Source of the DNA: Podarcis melisellensis
Taxonomy: Eukaryota
NCBI GenBank assembly: GCA_964234715.1
Contig: OZ174279.1
Length of the DNA stretch: 64,000 nt
Direction: 5' to 3' (one strand)
In this document: piece after piece, positions 1 to 64,000 of the stretch
Numbering within the stretch: position 1 is the first letter of the stretch
Layout of the letters: every line of letters starts with the position of its first letter
Made by a program: the position numbers and the translations under genes
Notes under the pieces: model-generated
The model's database searches: none
Seen by the model: the letters and a program-made list of their open reading frames with translations, nothing else
Told to the model about the DNA's origin: nothing

Positions 1-406
1 TTTGAATTATGGTGCTGGAGGAGACTCTTGAGAGTCCCATGGACTGCAAGAAGATCAAACCTATCCATTCTGAAGGAAATCAGCCCTGAGTGCTCACTGG
101 AAGGACAGATCCTGAAGCTGAGGCTCCAATACTTTGGCCACATCATGAGAAGAGAAGACTCCCTGGAAAAGACCCTGATGCTGGGAAAGATGGAGGGCAC
201 AAGGAGAAGGGGACGGCAGAGGACGAGATGGTTGGACAGTGTTCTCAAAGCTACTAACATGAGTTTGACCAAACTGCAGGAGGCAATGGAAGACAGGAGT
301 CCTTCCAGTGAGCACTCAGGGCTGATTTCCTTCAGAATGGATAGGTTTGATAGGTTCGACGATCATCCTTCTTTATGGTCCAGCTCTCACTTCCATACAT
401 CACTAC
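1..406 (+). mobile_element. BovB (RTE-clade LINE) 3' region, truncated, followed by inverted BovB fragments
   Basis: The ORF at 28 reads RVPWTARRSNLSILKEISPECSLEGQILKLRLQYFGHIMRREDSLEKTLMLGKMEG, the BovB C-terminus, and is near-identical to the copies at 7655-8600 and 35197-35883. Bases 300-406 are minus-strand BovB pieces. Confidence 0.93.
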
Positions 407-443
407 GTAAGTAAGTAAGTAAGTAAGTTAAGTAAGTAAGTAA
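407..443. repeat. (GTAA)n microsatellite
   Basis: Tandem gtaa units with one interruption. Confidence 0.95.
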
Positions 444-611
444 AATATGATTGTTACTTGCTTATTGCCATCTCTGAACTACCCAGTCAGGAATAAACTT
501 CTTAGCCAGTGATGAGGAGGATAACCTGGCCTATTGGTTTCCTAAAGTGGCAGTCTTGTACTCCAACTGGGAGTAAGTCTCAGTAAGCTTCTGGGTCATG
601 GGTTCAAGCAA

Positions 612-695
612 AAGATTCCTGCCTGCATTGCAGGGAGTTGGTTTCTTCCCTCATGGTTCCTTCTAACTCTACAAATCTACAATCTCTGAGTCTAT
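612..695 (+). mobile_element. CR1 LINE 3' tail remnant
   Basis: The run agattcctg...cattgcagggagttgg...ttccttctaactctaca...tctat resembles the 3' end of the CR1 at 56623-57000, which lies on the opposite strand. Confidence 0.55.
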
Positions 696-1984
696 ATTCT
701 TCTTTCTCAGCTGGATTTCTACAGAATGGCCAAAGGTTATTCAAAACCCGTTAGAAAAAATGATGAGAGCCTCATGAGATATATCTGTGTGCGTGTATTC
801 AGAGGTCTTATTGTAGGGAAAACAAACGTATAATAGAGGGGAGATATTGTCAATGATAGCTGTTGATTAGTGTTTCAGATTCATGTCTAAGCTGTCCGCC
901 TCTCCCCTTCTTCTGTAAATCAAGCATAAACTGTGGCTAGGAGCAACAACAAAAGGATCATGCCACACACTGGCAAAAAGAAATAAATTCAATTGCCTCA
1001 GCAATCAGGTGGAGATTTGAGCCTTATGAAGCTATTGACAAACAATCTGTGTTTTTCTGTACAGTTAAAAAAAAGAAAGCTCTGACCTACTCGAAAGTGA
1101 GCATTATCTTTCTGAATGGAGGGTATTTGTGTCAAATGGGAAGGCTGTGATTCCTGGAACAAGCAGCTATTATGAATGATGATTCATTGATCAATGAAAG
1201 AATAGGAAGCACAGCTCTCCAGTTAACGAATGGGTGGTTTCTTGCTGCCTAAAATGTAATAGGAGGGGATATCCCTTTTGTAGCTACTGCAAATGAGCCA
1301 CGAAGTACACACACGACTCTAGCAAGAGGGAACCCCCTTAGCTATGGCGTCTATTAGGAAGAGATCACACAGAGAGATCTTTCAAAACGATTTCTCCAGT
1401 GTAATAATATGTCGCCAGAATTGCAGCAATGGCAAAGAAAAGTCTAGAAGGTTTATTTTAAAAGCAGTCCCGTGTGGAGAAGGAACTGTCCTGCCTATAC
1501 GTTTTTGTGCTAATCTCACATTTGTCGCCAAAAGGGTTAAAAGGGCAGGTTTCTGACCAGCGAACCCCAAATAATGCAGTTTTCTGTCTCTACTGCTCTG
1601 GGACTAACTGAGATCAGCTGGGCAAGAGGAAGATTAGTGGGTCCTTTGCTACATATAGTCTGAGTGAGAAAGGCTAACTAAAGAGTATTACAGGAAGCGT
1701 GTCAAGCAAATGAAAGGAATTGAGGCTTGTGCACAAATGGACTATTTTAGGGGCAGATTTAGCTAGACATTTATTCTCAGCCTAGATTGGGGATGGTTGA
1801 AGGCAACAAGCAGTACTCAGAAGTCACAGACTGCACTTTTTGCAATCCATTGCTATTTAACTCCAACTCCAACTTTCCACAGTTTTACATCTATGTGATT
1901 GATATAATTTCAGCTATTATCAAACATCTTTAAGTGCAGTTTTAGTATTGGTTCACCAAAGAGAAACTCTACTCCAGGGTTACC

Positions 1985-2570
1985 TCTAGTTATCTCCCGC
2001 TTGGACTACTGCAATGCGCTCTACGTGGGGCTACCTTTGAAGGTGACTTGGAAACTGCAATTAATCCAGAATGTGGCAGCTAGACTGGTGACTGGGAGTG
2101 GCCGCCAAAACCATACAACACAGGTCCTGAAAGATCTTCATTGGCTCCCAGTACGTTTCCGAGAACAATTCAAAGTGTTGGTGCTGACCTTTAAAGCCCT
2201 AAACGGCCTCGGTCCTGTATACCTGAAGGAGTGTCTCCATCCCCATCATTCAGCCTGGACACCAAGGTCCAGCACCGAGGTCCTTCTGGCAGATCCCTCG
2301 CTGTGAGAAGTGAAGTTACAGGGAACCAGGCAGAGGGCCTTCTTAGTAGTGGCACCTGCCCTGTGGAATGCCCTCCCAGCAGATGTTGAGGCAATAAAAA
2401 ACTATTTGACTTTTAAAAGACAACTGAAGGTGGTCCTGTTTCGGGAAGTTTTTAATGTCTGATGCTGTATTGTATTTAATATTCAGTTGGAAGCTGCCCA
2501 GAGTGGCTGGGGAAACCCAGTCAGATGGGCGGGGTAGAAATAATAAATTATTATTACTATTATTATTATT
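1985..2570 (+). mobile_element. L2-clade LINE 3' fragment
   Basis: Translates to SRLDYCNALYVGLPLK..LQLIQNVAARLV..LHWLPV..FKVLVLTFKALNGLGPVYLKE, the L2 ORF2 C-terminus. Ends in AATAATAAA plus a (TTA)n tail. Confidence 0.9.
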
Positions 2571-3142
2571 ACGCCAACATTACGTTGATCTGCAATTCTT
2601 GTCATCCCAAGTCCAACAACACTGGCGGGCCACAGGTTCCCAAACCCTCCTTTTTTTCGGGGTGTGAGAGAATGTGGTGGTAGGAGCAAATTAGGAAGGG
2701 CAACTAGGCATCCTTGGAATGTATGATATAGTAAGAATGCTTCTGAACATATTAACTGATTTTACCTCACCACAGGCTAACCACAGCTTTCCCCCTACCT
2801 AATCCCACCACATATCTGAGATGTGAGGGGGGCCAGGCTTCCATATGAGTTAGAAAGCCTCTCATGCTGATTGTTGAACCTTGACTATTGTATGCCTGTA
2901 ATATAAGTGATTTATTTTACATGGTTATATACAGCTCCCTGGCAGGGCACCTAACACAGGCCTGCAAAGGATCTCTTTCACAGATGAGAGGAAATGGAGC
3001 GGCCAGAGTATAATTAAGGAGAATGTGCACAGTTTATTAGCTGCACTAGGAATCAATCCAAACTCCAAAACAGACTGAGCTCTGGGGCCTCTCTGCTTAA
3101 AAAGGATTCTACCTCACAGCAGAAGATAAGAGAGCCAATGAG

Positions 3143-3228
3143 TATAGTTTCCCAATCAAGGGAATTAATAGTACCACTTTATTCTGCCTTGGTCTGACCA
3201 CACCTGGAATACTGTGTCCAATTCTGGA
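3143..3228 (+). mobile_element. CR1 LINE ORF2 fragment
   Basis: Encodes [23 protein letters not shown], a hallmark CR1 motif. Confidence 0.85.
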
Positions 3229-4679
3229 CTCAGGCACCATGGCACCCACAGAGGTCTGTGTTAGTGTTATTTTACCTTCTGGATTTAAACTCTGCCTTTT
3301 AGAAATTTAGAAGTTTATGAAAAATATGTATTAGGGACAGATCTGATGGATAATCCAAGTATGTAATGATTCAGTTAAGAAACCTAAGAAGGCAAGAGTA
3401 TTTAAATAAATTAATCAATTTATTATTGATTACATTTGTCAATGATATTTGAATGAGGTGAAATGTGATGAATTCATGATTTAATTGTTTTGTGAGAAAG
3501 TAATTTTATTTTTATGTGTCTATTGTTTATTGGTAAGCGTTTTGTTAAAAAAACATGTAAATAATATCAGTAACCAAAACAAGAAGAAAATAATCATCGC
3601 CTTCTGTTAGAAGGATGGATATCAGTTGCTTGGATTTATAATTATATTGCTTCTTTAGTTTTCCATTTGAATATGGGGGAATAGCTGACCCTGAAGCAGG
3701 CGGCTATTTCACTAGAACTTGGCTTTCTTCATCAGTGACAATAAAGAGAGCGCAGTGGTCCTGAGCATCTGCTTCAAGCAAACTAGTTGCATCCTAAAGA
3801 GGAAACACAGTATTGTGCACTGAAGCAGACAGCAGTATCCTCACAGCATTTTTCTATAGGTTTGTCTAAGGTCCATATAATATGACAAAGACATAAGAGC
3901 CATCTGGCCCCATGAACCTATAGAACCCTCCCTGTTTATTTCCACCTGTCAATCGCTGATAATTTCTCCTGTCAATTGCTCTTTATTTCCTTCTGCCTTA
4001 TTTTATTACAGATTGATTATTGAAAGAACTTCCCACTGATTCTTAACTATCATCACAGCCTTTTTATTGTAATATTAACTCATCTAGATTTTCCATTAGA
4101 CTGTGTAATTTTTTGCTCAGCTTGCTTTCGGCTCCTGTGTGAAGAGCGTATAAAACAAAAGATGGCTCATTTTATTTTATTTACAGTAGCTTTTGCCCCC
4201 AGCTGCTGTGAAATCACAGGTTCCCATTCAAGATTACTACAATGCTTTGATTCACTGTTTACCTGCATTTCACTTGGCCAAAAGAAATGATTTCATACTT
4301 ATTCTCCTGGGGCTGTATGCTAAATCATCTGGATCCCAATAGAAATAAATGCTGTGTCAAGAATCTTAGCACAATTACTTCCATTACTTTCCTGGCCAAG
4401 ACCTACTGGTGAAGCTCATCAGGAATCCAGGCAGGAGAACAGGGCTACAGGCTGTTCATGGTGAAACTGGATCAAGTCAGACTGGGTATTAAACACGGGG
4501 AACCCAAGAACAGAACAGAAAACAATGATCATGGGGAATTTAGTCCAAACTAGCCCATACATTTAAGCCTAGGTCTCAAACGTTCTAGTCACACTGTATC
4601 AGAGTATCTCATTCATAGTGACAGCCTCTAATCTAACTCAGAGCACAGGTCTGTGTACATTATCTCATACAATTTCCAG

Positions 4680-4760
4680 AACAGTGGTTGTATTTGTCTT
4701 TTGCAGCAAAACCAAGGAATCTAGTGGTATCTTAAAGACCAACAGTAATCTACTTCGTCA
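4680..4760. mobile_element. Penelope terminal (pLTR-like) fragment
   Basis: agtggtatcttaaagaccaac matches agtagcaccttaaagaccaac in the element at 12220-12440 and lies near the Penelope body. Confidence 0.5.
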
Positions 4761-5039
4761 GGTGCATGGTGTTCTGAAAACTTTCTTTTCGGGAGGGTGC
4801 GCACACACACACACACACACAAACTTGGGGGTGTCTAGAAGGCGAGGTTGGAAGGAAACAAGATGCAGAAAAGTACAGTAATAATTACATCCTGAACAGT
4901 GGTAATTCACAAAACAGTTCTTGAGGAAACAGGCATCCAGGCACTGGTGAGGCAATTAACACATACAGCATCCTAAAAATTCTTTGTCTCAGCTCAATCC
5001 ATACACGAAAGCACTGAAACACTTGATGTACTATCATCC

Positions 5040-6370
5040 AGCAGTTTCATACTGAAGTCTTCCTTTGAAGTGCCTTTGTTCTAGGGCAGCAGCTGCATAA
5101 TACTTTGCAATGTGTCCTGGAAGGTTGAAATTTCGGATGTTGCCATTTTTATGTCAGATCCATGTCCATTTATTCTTTTGGGTAGAGACCGGCATTTTTC
5201 TCCTATATAGGATGCAGAAGGGCACTGCTGGCAGACAATGACATTTATCACATTGATGGATGAGCAGGTGAACTGAATCCCTGATGTAGAGGATGACATT
5301 ATTAGGTCCTGTAATAGTGTTGGCCAGATCCTTTGTCCAGATCTCTATTATGTGGTCTGTTATTACCAGTGAGTGTTTTAGGCCAGGGGGCGGGGGTGCT
5401 GTCTGTAAGCAAGTACAGGCCTGTGACCCAAATCCTGTGAAAAGTTGAGCTGAAGATCATTGATGATAATATATTTGAGTAGTTCCAGCAAGGAGCCATA
5501 AGTGACAAGTGGTGGCCAGTCATTTTCTCTTCTAAAGTAAATTGTTCCTGCAAATCAATCTAGCCCTGATTATCTGTTGTTGATGCTTTCATTTCATTGG
5601 GTGGGCATTGTAGTTTGGGGAATGCCAGGCATGCTGAGGAATGCCTTACGTTTTTAAGCTGTGAATCTCTATTCAATGAATCTGAAGTCTGAACAGATGT
5701 AGATGTCTCATAGGCCTCAGCTGTCATGTGTTCTGGGCGGAAACTGGAAACTTGTCAGTAAATGTGGTGGTCTGTAGTTTTTTTCTGCATAAGGTGGTTC
5801 ATGATATAGTTGCACGAATGTGTCCAAGTGAACCTCTTGCATGGATTGTTCTAAGCTCAAGTTCATGGTGGGTGAAAATGATTGAAGTACTGTTGAAACT
5901 CCTCAAGTATCTCCTGTCCATAACTCTAGATGATAAATATGTCATCAATGTATCTCAAGCTGAGGAGAGGCTTTTGGAGACAGGAGCTGAGAAACCATTG
6001 CTCTGTGTCAGCCATGAAGATGTTTGCATATTTTGGAACCATGCGCAAGTGTTCAAGACAGAGCAGTTGATCTGAAGATGCAAGTTATACCTAAGTCTGA
6101 AGTAACTGTGGGTAACTACAAAATGGCAGACTTTGGTAGCCAGGTTTGCTATTCCTAGTGGCTTGCAGTCCATCTTTGTGGCAAATGTTGGCATAAAAGG
6201 CCTCATTAGGATGGGGTTTTCTGGGAGATTGTCAATAAATTGTAATCTGAAACTAGAAGACACCACCCTACTTTTCTTGGATGCTGAGACGGATTACATA
6301 CTATTAGGACTATCACTCCTGATGGGCCTAGCTCCTATTTTTCCCTTCTACTAAACTCCGATCTTTCTTA
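5040..6370 (-). mobile_element. Decayed Penelope-like element (RT plus GIY-YIG endonuclease)
   Basis: The minus strand gives KYANIFMADTEQ, YIDDIFII (RT catalytic motif), FNHFHP, and CQQCPSASYIGEKCRSLPKRINGHGSDIK (GIY-YIG). Multiple stops and frameshifts are present. Confidence 0.88.
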
Positions 6371-7654
6371 CCAGCTATTCATGAAAGCAGTATGAGAAAA
6401 TGACAAAAACAATTAGGATACTGCATACGTCAGGCTGTATTAGGTGTTCCTTTTAATGCTTCTGTGACTCAGTGAGCTCTTGTGGATGCAGATCCTGTCT
6501 TCTTGTATTGTTTAACGCTAAATCTCTTGTCAGGTTCTGTTACATTCCCTTTCTGTGTACAACCCACACAGAATCTGAGTCTTCAATGTTCCCACTCTGC
6601 GCAGCTGGGCTGGATGCTAAATCATCCAGTTTTGCTTTTAGTTTAGGAGATCAGTAGCTTGAAAGTCACTTTGTTCAGCTGAGAAGCAGGTTAGGAATTC
6701 CAGTAAACTAACAAATGTATAATAATGATTAATATTAACTATCACATAATTAGGAAGCATTTGTTTTACATGTGTCAGTTATGGATAGAAACTGGAAATG
6801 TTCAGAGTGCATCCATTCTACTCATGCCCCAAACTGGAGATCCCTGTGTCTACCACAATAGCACAGGGGAATCAAAACTGCATGAATTTGGGGGACGCTG
6901 AGTGTCTTGCAATTGTGAACATTGAATTCAAATGTGAAAATTTGTTAATTATGGCAAATCTAACAAATCTTAGGTTTTAAATAGCAAGTTTAAGTGGAAG
7001 CCTATTGTGACTGAGACATAGGCAGCTGTCAGAGATGAACTAACAACAACCAAAGCTAGAAAAGCCGTGTGGCTCATGTAAGATCCTAGTCTACAAATCC
7101 CTGCATCCACAGTCATTCCTGTCAAGAACGGCCCAATGGACAGCCTGCCTGGGTGAGAGTGCCAGTCGCAAAAAAACCCCCAGCTTTGCACCCTGGAAGA
7201 TATTCCAAGTTGAAGTTCTGGCAGTTCCCTAAATGGGACACTAACATAGAGAACTAAATGTCCCTGGTTTTAGTTCTAGCAGTTGGACATAGTAGCTATG
7301 TCATGGTAATGGACAGAAAAATAAAATGCCTGTAGAACGTTTTCTCTGATCAGCCATGGATTTCATTTGGGAAACCTTCAACAAGTCACTTTCACAGCAA
7401 CACCCACCAAACAGGGCAGTTGTGAAGCTAAAATTAGATGAGGATTTGTATACTGCCTTTCTGCCAAGGCCCCCAGAGCAGTTCATAATTTCAATATACT
7501 AAAACAAACAAATGATATAAAGTGTTGATCGAGTCCTCTTATGACATCTGGGGGCTGATGGCACAAGCTCCTTGGCGTGGACCTGCTGATGTCTGCCTTT
7601 CCTTGGGTCACACAGGTCTTAAGCAGCCATAAAGAAGATGCAGAAGGTGATATT

Positions 7655-8600
7655 GTTGTTTAGTTGTTTAGTCATGTCTGACTCTTCATGACCCCATGGA
7701 CCAGAGCACGCCAGGCACTCCTGTCTTCCACTGCCTCCCGCGGCTTGGTCAAACCCATGTTAGTAGCTTCGAGAGCACTGTCCAACCATCTCATCCTCTG
7801 TCATCCCCTTCTCTTTGTGCCCTCCATCTTTCCCAACATCAGGGTCTTTTCCAGGGAGTCTTCTCTTCTCATGAGGTGGCCAAAGTATTGGAGCCTCAGC
7901 TTCACGATCTGTCCTTCCAGTGAGCACTCAGGGCTGATTTCCTTCAGAATGGATAGGTTTGTTCTTCTTGCAGTCCATGGGACTCTCAAGAGTCTCCTCC
8001 AGCACCATAATTCAAAAGCATCAATTGTTCGGCAATCAGCCTTCTTTATGGTCCAGCTCTCACTTCCATACATCACTACTGGGAAAACCATAGCTTTAAC
8101 TATACGGACCTTTGTTGGCAAGGTGATGTCTCTGCTTTTTAAGATGCTGTCTACGTTTGTCATTGCTTTTCTCCCAAGAAGCAGGCCTCTTTTAATTTCA
8201 TGGCTGCTGTCACCATCTGCAGTGATCATGAAGCCCAAGAAAGTAAAATCTCTCACTGCCTCCATTTTCCCCCATTCTATTTGCCAGGAGGTGATAGGCC
8301 CAGTGGCCATGATCTTCGTTTTTTTGATGTTGAGCTTCAGACCATATTTTGTGCTCTCCTCTTTCACCCTCATTAAAAGGTTCTTTAATTCCTCCTCACT
8401 TTCTACCATCAATGTTGTGTCATCTGCATATCTGAGGTTGTTGATATTTCTTCCGGCAATCTTAATTCAGGCTTGGGATTCATCTAGCCCAGCCTTTTGC
8501 ATGATGAATTCTGCATATAAGTTAAATAAGCAGGGAGACAATATACAGCCTTGTCATACTCCTTTCCCAATTTTGAACCAATCATTTTTTCCATATCCAG
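7655..8600 (-). mobile_element. BovB LINE, 5'-truncated, with 10-bp TSD AGGTGATATT
   Basis: The 203-aa minus-strand ORF (7801-8412) has the RT C-terminus, and NINNLRYADD is read just upstream. The tail is ACTAAACAACTAAACAAC-type. TSD copies are at 7645-7654 and 8632-8641. Confidence 0.95.
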
Positions 8601-8724
8601 TTCCATATCCATGTGATATTATTCCATATCCAGGTGATATTACAAGACCACAACTCACATAAACCCTGAGCATTGGCTGGACTGATGGGTGTTGGGAGTT
8701 CAACAGCAACCGGAAGACTGTTTT

Positions 8725-8810
8725 GCATTCACAACAACCCTGTGGGAAGGTTAGCCTAAGGGATAGTGATTGGTGGCTACCGTCACAAACTGAGTTTCAA
8801 GGTGGATTCA
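8725..8810 (-). mobile_element. MIR/Squam3-like SINE fragment
   Basis: cacaacaaccctgtg..ggttagcctaag..gtgattgg is the reverse complement of the SINE core seen at 45565 and 62113. Confidence 0.5.
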
Positions 8811-10354
8811 ATTTCAATAAATGGATGAAAAAAGAAGGAAGAATTTCCTTGCTGAAGATATATATACCTGCCCTTCTTCATTAAATTGGACTGACTTTGC
8901 TCTTAAGTCATTCTTCAAGAATTAACGTTTCTATATTATGACCACTTCTTACGCTTTGCATTCGCTGTCATGCAAATCACCCCTGTGGTGAAAAACACAG
9001 CATAACAAAGGAGCTATTGATCTCTGTGAGTACTCAGAATTACCAGAATTATTTTCCCCTATGTGAAGGAAAGTATCTCTGTCTACATGGGGGCATGTGT
9101 GATTTTTGAGCTTGAAAACAGTCAAAAGTGAAAGGGTGGGGCAACCCCTCTTCCTTCACCTCTGTCCATCATTCCTCCACTCAAGCTCTCACTCGCAAGG
9201 GCTACAATTGGTTACAAATAAACATTATGAGAAGGATAAATGTGGGACTCAGGCATGATTATTTGGATAATGTTCTGGATTCTTGGCATTCTCTTTTCAA
9301 AATTGTGAGTAGCTGTAGCTGTCAGTGCTTAACTCATTGCAGATTTTAATGTGGCAGCAGCTTGCTGAAACACTTCCACTGATGAAAATTGCAGTATGGA
9401 AAACAGGTCTTCTTATGTTCTCTAAACAAAATTAGTAGTGATTTATCTCTTTCCTACACAGTTTGTCAGCTGCAATATACCTTTGATTCTGACTTTGTAT
9501 CCTCTCTTTTAAAACATTTTCTTAGTTACCTCCAGGCCACACATCAACCAGGTTACAGTGTCCACCCATAGATCACTGTAAATGTTACTGTCTTGGCTTT
9601 AGAAGAGTGATATTATAGGTGATTTTTGCTGCACTTAAAGCACAAAAACACGTTTTTGTGCAAGTATAGGTAATTTTGTCAGATAAAGGGTTAATTAAAG
9701 TAGGGTGAAAAACAGACTCTCTCACCTATCTATGCAGATGTTTAGTTTATCATGCTGATTTGTATGCATGTCTAAGACTAGATCACATGAATGCTAATTA
9801 GCAATAGGAATAATTTCCCAGACTAGCAAGACTACCAAAATGTCATTGACATTGCAAGGATACCAGTTATCAGAAGGGCTACAGCTCCGTTAACTGTCCC
9901 CCAGTCAGACACACAAACAGAACTACTAGAGAACGACTAGAGTTTAATGACACAGTGTTCCATCAGGAACTTTTGCACGGAGCTGTGCTAATCTAGAAGT
10001 ATACCACCTCAATGCAGACAATGGCATTAGCAAAGACTTAGCAAATGACCATTTGTATTTCAGTGCTGGAACGAGAGACCAGGAATATAATAGCAAACAT
10101 CTTAAGTGCTATGCTATTAAAGAAAACAAGTGGGGCGTACAACAAGACATTGGAGTCCTCATGTTCAAGATTCCAGCCCTTTCCAGTAAATCCCATTCCT
10201 CCACCATCATCCAGTTTTCCACTATAGTCTGACAGCATTATGTGCACACTAAGCATGCTCAGTCCTTACTGGACTCTTTTGGGGTTTTCTCCCTTTAAGT
10301 CCCCTCCCCCCCCAAAAAAAATCTTTTCTACTTCTGCAAAACATGAGCTTATTA

Positions 10355-10480
10355 TACATGGGTGAGGAACCTGTGGCTCTGTAGATGTTGTTGGACTACA
10401 ACTCCCATCAGCCCTGACCATTTGACCATGCTGGTTGGCACATTTGGGAGTTTGAGTCCAACCACCTCACCTATGCTGGT
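10355..10480. mobile_element. Short hAT-like MITE remnant
   Basis: Imperfect palindrome: gatgttgttggactacaactccca ... tgggagtttgagtccaaccacctc. Confidence 0.6.
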
Positions 10481-10834
10481 GTATAGGATGCCAACTAGTT
10501 CGTATTTAAGTGAGATAGTTGCAGTCAACAACTGGAACACCACTTCGAACAACACCAGAACTGAATGCTTGAAATTAAGCTTCAAATGCTGAAATTTAAA
10601 ACATTGGGGGTTTTGCTTGGTGGGAAGTCTGTTGAGTCAGCAGCTTTAAGAGGATGTTTCCTGACTAATTAATCATTCTTCCCTGCCACTACACATTCAT
10701 CTAATGTTTCCTGTCTAAAAGTATAATCCTTACACCCACTGGGTGAGATATGCAGTTTGCAATGGCAGAACATAGTAGCACCAAGGGAAGTAAGGGGTGG
10801 TGGAGATGAGGGAGTGGAGATAATATTGATAATA

Positions 10835-10970
10835 CTAGAACCGGGCCCATCTGAAGAAGCTGAATGTGGGAAGATTCAGGGCAAAGTACTTCTTCACAGA
10901 TTGCACAAACTGTGGCATTTGTCCCCACAAGAGGTTGCAATGGCCACCAATTTGGATGTGTGTGTGTTGT
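10835..10970 (+). mobile_element. CR1 ORF2 C-terminal fragment
   Basis: Reads KKLNVGRFRAKYFFT, then in another frame KLWHLSPQEVAMATNLD. This resembles the CR1 motif RFR..RKYFFTQRVV.LWN.LPQEVV. Confidence 0.7.
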
Positions 10971-11096
10971 TGTTGTTTTAAAAAAGATTGCACTTTCTCA
11001 GCATTGTTCCTGAGATCTTTCTTAATGATAGTTCCTGGAGATTTAAGCTTCGGATCTTTTACCACTTTGGGCTATGGTTCTCTGCCCATACCAGTA

Positions 11097-11486
11097 GTTC
11101 TTCTTCTTCTTTGGCGATCACTCATACCCGAATAATATTGTCTTCCATAAATACGGTTTTAACAGTGAGTCTGTAATTGACTGTGGAGGCCATTTCTGAA
11201 TCCACAGGTCCTTCCACTGTGGGGACATAGGTTTCTGGGCAGGAGTTTATCATGGTGAGGGTTTGCCAAGCATGCCTTCCTCTTAGCATGTTTCTCCCTT
11301 TTGTTCTGAGTTCTCACGTCTTCAAAATCCATGACACCTTTGGTAAAGGCTGTTCTCCAACTGGAGCGCTTGCAGAACAGTGTTTTCCAGTTGTCGGTGT
11401 TTGTACAACATTTTTTAAGATTTGCCTTGAGAGAGTCTTTGAACCTCTTTTGTTGACCACCAGTATTACACTTTCCATTTTTAAGT
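11097..11486 (-). mobile_element. RTE-clade LINE (non-BovB) 3' fragment
   Basis: The minus strand ends in the Zn-finger-like NLCPHSGRTCGFRNGLHSQLQTHC*, then a short 3'UTR and a (GAA)n tail. Confidence 0.8.
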
Positions 11487-12303
11487 TCGGAGGAGGAGGA
11501 GGAGTATTGTGTTTGTGTATGTGCATGTGTGTAGTATACACACAGCTATCAATGATACTTTAGGCTCATGAAGAATACCATTCTTTTGCAACATGCACCA
11601 TTCACTGGCAACCACAGACAGTCTGTTTAAGATGTTATAAATGTTAAATAACATGGTTGCAAAATATTTTAACAGCCTCTTTAAAAGCAATTCACTTCCA
11701 CCCCCAACCCCAAGTGTTCTCTTGGCAGGCTCATGATGGGGATAAGGGATTAGCCTTTAAAAGGCCTGTTTAATGATATGATTTAAAATATAGGCAGTAA
11801 TTTTTAAATGCCTTGGAGATTACCCCCTTTCAAGTCTATCTTCCATTGGACTCTGTTTGCTTTCCTATTGCGCCTCTCAGCTTGGTCTCAGACAGCAGAT
11901 GACACAATACCTGTGAAGCCAGGTGTCAGATTACTAGTCCCTACTGACAGGTGAAACCCTCAAGGCACTTTTCACAACATCCTTTTCACATGTCAGATGA
12001 CCATGTGGAGTGTGAGCGGGACAGCACTGGTGTCCCCTCCACATGTTGACCATGCCTACTTTCTAAGAACTTACCTGTGTTACATATGTGCCCTAATTCA
12101 ATTCAATTCAATTCCCCATTTACCAACAAGCCCAATTACTTCATACCCTAACCAAAACAGAACCATGCTGCAAAATTCACACTTTTCCGAATTTTGCAAT
12201 GCAGTTCTTCAGCTGCAGACAGGTAGCCATGTTGGTCTGCCATAGTCAAAACAAAACAAAATCCTTCCAGTAGCACCTTAAAGACCAACTAAGTTAGTTC
12301 TTG

Positions 12304-12341
12304 GTATGAGCTTTCGTGTGCATGCACACTTCTTCAGATAC
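12304..12341 (-). ncRNA. Second copy of the hammerhead motif on the minus strand
   Basis: Exact reverse complement of 12356-12393, lying in the left palindrome arm. Confidence 0.78.
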
Positions 12342-12355
12342 ACTTCTGTTTCAGT

Positions 12356-12393
12356 GTATCTGAAGAAGTGTGCATGCACACGAAAGCTCATAC
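12356..12393 (+). ncRNA. Minimal type I hammerhead ribozyme motif (Penelope-associated)
   Basis: GUAU-CUGAAGA-A-GUGUGC-AU-GCACAC-GAAA-GC-UC-AUAC. This has stem I GUAU/AUAC, the CUGAnGA core, stem II, GAAA, a palindromic AGCU short stem III and a UH cleavage site. Confidence 0.8.
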
Positions 12394-13648
12394 CAAGAAC
12401 TAACTTAGTTGGTCTTTAAGGTGCTACTGGAAGGAATTTTTTTTGTTCTTCATCTGAGTAACCCATACGAGAATGCAAATGCTGATATAAAATGCCCATA
12501 AAAATAAATATATTAGTAAAAATAACACCCCAAATGCATTATTTCAGAAGAAACCGCTTTACAAAATGTGTATATTAGGTGAAAATGCATACATAAGTGT
12601 GTATTTGGAGAAATTCACATTAAAATGCTGCTGAATTTTCATGGCTTTTTTTACCGTAAGTTGACAAACTGAAATTGATATAGGAAAAGAGAGAAATCAG
12701 AATGGACAGATTTGCACATCCCTACATGAGTATAACTTGTCTGCACATAGTCTATGGCAAATGCAGCCTACAAGAAACAGAAAAGACAGCAGTGTGGTCC
12801 CCCTCCCCCTCCACACAGGCCGACTACACAGTTGGAAGATCATGTGAAAAAGACTCATTAGTTCAATAGTTTTCACCCTACTCCCATTGTCTTGCTAAAT
12901 TCTGGCACTGGTATTTGCAATTTTTATTTGTAGCATTTTAATGAAACTTGTAAACCACTTAGAGATTTTCTTTTTGCTAAAAATCTTAAGTGGTATATAA
13001 ATTAAATAAACAAAAAGTCATGATACAGACCTTTTTCCTCTGAATAAAGTCAGTTTGTTAATATATCATTGTATTGGTATTAGAAAGGGCCTTGCATCGC
13101 CATTCATGGAAGCGTTGCACAGCCTCTTTCTCTGCATTTGGCAACTGGCTGCAGTGCAGTAATAATATAGGCAACTGTAACCCATGTGGAACAGGCCTCA
13201 CCAACCCACATAGTGTGCTGAAGACTGGGTTACATGGAAGCAGCAAATGCAGCAGCGATTATGCATAGGCTCTTCCATTAGGCAATATGCAGCAGCCCAC
13301 CTAAGGCACATTTTGAGGTGCCATGGAAAGTCAGTAAACTTTCACTCATTTAGCTATTCTATTCCCCATTTATGTGTGACCACACACACAGTTTTCAGCC
13401 TGAAAAGGGGAAAGAGCAGAACGGGGCAGGCTTACACACACCCCACCAATGTGTGTGGTGCGTCAGAATGCGACCCCTGTGCTGTACTTCTGGCCCATCT
13501 CCCTCTGAAATACTATGGCTTCTCTTATGCTGGTTGACTGTTCATTGTAACTGAAACACTGGTTAATTTACCTCCTAAAATGAAATGACATATAGCAGGC
13601 ATTTATTGCATTAAAGACCCAGTTGTTCAACAACTAGTCATGACTTTA

Positions 13649-13863
13649 CAGTGGTACCTTGGGTTAAGAACTTAATTCATTCTGGAGGTCCGTTCTTAAC
13701 CTGAAACTGTTCTTAACCTGAGGTACCACTTTAGCTAATGGGGCCTCTCGCTGCCACCACGCCATTTCTGTTCTCATCCTGAAGCAAAGTTCTTAACCCA
13801 AGGTACTATTTCTGTGTTAGCGGAGTCTGTAACCTGAAGCATCTGTAACCCGAGGTACCACTG
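13649..13863. mobile_element. Tc1/mariner (pogo/Tigger-like) MITE, copy 1
   Basis: TIRs CAGTGGTACCT(T/C)GGGTTA and TA on both flanks. Same family as 37916, 56208 and 59046. Confidence 0.9.
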
Positions 13864-14195
13864 TACTAGAAATATCAGTCAACCCCATGATGCGCTGAAG
13901 TACAAAACCGAGGCAGAACAAAGTTGATTCTTGTACCTTCAGTCACTGTGCCGCGTTTGACTGCAAGGTGCTTCCTGCAATTAATCATTTAATCATTAAC
14001 CTCAACAGCATCTTCTCAGTGTGCAATCAAAGTGGCTTACTGCCTGAGCAAAACCCATTAATGCATTTTAACATTAAAATACTGCAAGAGCCCTCTCATC
14101 GTGTCAGAAAAAGAGACAAATGTGGAAATTGAGCATGGTTGCCTACGGCTTTCCTGATGTTATCACCTGGATTAGGGCACAGAGTTATGTCTAAA

Positions 14196-14650
14196 CCAGG
14201 TATGGGGAGCCTTAGGCCTGGAGGTCCTTTGTAGCCCTCCAGGCCTCTCTGTTTGGCATTCAGGACTCTTTCCCAGTCATATACCCTGCTGAACCACACG
14301 CCCCACCAGCCCTGCTTTTCACCCTCCTTGAGTAGTTTTGCTTGGCTGGAATGTGCTCTTGGACTCTGATAATGCTTCTTATCTCCCTGGATGTGAAATA
14401 TTTGTTTATTCAATAGAACGTGTATGCTACTTAATTGTAAATGAAACCTCCAAGCAGGGGTTTTATAGAGGGGGTGCGAGAGTGTGACAAAACTAGCCTA
14501 CTCTACAAAAGTAAAAATCACATTTGTTCTGTGCATTTTTGCCACTAGACAGACCCACTTTTGTTTCTGGCTCTGCTCAACACTGACATGTGGCACCCAG
14601 AAGAATATCTAGAAAAGAATCTGTTCCTTGAGCTGAACAAGGTTCCCTAT
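14196..14650. mobile_element. Degenerate hAT-like non-autonomous element
   Basis: Termini caggtatggggagcct ... aggttcccta. A related internal sequence (agccctccaggc(c/t)tctctgt) occurs at about 31035-31150. Confidence 0.5.
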
Positions 14651-16587
14651 ATGTGGCTTAAGTGTTCCATCTCTGGAATGGAACACATTAATAATTGCTT
14701 ACAATGCATGTAATGTTTGTAACCTGCCAGTAGGTGTCACTACAGTGGCTCCCTAAGTGAAAAACCATCTCGTGAAAAAGGAAAGCATTAGTTCATAGAA
14801 CAGACAAAATAAGAGACACTTAGGCTATCTTTTGTTCACTCTGAAGGTCTTCTAACATGGTCAGAATATTTTGGATCTTCCTCAGTGGGTTGTTTGCCCA
14901 TTCATTGCAATGGAGTAGGGATGGTTGACTTTTGCCATAAATGAATGAATCAACTGACCAGAACCTGCCTATTAGAAGATCTTCATTGGGGGTGGGGACT
15001 GCTTCAGAATGTAGCAGTAAACAATGTGGACTAAAAATCACAAATTAGGTCTATGTGGAAAAGGAAGATGAAGATCTTATGAAAAACTGTTCCTGTTTAC
15101 TGAATTTTGTAATAGATAATTCCAAGTGATTATAACAGCTAGAAATGATTATACTTTGAACACAGATTTCCTGGGGTTTTTGAGATTTAGGAAGCATGCA
15201 TATGATAATAAAAAAGTGTGTTAGAGGATTTTTCAACCATACAGCTTTAATAACAAACTCTGAAAGAGTGCTAATAATCAGTGTTCTTATTCACATGTTT
15301 AAAAGTTGCTGAACCACCTCTGAAGCTCTTGTTTGGGTATGCCTCCCAACAAACATTTTTTGGGACTCTAAAGTGCCAGTTTAGTTAAAAAAAATTATTC
15401 CCCCAGACTCTTGCCAGGCTGTTCCACCAAGTCAGCCATGTTGCAGACGGGGGGAGGGGAGATTATGGGTAGAGTTGCTGAGTCAGTGTTCATAAGTGAG
15501 ATTTATCTGTGTGAAGGATGCACGAAAGCTTCTGTGACACCTTCATGCTGCTTCCTGCATTTCTGTTTTGTACCTAAAGCACCAAACCAAAAACACAGAG
15601 AATTCTTTTGCAAAAACAACCCCTGTCAGTCAAAAAAAAAGAAAAGAAACCAGCTTCACTCATCTGATCTTTAACACCGTGAAGGAAAGGAATACATGTT
15701 CAATTATCACCTGTGAAAAGTAACGCCCACTCCCATTTCTCTTTCACAGAGCAATTGGTAGCGTAAGGCAGTGTCAAGCCATGTAGAACACAAAAGGATT
15801 GAATGTTTTCTCATTAGCAAGCTCTAAAATGAGATTGTGAGGTGAGAATAGAGTAAAAGATAGAAAAAAACGCTGGACAGAAACAGGGGAAGCCAAGGAC
15901 TGACTGACTAGGCCTTCATGGAAAGACGCTTTCAAGTTTTTCAGGTCTAGGGCCCACAGACAATTAAAGCCTACAAGATGGAACCCACTTGCCATTTTCT
16001 ATGCCCATCTTTTTCTCACTAGGTAAAATGACAAACAGGGCTCCTGTAGCTTTGACATTTGCACAGAAGAGGAAATTTTGCTAGTTGCAGCTTGTAGTGC
16101 TGAAATCCCTGCATCTGCACAGTTATTAAGACCAAATGAGTTCCTTGCTCTTTTACATTTGGTTTCTCTCTCTGTTGTAATTCTTCTTTCATTTCTTTTT
16201 TTGGTATATCACCATTCTTCTTGGGGGTGGGGGTGGGGGTGGGAAACCCCTAACTTAACCCAATGATGGTGAGGTTAGTGGTGTAACACACCCGTTGCTG
16301 GGAGACCCACCTTTGCTTGCAACCCACCTGTTGAAGCAAATGGTTCTTCACTAGGCATGCTACATGGGATTTGGTGAATTTTTGAAGATACATTTACATT
16401 CATGATTTTGCTGAGTATCACACCTAAAATCTTTCCTAAGCTACATGCTCTGTGAATCTACAGGTTAGGTTGCAGAAAAGCGAACAGCCTCATGCTGCTA
16501 AGCACACGAAATCAATGGGTTAAAGCACACCAAGGAGTGTGTACAAGGTATGCTCCATGCATAGTTGTAAAAAATGTTACTTATTAT

Positions 16588-16766
16588 CAGTGCTTTTTTC
16601 TGGGGGGACGCTGGGGTATGCATACCCCTAAACCTTTTGTGAATCTTTGTACTTTTGTCCATTTACTGTATTTATTTTTTCCTGATTTGAACTATAAAAC
16701 GGTGATTTTCTTGAGTCAATATGAGAGCAACTCTATAAACATTTTTTTTTTTAGAAAAAAGCACTG
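16588..16766. mobile_element. hAT MITE with 8-bp TSD CTTATTAT
   Basis: TIRs CAGTGCTTTTTTCT / AGAAAAAAGCACTG. Perfect TSD at 16580-16587 and 16767-16774. Confidence 0.92.
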
Positions 16767-19117
16767 CTTATTATGAGTTGTGTGATACATGGACAAGTAC
16801 TATTTTTTCTAGTTCTTGACCTATTGCCAAGCAGTTTCATAAGATTATCTGTGTTTCATTAATGTATGCGAAGGAATAACAGATGAATTCTGAATTGGAA
16901 AAGAGGGAGAATCAGCCATCACTGCTGACTGTGTGAATAAGCCTATATCTTTTTAGATGTTTCATTTATTCAACTATTCTCACCTTCTTTGGCACATATG
17001 ACAACACAACTTTAACTACAAATAATAAATCATCACAATCATAGGCCCACTATACCTACATTCTTTCCATGCCAAGCATCCTAAACTCATCGACCTTGGA
17101 TTTCAAGATAGCCACACTAAGTGTCATATAAGCTATTATTCTGTCTAGTTTCTTGCAGGGCTGCCAAACGGCGGGAACATGGGGTACAGATGTACCAGGC
17201 CACCTAAAAAGAAAGTTACCAACCAAAATGTGCAGATAACTTCTATGCAATTTCTATGAAATGAGCTAGTGTGGTTGTTCCCACCTTGTAGTGTTTTTAG
17301 CCAATCTTCTCTTCCTGTGCCATTGTAGTGAGAGATCAGCCTGCTCCCTCCAGATCAGTGTCAGACCTCGGGTTATTGCTCAGGGCAGTGGTCTGGATGT
17401 TAATCAACTATGCATGGCAATGACTTAAGATCTCCCTATGTGTACCATTTATTTCCCATTTGTATTTTGGCATACAGTATGTACTTCTGTATTTGTATGT
17501 ATATGTGAGGGAGTTTAACCATGTGAACCAATCCAAAGCCAGCCAGATACTTAAATCTGTTCAATTTTGAATTTTCTTGGTTCTGTACATCGGTGCTAAG
17601 GAAGTAGCCACTACAGAATGTAGCCCAACCACTCTTGTCTCTAATGTGTGATTTCTGTTCCTTACTGTGAGCATTCACATTCCGAGTTCTGGAAACGTTC
17701 AGATCTACAAAGATCAACACAGCAGCTCACGTTTTTGGATCAGGTTATGACACCTGTGTTATAGTGGGCTGGACTACACTGTGTGGTCTTCCAAGAATTG
17801 TGAGACCATTTCAGAAACTGCAGAAAGCATTGTACTTGGAGAAAGATGCAACATTCAGCATGGAAGATGGTGGGAGGGGACTGTATATTTTTACTTTTTA
17901 AAAAATGGAAAGGAAGCAATTTAACTTTTTTTTGTATCTTAAAATCTGATTATTTAATCATAATTTATTAGTAATATGCTTGCCTAAACAATTCCCAACC
18001 CCTATCTTCCTTTGCAAAATATACAATTCAGTAAAGAAAACACCCAGCACTTTCCTGTAAGCCATCCAAACCACAGACAAATATCTTCCTGGGTGGCATG
18101 TGATGACTTTACTTTTCTTCTCCTCAAGAACATCAGTCACTGTGCATTTCTCTGCAGAGCTGGATGTCTACTGGTTTGATATTTTGCTTCTATCCACATT
18201 TGTACAACTGCTCTGAGAATACTAGACTCCTCTGAGTGCTGTTCTGTCCCATTTTGCCCACCACTAAGAGAATTATAATAATTAAACATTATTAAATCCC
18301 AGTGGGTGTATGTTTGACTTTCACTTAAATCACTTGCATTTATGTAGCAAAGGGCAACGAATTGAAATGTTAGCTTTGAATGGGCTCTATACTCAAAGGA
18401 CTCTCTGAAGGACTATGAACAATAACATTTGCCAGGTGCAGATTGCTGAAGGCGTGCGCTTGACTTCTGGAATAAAAGATACATTTTATTATCTCCAAAT
18501 ACAACCAGTGGGTGTTTGTTCTGTAGTTGCTTCCAGTTGTCTTTACCATCTTTGCCTTTTAAAACCAGAGATTGACAGCAGATACTTTGAAATAGTATGT
18601 GAATAGGTGTGCCTGTTTGCTTCATAAGGGCCTGTCTATTGGTTTATGGGCTTCTTTGTAAAACTCAGTATTCTGAAGATAAAATGAATACCATATTGCA
18701 CATATTCAGGAATATTTGCCATTCCTGCTTTCCTCAAGTCTTTCTGGACATGGTAAGTCTTCCAAGCCATTTCCAAAGCAACTTCAGCATTATGATTCTA
18801 AACATCCCATTGGGGGGGAAATTGAAGAGAAACACAATGACTTTGTGGACCTGGAGAAGGTTTGTTTTGTTGACAAGGTTTTCATTCCACATTTCATTTA
18901 GGAGCACAATAAATAGTGGTGGCAAGGAAATCCAGCTATTCTGCTTCCTTTCATGTGTATGAAATTTGGGAGTGGGAGATGTTCCAACACTTAACAAAGT
19001 TAATTTGTCACAGGAACATACTTTAAACCTAGTTGGGTCATTCAATCAAGCTAGCTCAGTGTTGTCTAAACTTACTGGTCAATATTCTGAGCATTGTTCA
19101 CTCACTGCGAGAAGAGA

Positions 19118-19325
19118 ACTTACAGAGAACCAGGCAGAGGTCCTTCTCGGTGGTGGCACCCACCCTGTGGAATGCCCTCCCATCAGATGTCAAGGAGATA
19201 AATAACTATACAACTTTTAGAAGACATCTGAAGGCAGCCCTGTGTAGGGAAGTTTTTAGTGTTTGATGTTTTATTATGCTTTTATATTTATTGGAAGCCG
19301 CCCAGAGTGGCTGGAGCAACCCATT
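19118..19325 (+). mobile_element. L2 3' fragment (same family as 1985-2570)
   Basis: Reads RSFSVVAPTLWNALPSDVKEI..FRRHLKAAL. DNA is similar to 2316-2520. Confidence 0.85.
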
Positions 19326-20469
19326 GTCTGTCTGCATTACAAATGTGGCTGTAATGTCCTGGCTTCCCTAGGAATTGTATTTTAGTGAGAATGCAGGGAA
19401 TGTTTTCTTAGATATTCCTATCCATCTTGTACAGAACAACAATTACAATGATTCCATTAGGTATAGGAATTACACTTAAAAGAAGTTTGGCCACCATTTC
19501 ACACATTATACAAAAATAAACCCGGGTATGTCACTGAATACGCATGCAACAAGGACCTACAGCTGTACACTGTCCAATGTATCTGTGTCATATATTCAGC
19601 TGAGCAAAAAATCTGAAACAAGACCTTTTAGCTTGATAAATCAAGGTGGGGTGGCAAAAAAAAAATTTAAAAGTATTTTTGGAGGGGGGTTATCATTGGA
19701 AGGCAGCAGCCGTAACAGAGTCTCTTAATTTTTTTATTTAATTTCTTTTCCCTGCCACGAAGGCAGCAGCGATAGAGAGCAACTTAAGGCTGTTGCTGAT
19801 GAATGGCTACCATTTTCTCCCCCAGTGCCTGCATGGGGAAGGAAATGGCACTTCTACACAAGATCTTTTTTTCAGATTAATTCCCCAGAACAATGCTACA
19901 TCCAGAGCACTCATAAAGAGTATACAGTATGTGACAGCTACCATTTTCCACACCCCACCCCACTCCAGAATGCCTCTTAATTATGTTGCATCCAGGATCT
20001 TTGAGGAAGGAGAAATGGAGGGTGCCAGCTCACAGATGCCTTCAAAGAGTTCTGCTGATGCCTATATATATATACAAAGAGCAAACTCAAATCATGATGT
20101 GCTGGCGCTTGTGTAGCCAAAACGTCACCACCCACATTTACAAGGGAGTTATTAGGAAGCTTAAAGGAACCCCAAGGGTTGCAGAAGTACAATTTTATTC
20201 TAGCAAAAACCCTCAAGGGAGAGAGACCCCAAAACAGTCCAGTGAGAATCAACTATGCTCAGTGCCCAATGAATGCTGGCTGACTCTTGGGGGGGGGGGG
20301 AGATGGATAACTATTGGAGACAAAACTGACTGTCCTGGAGAAGGAAATGGCTGTCTGGCACCCTGAACATAAACATGCCACACTACAAAAATTAGGTGCA
20401 GGCACCATTTGTAGTTACTTTGATATTTGATAATAATTCTCAATATTTATACAATGCTTCCAAGCGTTC

Positions 20470-20690
20470 AAAGCCCTCCACATCATGTATTATCTAGTAC
20501 ATCAACTCTGTAAGAAAGATACAACAGTACTCTTAGACCGTGATGACCCCATATTGGAGATCTAGGGGATTGAATTTGAGAGACAGTGAGTTCACCAAAT
20601 GCCGCCTAGTGGGTTAATGACAGAGGTGAAATTGGAACCAGGGACTGCCTGAATTATAGCGCAGTCACTTTAGTCACTAAACCATACAAG
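20470..20690 (-). mobile_element. MIR/CORE-like SINE remnant
   Basis: ccccatatt..aga...tgagagacagtga...ctagtgggttaatgacagaggtgaaattggaaccaggg resembles a minus-strand tRNA/CORE SINE. Confidence 0.5.
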
Positions 20691-20895
20691 AGATTTGTGG
20701 CATCTACTGGAGCTTGCCAATGCTACTACCCTCTCAGCAAAAAACTAGAGAGATTGTATTGCCTTCCCGAAGGGTTGCCAAAGAGGGAGCCCAAAGCTGC
20801 TGCCCATAAACTGGAGAACTAATTGGGGGTGGGGACCATTTTGCAGCTGCTCTACCCTTTACTTTGTATGTGCATTTAAAAACCTTAGGTGCATA

Positions 20896-21034
20896 CAGTG
20901 CCTTTTTTCTGGGGGGAACGCATAGCCCTAAACATTTTGTGAATCTAAGTTTGGCCTCATTGAGGGGCAGTATTTCAATATGAGTAGGAAATTGAGAGTA
21001 CCCCTAAACATTTTTTTAGAGAAAAAAAGCACTG
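20896..21034. mobile_element. hAT MITE with 8-bp TSD GGTGCATA (family of 16588)
   Basis: TIRs CAGTGC(C/T)TTTTT and a shared ccctaaa.c.ttttgtgaatct. Perfect TSD at 20888-20895 and 21035-21042. Confidence 0.92.
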
Positions 21035-22526
21035 GGTGCATACATAATATATGTAATGTGTGAAGTGTTCTTGATTGTTGTTTGCCATTCTGGGCACTTT
21101 TGGAAGGAAGGGTGGGACAGAAATTAAATAAAGAAATGGAAAAGAAATGTGTGCTGTGTCAACGCATCACCCAAAAGAGGAAGTGTCTTGCCAACAAAGG
21201 GGATGCTTATTTGCATTGAATTAGCATGTGCTAATGTATATGTCTGGATGCAAATTTAGAAATAATTACTATAATTAAAATGGAACTATAATGCATTTCC
21301 CCACAATGGGAAAGAGTGTGACCAGGTGTGCCTGCTCAGCCCAGGTGCTAACTGTGATGGCCCAGGCTCTCGCTTCTTTTATTTTTAGACTGGACAGACT
21401 GAAACAGAGGACACCTTCAAACAGGGGACTGTCTATAAAGGACATGTGACCACCCAGCTCTGACAGCATGTTGTAACTAGCTAAAAATCACACCGCAGTA
21501 TGTTCCTTGTTTTCACAGAAAAAATGGGCTATGCTGTGAAAACACAAAGCTTGAACAAAGCTATTGTGCCATGTGTGCTCATTCCTTTGTACAGATAAAG
21601 GTGGCAAACTTCACAGAGGAAGAGTAAACAACAAACAACACACCCTGCTCAGCAGCAGCAATGTTTACTTCTTCTCCACAGCATTTCTCTCATACTTTGA
21701 GGTAGCAATTGTCACTAACACAGATAAATGAAAAACCAGAAAAGGTCTGTGCTGAGATATTATTATGAAGGAGAATATAGCAGGGATACAAATGAGCTCT
21801 TCCTTACAGAACTGTGTTCTTAAAATTACACCCTAGTAGCAATCCTGGGTTCTTCCAGCAGGAAAATGACTTTAGTGTGGCGGCAGCCTATTTGAAGACA
21901 GACAAGGGAGATTTAAGGCAAGAGGCGTCTGAGACTCTCTATGCTCCACCTTTCCTGAAATATGTTTATGTGTAAATCTGAAGCCACAAGCGGGGTTAGT
22001 ATAAACCTCACTTGACATTGCTTCTCCCAAAATGAAAAATCAATTATTCACATCCACAAGTATCCAGTCTTTGTTATATACACACACAACTGAGTCACAG
22101 CACTCCCTGGTTATGAGTAAAGATGTTTTAGGGAAAGCTAGCCATGTTTTTTGTTTCAGACACTTCAGATATTGATCCCTCTTTCCTAGGCCTCACAAAA
22201 TATATTTTGTGCTTCAGTAAGTTTGTGATCTAACCTCTTTGAGTCTGCACTGACGAAAAAGAGCGATTCTACTATTAATGTTGGAAGGGCAGGGAAACTG
22301 CCGCAGTGATTTGAAACCACCAAACTGTGTAAATAACATGCCAGGACTGTAAACCGCAAGACAATAAGTGTATCTACCAAACCCCTTTGTAATCCAAGGA
22401 CTGTTTGTTTTATAAAACTGTCTGATTCACACATTGGAAGTAAAGGATTATGCTGAACATGCACACAACTTGCCCCAAATATGCCCACAAATGCACTGAG
22501 TGAATAACCAAGTGTGCATTGCCATG

Positions 22527-23527
22527 TTTCTAGAAACAGGTTTATGCTTTAAAGCTCTGTGTCCGAACTTCGTTTGTTTGTCCTGTTGTTTTTCCTGGAA
22601 AAAACCTACATTTTACCACTGAAGCAGAGCAAACAGCAACTGGGTTTTTCACGGATTGTCATTTGTGCGTCGAGGTCCCCAAGACCCCCCCCCAAAGAAA
22701 AACACAATTGACACTTTATTTTTGTTTAAGGTTTTTGGCATAATTTTGGCCACAACTTTATTCAAATTACAGCAATGTGAGTGGTTGCTTGGGCATTGGT
22801 AGCACTAACTGACTGAGACAGGACTGGGAACCATGCCTCACCTCTCCCCAGAATGTTCCCAGGGGCTTGCATGGCCCTAGCCCCTTGCCAGGGGGTTTCA
22901 GACAAAAGCATGGGGAGCCCCTGGGTTCCTTTAACGGAAAACCCTTGAAGCAGCAGCAGCATTTTGGAGGGGCAGGCACAGCCGAATCCATACCCCTCCA
23001 CCAACCAATTCCAAGACCAATGCCTAACCGCAAACCTTACAAGTTGTGACGATTTGCTATGCAGTAGGCAAAAAACCAAGTGGCACACACTAATCAGCCA
23101 AATGGACAAAATTCCTACCGGGCCCCTGCCCCAAAGCAGACGACCCCATGACAGACATAGCAAGGTCAAGCAAACAGCCTAAAATTAGGGAAGGGAGGGC
23201 GGGTGATCCGAAGCACGCAGCAAAAAGAGGAAGTTCGTCACTGCATGCATTGCATTTAACAAATAGGGCTGTCAGTCAATAAATGGCAACATATAAATCT
23301 CCCCAGTAACAGCCCACCCCTGCTTAAAGGATGGCCAAAACATTTGCCTAGCAACAGTGAGGTGTCTCGTGAGCCCCGCCCGCAACCCATGTTCTCCATG
23401 AGGGAGAACACACTTTGCTGCAATTCAGTGGTAAAATGCTGGTTTTCCCAGGGAAAGTGCTGGGACACACACACAAACAAAACACATTTGGACATGGAGC
23501 TTTAAAGCCTGAACCTCTGCCTAGAAA
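22527..23527. repeat. Diverged inverted repeat pair of about 110 bp (22527-22633 and 23414-23527)
   Basis: tttctag..aggtt..gctttaaagctc.gtgtcc....ctggaaaaa.c..cattttaccactgaa.....gcaaa recurs as a reverse complement about 0.8 kb downstream. Confidence 0.7.
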
Positions 23528-26229
23528 ATGAAGTTTGGATGAGCCCATAGCCTCAGTGAAAGGGCAGCCAGGCGGAAGCAAGTTATGCATCCCTGGAGAG
23601 GGACTTCCACAATATTGGCACCACCACCAACCAGGCTCTACCACTTTATTTCAGACAGCATGGGCACATAGCACAAGCCCTTTGGAGAGCATCATAATGT
23701 GCAGGCAAGCTCATATGATAACCACTTCATATCTGCCTTTGTGCAGTAGCCACCGAGTCCAAATACTAATGATAATGAATGATGTTTTTGCCATTTTTTA
23801 CTTTACTACCTTCTTTGTTATGCTCAGTGAAAACTGCAGTCTAATCTCTCATGATGCATTCACTCAACAAATGCCTCCACTTTAACCACCTTCCAGTCTC
23901 ATCTTGTTGGTGGCAATTTCCTCATCAAAAGAGTTTGTGTGAACTGAGCCTATCTGTCAATGTGTTGGAGGGCACTATTCACTCCCCTGTTCCCCTCAGA
24001 AGATATGAGATAATCATTGCCATCATGAAGGTTGATGACAAGTGTTGCCTGCTTGCTGGTCCTTTAAATCTGGTTGTTTGTTGAAGCTGTTTTTACCCAG
24101 GACTGGATACGCTCAGTTGGCAAATGCAGTGGCTCAGAGAATAGTGTGAGCAAACCCCCTATTTCACAGGATGTCCTTGTGTTTCAGGGCAAACTAATAT
24201 GGAATCATCTGCAAGCCATCCACCTAAAGGGTATTTCCTATTAGTAGGTTAGTGGCCCATTTTTCTACAGAATTGCTACTCTCATTCTGTTCTGTCGGAA
24301 TCTTTCTTTTCAAGGATTTCCTATTGCGGTTATTAATATTGCACATATGGAAGCAATGGGGTGAATAAAAACTAACTCTTTTTGGAATAAAAATGGTCCA
24401 GACCAAAAATATGGTTTCAAAGCTTTGCTAACAGAACTTGTTCCAAGACAGACCTATAACAATTAGGATACATCAAACAGTTGCATAAAATCATATCCTT
24501 GTCCAAGTATAGATACATCTTCTTAGTAATATTAAATTACTTCAAACAGACCTAAAATCAAAGGTCTTTCTTTCCACACGCAGACTCCACTAGCCTGCAT
24601 TCCAACCTGAGGATGTTCAGAAATCATTAGCACACATTTCTTCTATGGTGGCTTAAGAACAAAGACAATGCCCTCAAAATGGAGATTTGCAACTGAATAC
24701 CTTACTTGTGTGATCTAAGGTTAAGCACTATGTGAGAGAGCAACAGAGATACATCAACAGTTAATTATCAACCTGTTAGGCACTCTAAAAGCTCTTACTT
24801 AGCTACAATGGACATTTCCATACACATACAGAATCATTTCCCATTTCAATGTACAATTAAGCAATTATTAATAATATTTTCTACCATACTTTGTCCTTCA
24901 GAAGGGTCTGTGCTTGGTTTACCCACAGGGTGTGATCAAAAATACTTTGATAGTTGCAAGGTAACCAGCCTTTCCAGTTGTGGCACCCATTTAGTGGAAT
25001 GAGCCCCCCATGGAGATGAGGAAACCACTGACAACTGGGTGCTTTTACAGAAAGCTAAAGACCTTCCTGTTTGCACTGGCATTTCATGACTGTTGTTATT
25101 TATGTTCTGGCTCTGTTTGGTTGCTGTCACTGTTGAAATTTATGATTATTTGTATGTTGACAGGTGTGGCCAGCTAAGAGATGCACTATCACTGCAGCTT
25201 AATGGGAGATGGAGCAGCGAGTCACTGGGGAAGCCAGCATTGTGCGGGCACATGACTGTGAGTGCCAGATTGGCTCTGCCAGCGCACCCACACAGCACAG
25301 ACCTCCCTGTTACCTCACTGAGCTCCTTCCTTCCTGCCTGCCATTTATTGATTTTAATGGTTTTATGTATATCGTGAACTGCTTTGTGAATATATAAATT
25401 TAGAAAAGAAAAGCAGTATATAGGTTTATAGGTAGACCAAGACAAATGGTAGACTGAGAATCAATACGAAAGTAACTGAGTAGCAAAGTTCAAGGATAAT
25501 TGAGTAAAGCTTAAGATACTGCTAGTGTTAGGGGGGACTTCTCTTCTCCCCCCCCCCCCAGTGTTCAAATCAGTAACTTTTAACTCGCTATTGCCGTGTC
25601 ACCTGCTAGCATAACTTGTCTGGAGAACTTTCAGATTTCTGTGTTCTGAAGGACGGAGTCCTACATTAGATGCCGTCTGAACTGGAGACTAACACAGTTC
25701 CCAGTAACAATGAGATAATTTTTCATTTCTATCTCTTATTACGAAGCTGAACTGAAAAATTATGAAGCTTTTTTATATAAGTCTGTGTTGCCTGGGGCTT
25801 TCTGGACTACAATATATTCATTACATTGCCCATTTCTGTTAGAGAACATGATAATAGAAATTTGACAAATAGCATTCCGTAGATAATGTGACTCTTACAA
25901 ATGAAGCAATCATTATTTCTTGCAGATGAATATTTCCCAGAGTTTACAAGACAGTCTGTCAGCTGTGGTCGCAATAACAAGAGAGTGGGTATATCGCCAG
26001 TGGTTTAACTACTCTGGAGATTTAGTGTGAAGTGACTTTATGTTGTGGCCCGTCATTTCATAAAGGCTTTATGAAGATGTGATGTTTCTGGCAGTAACGC
26101 ATTGGTGTAGGCTCCTCGCAATGAGAGAGTATAATAGGCTAATATGTGGCAGGCAATGCAACCCTACACTTAGATGTCCCTTTGTGTTCAATGGAGTTTA
26201 CTCCCAGGTCACTATGCATATGACCACAG

Positions 26230-26593
26230 TGTTAGTAAAACGCCCCTGGGAAGGGTGCCAACTTCCCAAGACACCGGGGCTTCTCTCCGGTGGTCATTCT
26301 CTGGCTGGAATCCTCCCTCAGTCCAGAGAGACCAGTAATAAACGACCCCTCCCTCCTGAGAGGAGCACACTAAGCTTCTGGCATTCCATCACAGAAGAAA
26401 GAGACAGTCCATAGTCTACCTAGTACTTTATTAAGACAGTACAAGCAGCTCTTACAAGCATGACTGCTTTCCTGAGCAGCAAAACACGAGAGTCTACGAC
26501 TCAACTCACACTTCGACTCAGAAGCAAAAGTAACTCTCCGGTTACATGAGAACTGGCAGAGACTTCCTGTCTCACACTCACATGATGTCAACA
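26230..26593 (-). mobile_element. Possible solo LTR
   Basis: 364 bp bounded by TGTT...AACA, with AATAAA on the minus strand (tttatt at about 26427). A CACAGT direct repeat overlaps both ends. The TSD is not canonical. Confidence 0.5.
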
Positions 26594-27288
26594 CAGTAGC
26601 TGCCTCTTTGCAGCTGGTGAGATCTGAAATCCCAACACACAGTTCCTCTGCACACTATATTTGCAGTCCTAAACCCACCTACCTAGGGGTCAGTCTCATT
26701 GGATTCAATGGGGTTTACTTCTCAGTAGACATGGTTACAAACTCTCCAAGTGTCCTGATTTTCCAAGGACAGTCCCATAATTATGAGAACCATCCCGGCT
26801 TCTGATTTAATCCTGGTATGCCCTTTTCCCCCGACCAGTGCTGCCGCTGTTGAGCTTAAGGAGGGGAATGAGCTGGTGCTTGGTGGCACTACCATGGACC
26901 CCCGTTTATGGAGCTCTAATTAGCACTAGGCAGCCACTGTTTCAACTTCCCACAATGCCCTGAAGCAATGCTATGTGGGAAATCCCAATGGTAGATGCCT
27001 CATGCTCATAAGAGGAGTGCTGACACTTACTGCTCCTGCAATGGTAAAACCATCTACCTGACACCATGGAGGAAGAGGAGAGCTTGCCCACATACACTGA
27101 GGACATCAAGGGGCCCCACAATGTGGGACACTTCAAACCTGTAGCTGGCCCTGATGTTCACCCACCAGAAACCTTCAGGCTCTACCCACAATCCACCAGG
27201 TCCTATTGTGACACTGCCTGTTCTGAGCCTGCTCAAGAAGCTAGTACGTTTGCAAGCAACATTTTGCAAAGCTAATCCTTGACAACAT

Positions 27289-27539
27289 AAAGGTAAAGGT
27301 AAAGGGACCCCTGACCATTAGGTCCAGTTGCAGATGACTCTGGGCTTGCGGCGCTCATCTCACTTACTGGCCGAGGGAGCCGGTGTACAGCTTCTGGGTC
27401 ATGTGACCAACATGACTAAGCTGCTTCTGGCGAACCAGAGCAGTGCACGGAAACGCCGTTTACCTTCCCGCCGGAGTGGTACCTATTTATCTACTTGCAC
27501 TTTGACGTGCTTTTGAATTGCTAGGTTGGCAGGAGCTGG
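27289..27539 (-). mobile_element. Sauria SINE, 5'-truncated
   Basis: (ACCTTT)n tail and a conserved body (gcaagtagataaataggtac) shared with five other copies in the window. Confidence 0.92.
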
Positions 27540-27573
27540 CCACCAAAACTACAACAGATTCATGGAATAGTTT

Positions 27574-27787
27574 TAGGACCGGCACACCCATGAGGCAAAG
27601 TGAGGCGACTACCTCAGGCAGTAGGGTCCACCTGGGGAGGAAGATCCCAATGTCAATATTCCCTGCCCCCCTCCCAGTTCCTGATGTAGATCTTTCCTGA
27701 CCCCTTATTCCCTGTTCGGGGGGGGGCAGGGGAGAAACACCATTTTGGAATCTGCCTCAGGTGTCAAAATTTCTTGGTCCAGCCCTG
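27574..27787. mobile_element. Degenerate hAT-like MITE
   Basis: Termini taggaccggc ... tccagccctg with subterminal tgaggc/gcctca repeats. Confidence 0.5.
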
Positions 27788-30700
27788 AGTGGTTTTGCAT
27801 TTGTATGATATGATGCAGCCCAATAAAATAAGAGCCTGGCTACATATTATACTCTTCATGACCATTCAGTGCCCACCATGTGAGAGTTATGAAGAGTCTT
27901 TCACCAACAGGCTCAGAAAGCCAAATGGGATAGAAATCACTACTTATACCAATGAAGATAGTTATTTTTCTCTGTACATTGTTTATCTTCCCTTATCGCT
28001 TCACTTAGTGGATAATTTTCCCTGTTGGCCCCACCACCACCAATCCCTTCTCCAAGAGAGAAGATAAATAAGGGGAGATATGCAATGAATGGAGAAAGGT
28101 AGCCAGTAACTCTTCCTTTCGCTGCATGTTTACTATCCCTTCCAACTTCCTCTGCTTGATAGTGGGGGGAGCCTGTAGAATTGTCTCATATTGCAGGGAG
28201 CTAATCCCTAATGGTAAATGTAACATGTAGCCAGGCTCCTAGAGTCTAAGTTAACATATGCACTAAATTGCTATGGTAGGAATTAAAATCCTCTCTGTTT
28301 TTCCTTTTATGAAATGTTGCTTTCAAAAGCACAGCTGTCAGTCCTTCCATCGTTTCCGTTGGGGCAGAAATCATAGCAGCTGCTTCCTGCTAGGCCATGT
28401 CAATTATTCACAATAGGCTTCCACTCAAGAAAAGCAAACTGGCCTTATTGATGTATCTCCCTCCCAAGCTTTGCCACAATCTTATAAATGTAATTGACAT
28501 TTCCATGCATTTTTATTTTCTGTACCCTTTGCTCTGAGCCATTGAGAGAAGAGTGCAATGGTACAAAAAACAATGACACTTAAAAAAAAAAGGTCTTAGA
28601 AAAAGAATCCAGTTCCTCCAAACTCTCTTTCTGCTACTGTACAATCTCGCCAAAAAGAAAATAGCAAAGTTTGTCTGGATGCAAAAAGGTTGACACCCCC
28701 TAGTTAGTTCTCTAATGGTGCAGGCAATCCTATAGATGTCTGCTTAGAAGCAAGAACCATTGAGTTCAATAGGCTGTGGCAAAATCAATTAATCAGTTGC
28801 ACCTTATTGTGCATTTCAACGACCTTCTTTAAAAAGAAGCCTGAACTTGCGAGTGTTCTCCTTGATATATATTTTTATTGTAAGAAATGAGACTAGAATG
28901 AAACTCGCTTTTCATTAAAGCCTGCATATTTCATAGGCAGCGGAAGCACTTAAGAGACCTTAGGAAAAGTCTACGATTTTTAAATAGCTAAAAACTCCTC
29001 ATCGCAATTCACAGGGGTCTTCTTAATAATAAAATAATCCATTTGAAGTATTCTAGATTAGTGCCAGGCCAAGGAAATAAGTTTCCTCTTGGGGGTCATA
29101 ATGCTTTCAACTTTTAAAAGGATGTAAAGGATGTACACCATAAATGGACAAACAAAGAGTATGATGTGCAGTTATGTGCATTAAGTAGCATGTCCATTTT
29201 CTTTCACTAAGGGAGACCTTTTAACATTTTCACTGAAAAATGTTCACTGGAGACATAATTAAAATGATATTTTCACGCCCTCAATAAATATAAATACAAG
29301 AAGATAAAAATTATGGGAAAGTTAATATTTTATCACTGCGCTTTACGATATGTTTAAAGTCATTTCTGTTCAGCATTGCTGAGCTATAATTTATTAAATA
29401 TATAGCTAACATATTGGTTAGGTTGCCAGTTTTCTAGTCCTCCTATGTACACAGTCCAATTCTAATAAATTCTAATAAAGCTTTGAAGGGGCTTGGCTGA
29501 ATCACCAAAAGCAAAAGTCTTATTCCTGTTGATACGGCAGAAACTTGACAGTTCCAACAGCCAACAACGGAAAAGCCATCTCCTGTATTTACCAGTTTCC
29601 ACTGAGCAATACATTTGGAATATACAGGAGTTCAGTGCATGAACAAATCACATGAACTGGGAACCGGCGTTAACATGTTAGTCACTTTCACAACGCCATT
29701 GCTACCACTAAATTATGTTATCTTTCATATTTTTATGGTTGTCATTTATTCACTTCCTAGACCATTTGGAGTGCCTAGCTATGCTCATAACAAGTTACGA
29801 TGGAAAAAACATAATTTGCCAAAATGAGGGCAGAAATGGTCATTTTCATTAATGAGGCAATTGGTAAGAAATGGATTAAGACAGTGAAGGCTGGTCCATT
29901 TGAACAAATGGGCCGCTACACTGCCAACCTCAGTCTGCCCTCAGCCAGACCCCACTTATCTGCCTTCCTCCTTACCAACAGCCCAGCAGGTTAACTGGCT
30001 GCTTCTTCTTCCTCCTTCTTACTGTTAGTGTTGCCTTTGTACAACTCAACAGGGAGGTCGCTGGGCCCTGGCCTGATCCAGCAATCTCTTCTTGTGCTCT
30101 TATATACTCAAAATTCAAAAGGTGTAAGCTTTCGGTTTGCTGGTTTCTCGTGAATGACATTTTGTGTGTGTCTTTAACAGCTTATTAATGTTGCTACTAC
30201 TAAACAATTGATTTTGTGGCACGTTTTGTAGGATCCTATTCTACCTTTCTGTATTTTTTCTAAAAGAAAACGATGTGCGCTCACCTGAGCTCCACAGGAG
30301 GAAAGCACAATATTAATGCAATTAATAAATAAACCGGAATTAGAACTTTTTGCTGAAACTGCTTCAGAGTTTTCACTATACCCTTTACACATTTCCCTGG
30401 AAATATCCTCCTTTGGAAATGAAAAGCCTTTCAAGTGCCAGTAAGCAGATAGCATGGCTTCAAGCCAACAAAACACTCAAGTATGTGCATAAATTTAAGC
30501 ACACATGTAGCTTCATGGAGATCAATGGGGCTGACTCAAAGCCTACTTGAAGTCACCAGGAGCTTGTAAAATGATGCCCTTACAGTTACTCTCATACTTA
30601 GGCCCTGATCCAGCAGAGCACTTATCAGATCAATGATGTCAGGTAGTCAGTCCAGAGAAGTGACGGAAGAGACATGACTGGAGAACAGTAATGATTAGCT

Positions 30701-31254
30701 GAGTCACACTTCGGAGCAAACAGAACAAGCATGATGTGATGGTAATTACTGCCTGAGTAGAAGAAGAGCAATTTACCCTAACAGAGTCCAGTGACTGAGT
30801 GCATCTTGCCTAGGCAGCAACATCAAGCGTTTGAGTGAAATCCATTATATTTTGCAAACTTCCCCAAAACAAGACAAAACATTGGGGTTAAATAAGAATA
30901 AGAATAATAACAAAAGTATACACTTTTTGATGGATGATGCTCACAACACAGAGTAGCTGGCGCAGAGCTTCCACAGATGAGAAACTTGATGATCTACCTA
31001 AAAAGGGGAGGGGACCTCAGATTTGGGGCCAAACATAGCCCTCCAGGCTTCTCTGTCTCAGGCCATGTTCCCTTCCCAGCCAAAGGCCACCTACACATTT
31101 TCCTGGACTTGCTTTGCACCCTCTTGTAGGGTTTTCGCCCTGCTGGGCTGTGTCTTTATACAATGACTCCATGCAGCGACATCCCTGAGGACATTTGGGA
31201 TGCTTCAGGTGGAGAAATTCTCAAGTTTATGAATAGAATCCAGCTTGGAGGGTC

Positions 31255-31450
31255 AACATAAGCTCTATTCCAGGTCAAACTATCTATCCATCTAGACCAA
31301 TGTTGTCTGCACTGACTGACTGCCAGCAGCTCTCTGGGATCTCAGACAGAGATCTTTCACACCATTTGCTACTGGATTCTTTTAACCAATGGCATCAAGG
31401 ACTGGACTTGGGCCCTTCTGTGTGCAAATCATGTGCTCTGCTGCCATCCC
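31255..31450 (-). mobile_element. tRNA-derived SINE with CR1-like tail (Squam2-like), degenerate
   Basis: Tail ccatctagaccaatgttgtctgcactgactg and head ggactggacttgggcccttctgtgtgcaaa, a reverse-complemented tRNA B-box region. Confidence 0.55.
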
Positions 31451-32218
31451 TGCCCTTTAGCAGCTTTGGAAATGGAATTGTGATATATGTGAAATTAATC
31501 GTGTTACTATGCTAGGAAGCAACTGCCCAGGAATTACATCTACAGAGATATGGAATTGCTTCTACAGAACTCGTTCAATTGCTGCCTGACATCCTTTTGG
31601 CAAGAGGTGCCAGGGACTGAACCTGCTGTAAGCAAGACCTGGATTCTATTGCTAAACCACAGTCCCCAGGGGGAAATGCCAAACATTGCCACAAGCTTTT
31701 TTATACGTATTAAAGTCACTAAGGAAATCTTAAGCTACACCATCTCCCCAGCAAAGGATGGCATTCAGACTCCTGTTTCCACTGTGAAATGTCCTTCCCA
31801 TCAAGTTTGGAAGGAAGACATGTGTATCATCAACAAGCTGGTGAGATCAACTTCATGAAAATACCATGAAGTTTTTGGTGAGCCACTGATTATATCACAC
31901 ATGGTACAACATACCATTTTACTGATGAAGAACTGGAGGCATAGCTCGGTTTGGTGTAAAATGCCACGATGCAACTACAAATCCTATAAATAAGCAATAT
32001 GTTATATGATAGATCCAAGCCACATGGTGCCTTTTTATTGCAGGTTACTCTATCTGCATGTCTCCTTGAATTAAACAAATTACTTGGTTTGTCACTATCC
32101 CATTGACTTTGCTGCCAGCATTTGCTGTTTCCTCACACAACCACCTTTATCACAGTATTTCACATTGTCCCGGAAGTCAAAATTAACATGTCATTTCAGA
32201 ATGCCTGGTGGACAAAAT

Positions 32219-32752
32219 GACAGGGGACCTCCTATCTTATGGAGTTTTCCTTCGTTATTGGGTATAATCCAATGGAAAGGAAATGCATTAAATCCAGTGC
32301 TATTTTCTAGAAAAAGAGGTGCTGGAACTCACCATGAATGGTGCCCACCTGAGAGGGGCCAGACCTGGGTCCTGGTGAGTTCCAGCTGAAAAAAGCCCTG
32401 ATTAAATCCTAATTAAACTGAAGGGAACAGAGCTGGATCTACCATGAAACTAATGAAGTTTAAGCTTCAGGGCCCCTGATCCCAGACAGGGGACCTCCTA
32501 TCTTATGGAGTTTTCCTTCGTTATTGGGTATAATCCAATGGAAAGGAAATGCATTAAATCCAGTGCTATTTTCTAGAAAAAGAGGTGCTGGAACTCACCA
32601 TGAATGGTGCCCACCTGAGAGGGGCCAGACCTGGGTCCTGGTGAGTTCCAGCTGAAAAAAGCCCTGATTAAATCCTAATTAAACTGAAGGGAACAGAGCT
32701 GGATCTACCATGAAACTAATGAAGTTTAAGCTTCAGGGCCCCTGATCCCAGA
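32219..32752. repeat. Exact 266-bp tandem duplication
   Basis: 32219-32486 is repeated at 32485-32752 with no difference seen by eye and a 2-bp GA overlap at the junction. Confidence 0.95.
32295..32400. mobile_element. hAT MITE with 8-bp TSD ATTAAATC (duplicated at 32561-32666)
   Basis: TIRs CAGTGCTATTTT / AAAAAAGCCCTG. TSD at 32287-32294 and 32401-32408. Confidence 0.9.
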
Positions 32753-33131
32753 GGGGCTCCAGAAACAACTTTAGTCCATATTGCTTGAAAAAAATTGGTC
32801 TAGTAGACCCAGTTTCTTCATTCTATGAGGCACCATGTATGTACATAACATTTCTGTTATTTGTATCCACCCACATAACTTGAAAACTGTAAGGCATAGG
32901 GATTTCTTATTCACTTTATTGACTTTGACATGCGAGATAATCCAGCATGGCAATTTTAATCAAAATCTGAGATGTAATGGTTAATTAAATATATAGATAT
33001 CTGGTGATCTGTTGTGGAACAACCCCATTAAAGAAGATAACAGTGGTTACCCACTGGTTACCATTACTGGTTGCGAAGGGGCCACCATAACAGTTCAAAC
33101 TTCGGGGGCCCCCAGTGTAGGTCTGCCACTG
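32694..33131. mobile_element. Older hAT-like non-autonomous element
   Basis: Imperfect TIRs cagagctggatctac / gtaggtctgccactg and subterminal gggcccc motifs. No clean TSD. Confidence 0.45.
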
Positions 33132-33210
33132 ACTGGAACTAGGAATCTTGCATTTAATAAATTCACCAACAATAACAGACAATTCAAAGGTAAAAAACAA
33201 TGCATGCTGC

Positions 33211-34013
33211 CAGTGGCGTAGCGTGGGTTGTCAGCACCCGGGGCAAGGCAAGTAATTTGCACCCCTACCCCGTGGATTTTAGCACTCGAGTGCGAGCACA
33301 CCCCCCCCAGATGTTGCGGCCGGCCCTCCTGCACCCCCCCACGCTACGCCACTGAGGCTGGGGGCGAGCGAAGGAGCCAAGGACCCCCCCTTAAGGCTCA
33401 GCAGGAATTTATTAAATTTATTATTTGCGGAGCCCCCGCGAGCCGAGGCAGCCGAAGCCCCCTCCCCTCGGGGGCCTCCCCGCCCCCTCCTCTCCTTGGG
33501 CTGTAGGTGGAGTCCGCGCTCCGAGGCGCTCCAGATCCGGGCTTGGCGAGCGCCTCTCCTCCTCCCGGCCGGGTCCGGGGGCTTCCAGCCGTGCTCCGTC
33601 CTCCCCCCCCGGCTGAGACTTGCGCTGAGAGCCGGAGCCAGCGGTGCCCCCTTCCGCCGGGAGACCCTCGCCCGCCCGCCGGCTTCCTCTCGGAGGGTTT
33701 TGGGGAGCGCAGGGCGCGGCGAGGCCCCTCGGAGCTCTCCTCCCTCCCAGTCGGCAGAAGCAGCCACCGCCTGTGGCTGGGCCGAGGGGATGGCGGCGGC
33801 GGCGGGGTGCGGAGGCTGCCCGTGCCCGGCCAGGCGGCGGCGGCGCTGCTGCAGCGGCTGCTCCTCCTGCGAGCAGTGAGTGGAGCGCAGCAGCGGCGGC
33901 GGGGGGGAGCCCGGCAGAGGAAGGAACTTGTCCCTTCCCTCTGGACTCGTGCCCCCCCAGATGTTGCGCCCGGTGCGGCCGGCACCGCTGGCACCCCCCA
34001 CGCTACGCCACTG
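33211..34013. mobile_element. Composite hAT element carrying captured GC/CpG-rich DNA, 8-bp TSD CATGCTGC
   Basis: Outer TIRs CAGTGGCGTAGCGTGGG / CCCACGCTACGCCACTG. TSD at 33203-33210 and 34014-34021. An extra internal right end finishes at 33354. Confidence 0.9.
33355..33951. promoter_or_regulatory. CpG-island / 5'UTR-like cargo inside the hAT element
   Basis: Very GC- and CpG-rich against an AT-rich, CpG-depleted background. Contains GC boxes (ccccgccccc, cccgcccgcc) and GCG runs. Confidence 0.6.
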
Positions 34014-35009
34014 CATGCTGCAGCCTTCCCAGAGAGTATCGCTTCAACCACTGTCTCTGTGTGCATAGATGTATGTGCATGTGTGTGTGTGTACACTCTC
34101 TCTTCCTCTCTTCCAGATTTCCTGCACATGTAAGGTTGCAAGAATAAGACTTTAAGTCAAACTATCTCCCTGATATTCTAGACTTCCCCATGCAAGGAAT
34201 ATTTTTATGTGAGGAAGCATTAAACCATGTAACCCCTCACCTACAGATTCAAGTAATACTATGGCTGTGGATGTTGCTTCTGGCATGCAACTTGATAGGA
34301 GATTTCTGTACTATAACCCCTATTCTGGAGGGATCATATGGGGGAAATAAATGTTTTAATCAGCCCTGAGATGACCCACTCCCAGAGAACAAGGAAGACC
34401 TTCTGACCATGTTGGGAAACATAATCACACTTATATCTAATTTCTCACAAACTCTGTGAATGTTCTCTGAGGGTTTGACAGTTCTTTACTCTTACATTCC
34501 TGACAACTGGCACGCAATACTGTAATTTGACAATGAAAATGGTAATTGAATTGAATTTGCTCTATTTTAACTGTCAAAAGAGTAGCTCTCTCTACTGCAA
34601 GTATGTTTTTGGGTTCTTGAAAATACTTTCATGAGATGTCATTCACCTATTTAAAACCGTATAACAACAATACTAAATGTCAAAGCATTTCCAAGGACAT
34701 TTTTTCAGCATACACAGAAATTTGTAGTTTTCAAGTTCTGCTTTAATATCAAGTGCATGAATCTCACGTTGCTAAGCCATTAAATGCAATTAATAATCAA
34801 CATTTTGCCTCTGGGGTTCCATCAGCCAATCAACAACTGTGTATCTTAACTGAAGTGGTACCAACAAAAGTCAGCAGCATCTTGGGGCATTTTGGGATAC
34901 CTGTGGATCATTCCTTGCAGCAATAGCTTGAGGTAAGGCTCTAATTAAAAGCTCTTTTCTTTCTTACTGAATGTGGATATTCTGTGCCTGACCAAACTCT
35001 CCTCTGAGA

Positions 35010-35175
35010 CTGACAGCCCAATCCTGTATATGTCTACTCAGAAATAAGTCTTATGGAGTTCAATTAGGCATATTCCCAAGACTGTCTTGCAATCCTAGCC
35101 ACTCTTACCTGGGAGTAAGTACAGCTGAATTCAGTGAGCCATACTATCAAGTAAACATCCTTAATATTGGGCTGT
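35010..35175. mobile_element. Two adjacent short (about 80 bp) palindromic MITEs
   Basis: Pattern caatcct...tac..(a/g)gaa.taag...gagttcaa...(ac/at)t..caag. Related copies at about 26660, 28725, 41543-41635 and 63257-63340. Confidence 0.55.
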
Positions 35176-35196
35176 AGATGGGTAATGGCTAGGTTT

Positions 35197-35883
35197 GTTG
35201 TTGTTTAGTTGATTAGTCGTGTCTGACTCTTCGTGACCCCTTGGACCAGAGCACGCCAGGCACTCCTGTCTTCCACTGCCTCCCGGAGTCTTGTCAAATT
35301 CATGTTGGTTGCTTCTATAGCACTATCCAACCATCTCGTCCTCTTTCGCCCCCCTCTCCTTGTGCCCTCAATCTTACCCAACATCAGAGTCTTTTCCAGG
35401 GAGTCTTCTCTTCTCATGAGGTGGCCAAAGTATTAGAGCCTCAGCTTCAGGATCTGTCCTTCCAGTGAGCACTCATGGTTAATTTCCTTCAGAATGGATA
35501 CGTTTGATCTTTTTGCAGTCCATGGGACTCTTAAGAGTCTCCTCCAGCACCACAATTCAAAAGCATCAATTCTCTGGTGATCAGCCTCCTTTGTGGTCCG
35601 GCTCTCACTTCCATACATCACTACTGGGAAAACCATAGCTTTAACTATATGGATCTTTGTCGACAAGGTGATGTCTTTGCTTTTTGAGATGCTGTCTAGG
35701 TTTATCATCACTTTTCTCCCATGAAGCAGGCGTGTTTTAATTCGTGACTGCTGTCAACATCTGCCGTGATCATGGAGCCCAAGAAGGTAAAATCTGTCAC
35801 TGCCTCCATTTCTTCCCCTTCTGTTTGCCAGGAGGTGATGGGACCAGTGACCATAATTTTAGTTTTTCTGATGTTGAGCTTCA
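35197..35883 (-). mobile_element. BovB LINE, 5'-truncated, with 13-bp TSD AATGGCTAGGTTT
   Basis: Frameshifted BovB C-terminus (KAMVFPVVMYGSE, FELWCWRRLLRVPW, MRREDSLEKTLMLGK). TSD at 35184-35196 and 35884-35896. Confidence 0.95.
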
Positions 35884-36184
35884 AATGGCTAGGTTTAGGC
35901 ATACTGAATTAAACTTATCTGCAATATTTATTTTCATTAATTAAGTTGAATTTACAAAATAATGATATGGTTTAAAGTAGCAAGGAGACCTCAGTTTTAC
36001 TCAAAGTAAACCCACTGAAATTAATGAGCATGACTAAGTTAGTCCAAGCATGACTAAGTTAGTCTAAGTGCAAATTGAGGGAATGGAGTACCAATGGAGT
36101 ATTTCTGGTTGTTGGCTGGTGTGTGTATATGCAGAGATAGATATATACAGATACATTTACACACACACTATATGCTACCTCATT

Positions 36185-36323
36185 CAGTGCTATTTTTCTA
36201 GAAAAATAGGTGTCAAAATTCACCAGGAGTGCCTCCCTTGTTCCCTTATAAAAATGGCAATGGCGCCCACTTAAGAGGTGCCAGAACTGAGTTCCAGTGA
36301 GTTCCTGCTGGAAAAAAGCCCTG
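36185..36323. mobile_element. hAT MITE (family of 32295)
   Basis: Same TIRs as 32295. Degenerate TSD ACCTCATT/ACCACAAT. Confidence 0.8.
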
Positions 36324-36483
36324 ACCACAATCAAATAAAATTTAATGGAGCTAAAGTTTTATCTGATGGCTTTATAAAGGTCTCCCATAATCAAATTCTA
36401 CATCAAGCTCTTGAAGCTTATGCCATTTCCATTCATTTCTGTTCCAGCTACTACTGCTAGTCCACAGTTTTACACTTTCCTGG

Positions 36484-37064
36484 CATAGCTGTCAAGTGTC
36501 CCTTATTTGAAGGGACAGTCCCTTATTCCAGCACCATGTCCCACTGCTGTCCCTTATTGATGGATGTCCCTTAAATTTCAAAGGAAGCAGCTCCTCTCCC
36601 TCCCTCCCTGCCGGCCAGGGAGGAGGGAGGCTCCAACTGTGTTGCTTGGCTGTGTTGCTTACCCAATAAGAAGTCTAAGAACGACTGGGGGGTGGAGCTT
36701 GCATGCCTTGTGTGTGGCTTGTTAATGCAAGCTAAGGGGTTTTTTGAATGCTGGACGCCATTTTGTGGCACGTGCTGCTGCAAACTTTGCAATGCAAAGC
36801 CAGGCCGGGGAGCCATCTTAAGTTGAGGCTGCATAGGCCTTGTGGTGCATGTGATTCAGATTCTATTCAGTTGAACCTCTGGTTACAAAGTTGGTTGGAC
36901 AGTGTTCTCGAAGCTACCAGCATGAGTTTGACCAGACTGCAGGAGGACAGGAAGACTGGAGTGCCTGGAACAGGTGAGGCTGCAGGTCCCTTATTTTGGC
37001 TGCTGGTCCCTTATTTTCAAGGCTGCTGGTCCCTTATTTTCAAATCTGTAAGTTGACAGCTATG
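36484..37064. mobile_element. hAT non-autonomous element with 8-bp TSD TTTCCTGG, containing a BovB fragment
   Basis: TIRs CATAGCTGTCAA / TTGACAGCTATG and subterminal GTCCCTTA repeats. TSD at 36476-36483 and 37065-37072. Confidence 0.92.
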
Positions 37065-37275
37065 TTTCCTGGTGCTTACATAGGTAAGCAGCAGGAAAAA
37101 ACTACAACATAGTAAGGTTCTCTCTAAACTATCGCTTTTCCAAAGTGCAAATCAGATTCTCTGTAAGAGAGAGAGAGAGAGAACTTGCAATTTCATATTA
37201 GTGGACCTGTGCGAATGGACAACAAAAGTCCACTCACTACAATGCAATGTTCAATCTTCGATATTTCCCACAGAC

Positions 37276-37276
37276 T

Positions 37277-37348
<72 letters not shown>
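37276..37348. repeat. (TTTC)n microsatellite
   Basis: Tandem tetranucleotide array. Confidence 0.97.
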
Positions 37349-37351
<3 letters not shown>

Positions 37352-37915
37352 CACACTTGGAGAATAGCCATACAGATAATTTTGTAAATGGCTGGAGATA
37401 AATTAGTCTAAGTACTCTGTTATCCATCTCTATAGGGCATATGCTAATTTAATTGATAATTATTACATTAACTACTTGGTATTGTGCTTTTTATACATTA
37501 CCATTTTTTTCCAATCAGTGCGGGTGTCTCCCATACAGTTACTCAGTGTTTAATAAACCCTCTTCTCTCAGATCTGTGGCACCACATCCAAATCCACTTT
37601 ATTATAGAAATGATACCTTCAAGGCTATTGCCGTCCAGTAATAAGAGCCTTTGTGAATTGGGGGTGTCATCCTATTAGCTTACTTATTAACAATATTAAT
37701 ATAATTATTAATTATATTATTGTAATTATATGCTTATAAAAATCTTTGGAACAGCAATACATTAAGAAATGTGAGAGTCGAAAGAGCTCAGCAATCTAGC
37801 CAATTGCACCAAGAAGCCCACCAACTGCCCTTGTTGCATGACTAACAGAATATTCTATACACATGGCGGAGGAGAGGGGAATTATGGTAACAAGCTGGCC
37901 CAGGACCTCCATATA

Positions 37916-38146
37916 CAGTGGTACCTTGGGTTAAGAACTTAATTCGTTCTGGAGGTCCGTTCTTAACCTGAAGCTGTTCTTAACCTGAGGTACCACTTTA
38001 GCTAATGGGGCCTCCCACTGCCGCCACGCAATTTCTGTTCTCATCCTGAAGCAAAGTTCTTAACCCAAGGTACCATTTTAGGGTTAGCGGAGTCTGTAAC
38101 CTGAAGCATCTGTAACCTGAAGCGTTTGTAACCTGAGGTACCACTG
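37916..38146. mobile_element. pogo/Tigger-like MITE, copy 2
   Basis: CAGTGGTACCT TIRs and TA flanks. Confidence 0.9.
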
Positions 38147-38176
38147 TATTCATCAGCTCTTCCACACAGCCTGCAT

Positions 38177-38370
38177 ACATAAGAACATTGGAAGAGCCTC
38201 CTGCATCAGGTCAAAGGCCCATCTAGTCCAGCATCGTGTTCTCACTGTGGCCAACCAGATACCCACAGGAAGCTGCCAAACAGAATCTGACTGCAAGAGG
38301 AGTCTCTCCATCTGCAATTCCCACCAACTGGTATTCACAGGCATACTACCTCCAACAGTGGAGGAAGAAT
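38177..38370 (-). mobile_element. CR1-type 3' tail (CR1 or CR1-dependent SINE)
   Basis: acataagaac..gaagagcc..tcaggtcaaaggcccatctagtccagcatc..ttctcac, the reverse complement of a TTCTTATG-type tail. Confidence 0.65.
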
Positions 38371-39189
38371 ATAACCTTATCCTTTTTTAGAGCCTCAGTT
38401 CACTCACTGGTAGCCTCAGCTTAGCCTCCCTACCTAGGATTTTTATGTTTGTTGTTATTACCATGGTTGGTGGCACTGGCCAGCCAGGTGAGGCACTTGC
38501 CAATGACTCATGTCCTCAGGAGGGACCACAGTGCCCTGGGACAGCCACTATCATGCTGGTACAGAGCGGGGAGAAACTTGTTTGCTTTATCCTCATGATC
38601 ATCACATCTTAGTCAGATGTCTCTGTCCTTTCAGTGCAATGAAAAAGGGTCAGCCTTCTTATCCTCTTCGTTTTGTGAGAGGCAGCGTGGGACATTTTAA
38701 GATATGAAATGCCAAGTCAATGACTGCCATAAAACCAATCCCTTATTTGCAAAAGATGGTTTGTGATTCATTGAGAAGCATTATATCCAAATCCCCTGCT
38801 CTCTTTTTATATCCCCACCTTCAAGCTATCGTCGTGCAGCAAGACATGTATCATAACTAGATACTATTCAATTATGGAGCATTTTCTGGGACTTTTATAA
38901 GCATCTGCCTGTCAATTATCACGGAGATTAAAGACACTGACACTAATTTGGCACAGAGAAAGAGAGAGGAACTGCTGAAAAGTTACTAGGAGCATATAAT
39001 TTAGGGAGAAATGGCAAACAAATGAATTCATGTGTTATATCTCATGCTGACAAGCTACAGTAAACCAAATTAATTCTTTTAAAAGTGCATGCCGAGATTG
39101 ACAGAGAGTGAAACAGTAGACCACCTCTCTCATTACAGACCAAGTTAATCTTTGTGACCTTCTGAGGAGACCCCATTGGTTGTTCCACA

Positions 39190-39488
39190 ATCAGAGGAGT
39201 TTTACTTGGTGACAGCACGGAAGCAGGCCTTCTCAGTGATATTGCCCACCCACCTGAATGCCTTCCCTCAGGTAATTTGTGTGGCAGAGACAGAAATGGG
39301 CTTCAAATGCCTCCTTAAAGCTTCTATGCTTTCTTGAACGCTGATTCTTAACTGTTTATAGTTGTTGTTTCATACACTGCTCAGTTTATTTCTGAGATAA
39401 AGTTGTGTTTTGTTTTTATCTATTTTTTAAGATATTTTAGTGAATGTTTTCATGGAAGCTGCTTAGAGTTTTTTGTTAAATTAAGTGG

Positions 39489-39490
<2 letters not shown>
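39190..39490 (+). mobile_element. Old L2 3' fragment
   Basis: gcaggccttctcagtg..gccc...tgaatgccttccc followed by a T-rich 3'UTR ending gaagctgcttagag...aagtgg. Confidence 0.6.

Positions 39491-39491
<1 letters not shown>

Positions 39492-39542
<51 letters not shown>
39492..39542. repeat. (TG)n microsatellite
   Basis: Pure dinucleotide array. Confidence 0.97.
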
Positions 39543-39543
<1 letters not shown>

Positions 39544-39544
<1 letters not shown>

Positions 39545-39895
39545 GGACGCGGGTGGCGCCGTGGGTTAAACCACAGAGCCTAGGGCTTGCCAATCAGAAG
39601 GTTGGTGGTTCGAATCCCCACAACGGGGTGAGCTCCCGTTGCTCAGTCCTTGCTCCTGCCAACCTAGCAGTTCAAAAGCACGTCAAAGTGCAAGTAGATA
39701 AATAGGTACTGCTCCAGCAGGAAGGTAAACGGCATTTCTGTGCGCTGCTCTGGTTCGCCCAAGTGGATTAGTCATGCTGGCCACATGACCCGGAAGCTGT
39801 ACGTCGGCTCCCTCGGTCAATAAAGCGAGATGAGCGCCGCAACCCCAGAGTCAGTCATGACTGGACCTAATGGTCAGGGGTCCCTTTACCTTTAC
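39544..39895 (+). mobile_element. Sauria SINE, full length
   Basis: tRNA-like head (ggtggcgccgtggg A-box, ggttcgaatcc B-box), conserved body and (ACCTTT)n tail. Confidence 0.95.
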
Positions 39896-41870
39896 ATATA
39901 TCACTAAATAAACTAGGAAAACAGTGGTGGGAGGAGAGGGGGAAGTTCTGTTGTGCAAGCATAAATGCTTGCACTAACAGAACAAGTGCAATGACTACCA
40001 CACATAATTGATACAATCAGGGTACTGTAAGTCCAGTCACCAGTATGAGGATGCGGGTGGGCTCTGCCTCTCCACCAGCGGGCAATAAGTGCTGTCAATG
40101 CTGAAAGCCATGAGCATCTGTTTGGCAAGGATATCCTGTCATGCAGCAGCCCACAGATATACATAAGGGTCTTTGGGTCATGGCTCTTGTGGATTTGCAT
40201 GAATTTGAAATATCTATTAGTACTTGCTAAAAAAAAGCTACAAATAAGCAAGCAAACATCTGTTGTATGGCAATTTCACACATGTGGATATAGATAATTA
40301 AAAACCTTTTTTAATTGCTTTACCGTTTGACTCTCAGCTTCTGTGTTGTAATCCAATTCCATCTATTTTCATAGAATTTATATTTTAAATTTCAGAAAAG
40401 AAAGATGTTCCCACGACTTGAAAGTTCAAGAAAACTCCACTAATCATGGAAAACTCTCCAATTCTGCCTGAGCTTATTGTATAAGATGTGTCCCTTCCTA
40501 CATGGTGAGTGGGAGAAGGGTTCATAAGTCATTGGAGGCATTGACAAGCTTGTGTGATGTAGTGTGGGCAGGATTTGGACAGATTTCTATTTGCATATGT
40601 ATAAAGAGTTTGGAGAGGAAATGCCTCACTCATTAAACTATAAGTTCTGGTTCAGGGGAAATGCCTTGAGCAGACTGTAAGAGGATACAGTTATACAGCG
40701 GGAATGAGAAGGATAGATTATATTTAACCAGCTCCCAAATCTGTGTCTACTTCACATTCATCATTACAATTTCACACATGTGGATATAGATAAGCTCATG
40801 GGTGAACAAGGCTGCTGAATTTTAGAGATGCACTTGTACAATTCACCATTTAGTACAAAACACAATGGATGCCACGTACAATAAACACATCCGAAGAATT
40901 AAAGCTCCGTTTTGAAATTGCACTGCTAACAGCCACTGAAAATGCAAGTGAGGAGTTAGCAGAAATGTTCCAGTAAAGTTTAATATTTCATCCAGTTGCT
41001 TGAATATTTGTACATGTCTAGATCCTAGGCTCTGTGGGGGGAAAAAACAAACCTCAGCATCAGAATCAAAATGCAGTCCTTGCAGTCTTTGACAGTATTC
41101 ATATATGTCAGCGAGCGATAAATCATATGTAGCCTGCACTCTGCCATTCAAGGCTTCATATTCATACACAAATCATGCAAGAGAGACTGGCGGATGGCTT
41201 CTGGTCCCCAATGCACAGAGGAAAGGAAAGCCAGGGGTATCAATTGATCACACCATAAAAGGACAGCTGCATCCAGAATGTGTATTTCAGAGAGATGGTC
41301 TGAAGGCTGAGATGTGTTTGGAATATGCCTAATGCTGTAGCTTGTGCGTGTTTTGATCTAGTCAGAAATGGGGACGCTTGAATAACCACTGTAAAAGAAG
41401 CACACCATTGCCTTAAGAAACTGTAGGGTATGTAGGAACAACTTTTGGCTAGATGAGCAAACTGACTCTGGGGAGACACTTCAGAGTGAAGCACAAGGGA
41501 CCAGGACTGGGACAAGGGGATGCGGAGCTGATTTTCAGTAAGGCTGTGCAATCCTAAAACTGTCCTCTCTGAAGTAAGTCCCAATGAGTTGAATAGAACT
41601 TACTCTAAGACAAGTGGATATAGGATTACACCTGTAGTCATTTATATCCATTTAAAGCATTTTCATCAACTAAAAACATTTCCTTGATAAATCAGATTTT
41701 CCTCCTTTTAAATTCAGTACAGGAGGCAACCATTTTAGGCACATCCAGTTGACACATGATCACCAACACATAGGTCTTTCTGGACCAGGAAGAGTGTTGA
41801 ATGGGGGTGGAATGGGACAAAACAAAGGGGGGATAGAATGGGGTAGGGTTTGCTTATGCATGCTCTGCCG

Positions 41871-42195
41871 AAGGTGGCACTGTGGTCTAAACCACTGAGC
41901 CTCTTGAGCCTGGTGGCCAGCGGTTCAAATCCGCACAACGGGGTGAGCTCTTATTGCTTGTCCCAGCTTCTGCCAACCTAGCAGTTTGAAGTCACACCAG
42001 TGCAAGTAGATAATTAGGTACCGCTGTAGTGGAAAGGTAAAGAGCATTTCCATGCGCTCTGACTTCCATGTGACCATGAAAGCTATCTGTGGACAAACAC
42101 CGGCTCCCTTGGCCTGAAAGCGAGATGAGGGCCACACCCCATTGTTGCCTTTGACTGGACTTAACCATCCAGGGGTCCTTTAGCTTTACCTTTTA
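41871..42195 (+). mobile_element. Sauria SINE (older subfamily)
   Basis: A/B boxes (ggtggcactgtgg, ggttcaaatcc), the gcaagtagataa core and a ctttacc tail. Confidence 0.9.
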
Positions 42196-43511
42196 CACCT
42201 GGGAGGCGGGAATGGAACTCCTGCATGAAATGGTCACCACCTGTACTAGTACTTACACAGATGCCAGTGCAGTTGACAAATACCAGATTGAAAGAGAGGG
42301 GGGAATGCCCTTTCTAAAATGATTCTTGCTGAGACTCATGTATCAAATCACTGAAAAACAAAAGGGTTGTTTCCAGCAGCAGCCATATGTGAGTGGAACC
42401 AACTTCCACTTGCACATCCAAAGTTCCCTGGTCTACTAGGGCAAATGGGGCAGTGCCCCACCATCCTCAGGATGCCCCCCACATACCTGCTTGCCTTCTT
42501 ACTTACAACCAATCAGGTTTGTGCTTTATGGTGAAGATACATATTTTTAGAAACCACTCTATTCTTGCGATTACAATTTGTTTTAAGCCATTTTTAATGT
42601 TGCATTTTAAATTGTTCTGATCCGTCCTGGGACCTCTGAGTGATGGGCAGGTAAAAAAATTTGATGATGATGATGATTGTCTCTCTGCCTTCCACTTCCA
42701 AAGGGCACAAATAACCAGTGCTCTCCAGTAAGTGTGCAGAGCTGTTCACACACACAGGAAGCATTACAGCTTGAATTTCATGCCAAAAGCAAACCAGTCT
42801 GTAAAGGAGGCTAAGAAAGCAAGATGCCATATGGTTAATCAGTGGTGACAATAAGAAACATTTAGAGATGATAGTGGAAGACAAAATCATCTATGACTTT
42901 GCAATGCTACTGCAAAGGTCAATGCAATTTTAAGGCCTCCAAAGCAGAAGCATGCCATCATGAAAGTATGGAGTGGATGATAGCCTCTTCCCATTGAACT
43001 TTGGGGGGCGGGGGAGTCCATGCACACAACTGTATTCAGCTATGAACATATCAATATCAGAGAAATGAAGACAAATTGAAGAAAGCCGAGAGAACAGAAT
43101 AGCAATTAGCTGACTGGAAGGATAGAGAAGGGAGAAAAAGTGGCTATAAACATGGCTAAGAGATGATGCAGTGACCTTCTGCAGATATCTTATACCTACA
43201 ATCTTGGGGGAATGGATTGACTTGCTTAATATTGTACAAGAAGTAGGAGACAATGGTCTGAAATAAAATACATTTAGGAGTGAAACCCAGTATGTTTGCC
43301 CTAATTTCCTGTAGGAGGTTTCTCCAAAGAAATGATGGAAATTACATAACTACAATCAAGTTAGGGACAGTACAGATGTTACTACCTCTTCGCCTTGCAC
43401 CCAAACATTAACAGCCAACCAGCGTCTAACAGGAATACATTTGTATAGTATTCTTCATCCCACATGGATTTCTGGGCAACATACTAGTTCTTATCTCAAT
43501 ATACATTGTTG

Positions 43512-43868
43512 TGGGTGGTGGGTGTTGCTGTGGTCTAAATCACAAAGCCTAGGGCTTGTCAATCAGAAGGTCGGCGGTTCGAATCCCCGCGATGGGGGGA
43601 GCTCCCATTGTTCAGTCCCTGCTCCTGCCAACCTAGCAGTTTGAAAGCACATCAAAGTGCAAGTAGATAAATAGGTATCACTTTGGCGGGAAGGTAAACG
43701 GCGTTTCCGTGCGCTGCTCTGTTTCACCAGAAGCAGCTTAGTCATGCTGGCCACATGACCCGGAAGCTGTACGCCACCTCCCTCAGCCAATAAAGTGAGA
43801 TGAGCACTGCAACCCCAGAGTCGGCCATGACTGGACCTAATGGTCAGGGGTCCCTTTACCCTTTACCT
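43512..43868 (+). mobile_element. Sauria SINE with 10-bp TSD TACATTGTTG
   Basis: Full body and tail. TSD at 43502-43511 and 43869-43878. Confidence 0.93.
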
Positions 43869-43874
43869 TACATT

Positions 43875-44170
43875 GTTGCTGGCATCCGTCTGCTTTGAGA
43901 GATAAAGGAATGTGCCTCCAGGGTTGAAATCAAACTGGTATATTAGCAGCACCAAAATAGCTGCTGGGGCCCTGGGTGCCCGAGCACCCACAAAATTCCC
44001 CATGAAGGGGCTGGTTCCCCACACACTGCATGGCCCCTACAGCCATAGGCACCCCACAATCATGGGGCCAAGCTGGTACCCCTGAGCACTGAAATGAACT
44101 CCCCAGGGTGCAAGCCTGGGCAGCGTGTATGGAGGTCCTGAACTGCCTAGACAACAAGACCCCCTGTGAA
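43875..44170 (-). mobile_element. Probable RTE-type 3' fragment interrupted by a degenerate MITE (about 43960-44084)
   Basis: The agcac..aaat sequence is duplicated on either side of a ggggccc/gcacc-rich insert ending ggtacccctg. Family assignment is from recall only. Confidence 0.45.
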
Positions 44171-44607
44171 CATACCCACAATAGACCTCAGGTTTCTGGA
44201 ATTCAGGGAGGATAGGAATGTCCTAATTAATGAAAAGCGACAACAGCGCACAGTTGATTGGCGAATATATCCCATTAGACAGCAACTTCTAGTAAAGCCA
44301 GGAATGCCGAGATTTTGGTTGAAAGTATTCGTGTGTGGATGAATAGGTAGAAAAACACACATGTAAAAATCAGATCTGTGCAACCTATGTGCATGTAAGG
44401 AACTTGCTTATCAGAGAATTTCCTTTTGCCTGGAGCTGGTGAAACGTTTCAATGCATTGCTTCTTTTGAGAAAACCAGTACAATGAGAATAAGGATAATA
44501 TCAATGTGCTCATTTACATTTACCAAATGCATTACTGAAATCCACAACAGCTGCAAGACAATTCTTTCCTAAACATGTCCGTGCAGGTTTTTATTTAAAT
44601 CATATTT

Positions 44608-44682
<75 letters not shown>
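44608..44682. repeat. (AAAG)n microsatellite
   Basis: Tandem tetranucleotide array. Confidence 0.97.
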
Positions 44683-45564
44683 CGTTGAACAAATAATTCG
44701 GCTCCAGTGCACTTCATTGTTCTTGCTTTGCTCGGCATATTTGCAATCAAATACAGGAAGGAGAATACACAGGAGCAAAGGGCGCTCAGGTGCTGTGAAA
44801 AGAGGGGGCTCTTGAGACACTCTGTGTTTTAATAAATACTTGATATCACCTTCCAAGCGAATGGAGCTATGTTTGGAAGAATCAGAGACCAGATGTTTGG
44901 CACTACCTGCTACCTATTTTGGCAGCATGCTCCCCCATATGCACGCATCGCTCCTTTTCACTGACATTGCCCTGCTGATCACATTTAACAAAACATTAGC
45001 TTATCAAGCCACCTTGAAGAAACTATCCTTTTTTTTTTACATCAAATGGAGCCCAGCTTTAGGAACAGGGGAAAGTAATATTGATGGCTGCAATTCTGAA
45101 AGGAACAAATGCTTGCTATTTTGGCTTGTCTAACTTTGACAAACAACAGTGTTTCTTAGCTTTTCCCAACCTTTTAAAGAATTGTTTTGGCTGTGACTTC
45201 TGAATTTCTCTACAAAACGTTCTTTAAAGAAAACACAGGCACGAACACACCACTTTGAACTATACATTCATTTTTAAAAGAACCTCGGTTAAAGCACCTA
45301 GAGCATAATCCCCATGGGCGTGCTCTTGCAGATCTATTTATTTCAATGTGGCTTGCATAAGACAGCTGGAGATCACCAGTACTTTCCCTCGTGAATCAGA
45401 TGCATCACCTTCCCTTTAGGCCTCTGCCGCTTGAAGCCTCTGTGTGGACAAAGCGTGGCAAGGATTGTGTTAGTGGCTAAGAATATTGGGGGGACAGGGC
45501 GAGATTGGATCACTCTCAGTCTCTGCTTAAGATACCACACAGGGATGTTGCAAGGATAGCACAA

Positions 45565-45800
45565 AGAGAGCCAGTGTGGTATAGTGGTTAGAGTGCTGGA
45601 CTAGACCTGGGATAGCAGGGTTCAAATCCCCACTCAGCCATGAAGCCCACTGGGTGACCTTGAGCCAGTCATTGCCTCTCGGCCTAACCGAGGGTTATTG
45701 TGAGGATTAAATAGGCGTCGGGGAAAACCATGTGAGCCACCTTGAACTCCTTGGAGGAAACGGTGGGATATAAATGGAAACAAACAAACAAACAAACACA
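45565..45800 (+). mobile_element. tRNA-derived MIR-like SINE (Squam3-type)
   Basis: A-box tggtatagtggttagag, B-box ggttcaaatcc, CORE-like gggtgaccttgagccagtca, L2-like 3' end and a (CAAA)n tail. Confidence 0.85.
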
Positions 45801-47815
45801 GCATTGGATAATGCTGTTTAAGTGCCCTGAGTTCCTCAGAGCATGTTCTCTGAAGGGTGCACTGTGGGGTCGTTGCTGCTCATGTATGCAAGATTTCCAC
45901 AGCATCCGCACAGTGCCAACCCCACCAAATCGCCAAGTCCAGATTTTCTCCCCATTCAGCCCACATTTACCCTTCTTGTGGAAAATCCATTAGATTTTTT
46001 AAATAAATAAACAAACAAACCTGTAGCCAATTATACATTTGCAATATCTGAATGCCCCATCTGCTATATAAAGTCCTGCTTGAAAGCACCCTAAGATGCA
46101 AGATTCACATTTAATTCCTACCTGAACTGCTGATTATTTTGATGTTTTTTTTTTTTTTACCATTCTTTCAGCCACCTTGATAAATGAACTCGCAGCATAG
46201 CTACTTCGAGAGTGGAGGCTATTATTTGTATAATGGAATTGCTGAGGGAGCAGAGCCATGAATCAAGGCTTCATTATGCAAACAAGGTACACACGTATAA
46301 TGAAGACACAGTGCCTGACCCAAAAAAAGCATACTAATCACGGAATCCCTTATTACTATATTACTATTCAGAAAATGTTTATCATGACCCGCTTGAACAG
46401 AAGAACAGCCCTTATTCAGTGGAAGTCAAACACTGGAAATATCTGCCCATTAATTAGTCCAATTAATGCACAGTATATTTATCCTTAAGGGCCTTTGGTA
46501 TCACATCTGTAATGGTTGTAGTGTTGCTTTCAGGCTGTGGCATACCAACATCATTCCTCAGTTTTTCTCCAGTGGAAATGAGAACATGAGTTATGAGCTT
46601 TACACCATCAGAGGTGCTGACCCATCACGTGTCTAAACATGCAATGCAGTACGAGAGTTTGATCATCACTGAAGGAGGAAGTCCTCCCAAACAGGTGAGC
46701 TGTTGGCGTAGGATTTGTGAGCAACACAAAGTGAGCCTAGTTAACCAGGGGTTTGGACTGCAGGTATCTGAGATGCCAAGAAGCTAAACAGGAAAGTTTA
46801 TTCTCCTTCCTGTTTTTTAGTTTGAAGCATCTTGTGCTAAAAAAATCCAAAGATGCTAATAGAACTGCTTTGATACAAGATCTTCCTCCAGGCATCTTAA
46901 GCTGCTGAGGACCCTACCCCAGGCTATCTCAAAGCACACTCTTAGTTAAAAGGGGGAAACAAGAAGTAATGAGCCAGATACAATTGCAGGCCCCCCTTTC
47001 TTGGAGCCTTCTGACCTTGAAAAGTCTTAAAGCTGTGCTCCCCGTGAAAAATAACTTTTCCTTAGTGCTGAGTATGTGCATTGCTCCACAGACAAACAAT
47101 AAAAGCGCATGCCTTGATCATTTATCCTCCTCTGAGGCCTATAAACCAGAAGCAAATGTAGCAAAGGCAGAAGATTAACAGTGGAAGTGTAACACACCAC
47201 ATTTTTCACAATGTTTGCTCTTCAGGGACAATTAGTAAATGTCACTAATTGCTAGGCATTCGTAAAAAAAAAAAAAAAACGCTGCAGTCCCATCCGACCC
47301 TGACTTTGTTTGACTCATAAGCAAATCTCCCAGCAGTAAAATGACAGAGGCAGGATCTTGGGGCACATGATTCAGTAAGAGATAGGATTTAAAGGAATTC
47401 ACCATTCAGGCTACGCGTACTAAACGACAGTGAAACTTAGGCAGCCTCTGCAAAGACCATACAAAATAATCTCTGCCTGATCCAAGTGGGATTGTCAACT
47501 GTCTCACAGGGAATTCTGTTTCCTCAAGGAGAAAAGCAGGCAGGAGGCAAACTGTCCCTCTAAAAACAGAGATGAGGCAACTGCTAAATTCAGCATCTAG
47601 GCTTGAATAAGAATGCAAAATGCAGCCAATCTCTCTTTTCCCCACTGGTCTTGGGCTAAAAGCTTAGGACTGCTGCTGAAACATATCTGCTACATATTCA
47701 ACCATTAAGCACAGAATTATAGAAGGGGCAGCCAACATACCCAGAACATTATATATATTCTCAAACAGCGTATAAGATCTGTTATTTAATCCTGCATCCT
47801 ACATTGACTATGTTA

Positions 47816-48167
47816 AAGGTAAAGAGACCCCTGACCATTAGGTCCAGTCGCAGACGACTCTGGGGTTGCGTCACTCATCTCACTTTATTGGCCGAGGGAG
47901 CCGGCGTACAGCTTCCAGGTCATGTGGCCAGCATGACTGAGCTACTTCTGGTGAACCAGAGCAGCGCACGGAAACTCCGTTTACCTTCCCGCCAGGGCAG
48001 TACCTATTTATCTACTTGCACTTTTGATGTGCTTTCAAACTGCTAGGTTGGCAGGAGCAGGGACCGAGCAACGGGAGCTCACCCAGTCACGGGGATTCGA
48101 ACCGCCAACCTTCTGATCGGCAAGTCCTAGGCTCTGTGGTTTAATCCACAGCGCCACCCGCGTCCCT
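47816..48167 (-). mobile_element. Sauria SINE, full length
   Basis: Reverse complement of the 39544-39895 family. TATGTTA direct repeats at 47809-47815 and 48172-48178. Confidence 0.95.
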
Positions 48168-49377
48168 GAGATATGTTAGGTCGTATTAGGAAAAGTGCCT
48201 ATGCCATGCAGAAGACTCCTGTATAAAATCATACAAGCCTTGAACAAATCTTATTTCGTGATTGCAATGGTGTAGTCTCTCAAAAATTGGTGTGGTTGTG
48301 GTAGTTGTTGTTCAGTCTGTGATTTCATTTCACCCTCTAAAATCCTACTTCTTAGCCAAAACTCCTGGAGTAAACATCCCTTCATATAAAACAAAAAGAA
48401 GGTTCACTGAAACTCCAGTGCAAGTGAACATTTCTTTGCATGCAGTTCTCCTGGGCCTTAATGTTCAAAGAGGATATATTTAGGCAAAGGACAACACTAA
48501 ATCATTTCAGCTAGAAGATGTTACAGTGACATTCCGCCGTGTATCTTTTTAAGATGCGGAGGTGCTTTCATTCAGTGCAACTGATTCCTGGAGGACACAT
48601 GGCACAACCCACACAGATCCACTACAGATCCACATACAGTTGCGACAAAGTGTGGGCTGTGCACAGATTTCAGAGCCTGTGTGGGGAAAGAGCAATGTTA
48701 GCATGTAAAAAATATATATGGAAAAACCCCCATAGTGCATCCTCCAGACATTCTTTTCATCATCATCCTTTAGTTACTGCTACCCACTGCTCTGCTTGTG
48801 TGCTAAAGCACAGCCCCAGGAGACCAGGAGTCTCCCATGTGAATATAAGACTGAATGGAGGTGGCAGTAAGGAGGCTGCTCACCAAGGAAGAATGACGTT
48901 GACTAAGATGAACTCACAACTTCGTGGAAAGAAGCCTGCAAGCCCTCTCTTGCACCAGGCAGATTTAGGCTGCGATCTCAGCCAAACTCTCCACATGAGC
49001 ACCCAGTTTCTCTGACTTTTGGAGGGGGAAAGGGACTCTTCCATTACACTATTGCCGCATTGCCCCCAAGTGAATGTCATGGACCACAGTTCAGTGTTTC
49101 TCCTTTCCTAATAGCTTGGCCTGAACTTTAGCCGCGGCGAGTACAGACTCAGTCATCATTATATGCAATATCTGGTTCCAAAACACTCCCTCCAAGCAGC
49201 AATTAGCATGAATGTTGTTGCTGAAAAATGCGCTGCCTGATCCCTCCTGGGAAGAAACAGATGTGTCTATGGATTAACCTTGAGCCAAAACCACCCACAA
49301 TTTCACACAAACATTTGCCCCACATGCTTCCCTTTCACCAAGCTTTTTGGTGAGAAGATTCACCTATTGGTTTAGCT

Positions 49378-49568
49378 TAGGGGTTGGCAAGGTTTACCTC
49401 ACCCGGCCCAATTCACTCCCGCGGAGATCACTCTGTGGGCTGGATCAGACTAGCGCAGCGCGGGCGGGACTTACTGAGTGAGCGGCTCTGTTCAGCAGCA
49501 GCTCATGGGCAGTTTAAACAACCCCATGGGCTGCTTGTGACCCATGGGCTGCAGGCTGCTGACCCCTG
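49378..49568. mobile_element. hAT-like MITE
   Basis: Termini taggggttggcaa / ctgctgacccctg. Partial TSD GTTTAGCT/GTTTATAT. Confidence 0.65.
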
Positions 49569-52500
49569 GTTTATATTGTCTTCTCTTTTTTTCAACTCCC
49601 AATTGCCTTCCGCGGTATCGTCATCCAGTCATATCTGATTGGCTCTGAGGGCTTTCTGGTGGTTCCCTCACCACGAGAAGTGAGGTTGCTAGCCTCCCTG
49701 ATGTCAATATTTAAGGGGAGGACATATATCCAGGAAAGAGAAAGAAGAAGAAGCCAATAACCATTGAAAACAATTTCATTGGTTTTGATGGAGGGAGGAG
49801 GAATGTGACTAGTTGCACAAAGTTTTTGATGCAAGGGGAATCTCTCCAATATCACTATTTTCAACTAGAAGGTCAAAAGTGAAGAATACAGTACAGCCCT
49901 ATTATGGACACACCGGCTCAGCCATTTCTTCCCCTATGGGGCTGCATACTGAGAAATTCTCGGGCAGCACTGCATGGAACAATCTATTACTGTCAAAAAC
50001 AGCCGTAAGTCTCATTCAAAGAAAAATCCAAAGATAAATGTTTGTAGCCTGGATGTTAGGAAAAAAAGTTCAAAATATTCTGTTAGCTATATCTTTCTGA
50101 CTGACAGCACATGAATTAATGTCAAACAATCCATACCATGTCAGCATATATGACATCTCCATCCTGCATCTTAAAAAGCATTTAACAACTATAGAGTCTC
50201 TGCTGACATGACATTGAATTTCAGACAGTGTCTACAATGCAGTCTTCAAGACATTTTGATGATGATTAATCATTTAGGTCTCTTCTTCATTTGCTCTAGG
50301 AACTGGTGGTTACAAAGATACATATTTTTAATTCCTGGCAAGACAAACAGTCCAAACAGATGACCAGTTTACCACAGCACTGTGTTCTCCCAACACAAGT
50401 AATTTGGTTGTCTTGCCAAGTAGCAAAGTTAATTTTAACATAGACCTCATATACATGTTTTGTTTTTGTTTTTTTGTTTTAAATGTGTTCTAAAATTGTT
50501 GGTGATAACCACTCAGGAATATAAGCAAATGTGAAAGAGTAGCCAATAAATTGATGTAAATTTAATACCCCCCTACAAAGTCTGGTTCTAGAATAATGTT
50601 TGAGGGCATCATGTACAGAATAATTGCATGTAAATGAGCTGTATCCTCAAATCAAGTCATTTTTCACAGTTCCTCCCTCTCGAATAGAGTAACTTTTTAC
50701 ATTTTTCATATGAGAGCTATTTCTTAGAAATATTTCACCAAACAAAACTGGCATAGTAAAACCACTATGAAACCATTGCTTAAAAAAAATAAAATAAACA
50801 TGCAATCTAGGCCTTAATCTAGGTTTTGTGCTCAGAGAGTACTTTTCTCTTTAAAGTGTCTCTCTCATGGCTAAATTTATATTATAAATACATAGCAGAG
50901 CATTCCTAAGCAAAACCTTGGTGTGACAGGGACAAGGAACTTCCAAGTGGAAGAATTATCTGTTCCAAGAAGAGGAGTAAACAGAGTAAAGAGAGGGTAG
51001 AAAGGATTAGGAGATGAGGTCAACAAAAACCATACAACTGACCTACGTGCTGGTTTGCTCAATTACTAGGGAAGGTTTAGTTTGTATTGCAAATGGCTCT
51101 TAACGTGTTCTGTGCTATTTGTGGACAGAGTAGCCCAGGAGGGGACAAAGTGGGGAGAACCATTTCAGTTAATTTCTCCCAAGAGGTGGGGCTCGCCACT
51201 ACCAATCAAAGTAGTACAACTTCTTTCTTTCTTTCCCCCCAAAGCCCCCACCACTGCCAACCTGTGACAGCAGCAGCTGTGTTAAGTGCCTGTCCACCAT
51301 TTCACATCCTCCACAATTCCTGGGATCGAGCATCATCCCAAGGCAGGGTGGTAGGGAAGTAGCAACAAACAGACAAAATGGTGGAGCATATTTGGTGAGT
51401 ACCTCTGTGTTAATGCAATTCTCTTCTCATAAATGTTCAAAAGGTGAACTGGGTGTGGTGCCAGTGTGTCCTCAAGCTTTTATGAGGAAACAAAACTACA
51501 CATGTATACTTGATACCTTTGAGGGACTGTGTTGAAAAGCGAGTAAATCTCTGGAGTTAAATTCTTTGTAAAGAAACAAAAACAACAATGCGCAAGGATG
51601 CTTCTGTTCTAGAGTATGTTCTCTTAAGTGCCCGATTGTATAAATCTAAGTCAACAGTTGCTACTGGATCATTTCCTTAGCCAAAGTCTGTATAGAAATG
51701 TATAGCTGCATTAAGAATTGCTTGTCAGTGTGTTTGTGGGATCAGCCTCTGAACTAAGAACCTGATTTGTGCCTCTGTACTAACTTGCAGATCTATTCAA
51801 TGTTTCTCATTCCATATGTTTACTAAGTTCCGGGCAAATCTGTTGCACTTTGCTACATGAAAGGACTTGCTGCAAATCAAAGGAACCTAAGTGGGGACAG
51901 CTCATAGCTAGTTTACCTAAGCCATATAAAATGCCATAAAACCATAACAGGATTATTATAGGCTTTATACTCCTTTCATCAAGCTAGGCTGTTGTTGTTT
52001 CAAATATTAAAAGCAGCCATATATTCATGTTACTTGAACATTCTTAGCATGGCAGCTTAATTTATTGCATTTAAACCTGCAGGGCAATTAGAGACAGATT
52101 TTTTTTAAGGCACATCCAAGGACATTGGCTGCTGAAATCTTACTGATAATTCAGGGCAACTGGGCAGTTAGACCACCACATTTTCAGAATCCCCCTATAA
52201 TTTGGAGGACAGGCCTGTGTTCCAAATTGGTCACTACAACTTTGAGGGGGTACTCATTATGGATAGCTCTAGTGTGCTTCTCCATGTCAGTGCTGCTGCT
52301 GCCGCCTCCTCCTCCTCCTCCTCATTTCTGCCCAAGCATGTGGGCAGGTGAGATGGCTTACTGTCAGAGGATCTGAAAAGGGAAGAATAAGGTGGCAGAG
52401 GTGGAAAGGGGGCTTCTCTTGCGATCGCCAGGTGGCTGCCCACACTGACATAGTGCCACTGTATAGGTATAGGGTATTTGGGGCATTTACTGCTGGGATG

Positions 52501-52865
52501 TGTCCAAGGGAATGGGGGCAATTTGAGGGCCCCCAGCTGCCTCCACCCCACTGGCTGGCAGCCAGGCGAACTCTGGTCCTTGAAACAACATCAAAACAGT
52601 GGCACACAGCTTCAGAAGCCTTCAGAAGCTTGAGCACGCCTCAATCAGCAGAGTGAATGGCATGCAACAGAAGTGGCAGACAGAGGCATACGTAAAGCAT
52701 ATTTACAAGCAGTTTATTCAGCATAGTTCAGGACAAAGAAAAACATGTCTGCTTTCTTTCATGTCCAAGAGCAGGAAGCACTAAGCAAAAGCTATACACA
52801 GACGGAAGTTCCCAGCAAGCTGTGCTGGAATGTAAACAGACATTTAACATACAACAATCCACATA

Positions 52866-53351
52866 CCGCATTTTTCGCCCTATAGGACGCACTTTTTCCC
52901 CTCCAAAAATGAAGGGGAAATGTTTGTGCATCCTATGGGGTGAATGCAAGCTTTTGCTGAAGCCTGGAGAGCGAGAGGGGTCGGTGCGCACTGACCCCTC
53001 TCGCTCTCCAGGCTTCAGGAAGCTCTCCACAAGCCGTGGGAGAGCTGCCTGCACCCAGAAGACTGGGGCGCGCTGAGCTCAGCACGCCCCAGGCTTCGGG
53101 CTTCGCGCAGCTCTCCCACCTCTTGCGGAGAGCTATCTGTACCCAGAAGCCTGGGGCACGCTGATCTCAGCGCCCCCAGGCTTCGGGCATCGCACAACTC
53201 TCCCACGGCCTGCAGATAGCAGTTGTTCTGGGGGCTGGGGTCAGGCGAAGCTCGGGCCTGGGGGGGGGAAATATTTTTTTTTCTTTATTTCCCCCCAAAA
53301 AAACTAGGTGTGCCCTATGGGCCGGTGCGCCCTATGGGGCGAAAAATACGG
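52866..53351. mobile_element. Tc1/mariner (pogo-like) MITE with internal hairpins
   Basis: TIRs CCG(C/T)ATTTTTCGCCC(T/C)ATAGG, TA on both flanks and a CpG-rich interior. Confidence 0.9.
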
Positions 53352-55419
53352 TATCTGTTTCTCAATATCGTAACACTTACAGCGGTTGCTCCTCAGTACT
53401 CTCCAAAGTGACAGAAAAGGGGTCTCAGGATAGTGTCGTCATGAGTGCTGGACTACAGCAGCTGCTTGAGGATAATGCCTACTGCTGCTCTGTTTGCACT
53501 CTGGAGCGGGACCAAGGGCACCTTACTACTTCTGTCACTATGGCATAATAGGGAACTGCTGCACAGATCTCTGCTGTGGTGCAGCACAACCTCTTTGGCT
53601 GAAACCCAGCAAGAATCAAGTGATACTAGGAGCTAAAAGGGTCCCATTTGGTTTTACAAGCTGCTGATACTGACTTGGCTTCTCAGTCTGAGCAATCCCT
53701 TTTGGGTACAGGCTGAGTTGCTCATAGAATTGTTTCATTTCCTGTCATGACCATCTGCCTTCCACCAGGCCATCAACCCTGACACCCACCACAAGATACC
53801 AACCCCATCAACTGAGAAATTAACTGCCTTAGAGAGTACTTAATGCCACCTACTAGGTGTGTCACCATCAGTGTGTGTATTCTTTTCTGAAGCAAGATAA
53901 TGACATCCGGTACAGCTACACAAAATATGAGCTACCATTGTCTAGCTTCCTCTTTCCCTTTCAGCTGCTGCTTATAATAGCCCCCAAATTGCTTTTTTAA
54001 AAGTAGTTTTCATTAATGTAAAATCATGTGCAGACAAACAAAAAAGTAATCAAAGTTACAAAATATGGGAGCAGTACAGAAGCTGAATTTTCCAAATAAA
54101 TAGAGAGCACACAATGCATAATGAAAGCCAAATTTCACAGTTTGGTAGAAAACAGCTTTGCTTATCTGAAATGTTCTGGGTCTTCCTCAGCCTTAGAAAT
54201 ACGGAGTTTGTGGATTCCTTTCTCTGGGGTTGCCAGAATCCACATATTTCAAATTTGCTTTTTAAACTCCTCTTGATTTAAAGGACTGAAATCTGGTTCA
54301 TACACCTGAAGCTCCCATCACAGGTCTATATAAGTCATGGTTCCATGTGCCCACCCTCCCATCACAAGTCTGACAGTGCTGCATACTCCCAGAGATACCT
54401 GCAAGGGACTCACTGGAAATAAGAAGCAGTCCTGAGAGTATTTTGTTTTCAAAATACCTGCCTAGGGGAATGAAAGATTGAAGCTCACACCAGGATTTCC
54501 CATTTCCATTAACAAGATTGAGTGCTTGTGACCCTCGCCACAATGCCTGTGGAATATAAAGCTGGGATGTAGCTAATTGTGCCACTATGCATAGTTAATT
54601 ATATTAGTGAATGGCAAAGATAATGGGCACCCTGCAACTTTTTATGGTGTAAACATTCTGCAAAGTCCACATTCAGTCTCTAGCAGTTTGCTTCATTGCT
54701 AATTAGAAGCTCTTCAAGCCTGTATTAAGAACCATTCCTTCGGGGGGCTGGAGAGAAATATGTGGGAAAGAGCACTATGCGTTAGTGATTTTGAAGGATT
54801 TGGTGATTAAACGAACATAAAATTTGAGTGGGCGGCAATAAGAAAATCCATGTTGATCCACGCAAGACAATTGTTGTGGCAGCTTCCTTCTGACGGATGA
54901 TTTCTGCATCAACACATTGGATAGATTCTAGAACACATGGCTAGCAGCTGAACAGTTAATTGACATATGGAATATCTATCTAGGGACTATTATTGTGATC
55001 TGCTAAGCCAGCCACAGTCTTGGAGAGGCACAAGGGAGAATTCTGCAGCACAGATGCAGAAAGACGCATGGTAATTACAGTATGTTGTAGAGCAAAAGTT
55101 TAAAAGTTCAAAAAACCCAGCAGCAGACATGCTATGGAAATCCACTGGGAGCCAGTTCTTTCAAAATGTTTGGCTAGAGGTAGCCCAAAATGTGTAGTGC
55201 TACTAGAAAATTCTGTTGGCTCAAAATCGTAAGGACAGGTGCCTGGGCTTGCTTGTGAAGTTGTTTCGAATGCTGTTAGTCTCAGGATGTTACAAACATT
55301 ATATCACGTTACATTTATTTGAAGCAATTCTGCTCCCAGGTAAGAACTGTTTTAGGTTTCTAAACTCTTCCATCCACCAAGAACAGCCTTTCCTGACCTA
55401 GTACTTGCTGGCCAAGAGT

Positions 55420-56097
55420 ATAGAGGGGCTAACTTCTATTATCTATGCTCTGGTAATCCTTAGATTATATTACTGCTATGTGCTATACATGGGGTTGCCT
55501 TTGAGGTCAGTTCAGAAACTGCAGTTGGTACAGAATTTAGCAGCCAGGTTGCTCACTGAAGCAAGACAATTTCAAGTTTCAACACATAACACCAATTCTG
55601 GCCTGATGGTGCTGGCTACCTATTAGTTTCAGAACTCAGTGTAAAGTACTGGTTTTGACCTATAAAGGATCAGGACCCCAATATCTCATGGACCACTTCT
55701 CCCCACACAAATTGACCTGAATGTTATTTGAGGCCCTTACTCAGGTACCCACCTCACAGGAAATCCAGAGGGTGACAATAAGATAATAGGCCTTTTCAGT
55801 CGTGGCTCCCCCACTTGTGGGATCCTTTCCTCAGGGAGGATCAATTGTCACCATCTTTGTCTAGTTTTAGATACCAGGCAAAAACTTTCCTCTTTATCTG
55901 GGCTTTTGGTCCTTAATCTGAAGGGTTTTGTGGCCTTCTTGGCCTGAGTTTTATTTGTATAGATGTGCTTGCTTGGCTTTTAGTTTTTTTATTGATTATG
56001 GTTGCTGTAATTGCTTTTAGCATTTCTATTGTGTTTGTTAAGTCACTTTGAGTCATTTCTGTGAGGAAAGCCACTAAGAAAAATAATAATAATAATC
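55420..56097 (+). mobile_element. L2 3' fragment (older)
   Basis: Reads ALVILRLYYCYVLYMGLPLRSVQKLQLVQNLAARLL, with an (AAT)n tail. Confidence 0.85.
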
Positions 56098-56207
56098 CAC
56101 TCTAAATAATGAAAGAGCTGTGGCTTAGTCTTCCAAAGTGCTCTGCCATGAGTTAGATGGACTAATAGTCTAACTCAGTTAAAATGTACTTCCTATGTTC
56201 CAAAGTA

Positions 56208-56433
56208 CAGTGGTACCTTGGGTTAAGTACTTAATTCATTCCAGAGGTCTGTACTTAACCTGAAACTGTTCTTAACCTGAAGCACCACTTTAGCTAATGG
56301 GGCCTCCTGCTGCCGCCGCGCCACCAGAACCCGATTTCTGTTCTTATCCTGAAGCAAAGTTCTTAACCTGAAGCACTATTTCTAGGTTACCTGAGTGTGT
56401 AACCTGAAGCGTATGTAACCTGAGGTACCACTG
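56208..56433. mobile_element. pogo/Tigger-like MITE, copy 3
   Basis: CAGTGGTACCT TIRs and TA flanks. Confidence 0.9.
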
Positions 56434-56622
56434 TATGTTTTCTCTAAATGGGCCCTCTGCTGGTGAACCAACTGAAGCTGTTGAAAAGCACTCAGGCCAC
56501 CAACACAATCTGCACCTCCAAAGATAATCTGGGGTTCCCCTGGACTTAATGCTATGTCCTTGGTTTCCAGAACCAGTAATCCACCTCTGTCCAGATCATA
56601 AGATTTCACGAGACACAGGACT

Positions 56623-57690
56623 TAGAATCATAGAACCATAGAATTGTAGAGTTGTAGATGACCCTCAAGCTCTTGCCAACCTAGCAGTTCAAAAGCATGT
56701 CAAGTGCAAGTAGATAAATAGGTACCGCTCTGGCAGGAAGGTAAACAGCGTTTCTGTGCGCTACTCTGGTTCGCCAGAAGTGGCTTAGTCATACTGGCCA
56801 CATGACCTGGAAAAACTGTCTGCGGACAAACGCTGGTTCCCTTGGCCAGTAAAGCGAGATGAGCGCGCAACCCCAGAGTTGTCCACGACTGGACCTAGCA
56901 GTCAGGGGTACCTTTACCTTTTTTAGATGACCCTCAAGGGTCCCTTCCAAGATCCCGCAATGCAGGAATCTCACCTAAAGCATCCATGACAGATGGCCAT
57001 CCAAACTCTGCTGAAAAACCTCCAAGGAAGGAGAGTCCACAACCTTCTAAGGGAGTCCATTTCACTGTTGAACAGCTCCTACCACCAGAAAGTTCTTCCT
57101 GATGTTCAGTCTGAATCTCCTTTCTGTTTATGCAGCCTAGAATAGCATTAGCTTTCTTTGTTGCAACATCACACTGTTGACTCAGGTTAAGCTGGTGGTC
57201 TACTAAGACTCCTAGATCCTTTTGTTACTGGCAGATCAGGTGTCCTTCGTCTTATATTTGTGCAGATGGTTCTTCCTGCCTAAGTGCAGGAAGTGCAATA
57301 TGGACATTTGTCCCTATTGAAATTCATTTTGTTAATTTGGGCCCAGTTCTCCAATCTGTTAATCTTGAATCCTGTTTGTGCCTTCTGCGGCATTGGCTAC
57401 CCTTCCCAGTTTGCTGCCATCTGCAAATTTGATGAGCATCCCCTCAATTCCTTCATCCAAGTTGTTTATAAAGGTGTTGAACAACAACAGGCCCAGGACA
57501 GAACACTGCAGCACCCCATGTGTCACATTTTTCCCCAGAATGATGAGAAATCATTAGTGAGCACTCTTCGTGTCTGGGCAGTCAACCAGCTATGAATCCA
57601 CCTAACAGTTACGTTGTACAGCCCACATTTTACCAGTTTCTTCGCAAGAATATCATGGAGGACTTTGCCAAAAGCCTTACTGAAATCCAT
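56623..57690 (-). mobile_element. CR1 LINE 3' portion with internal deletions
   Basis: Reads MDFSKAFGKVLHDILAKKLVKCGL..VRWIHSWL and LIKFADGSKLGR. The (ATTCTAT)-type tail is seen as tagaatcatagaa on the plus strand. Confidence 0.9.
56670..56923 (+). mobile_element. 5'-truncated Sauria SINE nested in the CR1 3'UTR, 15-bp TSD TAGATGACCCTCAAG
   Basis: TSD at 56655-56669 and 56924-56938. Confidence 0.93.
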
Positions 57691-57714
57691 TATGTCAGGA
57701 TATTGTTTCAGCCT

Positions 57715-58060
57715 TTTGCCCTCATACAACCCAAGAGTGCTTCCAGACACCTTCTATGCTCTTCCTGGGATCAGATGAAGGAAAAGAGAGAGTTGAGTGC
57801 AATCTGCATAGTGATGACATTGCAGCCCAAATTGCCAGATGGCTTCTTCCACTAGTAGATTTCAAAGTGCATGAAAGATAAGATGGAATCTTGTGGCACC
57901 CTAAAGGCCAACAGCCGAATGATGGAACAGTGGTCACAAAAGCACCACCGATCTCAGCAAGATGGTCCAGAATGATACCATGCTCAATTGTATCAAAAGC
58001 TATTGAGAGGTCCAAAATGGTTGTACTTCCCCAGTTGATTCCCTGATACAAGTCATTCAC
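57715..58060 (-). mobile_element. L2 RT fragment
   Basis: Reads LDLSIAFDTIEHGIILDHL and HYADCTQL (decayed YADD). Confidence 0.75.
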
Positions 58061-59045
58061 CGGAATAATGAGTCTGCTGCAAATCTAGACTGGAAGCAAC
58101 ATTTACACCAGCATAAAGGACTGATTGGTCAAACAGTGGATCCCATAGCTGATTTGAAGAAAACAGATAGTGAGCTGGAATGCTTTCTTTCTTTAAAGAT
58201 TGTGCTGGTTTATTTGTAGCTGTTTCAGTTACTATTATAATTAGATTTCCTTCCATCTATTGCATTACATTGACTTTTCTTTTCCTCCCACCCAAAGGAG
58301 CATGTGAGTACTGAGTTACTTTGACTACACAGAGAATGCTTTCTCAAGCATCTTAAATCAAAAGGATGTTTTTCATGTTTTAGTGTTCATTTACTGGACT
58401 GCAAATGCTGTTGGTCCAAGTATGTAATGTACTGCCACCTAAATTGGTAGTAGCAGGTAATCAAAAGAGGATGAAGAAGTACATTATTATCCTGGGTTTG
58501 TTTTCAGTCACTGATTGCTTTGAAAAGGTAGGGCATAACAGAGGAGGCAATGTAGGTATTGTTTTATAGTTAAAACCCTGGGCCAAGGACTATACAACTT
58601 TAATTCAATTCTCAGCTACACCACAAATTCCTTTGTGACCCTGAACAAACCTTGAATGTTCTCCATGCAGTGCCTCAGATGATTCCATCTTCAGCTTTTT
58701 TACTACATGATAATAAATGAATTCCACAGAAGTTGCTACCTGCCTGGTTTTCAACTGGAACCAAAAACAAACCCCTGTGTTGCAATAAGAACCAATCACA
58801 ACATGTAAGCTAATAGTTAGTAGAGAATATATAATAGAATAATGATATCATTCAGATTGTAGGAATAAGCCAATCAAAGTTCATATGTACAAAATAACAG
58901 AGTGGTAGCGAGGACCGTCAAGCCGTGTGTTCAAAACAGATATCTAAGGACAGTCTCACAATAGTCTTTCAAAAGTTTCAACAGAAGACATCTCAAAAGC
59001 CTCAAGAGAACAGTGTCTCCAGAATGATACTACTGTTTTGTAATA

Positions 59046-59241
59046 CAGTGATATCTTGGGTTACAGACTCTTCAGGTTACAAACTCCGCTAACCCAGAAA
59101 TAGTACCTTGGGTTAAGAACTTTGCTTCAGGATGAGAACCGAAATCACAGCGGCAGCAGCGGGAGGCCCCATTAGCTAAGGTGATACCTCAGGATAAGAA
59201 CCTCCAGAATGAATTAAGTTCTTAACCCAAAAGTACCACTG
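59046..59241. mobile_element. pogo/Tigger-like MITE, copy 4 (opposite orientation)
   Basis: Degenerate TIRs and TA flanks. The interior is the reverse complement of copies 1-3. Confidence 0.85.
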
Positions 59242-60829
59242 TAGTCTTTCATCAGCCGATATTTTTCAACAGAATATGTAAGTGGTGGAGGGGAATGGGA
59301 CCCTCTGCTTGCCAGATTTCAGAAGGAAGTTGCTACCACAGCCATTATGTAAATGTGCTTTTTGATGAACTGTGATAGAAGACTGTGAGTCATGGGGGTG
59401 AGGAGAGAGCGTGTGTGAATTCAGCAGTGCTAAGTTTGTTTTTGGTTCTTAGTTCATTAATGTTGTCAGTGTTGTTTTGTGGATTATGAGTGCTCTAACA
59501 CTTTGTGAATTTTATAATACGACTTTTCTTGTGCTTGTGCCATTTATTTTTTTCAGCTGTCTTGTTAATAGGGTTTTATAGAAGGTAGTTGTTCTATTGA
59601 TGATTTATTCCTTATTTTATATAATTTGTGTTGCAGTTGGGATGTTCTACTATGATATTATTTATTGTATGTAAACCGCTTTGTGACTTGTGTGAGCGAA
59701 ATGTGGCATAGAAATCCAGTATAATAAATGAAATATTGGACCGTCCACACATCTCTCTGCTTTTACTAGTTGTTCTGCAACACTTCCCCAAAATTACCAC
59801 AATATTGATTTCTGGAGGGGTACCACAAAAGCAGGGCAAGAAGAAAAATATCTAGATCATTTGCAGCATGAAAAGTTGCAGGATTTCAGCAAGACATTAC
59901 AGAACAAACACTGGTTGGAAATACCACATGAAAGCGAGATCACGTATAACCACCCTAAGACTATCATGAGCACAAATCATCGTGAATGCATAATATTGTA
60001 CAAGGAAGTCGGAGGGTCCTTCATCTGCCATCTATTTTATATATAGACTTACCTAAGAACTAACACAGGACAACTGTCTGCTCCTGCCATGTTTGTCTAT
60101 TGTGATATCATCACTGAAATGTTAACATTTGCGTGGATCATGCAAACCTTTATGAAAGATTCAGGCTTGTTGGGAGCTAGTAGCAAGAGGGTATTTTTAG
60201 AAAAGCCCAACATTTTGTGGGGAGGGGGGTGGGATCTGGGCTTAATAACCAATCGGAAATACACAGAATGATGTAAAAGGGGCCTGTTAATTATGTAGAA
60301 AAATAACGTTTAAATTAGCTGCAGCCCTCCAGTTTGCTGCTTTGTAATCTAATCCTCTGTGCTAAACATATTTCCTGCTCCTGCATAGTTTAATTATCAT
60401 TGCTTCTCCTTTATTTTTAGGCTGAGCATGCAGCACAGGCTGACAATGGAATTTTACCTAGGCCAAAAACACACTTCTTACCAAAAGAAAGAACACTTAC
60501 TGCTTGAATACCATTTTTGCAAATCTCAATTTTAGCCCATTAAATCCATTGCTGGTGTGTGTGTGCGTGTGGAATTTAGCTCCTCATAGTCATCTTGGCT
60601 GTAAACCCTGCTTTCTGAGCTGCATCTGCCCAGAAAAAGAGAGGAAGAAGACTTCACATTAATTCATTTCCAGAGAGGAGCTGAGGAGTGTTCTTCCAAA
60701 CCCATCGCTGTTGAACTGCAAGTGGCCAGAGCAATATGGATCAATATTTGACTTTTTTTCCTGTTTGGTTTTGCCATCAAAGTGGTGCTTTTCATGTCAT
60801 TCCCTCAACACACCTTTTTTCTTTTCAGA

Positions 60830-60832
<3 letters not shown>

Positions 60833-60870
<38 letters not shown>
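60833..60870. repeat. (GT)n microsatellite
   Basis: Dinucleotide array followed by a short CA run. Confidence 0.95.
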
Positions 60871-60871
<1 letters not shown>

Positions 60872-62112
60872 ACACACATGAAAAGGCTCCATGGTTATGA
60901 ATTATTAAAGCTATCAAATGCCCTATATCCTTCTTCCTGCATTTATTAAAAGCCAAAGGTGCAATTCACTCACAGTGAAGTCTCCTTGCACAAACCCCAT
61001 TGAATTAACTGGACACGGGGGGGGGGGGCTGTTCACTTCTTTAGGGATTGTACACGAGAAATGTTTGGTGGGTTGTGCGTTGAAGAACTAACCAACCTAG
61101 ATTCCACTGTTCCCCCATTGGGTGTTTGCTCCTGAACCATTTCCTGTAATTAAAATGGAGCAGGATCTTTTTAAAAAAAGGATGCGCTGTGATGTTTACA
61201 GCTAAAAGAATCATCACAGAACCATCCTCTCCGGTATGCATAGCCTTCATAATGCAATGCAGGGTGTGTGTAAAGATCACTGGTTTTATTTAACAGCTGA
61301 AGAGACAGGTAAATGTTTCAGAAAAGTCTTGTTAAATACTGTTACTTTTTCATTCTTTTTATGCATTGATCAAAAGCTGTTACTAGTCATTGCATATCTA
61401 CAAACAGTACAGTACAGATAAGATAGTTTGTCAGTCTTCTTTGACATCAGGGAGGAAGCCAAACAAAATGGATCCTGCGTTGCCTTTTTGGTTTTTGTTA
61501 GCTAAACGTACCCTGCTTATTCTGGGGTCAGGATAAGACACCCTAAAACTGTGTGCAGACTATACATTTAAAACTGCCCCTCAAAGGACCTTGGGAGATA
61601 TAACTTACACCTCACAGAACTACCATCTTTAACAAATTACACAGAATTTGGGGGGGGGGTGTTAAAATATGGTGTGAATGCAGCCTAGGTTTTAAAGGCC
61701 ACAAAAACTGAAAGGATGTATATTTATGTTTACATCCATTAAAATTGCTTTGTCTGTGAATAATATAACATGCAAGAAAAGTAGTCTTTACCTGCATAGG
61801 CAATATCCTATTTCTTTTGCCTTAGCAGAGCCTGAGGCTCAACAGGAAATGGCTGTCATTATACATGAGAAGTCCAGCCATTTATGCCATTTTCTTACTC
61901 TCCCCTTGTCCCTAGATTTTTAAATTTTTAAAAAAAATTATTAAGATTTTGGGAGGTTACAAAAGCACATATGAGTATATCATCTCTATTTTCAGATTAT
62001 ACAAATCAGTCATATTCGATGTGAAACTTAGGGTTGTAGTCCCCAGATAATGCGTAGTACTGCAGGACTAAAAGAAAATTTGTGGACACTGCTGTCTGAT
62101 GTGGCACTATAT

Positions 62113-62325
62113 TAGGCAGTGATGTCTAGTGGTTAGGGCTTGGATTAGGACCTGGACAGAGTTTAAAACTGGACTAAGCCATGAAGCCTATGGGATGACC
62201 TTGGGTCAGTTGCTGTCTCTCAGCCTAACCTACCTCACAGGGTTATTTTGAGAATAAAATGGGGAAGAGGAGATCCTTAAGTTCCTTGAGAAGAAAGGTG
62301 GGGTATAGATGTAATAATAAATAGT
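62113..62325 (+). mobile_element. MIR-like (Squam3-type) SINE
   Basis: Same architecture as 45565-45800 (agccatgaagc, gatgaccttggg, cagcctaacctacctcacagggtt). Confidence 0.82.
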
Positions 62326-62461
62326 AAATCTTCCTCCCAGTTCAGAATATCCTGGTTTATATTTTATGATTTGGGAGCCAATAAAAGGACTATATTGCTT
62401 GTCCCAGTTGAACAAGCTTTTGCAGTAACTTAGGATAAATTTTAAAATAAGAATGTTTTCA

Positions 62462-62635
62462 CACACATCCACACCATACGCTGAAAGCACACCTTAAACA
62501 CATGGCTTTCCCCAAAGAATCCTGGGAGATGCAGCTTACCCCTCACAGAGCTAGAATTCCCAGCACCCTTAACAAACTACAGTTCCCAGGACCCTTTGGT
62601 GGAAGCCACGTGCTTTAAATGCATGGTGTTGGTAT
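62462..62635. mobile_element. Palindromic MITE (PIF/Harbinger-like); related copy at about 61550-61686
   Basis: Imperfect inverted arms: acaccat..aaacacatggctttccccaaagaatcctggga / tcccaggaccctttggtggaagccacgtgctttaaatgcatggtgt. Confidence 0.6.
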
Positions 62636-63414
62636 GACCAGACAGTTTAAACTTAAAACACACACACACACACTTACTTCCCAGTGACTCCCTGTCAGCT
62701 TGCAGCAAAAGCAGGCAAGCTCTGCAGGCAAGGCGTGACATAACTAGGCTCCTGAGCCCCACAGGGGTGCCGCAGAAAGACTGTAGTTGGTCAAGGGAAC
62801 CGTGGGTGCAAAAAGCTTGCAAACCTCTGGTCTGCTCCACAAGTTTGGTGTGGATTTTTAATTCACGTGTTAAAACATACACAAGGCAGTGGGCCTGAAG
62901 CCGAAACTGAGGTAAAACCAAGATGACCCTTTCTTCGCCTATTAATCGTTCACGCAGTCAAGAAAGCAACCATGGGATATTTTGGCATATCCATTTGTTT
63001 TAAGATCCCCCTCCCTCCCTCTTACAGCAGCTTCAGTCAGCAAACTGACACGTTCCTGTGAGAGATGTCAGAGAGGGCAAGCACAGGATGCTTCATTTTA
63101 ATGCAAAAGGACCCCATTGAATCAGGCTGCCCCTCCGACTGGAAGCTTGTCAAGCTGAGCAGACCCTCTGCCTATTAATCATTTATACAACCATCAGAAG
63201 GAATGCAAAGCAATGCTGTGCGTAGAAATACACGACTCTCTATGAAACATTTAAGCTGTAGCCCAAGAGCCTCTTACTTAGGAGAAAGCCCCTGTGAACT
63301 CCAGTCCCTCCAGATGTAAGACTATAGAATTTCAGTCCCATTCTAAGTACACATACACAGGATTTCATGGTAAGGGGTTTATTTTATTCTATTCCAGTGG
63401 GTTTTTTAAAAAAA

Positions 63415-63880
63415 AAATCAAGAGCTAAGAAGAGCCCAAACCTTTGGGTACAAGTTTTGGAATGGAATGAACGGGTTCAATTTCATAATGGCTATGGTTT
63501 GCCTGTCTTTTCCACTTACCCACAATAGATTCCTAATATTGGTCTTCATTAAGTATTTCTCCATTAGCCTGTTATAGCTATCCTTTGGACTTTGCCATTG
63601 CATTAACCATAACAATCCTGCTGCATCAAATCATAGGCTTATTTCATGGGTGCCCAACCATCTTTCATTTTCCTTTACTTTCCCAACCTTTCTGGATGCT
63701 CTTGGTTTTTGGTCTTTGCATATAAACCTATCAATTAGCTTTTGACATGTTTCGACCACTGAATTCAATCTATAGGCGAGGAGGTTATGTGATAAAAATA
63801 GGATCCTAGGAAGTATGCTCATTTTTATTATGTTAATTCTTATCAATAGAGAACTACTTTCCTTTCCCCAATTCCTTGGG
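63415..63880 (-). mobile_element. L1-clade LINE ORF2 fragment
   Basis: Reads RINIIKMSILPRILFLSHNL..QKLIDRFICKDQKPR, matching the L1 motif GRINLIKMNILPR.LFLFQ..FIW..KKPR. Confidence 0.8.
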
Positions 63881-64000
63881 TGTTTAACATAGGTACCCTT
63901 TATGTGTTAACACACTCACTAATATCGTTCCATTCTGAGCCCTGTGGTGTATACAATGATCGTCCCTTCTACCTGACATTCTCCTACAAACACACACACT

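What the first reader, a model, noticed from the sequence alone, without database searches (positions are those of the whole stretch)
33203..34021. Composite hAT transposon that appears to have captured a host CpG-island / first-exon-like fragment
Seen: a complete 144-bp MITE (33211-33354, both TIRs), then about 600 bp of extremely GC/CpG-rich unique DNA, then a second, diverged right end of the same MITE (33952-34013). The 8-bp TSD CATGCTGC flanks only the outermost ends, and the inner right end is followed by AGGCTGGG. So the unit that moved was MITE + cargo + second end. Established: 8-bp TSDs and CAG-starting TIRs indicate hAT, and TIR elements can carry host DNA (Pack-MULE / Pack-TIR type capture). 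Inference: this is a mobile CpG island placed into an AT-rich non-coding region. Its CpGs are not depleted, so it is either very recent or protected from methylation. 33910-33950 weakly resembles the MITE interior, so the right end may be a second MITE with a decayed left TIR.
Basis: partly seen in the sequence, partly recalled or inferred. Interest (0 to 1): 0.8.

Follow-up and report, generated by a model that had tools for sequence, protein, structure and literature searches.

The report
Two-MITE transposon carrying a CpG island
An 803-base mobile unit, made of two small hAT-type transposon copies around a CpG-island, first-exon-like piece of DNA, sits in AT-rich non-coding lizard DNA; this is a known kind of gene-fragment capture, and the source gene could not be found here.

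Summary
The 17-nt end CAGTGGCGTAGCGTGGG occurs three times without a mismatch (33211, 33354, 34013) and nowhere else in the window. The 8-bp duplication CATGCTGC lies flush against the two outermost ends only. Between them are 536-597 bp with GC 0.73 and CpG o/e 0.74 (flanks 0.05-0.16). This stretch holds its only ATG (33790, not 33792), a 28-codon open frame and its only GTRAGT (33876).

New here:
- The right part is probably a full-length but indel-ridden second MITE (33891-34013) in direct orientation.
- No parent copy lies within about 30 kb on either side.
- The left TE/cargo junction falls exactly at a TIR end.
- The same 15-nt terminus is found on six eukaryote-like metagenome contigs.

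Best reading (about 0.5): a composite or macrotransposon, in which the outer ends of two linked MITEs moved the promoter region and first exon between them. Main rival (about 0.3): gap repair or conversion at a MITE already resident at this site.

Other notes from this scan, unchecked here, report many similar elements elsewhere in this genome. Verdict: new member of a known kind (animal Pack-TIR / hAT).

The parts
33203..33210 (.). left copy of the 8-bp target-site duplication CATGCTGC
   Evidence: D8
33211..33354 (+). MITE1, a complete 144-bp non-autonomous element with perfect 17-nt TIRs; its left subterminal is of 'type B' and its right of 'type A'
   Evidence: (I2)
33338..33354 (-). inner right TIR of MITE1; followed by AGGCTGGG, not by the TSD
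33355..33890 (+). cargo: unique CpG-island DNA (GC about 0.75, CpG o/e about 0.75, two CCGCCC boxes), with no copy elsewhere in the window
33790..33875 (+). first-exon-like open frame: the only ATG of the cargo (G at -3, G at +4), Met-Ala4 start, 28 codons plus 2 nt
33876..33881 (+). GTGAGT, the only GTRAGT in the cargo (splice-donor-like); it lies 10-15 nt before the candidate decayed left TIR and could partly derive from it
   Evidence: direct reading
33891..34013 (+). MITE2 in direct orientation. The right 63 nt (33951-34013) are solid and carry a 9-bp tandem insertion. The left half is indel-ridden, with a candidate decayed left TIR CAGCGGCGGCGGGGG at 33891-33905
   Evidence: (D1, D3)
33997..34013 (-). 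outer right TIR, 17/17
   Evidence: (I3)
34014..34021 (.). right copy of the TSD CATGCTGC
   Evidence: D8

Best explanation
This is a composite ('macro') transposon. At a donor locus, two copies of one hAT-type MITE family sat in direct orientation on either side of a gene's CpG-island promoter and first exon. MITE1 lay about 435 bp upstream of the ATG. MITE2 lay in intron 1, about 15 bp past the splice donor, and its left end was already decayed. A transposase supplied in trans paired the left end of MITE1 with the right end of MITE2, skipping MITE1's intact right end. It cut out the 803-bp unit and inserted it at CATGCTGC in AT-rich non-coding DNA, producing the 8-bp duplication. Shown: three perfect ends, a TSD at the outermost ends only, an inner end without a TSD, cargo that meets CpG-island criteria and has a first-exon layout, and no parent nearby. 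Inferred: the donor locus, the host origin of the cargo, movement as one unit, and that the event is recent or the island is unmethylated (undepleted CpGs, perfect TSD and TIRs). At its new site the island could act as an ectopic promoter; no data on that were obtained.
For: - Perfect 17-nt TIR three times and an 8/8 TSD at the outer ends only.
- The MITE1/cargo junction is exactly at the last TIR base (33354|33355). That fits a transposase-made insertion junction carried over from a donor locus. Gap-filling breakpoints are instead biased to TE interiors (PMC8277862).
- No copy of the cargo or the MITE in the other ~63 kb of the window (blastn, word size 7). Gap-filled single-copy Pack-TIRs mostly have their parent within 15 kb in cis, while transposed ones have distal parents.
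- The second element is colinear with MITE1 along its length. The semi-global score of 16 exceeds all 147 sliding cargo windows (maximum 10), and only 1 of 500 dinucleotide shuffles reaches it under gap-tolerant scoring. Its left half has the family's 'type B' subterminal pattern.
- The terminus is a real family end: the first 15 nt are invariant on six eukaryote-like metagenome contigs with other interiors. One complete 1657-bp element there has flanks compatible with an 8-bp TSD.
- Macrotransposition by the outer ends of two linked, directly oriented hAT elements is documented in maize Ac/Ds (papers PMC9910405 and PMC4270019, listed; the mechanism is from established knowledge).
Against: - No donor or parental locus was seen, and no empty orthologous site was seen.
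- The homology of MITE2's left half is not significant under gap-strict scoring (97 of 500 shuffles reach it; the local alignment is at chance level).
- In primates, 94% of the single-copy animal Pack-TIRs tested arose in situ at a pre-existing TE, which sets a prior against movement.
- The TSD CATGCTGC does not fit the usual hAT nTnnnnAn preference.
- No homologue of the 28-codon exon-like frame was found.
Confidence: 0.5

Rival explanations
1. In-situ capture without movement of the composite (abortive gap repair, template switching or ectopic conversion). A solo MITE had inserted at CATGCTGC. After a transposase-induced or replication-associated break, repair synthesis switched to another MITE copy lying beside a CpG island elsewhere. 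It copied through that copy's end into its flank (or through a MITE-island-MITE template) and rejoined the resident element's right part.
For: - It gives the same end product with the resident's TSD.
- It is the dominant origin of single-copy animal Pack-TIRs (PMC8277862).
- The two right ends differ (85% identity plus a 9-bp insertion), as expected if they come from different family members.
- A C-run at the cargo/MITE2 boundary (33951-33958) could serve as microhomology.
Against: - No parent within ~30 kb on either side, whereas gap-filled cases are mostly within 15 kb in cis.
- The left junction is exactly terminal, not internal.
- If MITE2 is full-length, the template must itself have been a two-MITE arrangement, so this route needs more coincidences than direct transposition.
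Confidence: 0.3
2. The GC-rich interior is the standard internal sequence of a longer multicopy non-autonomous hAT family, captured long ago or not derived from a host gene at all. This copy would then be an ordinary family member with an internal duplication of the end.
For: - Elements sharing this terminus carry very different interiors.
- A follow-up note on another element in this genome reports a multicopy gene-carrying hAT (s1-494028; not checked here).
- No protein homologue of the exon-like frame was found.
Against: - No second copy in 64 kb.
- The interior holds a complete MITE with an intact inner TIR, which is not expected of a family consensus.
- The single ATG, the open frame and the single GTGAGT in the order of a first exon; the expected number of GTRAGT by composition is about 0.07 (my estimate from the counts).
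Confidence: 0.12
3. A native CpG island of a local gene or lncRNA that happens to be bracketed by two independent MITE insertions.
For: hAT elements tend to insert near the 5' ends of genes (established knowledge), so MITEs beside a promoter are plausible.
Against: Independent insertions would each carry their own TSD. Instead, MITE1 has CATGCTGC on its left and AGGCTGGG on its right, and the identical 8-mer reappears only after the far end. No exons or gene-like ORFs were seen in the window.
Confidence: 0.03

Closest known systems
Animal Pack-TIRs, mostly hAT (Tan et al. 2021, Nat Commun, PMC8277862)
   Same: TIR-transposon ends enclosing non-TE DNA, flanked by a TSD. hAT is the commonest carrier (208 of 370), and one frog hAT case carries a 5'UTR fragment.
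   Different: Here a complete MITE plus a second copy flank the cargo and the left junction is exactly terminal. Most reported single-copy cases have internal breakpoints, a parent in cis and an in-situ origin. No parental copy was verified here.
Maize Ac/Ds macrotransposons and alternative transposition (Huang and Dooner 2008, from my own knowledge; PMC9910405 and PMC4270019, listed)
   Same: The outer ends of two closely linked hAT elements in direct orientation are used together. The intervening host DNA moves with them, and the 8-bp TSD flanks the whole unit.
   Different: Those events were seen genetically in plants with kilobase-sized elements. This is a natural fossil in a vertebrate built from 123-144-bp MITEs, and the donor site is unknown.
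Plant Pack-MULEs and Pack-TYPE elements (PMC8903248, listed)
   Same: Non-autonomous TIR elements carrying gene fragments. A preference for GC-rich 5' gene parts is described for rice Pack-MULEs (my own knowledge).
   Different: A different superfamily (Mutator, 9-10-bp TSD, long TIRs), and usually a single element whose interior is replaced, not two elements.
P-element end-bypass transduction
   Same: The proper end is skipped and a downstream end is used, so flanking DNA is mobilised.
   Different: Here the downstream end is a bona fide second copy of the same family, not an accidental look-alike.

Membership tests
hAT superfamily, non-autonomous (MITE) | 8-bp target-site duplication | tested here: met
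   CATGCTGC at 33203-33210 and 34014-34021. The L005 element has flanks compatible with 8 bp, with 3 of 3 visible bases matching.
hAT superfamily, non-autonomous (MITE) | Short TIRs (about 10-25 nt) starting YARNG / CAG | tested here: met
   The 17-nt TIR starts CAGTG. Its first 15 nt are invariant across 10 ends from the window and from metagenome contigs.
hAT superfamily, non-autonomous (MITE) | Target preference nTnnnnAn | tested here: not met
   CATGCTGC (reverse complement GCAGCATG) lacks T at position 2 and A at position 7. This is a single insertion and the preference is only statistical, so it is weak counter-evidence.
hAT superfamily, non-autonomous (MITE) | Mobilised by a transposase with BED and hAT dimerisation domains that shares the TIRs | not testable with these tools
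   No transposase ORF in the window or in contigs L001-L006. The host genome cannot be searched here.
Pack-TIR (captured host DNA) | Non-TE DNA between TE ends, within one TSD | tested here: met
Pack-TIR (captured host DNA) | A parental copy of the cargo elsewhere in the genome | not testable with these tools
   Absent from the 64-kb window. Protein and peptide searches were blank. No tool searches this genome.
Macrotransposon / composite of two linked elements | Two elements of one family in direct orientation around host DNA | tested here: inconclusive
   MITE1 is complete and MITE2's right 63 nt are solid. MITE2's left half is supported under gap-tolerant scoring (0 of 147 windows; 1 of 500 shuffles) but not under strict scoring; the subterminal type matches.
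Macrotransposon / composite of two linked elements | TSD at the outer ends only; inner ends without it | tested here: met
Macrotransposon / composite of two linked elements | Empty orthologous site, or a donor locus with the same arrangement | not tested
CpG island (Gardiner-Garden/Frommer; Takai-Jones) | Over 500 bp, GC at least 0.55, CpG o/e at least 0.65 | tested here: met
   33211-34013: 803 bp, GC 0.72, o/e 0.74. Cargo alone: GC 0.73, o/e 0.74.
Protein-coding first exon | ATG in good context, open frame, GT donor, and homology to a known N-terminus | tested here: inconclusive
   The form is met. No homologue was found; the searches were limited by the 30-aa low-complexity query and by length windows.

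The most novel reading that the evidence does not exclude
In this lizard lineage an active hAT MITE family repeatedly lands on both sides of CpG-island promoters, following the hAT preference for the 5' ends of genes. Pairs of such copies are then mobilised as composites. This would scatter portable, possibly methylation-resistant promoters with a first exon and splice donor through introns and intergenic DNA, making a vertebrate counterpart of the plant Pack-MULE bias for GC-rich 5' gene ends. The many unchecked first-reader notes of 'Pack-hAT' elements with different CpG-island cargo in this genome would be instances of it.
Probability: 0.25. Interest if true: 0.75.

Novelty: new member of a known kind. 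Interest (0 to 1): 0.45.

Why it matters
If the composite really moved, it is a clean natural example in a vertebrate of two MITEs acting together to relocate a promoter, a first exon and a splice donor. That is ready-made material for new transcription start sites and chimeric transcripts. It would also point to a simple mechanism, paired ends around promoters, for the apparent excess of CpG-island cargo in this genome's hAT elements. As a single case without its parent it is a modest addition to known Pack-TIR biology.

Tried and rejected
So there is no read-level view of empty or filled sites in organisms A-H, or of the RNA-guess runs listed.
- Parent-gene search. The 245-aa minus-strand ORF through the cargo gave no hit and no encoding contig. 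The 30-aa exon peptide against 1.8 billion representatives gave only P0001, a translated tandem repeat and therefore spurious. PDB gave nothing. The 127-aa ORF restricted to region 88-127 gave nothing among proteins of 70-222 aa; longer parents could not be reached.
- Rfam: no match over 32000-34053.
- Literature: the TIR string is in no paper. It is not among the Anolis hAT families of PMC3014272. No paper on such elements in wall lizards was found.
- A strict two-TIR pattern in the metagenome contigs found nothing.
- The Arthrobacter hit L007 is taken as a chance 20-mer match.
- The search of earlier findings by sequence was blank, which per the operators means nothing.
- Rejected: nested insertion of MITE1 into a longer element, because MITE1 has no TSD of its own; and a native island bracketed by independent insertions, because of the TSD geometry.

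Full report
**Observation.**
- The 17-nt end CAGTGGCGTAGCGTGGG occurs three times without a mismatch: 33211-33227 (+), 33338-33354 (-) and 33997-34013 (-). Even with up to 3 mismatches it occurs nowhere else in the 64-kb window (0.01 matches expected, and pairs I2 and I3).
- The 8-mer CATGCTGC abuts the outermost ends (33203-33210 and 34014-34021). The inner right end is followed by AGGCTGGG. An 8/8 match in exactly that position has a chance of about 1.5e-5.
- MITE1 (33211-33354, 144 bp) folds as a TIR stem.
- The second right end aligns to MITE1's last 53 nt over 33951-34013, with a 9-bp tandem insertion.

**Cargo.** Positions 33355-33951 have GC 0.729 and CpG o/e 0.74.
- For comparison, the flanks have o/e 0.16 and 0.05, and the window as a whole 0.25. 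This is the only strong CpG island in the window.
- MITE1 itself has o/e 0.67. The whole unit is therefore either young or unmethylated; perfect TIRs and a perfect TSD fit a young age.
- On the + strand the cargo has exactly one ATG, at 33790 (G at -3 and +4, then four Ala codons). A 28-codon open frame follows, and then the only GTRAGT, at 33876. The minus strand has no ATG and no donor motif. There are two CCGCCC boxes.
- From base composition I estimate about 0.07 GTRAGT expected by chance, so the first-exon layout is unlikely to be accidental.
- One caveat: the donor lies 10-15 nt before a stretch that can be read as a decayed TIR.

**The second element.**
- A local alignment of MITE1's left 91 nt against the cargo scores no better than shuffles.
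- A colinear semi-global alignment to 33873-33951 scores 16. The 147 sliding cargo windows average 4.8 (maximum 10), and only 1 of 500 dinucleotide shuffles reaches 16. A second gap-tolerant scheme gives the same result and an intermediate scheme is weaker (10 of 500 shuffles). Under gap-strict scoring the signal is lost, with 97 of 500 shuffles reaching it.
- The aligned left part shows the family's 'type B' subterminal pattern (CCCGG..CA..AAG..TTG..CCC). That pattern is also seen at MITE1's left end and at one end of a metagenomic relative.
- I therefore read 33891-34013 as a full-length but indel-ridden second MITE in direct orientation. Its degenerate left TIR would be CAGCGGCGGCGGGGG at 33891-33905, and the cargo would be 536 bp (33355-33890). 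Confidence in this reading is moderate.

**Family.** No other copy lies in the window.
- A scan of metagenome contigs for the 20-nt terminus found six eukaryote-like contigs, L001-L006, four of them from one sample. The genome-collection scan gave one bacterial hit, taken as chance.
- Across all ten ends the first 15 nt are invariant. The interiors differ, and none carries a transposase ORF.
- These contigs share nothing else with the window.
- L005 holds a complete 1657-bp element. The three visible left-flank bases equal the last three of the right 8-mer.
- The terminus is thus a genuine, widespread transposon end. Assignment to hAT rests on the 8-bp TSD and the CAG-type TIR. The TSD does not fit nTnnnnAn, and no transposase could be linked.

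**Mechanism.** Tan et al. (PMC8277862) separate two kinds of animal Pack-TIR. In-situ gap-filled ones have the parent in cis within 15 kb, internal breakpoints with microhomology, and an orthologous solo TE in outgroups. Transposed ones have distal parents and no orthologous TE.
- Here the left junction is exactly the last base of a complete MITE, as expected of an insertion junction inherited from a donor locus.
- No parent lies within about 30 kb on either side.
- Together with a second, directly oriented copy, this matches the macrotransposon geometry known from maize Ac/Ds. The papers were listed; the mechanism is from established knowledge.
- I put this reading at about 0.5.
- Repair or conversion at a resident solo MITE, templated by a MITE-flanked island elsewhere, gives the same product and remains at about 0.3.
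- A standard multicopy interior is at about 0.12, and a native island at about 0.03.

**What could not be done.**
I kept those places out of every later search.
- One search shows that eight coded organisms hold 28-65% of the sampled words of the stretch, and that some runs guessed to be RNA hold 7-17%. Which part they hold is unknown.
- The parental gene was not identified.
- Rfam gave nothing.

**Context.** Unchecked scan notes list a dozen or so 'Pack-hAT' elements with different CpG-island or first-exon cargo in this same genome. One follow-up calls the host a wall lizard and reports a multicopy gene-carrying hAT. I tested none of these. They raise the odds that this is one instance of a recurrent process. 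No paper in the library describes such elements in lacertids.

**Verdict.** The composite-transposon reading is favoured but not proven. It is a new member of a known kind, with interest 0.45.

Noticed in passing
window 52864-53353: A Tc1/mariner-type MITE: about 27-33-nt TIRs (CCGCATTTTTCGCCC...), TA on both sides (52864-5 and 53352-3), and an interior made of nested GC-rich palindromes (arms of 34-72 nt). It accounts for the second CpG-rich spot of the window.
   Followed up: partly
L001-L006 (metagenome contigs; L002-L005 from sample Ga0124853): The same invariant 15-nt terminus CAGTGGCGTAGCGTG is found on non-autonomous elements in other, unidentified eukaryote DNA that shares nothing else with the window. 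This suggests a widespread or horizontally spread TIR family. L002 and L005 share about 77% identity over about 850 bp of interior.
   Followed up: partly
window 28-414 and 7688-8662: BovB/RTE-type LINE reverse-transcriptase C-terminal fragments (ORFs of 128 aa and, on the minus strand, 203 aa). No host exon-like ORFs of 110 aa or more were seen anywhere in the window.
   Followed up: no
It was left out of all later searches.
   Followed up: no
window 47801-48100 and 27301-27500: Borderline CpG-rich 200-bp windows (GC 0.55, o/e about 0.65). No inverted repeats were found around 47300-48600.
   Followed up: partly
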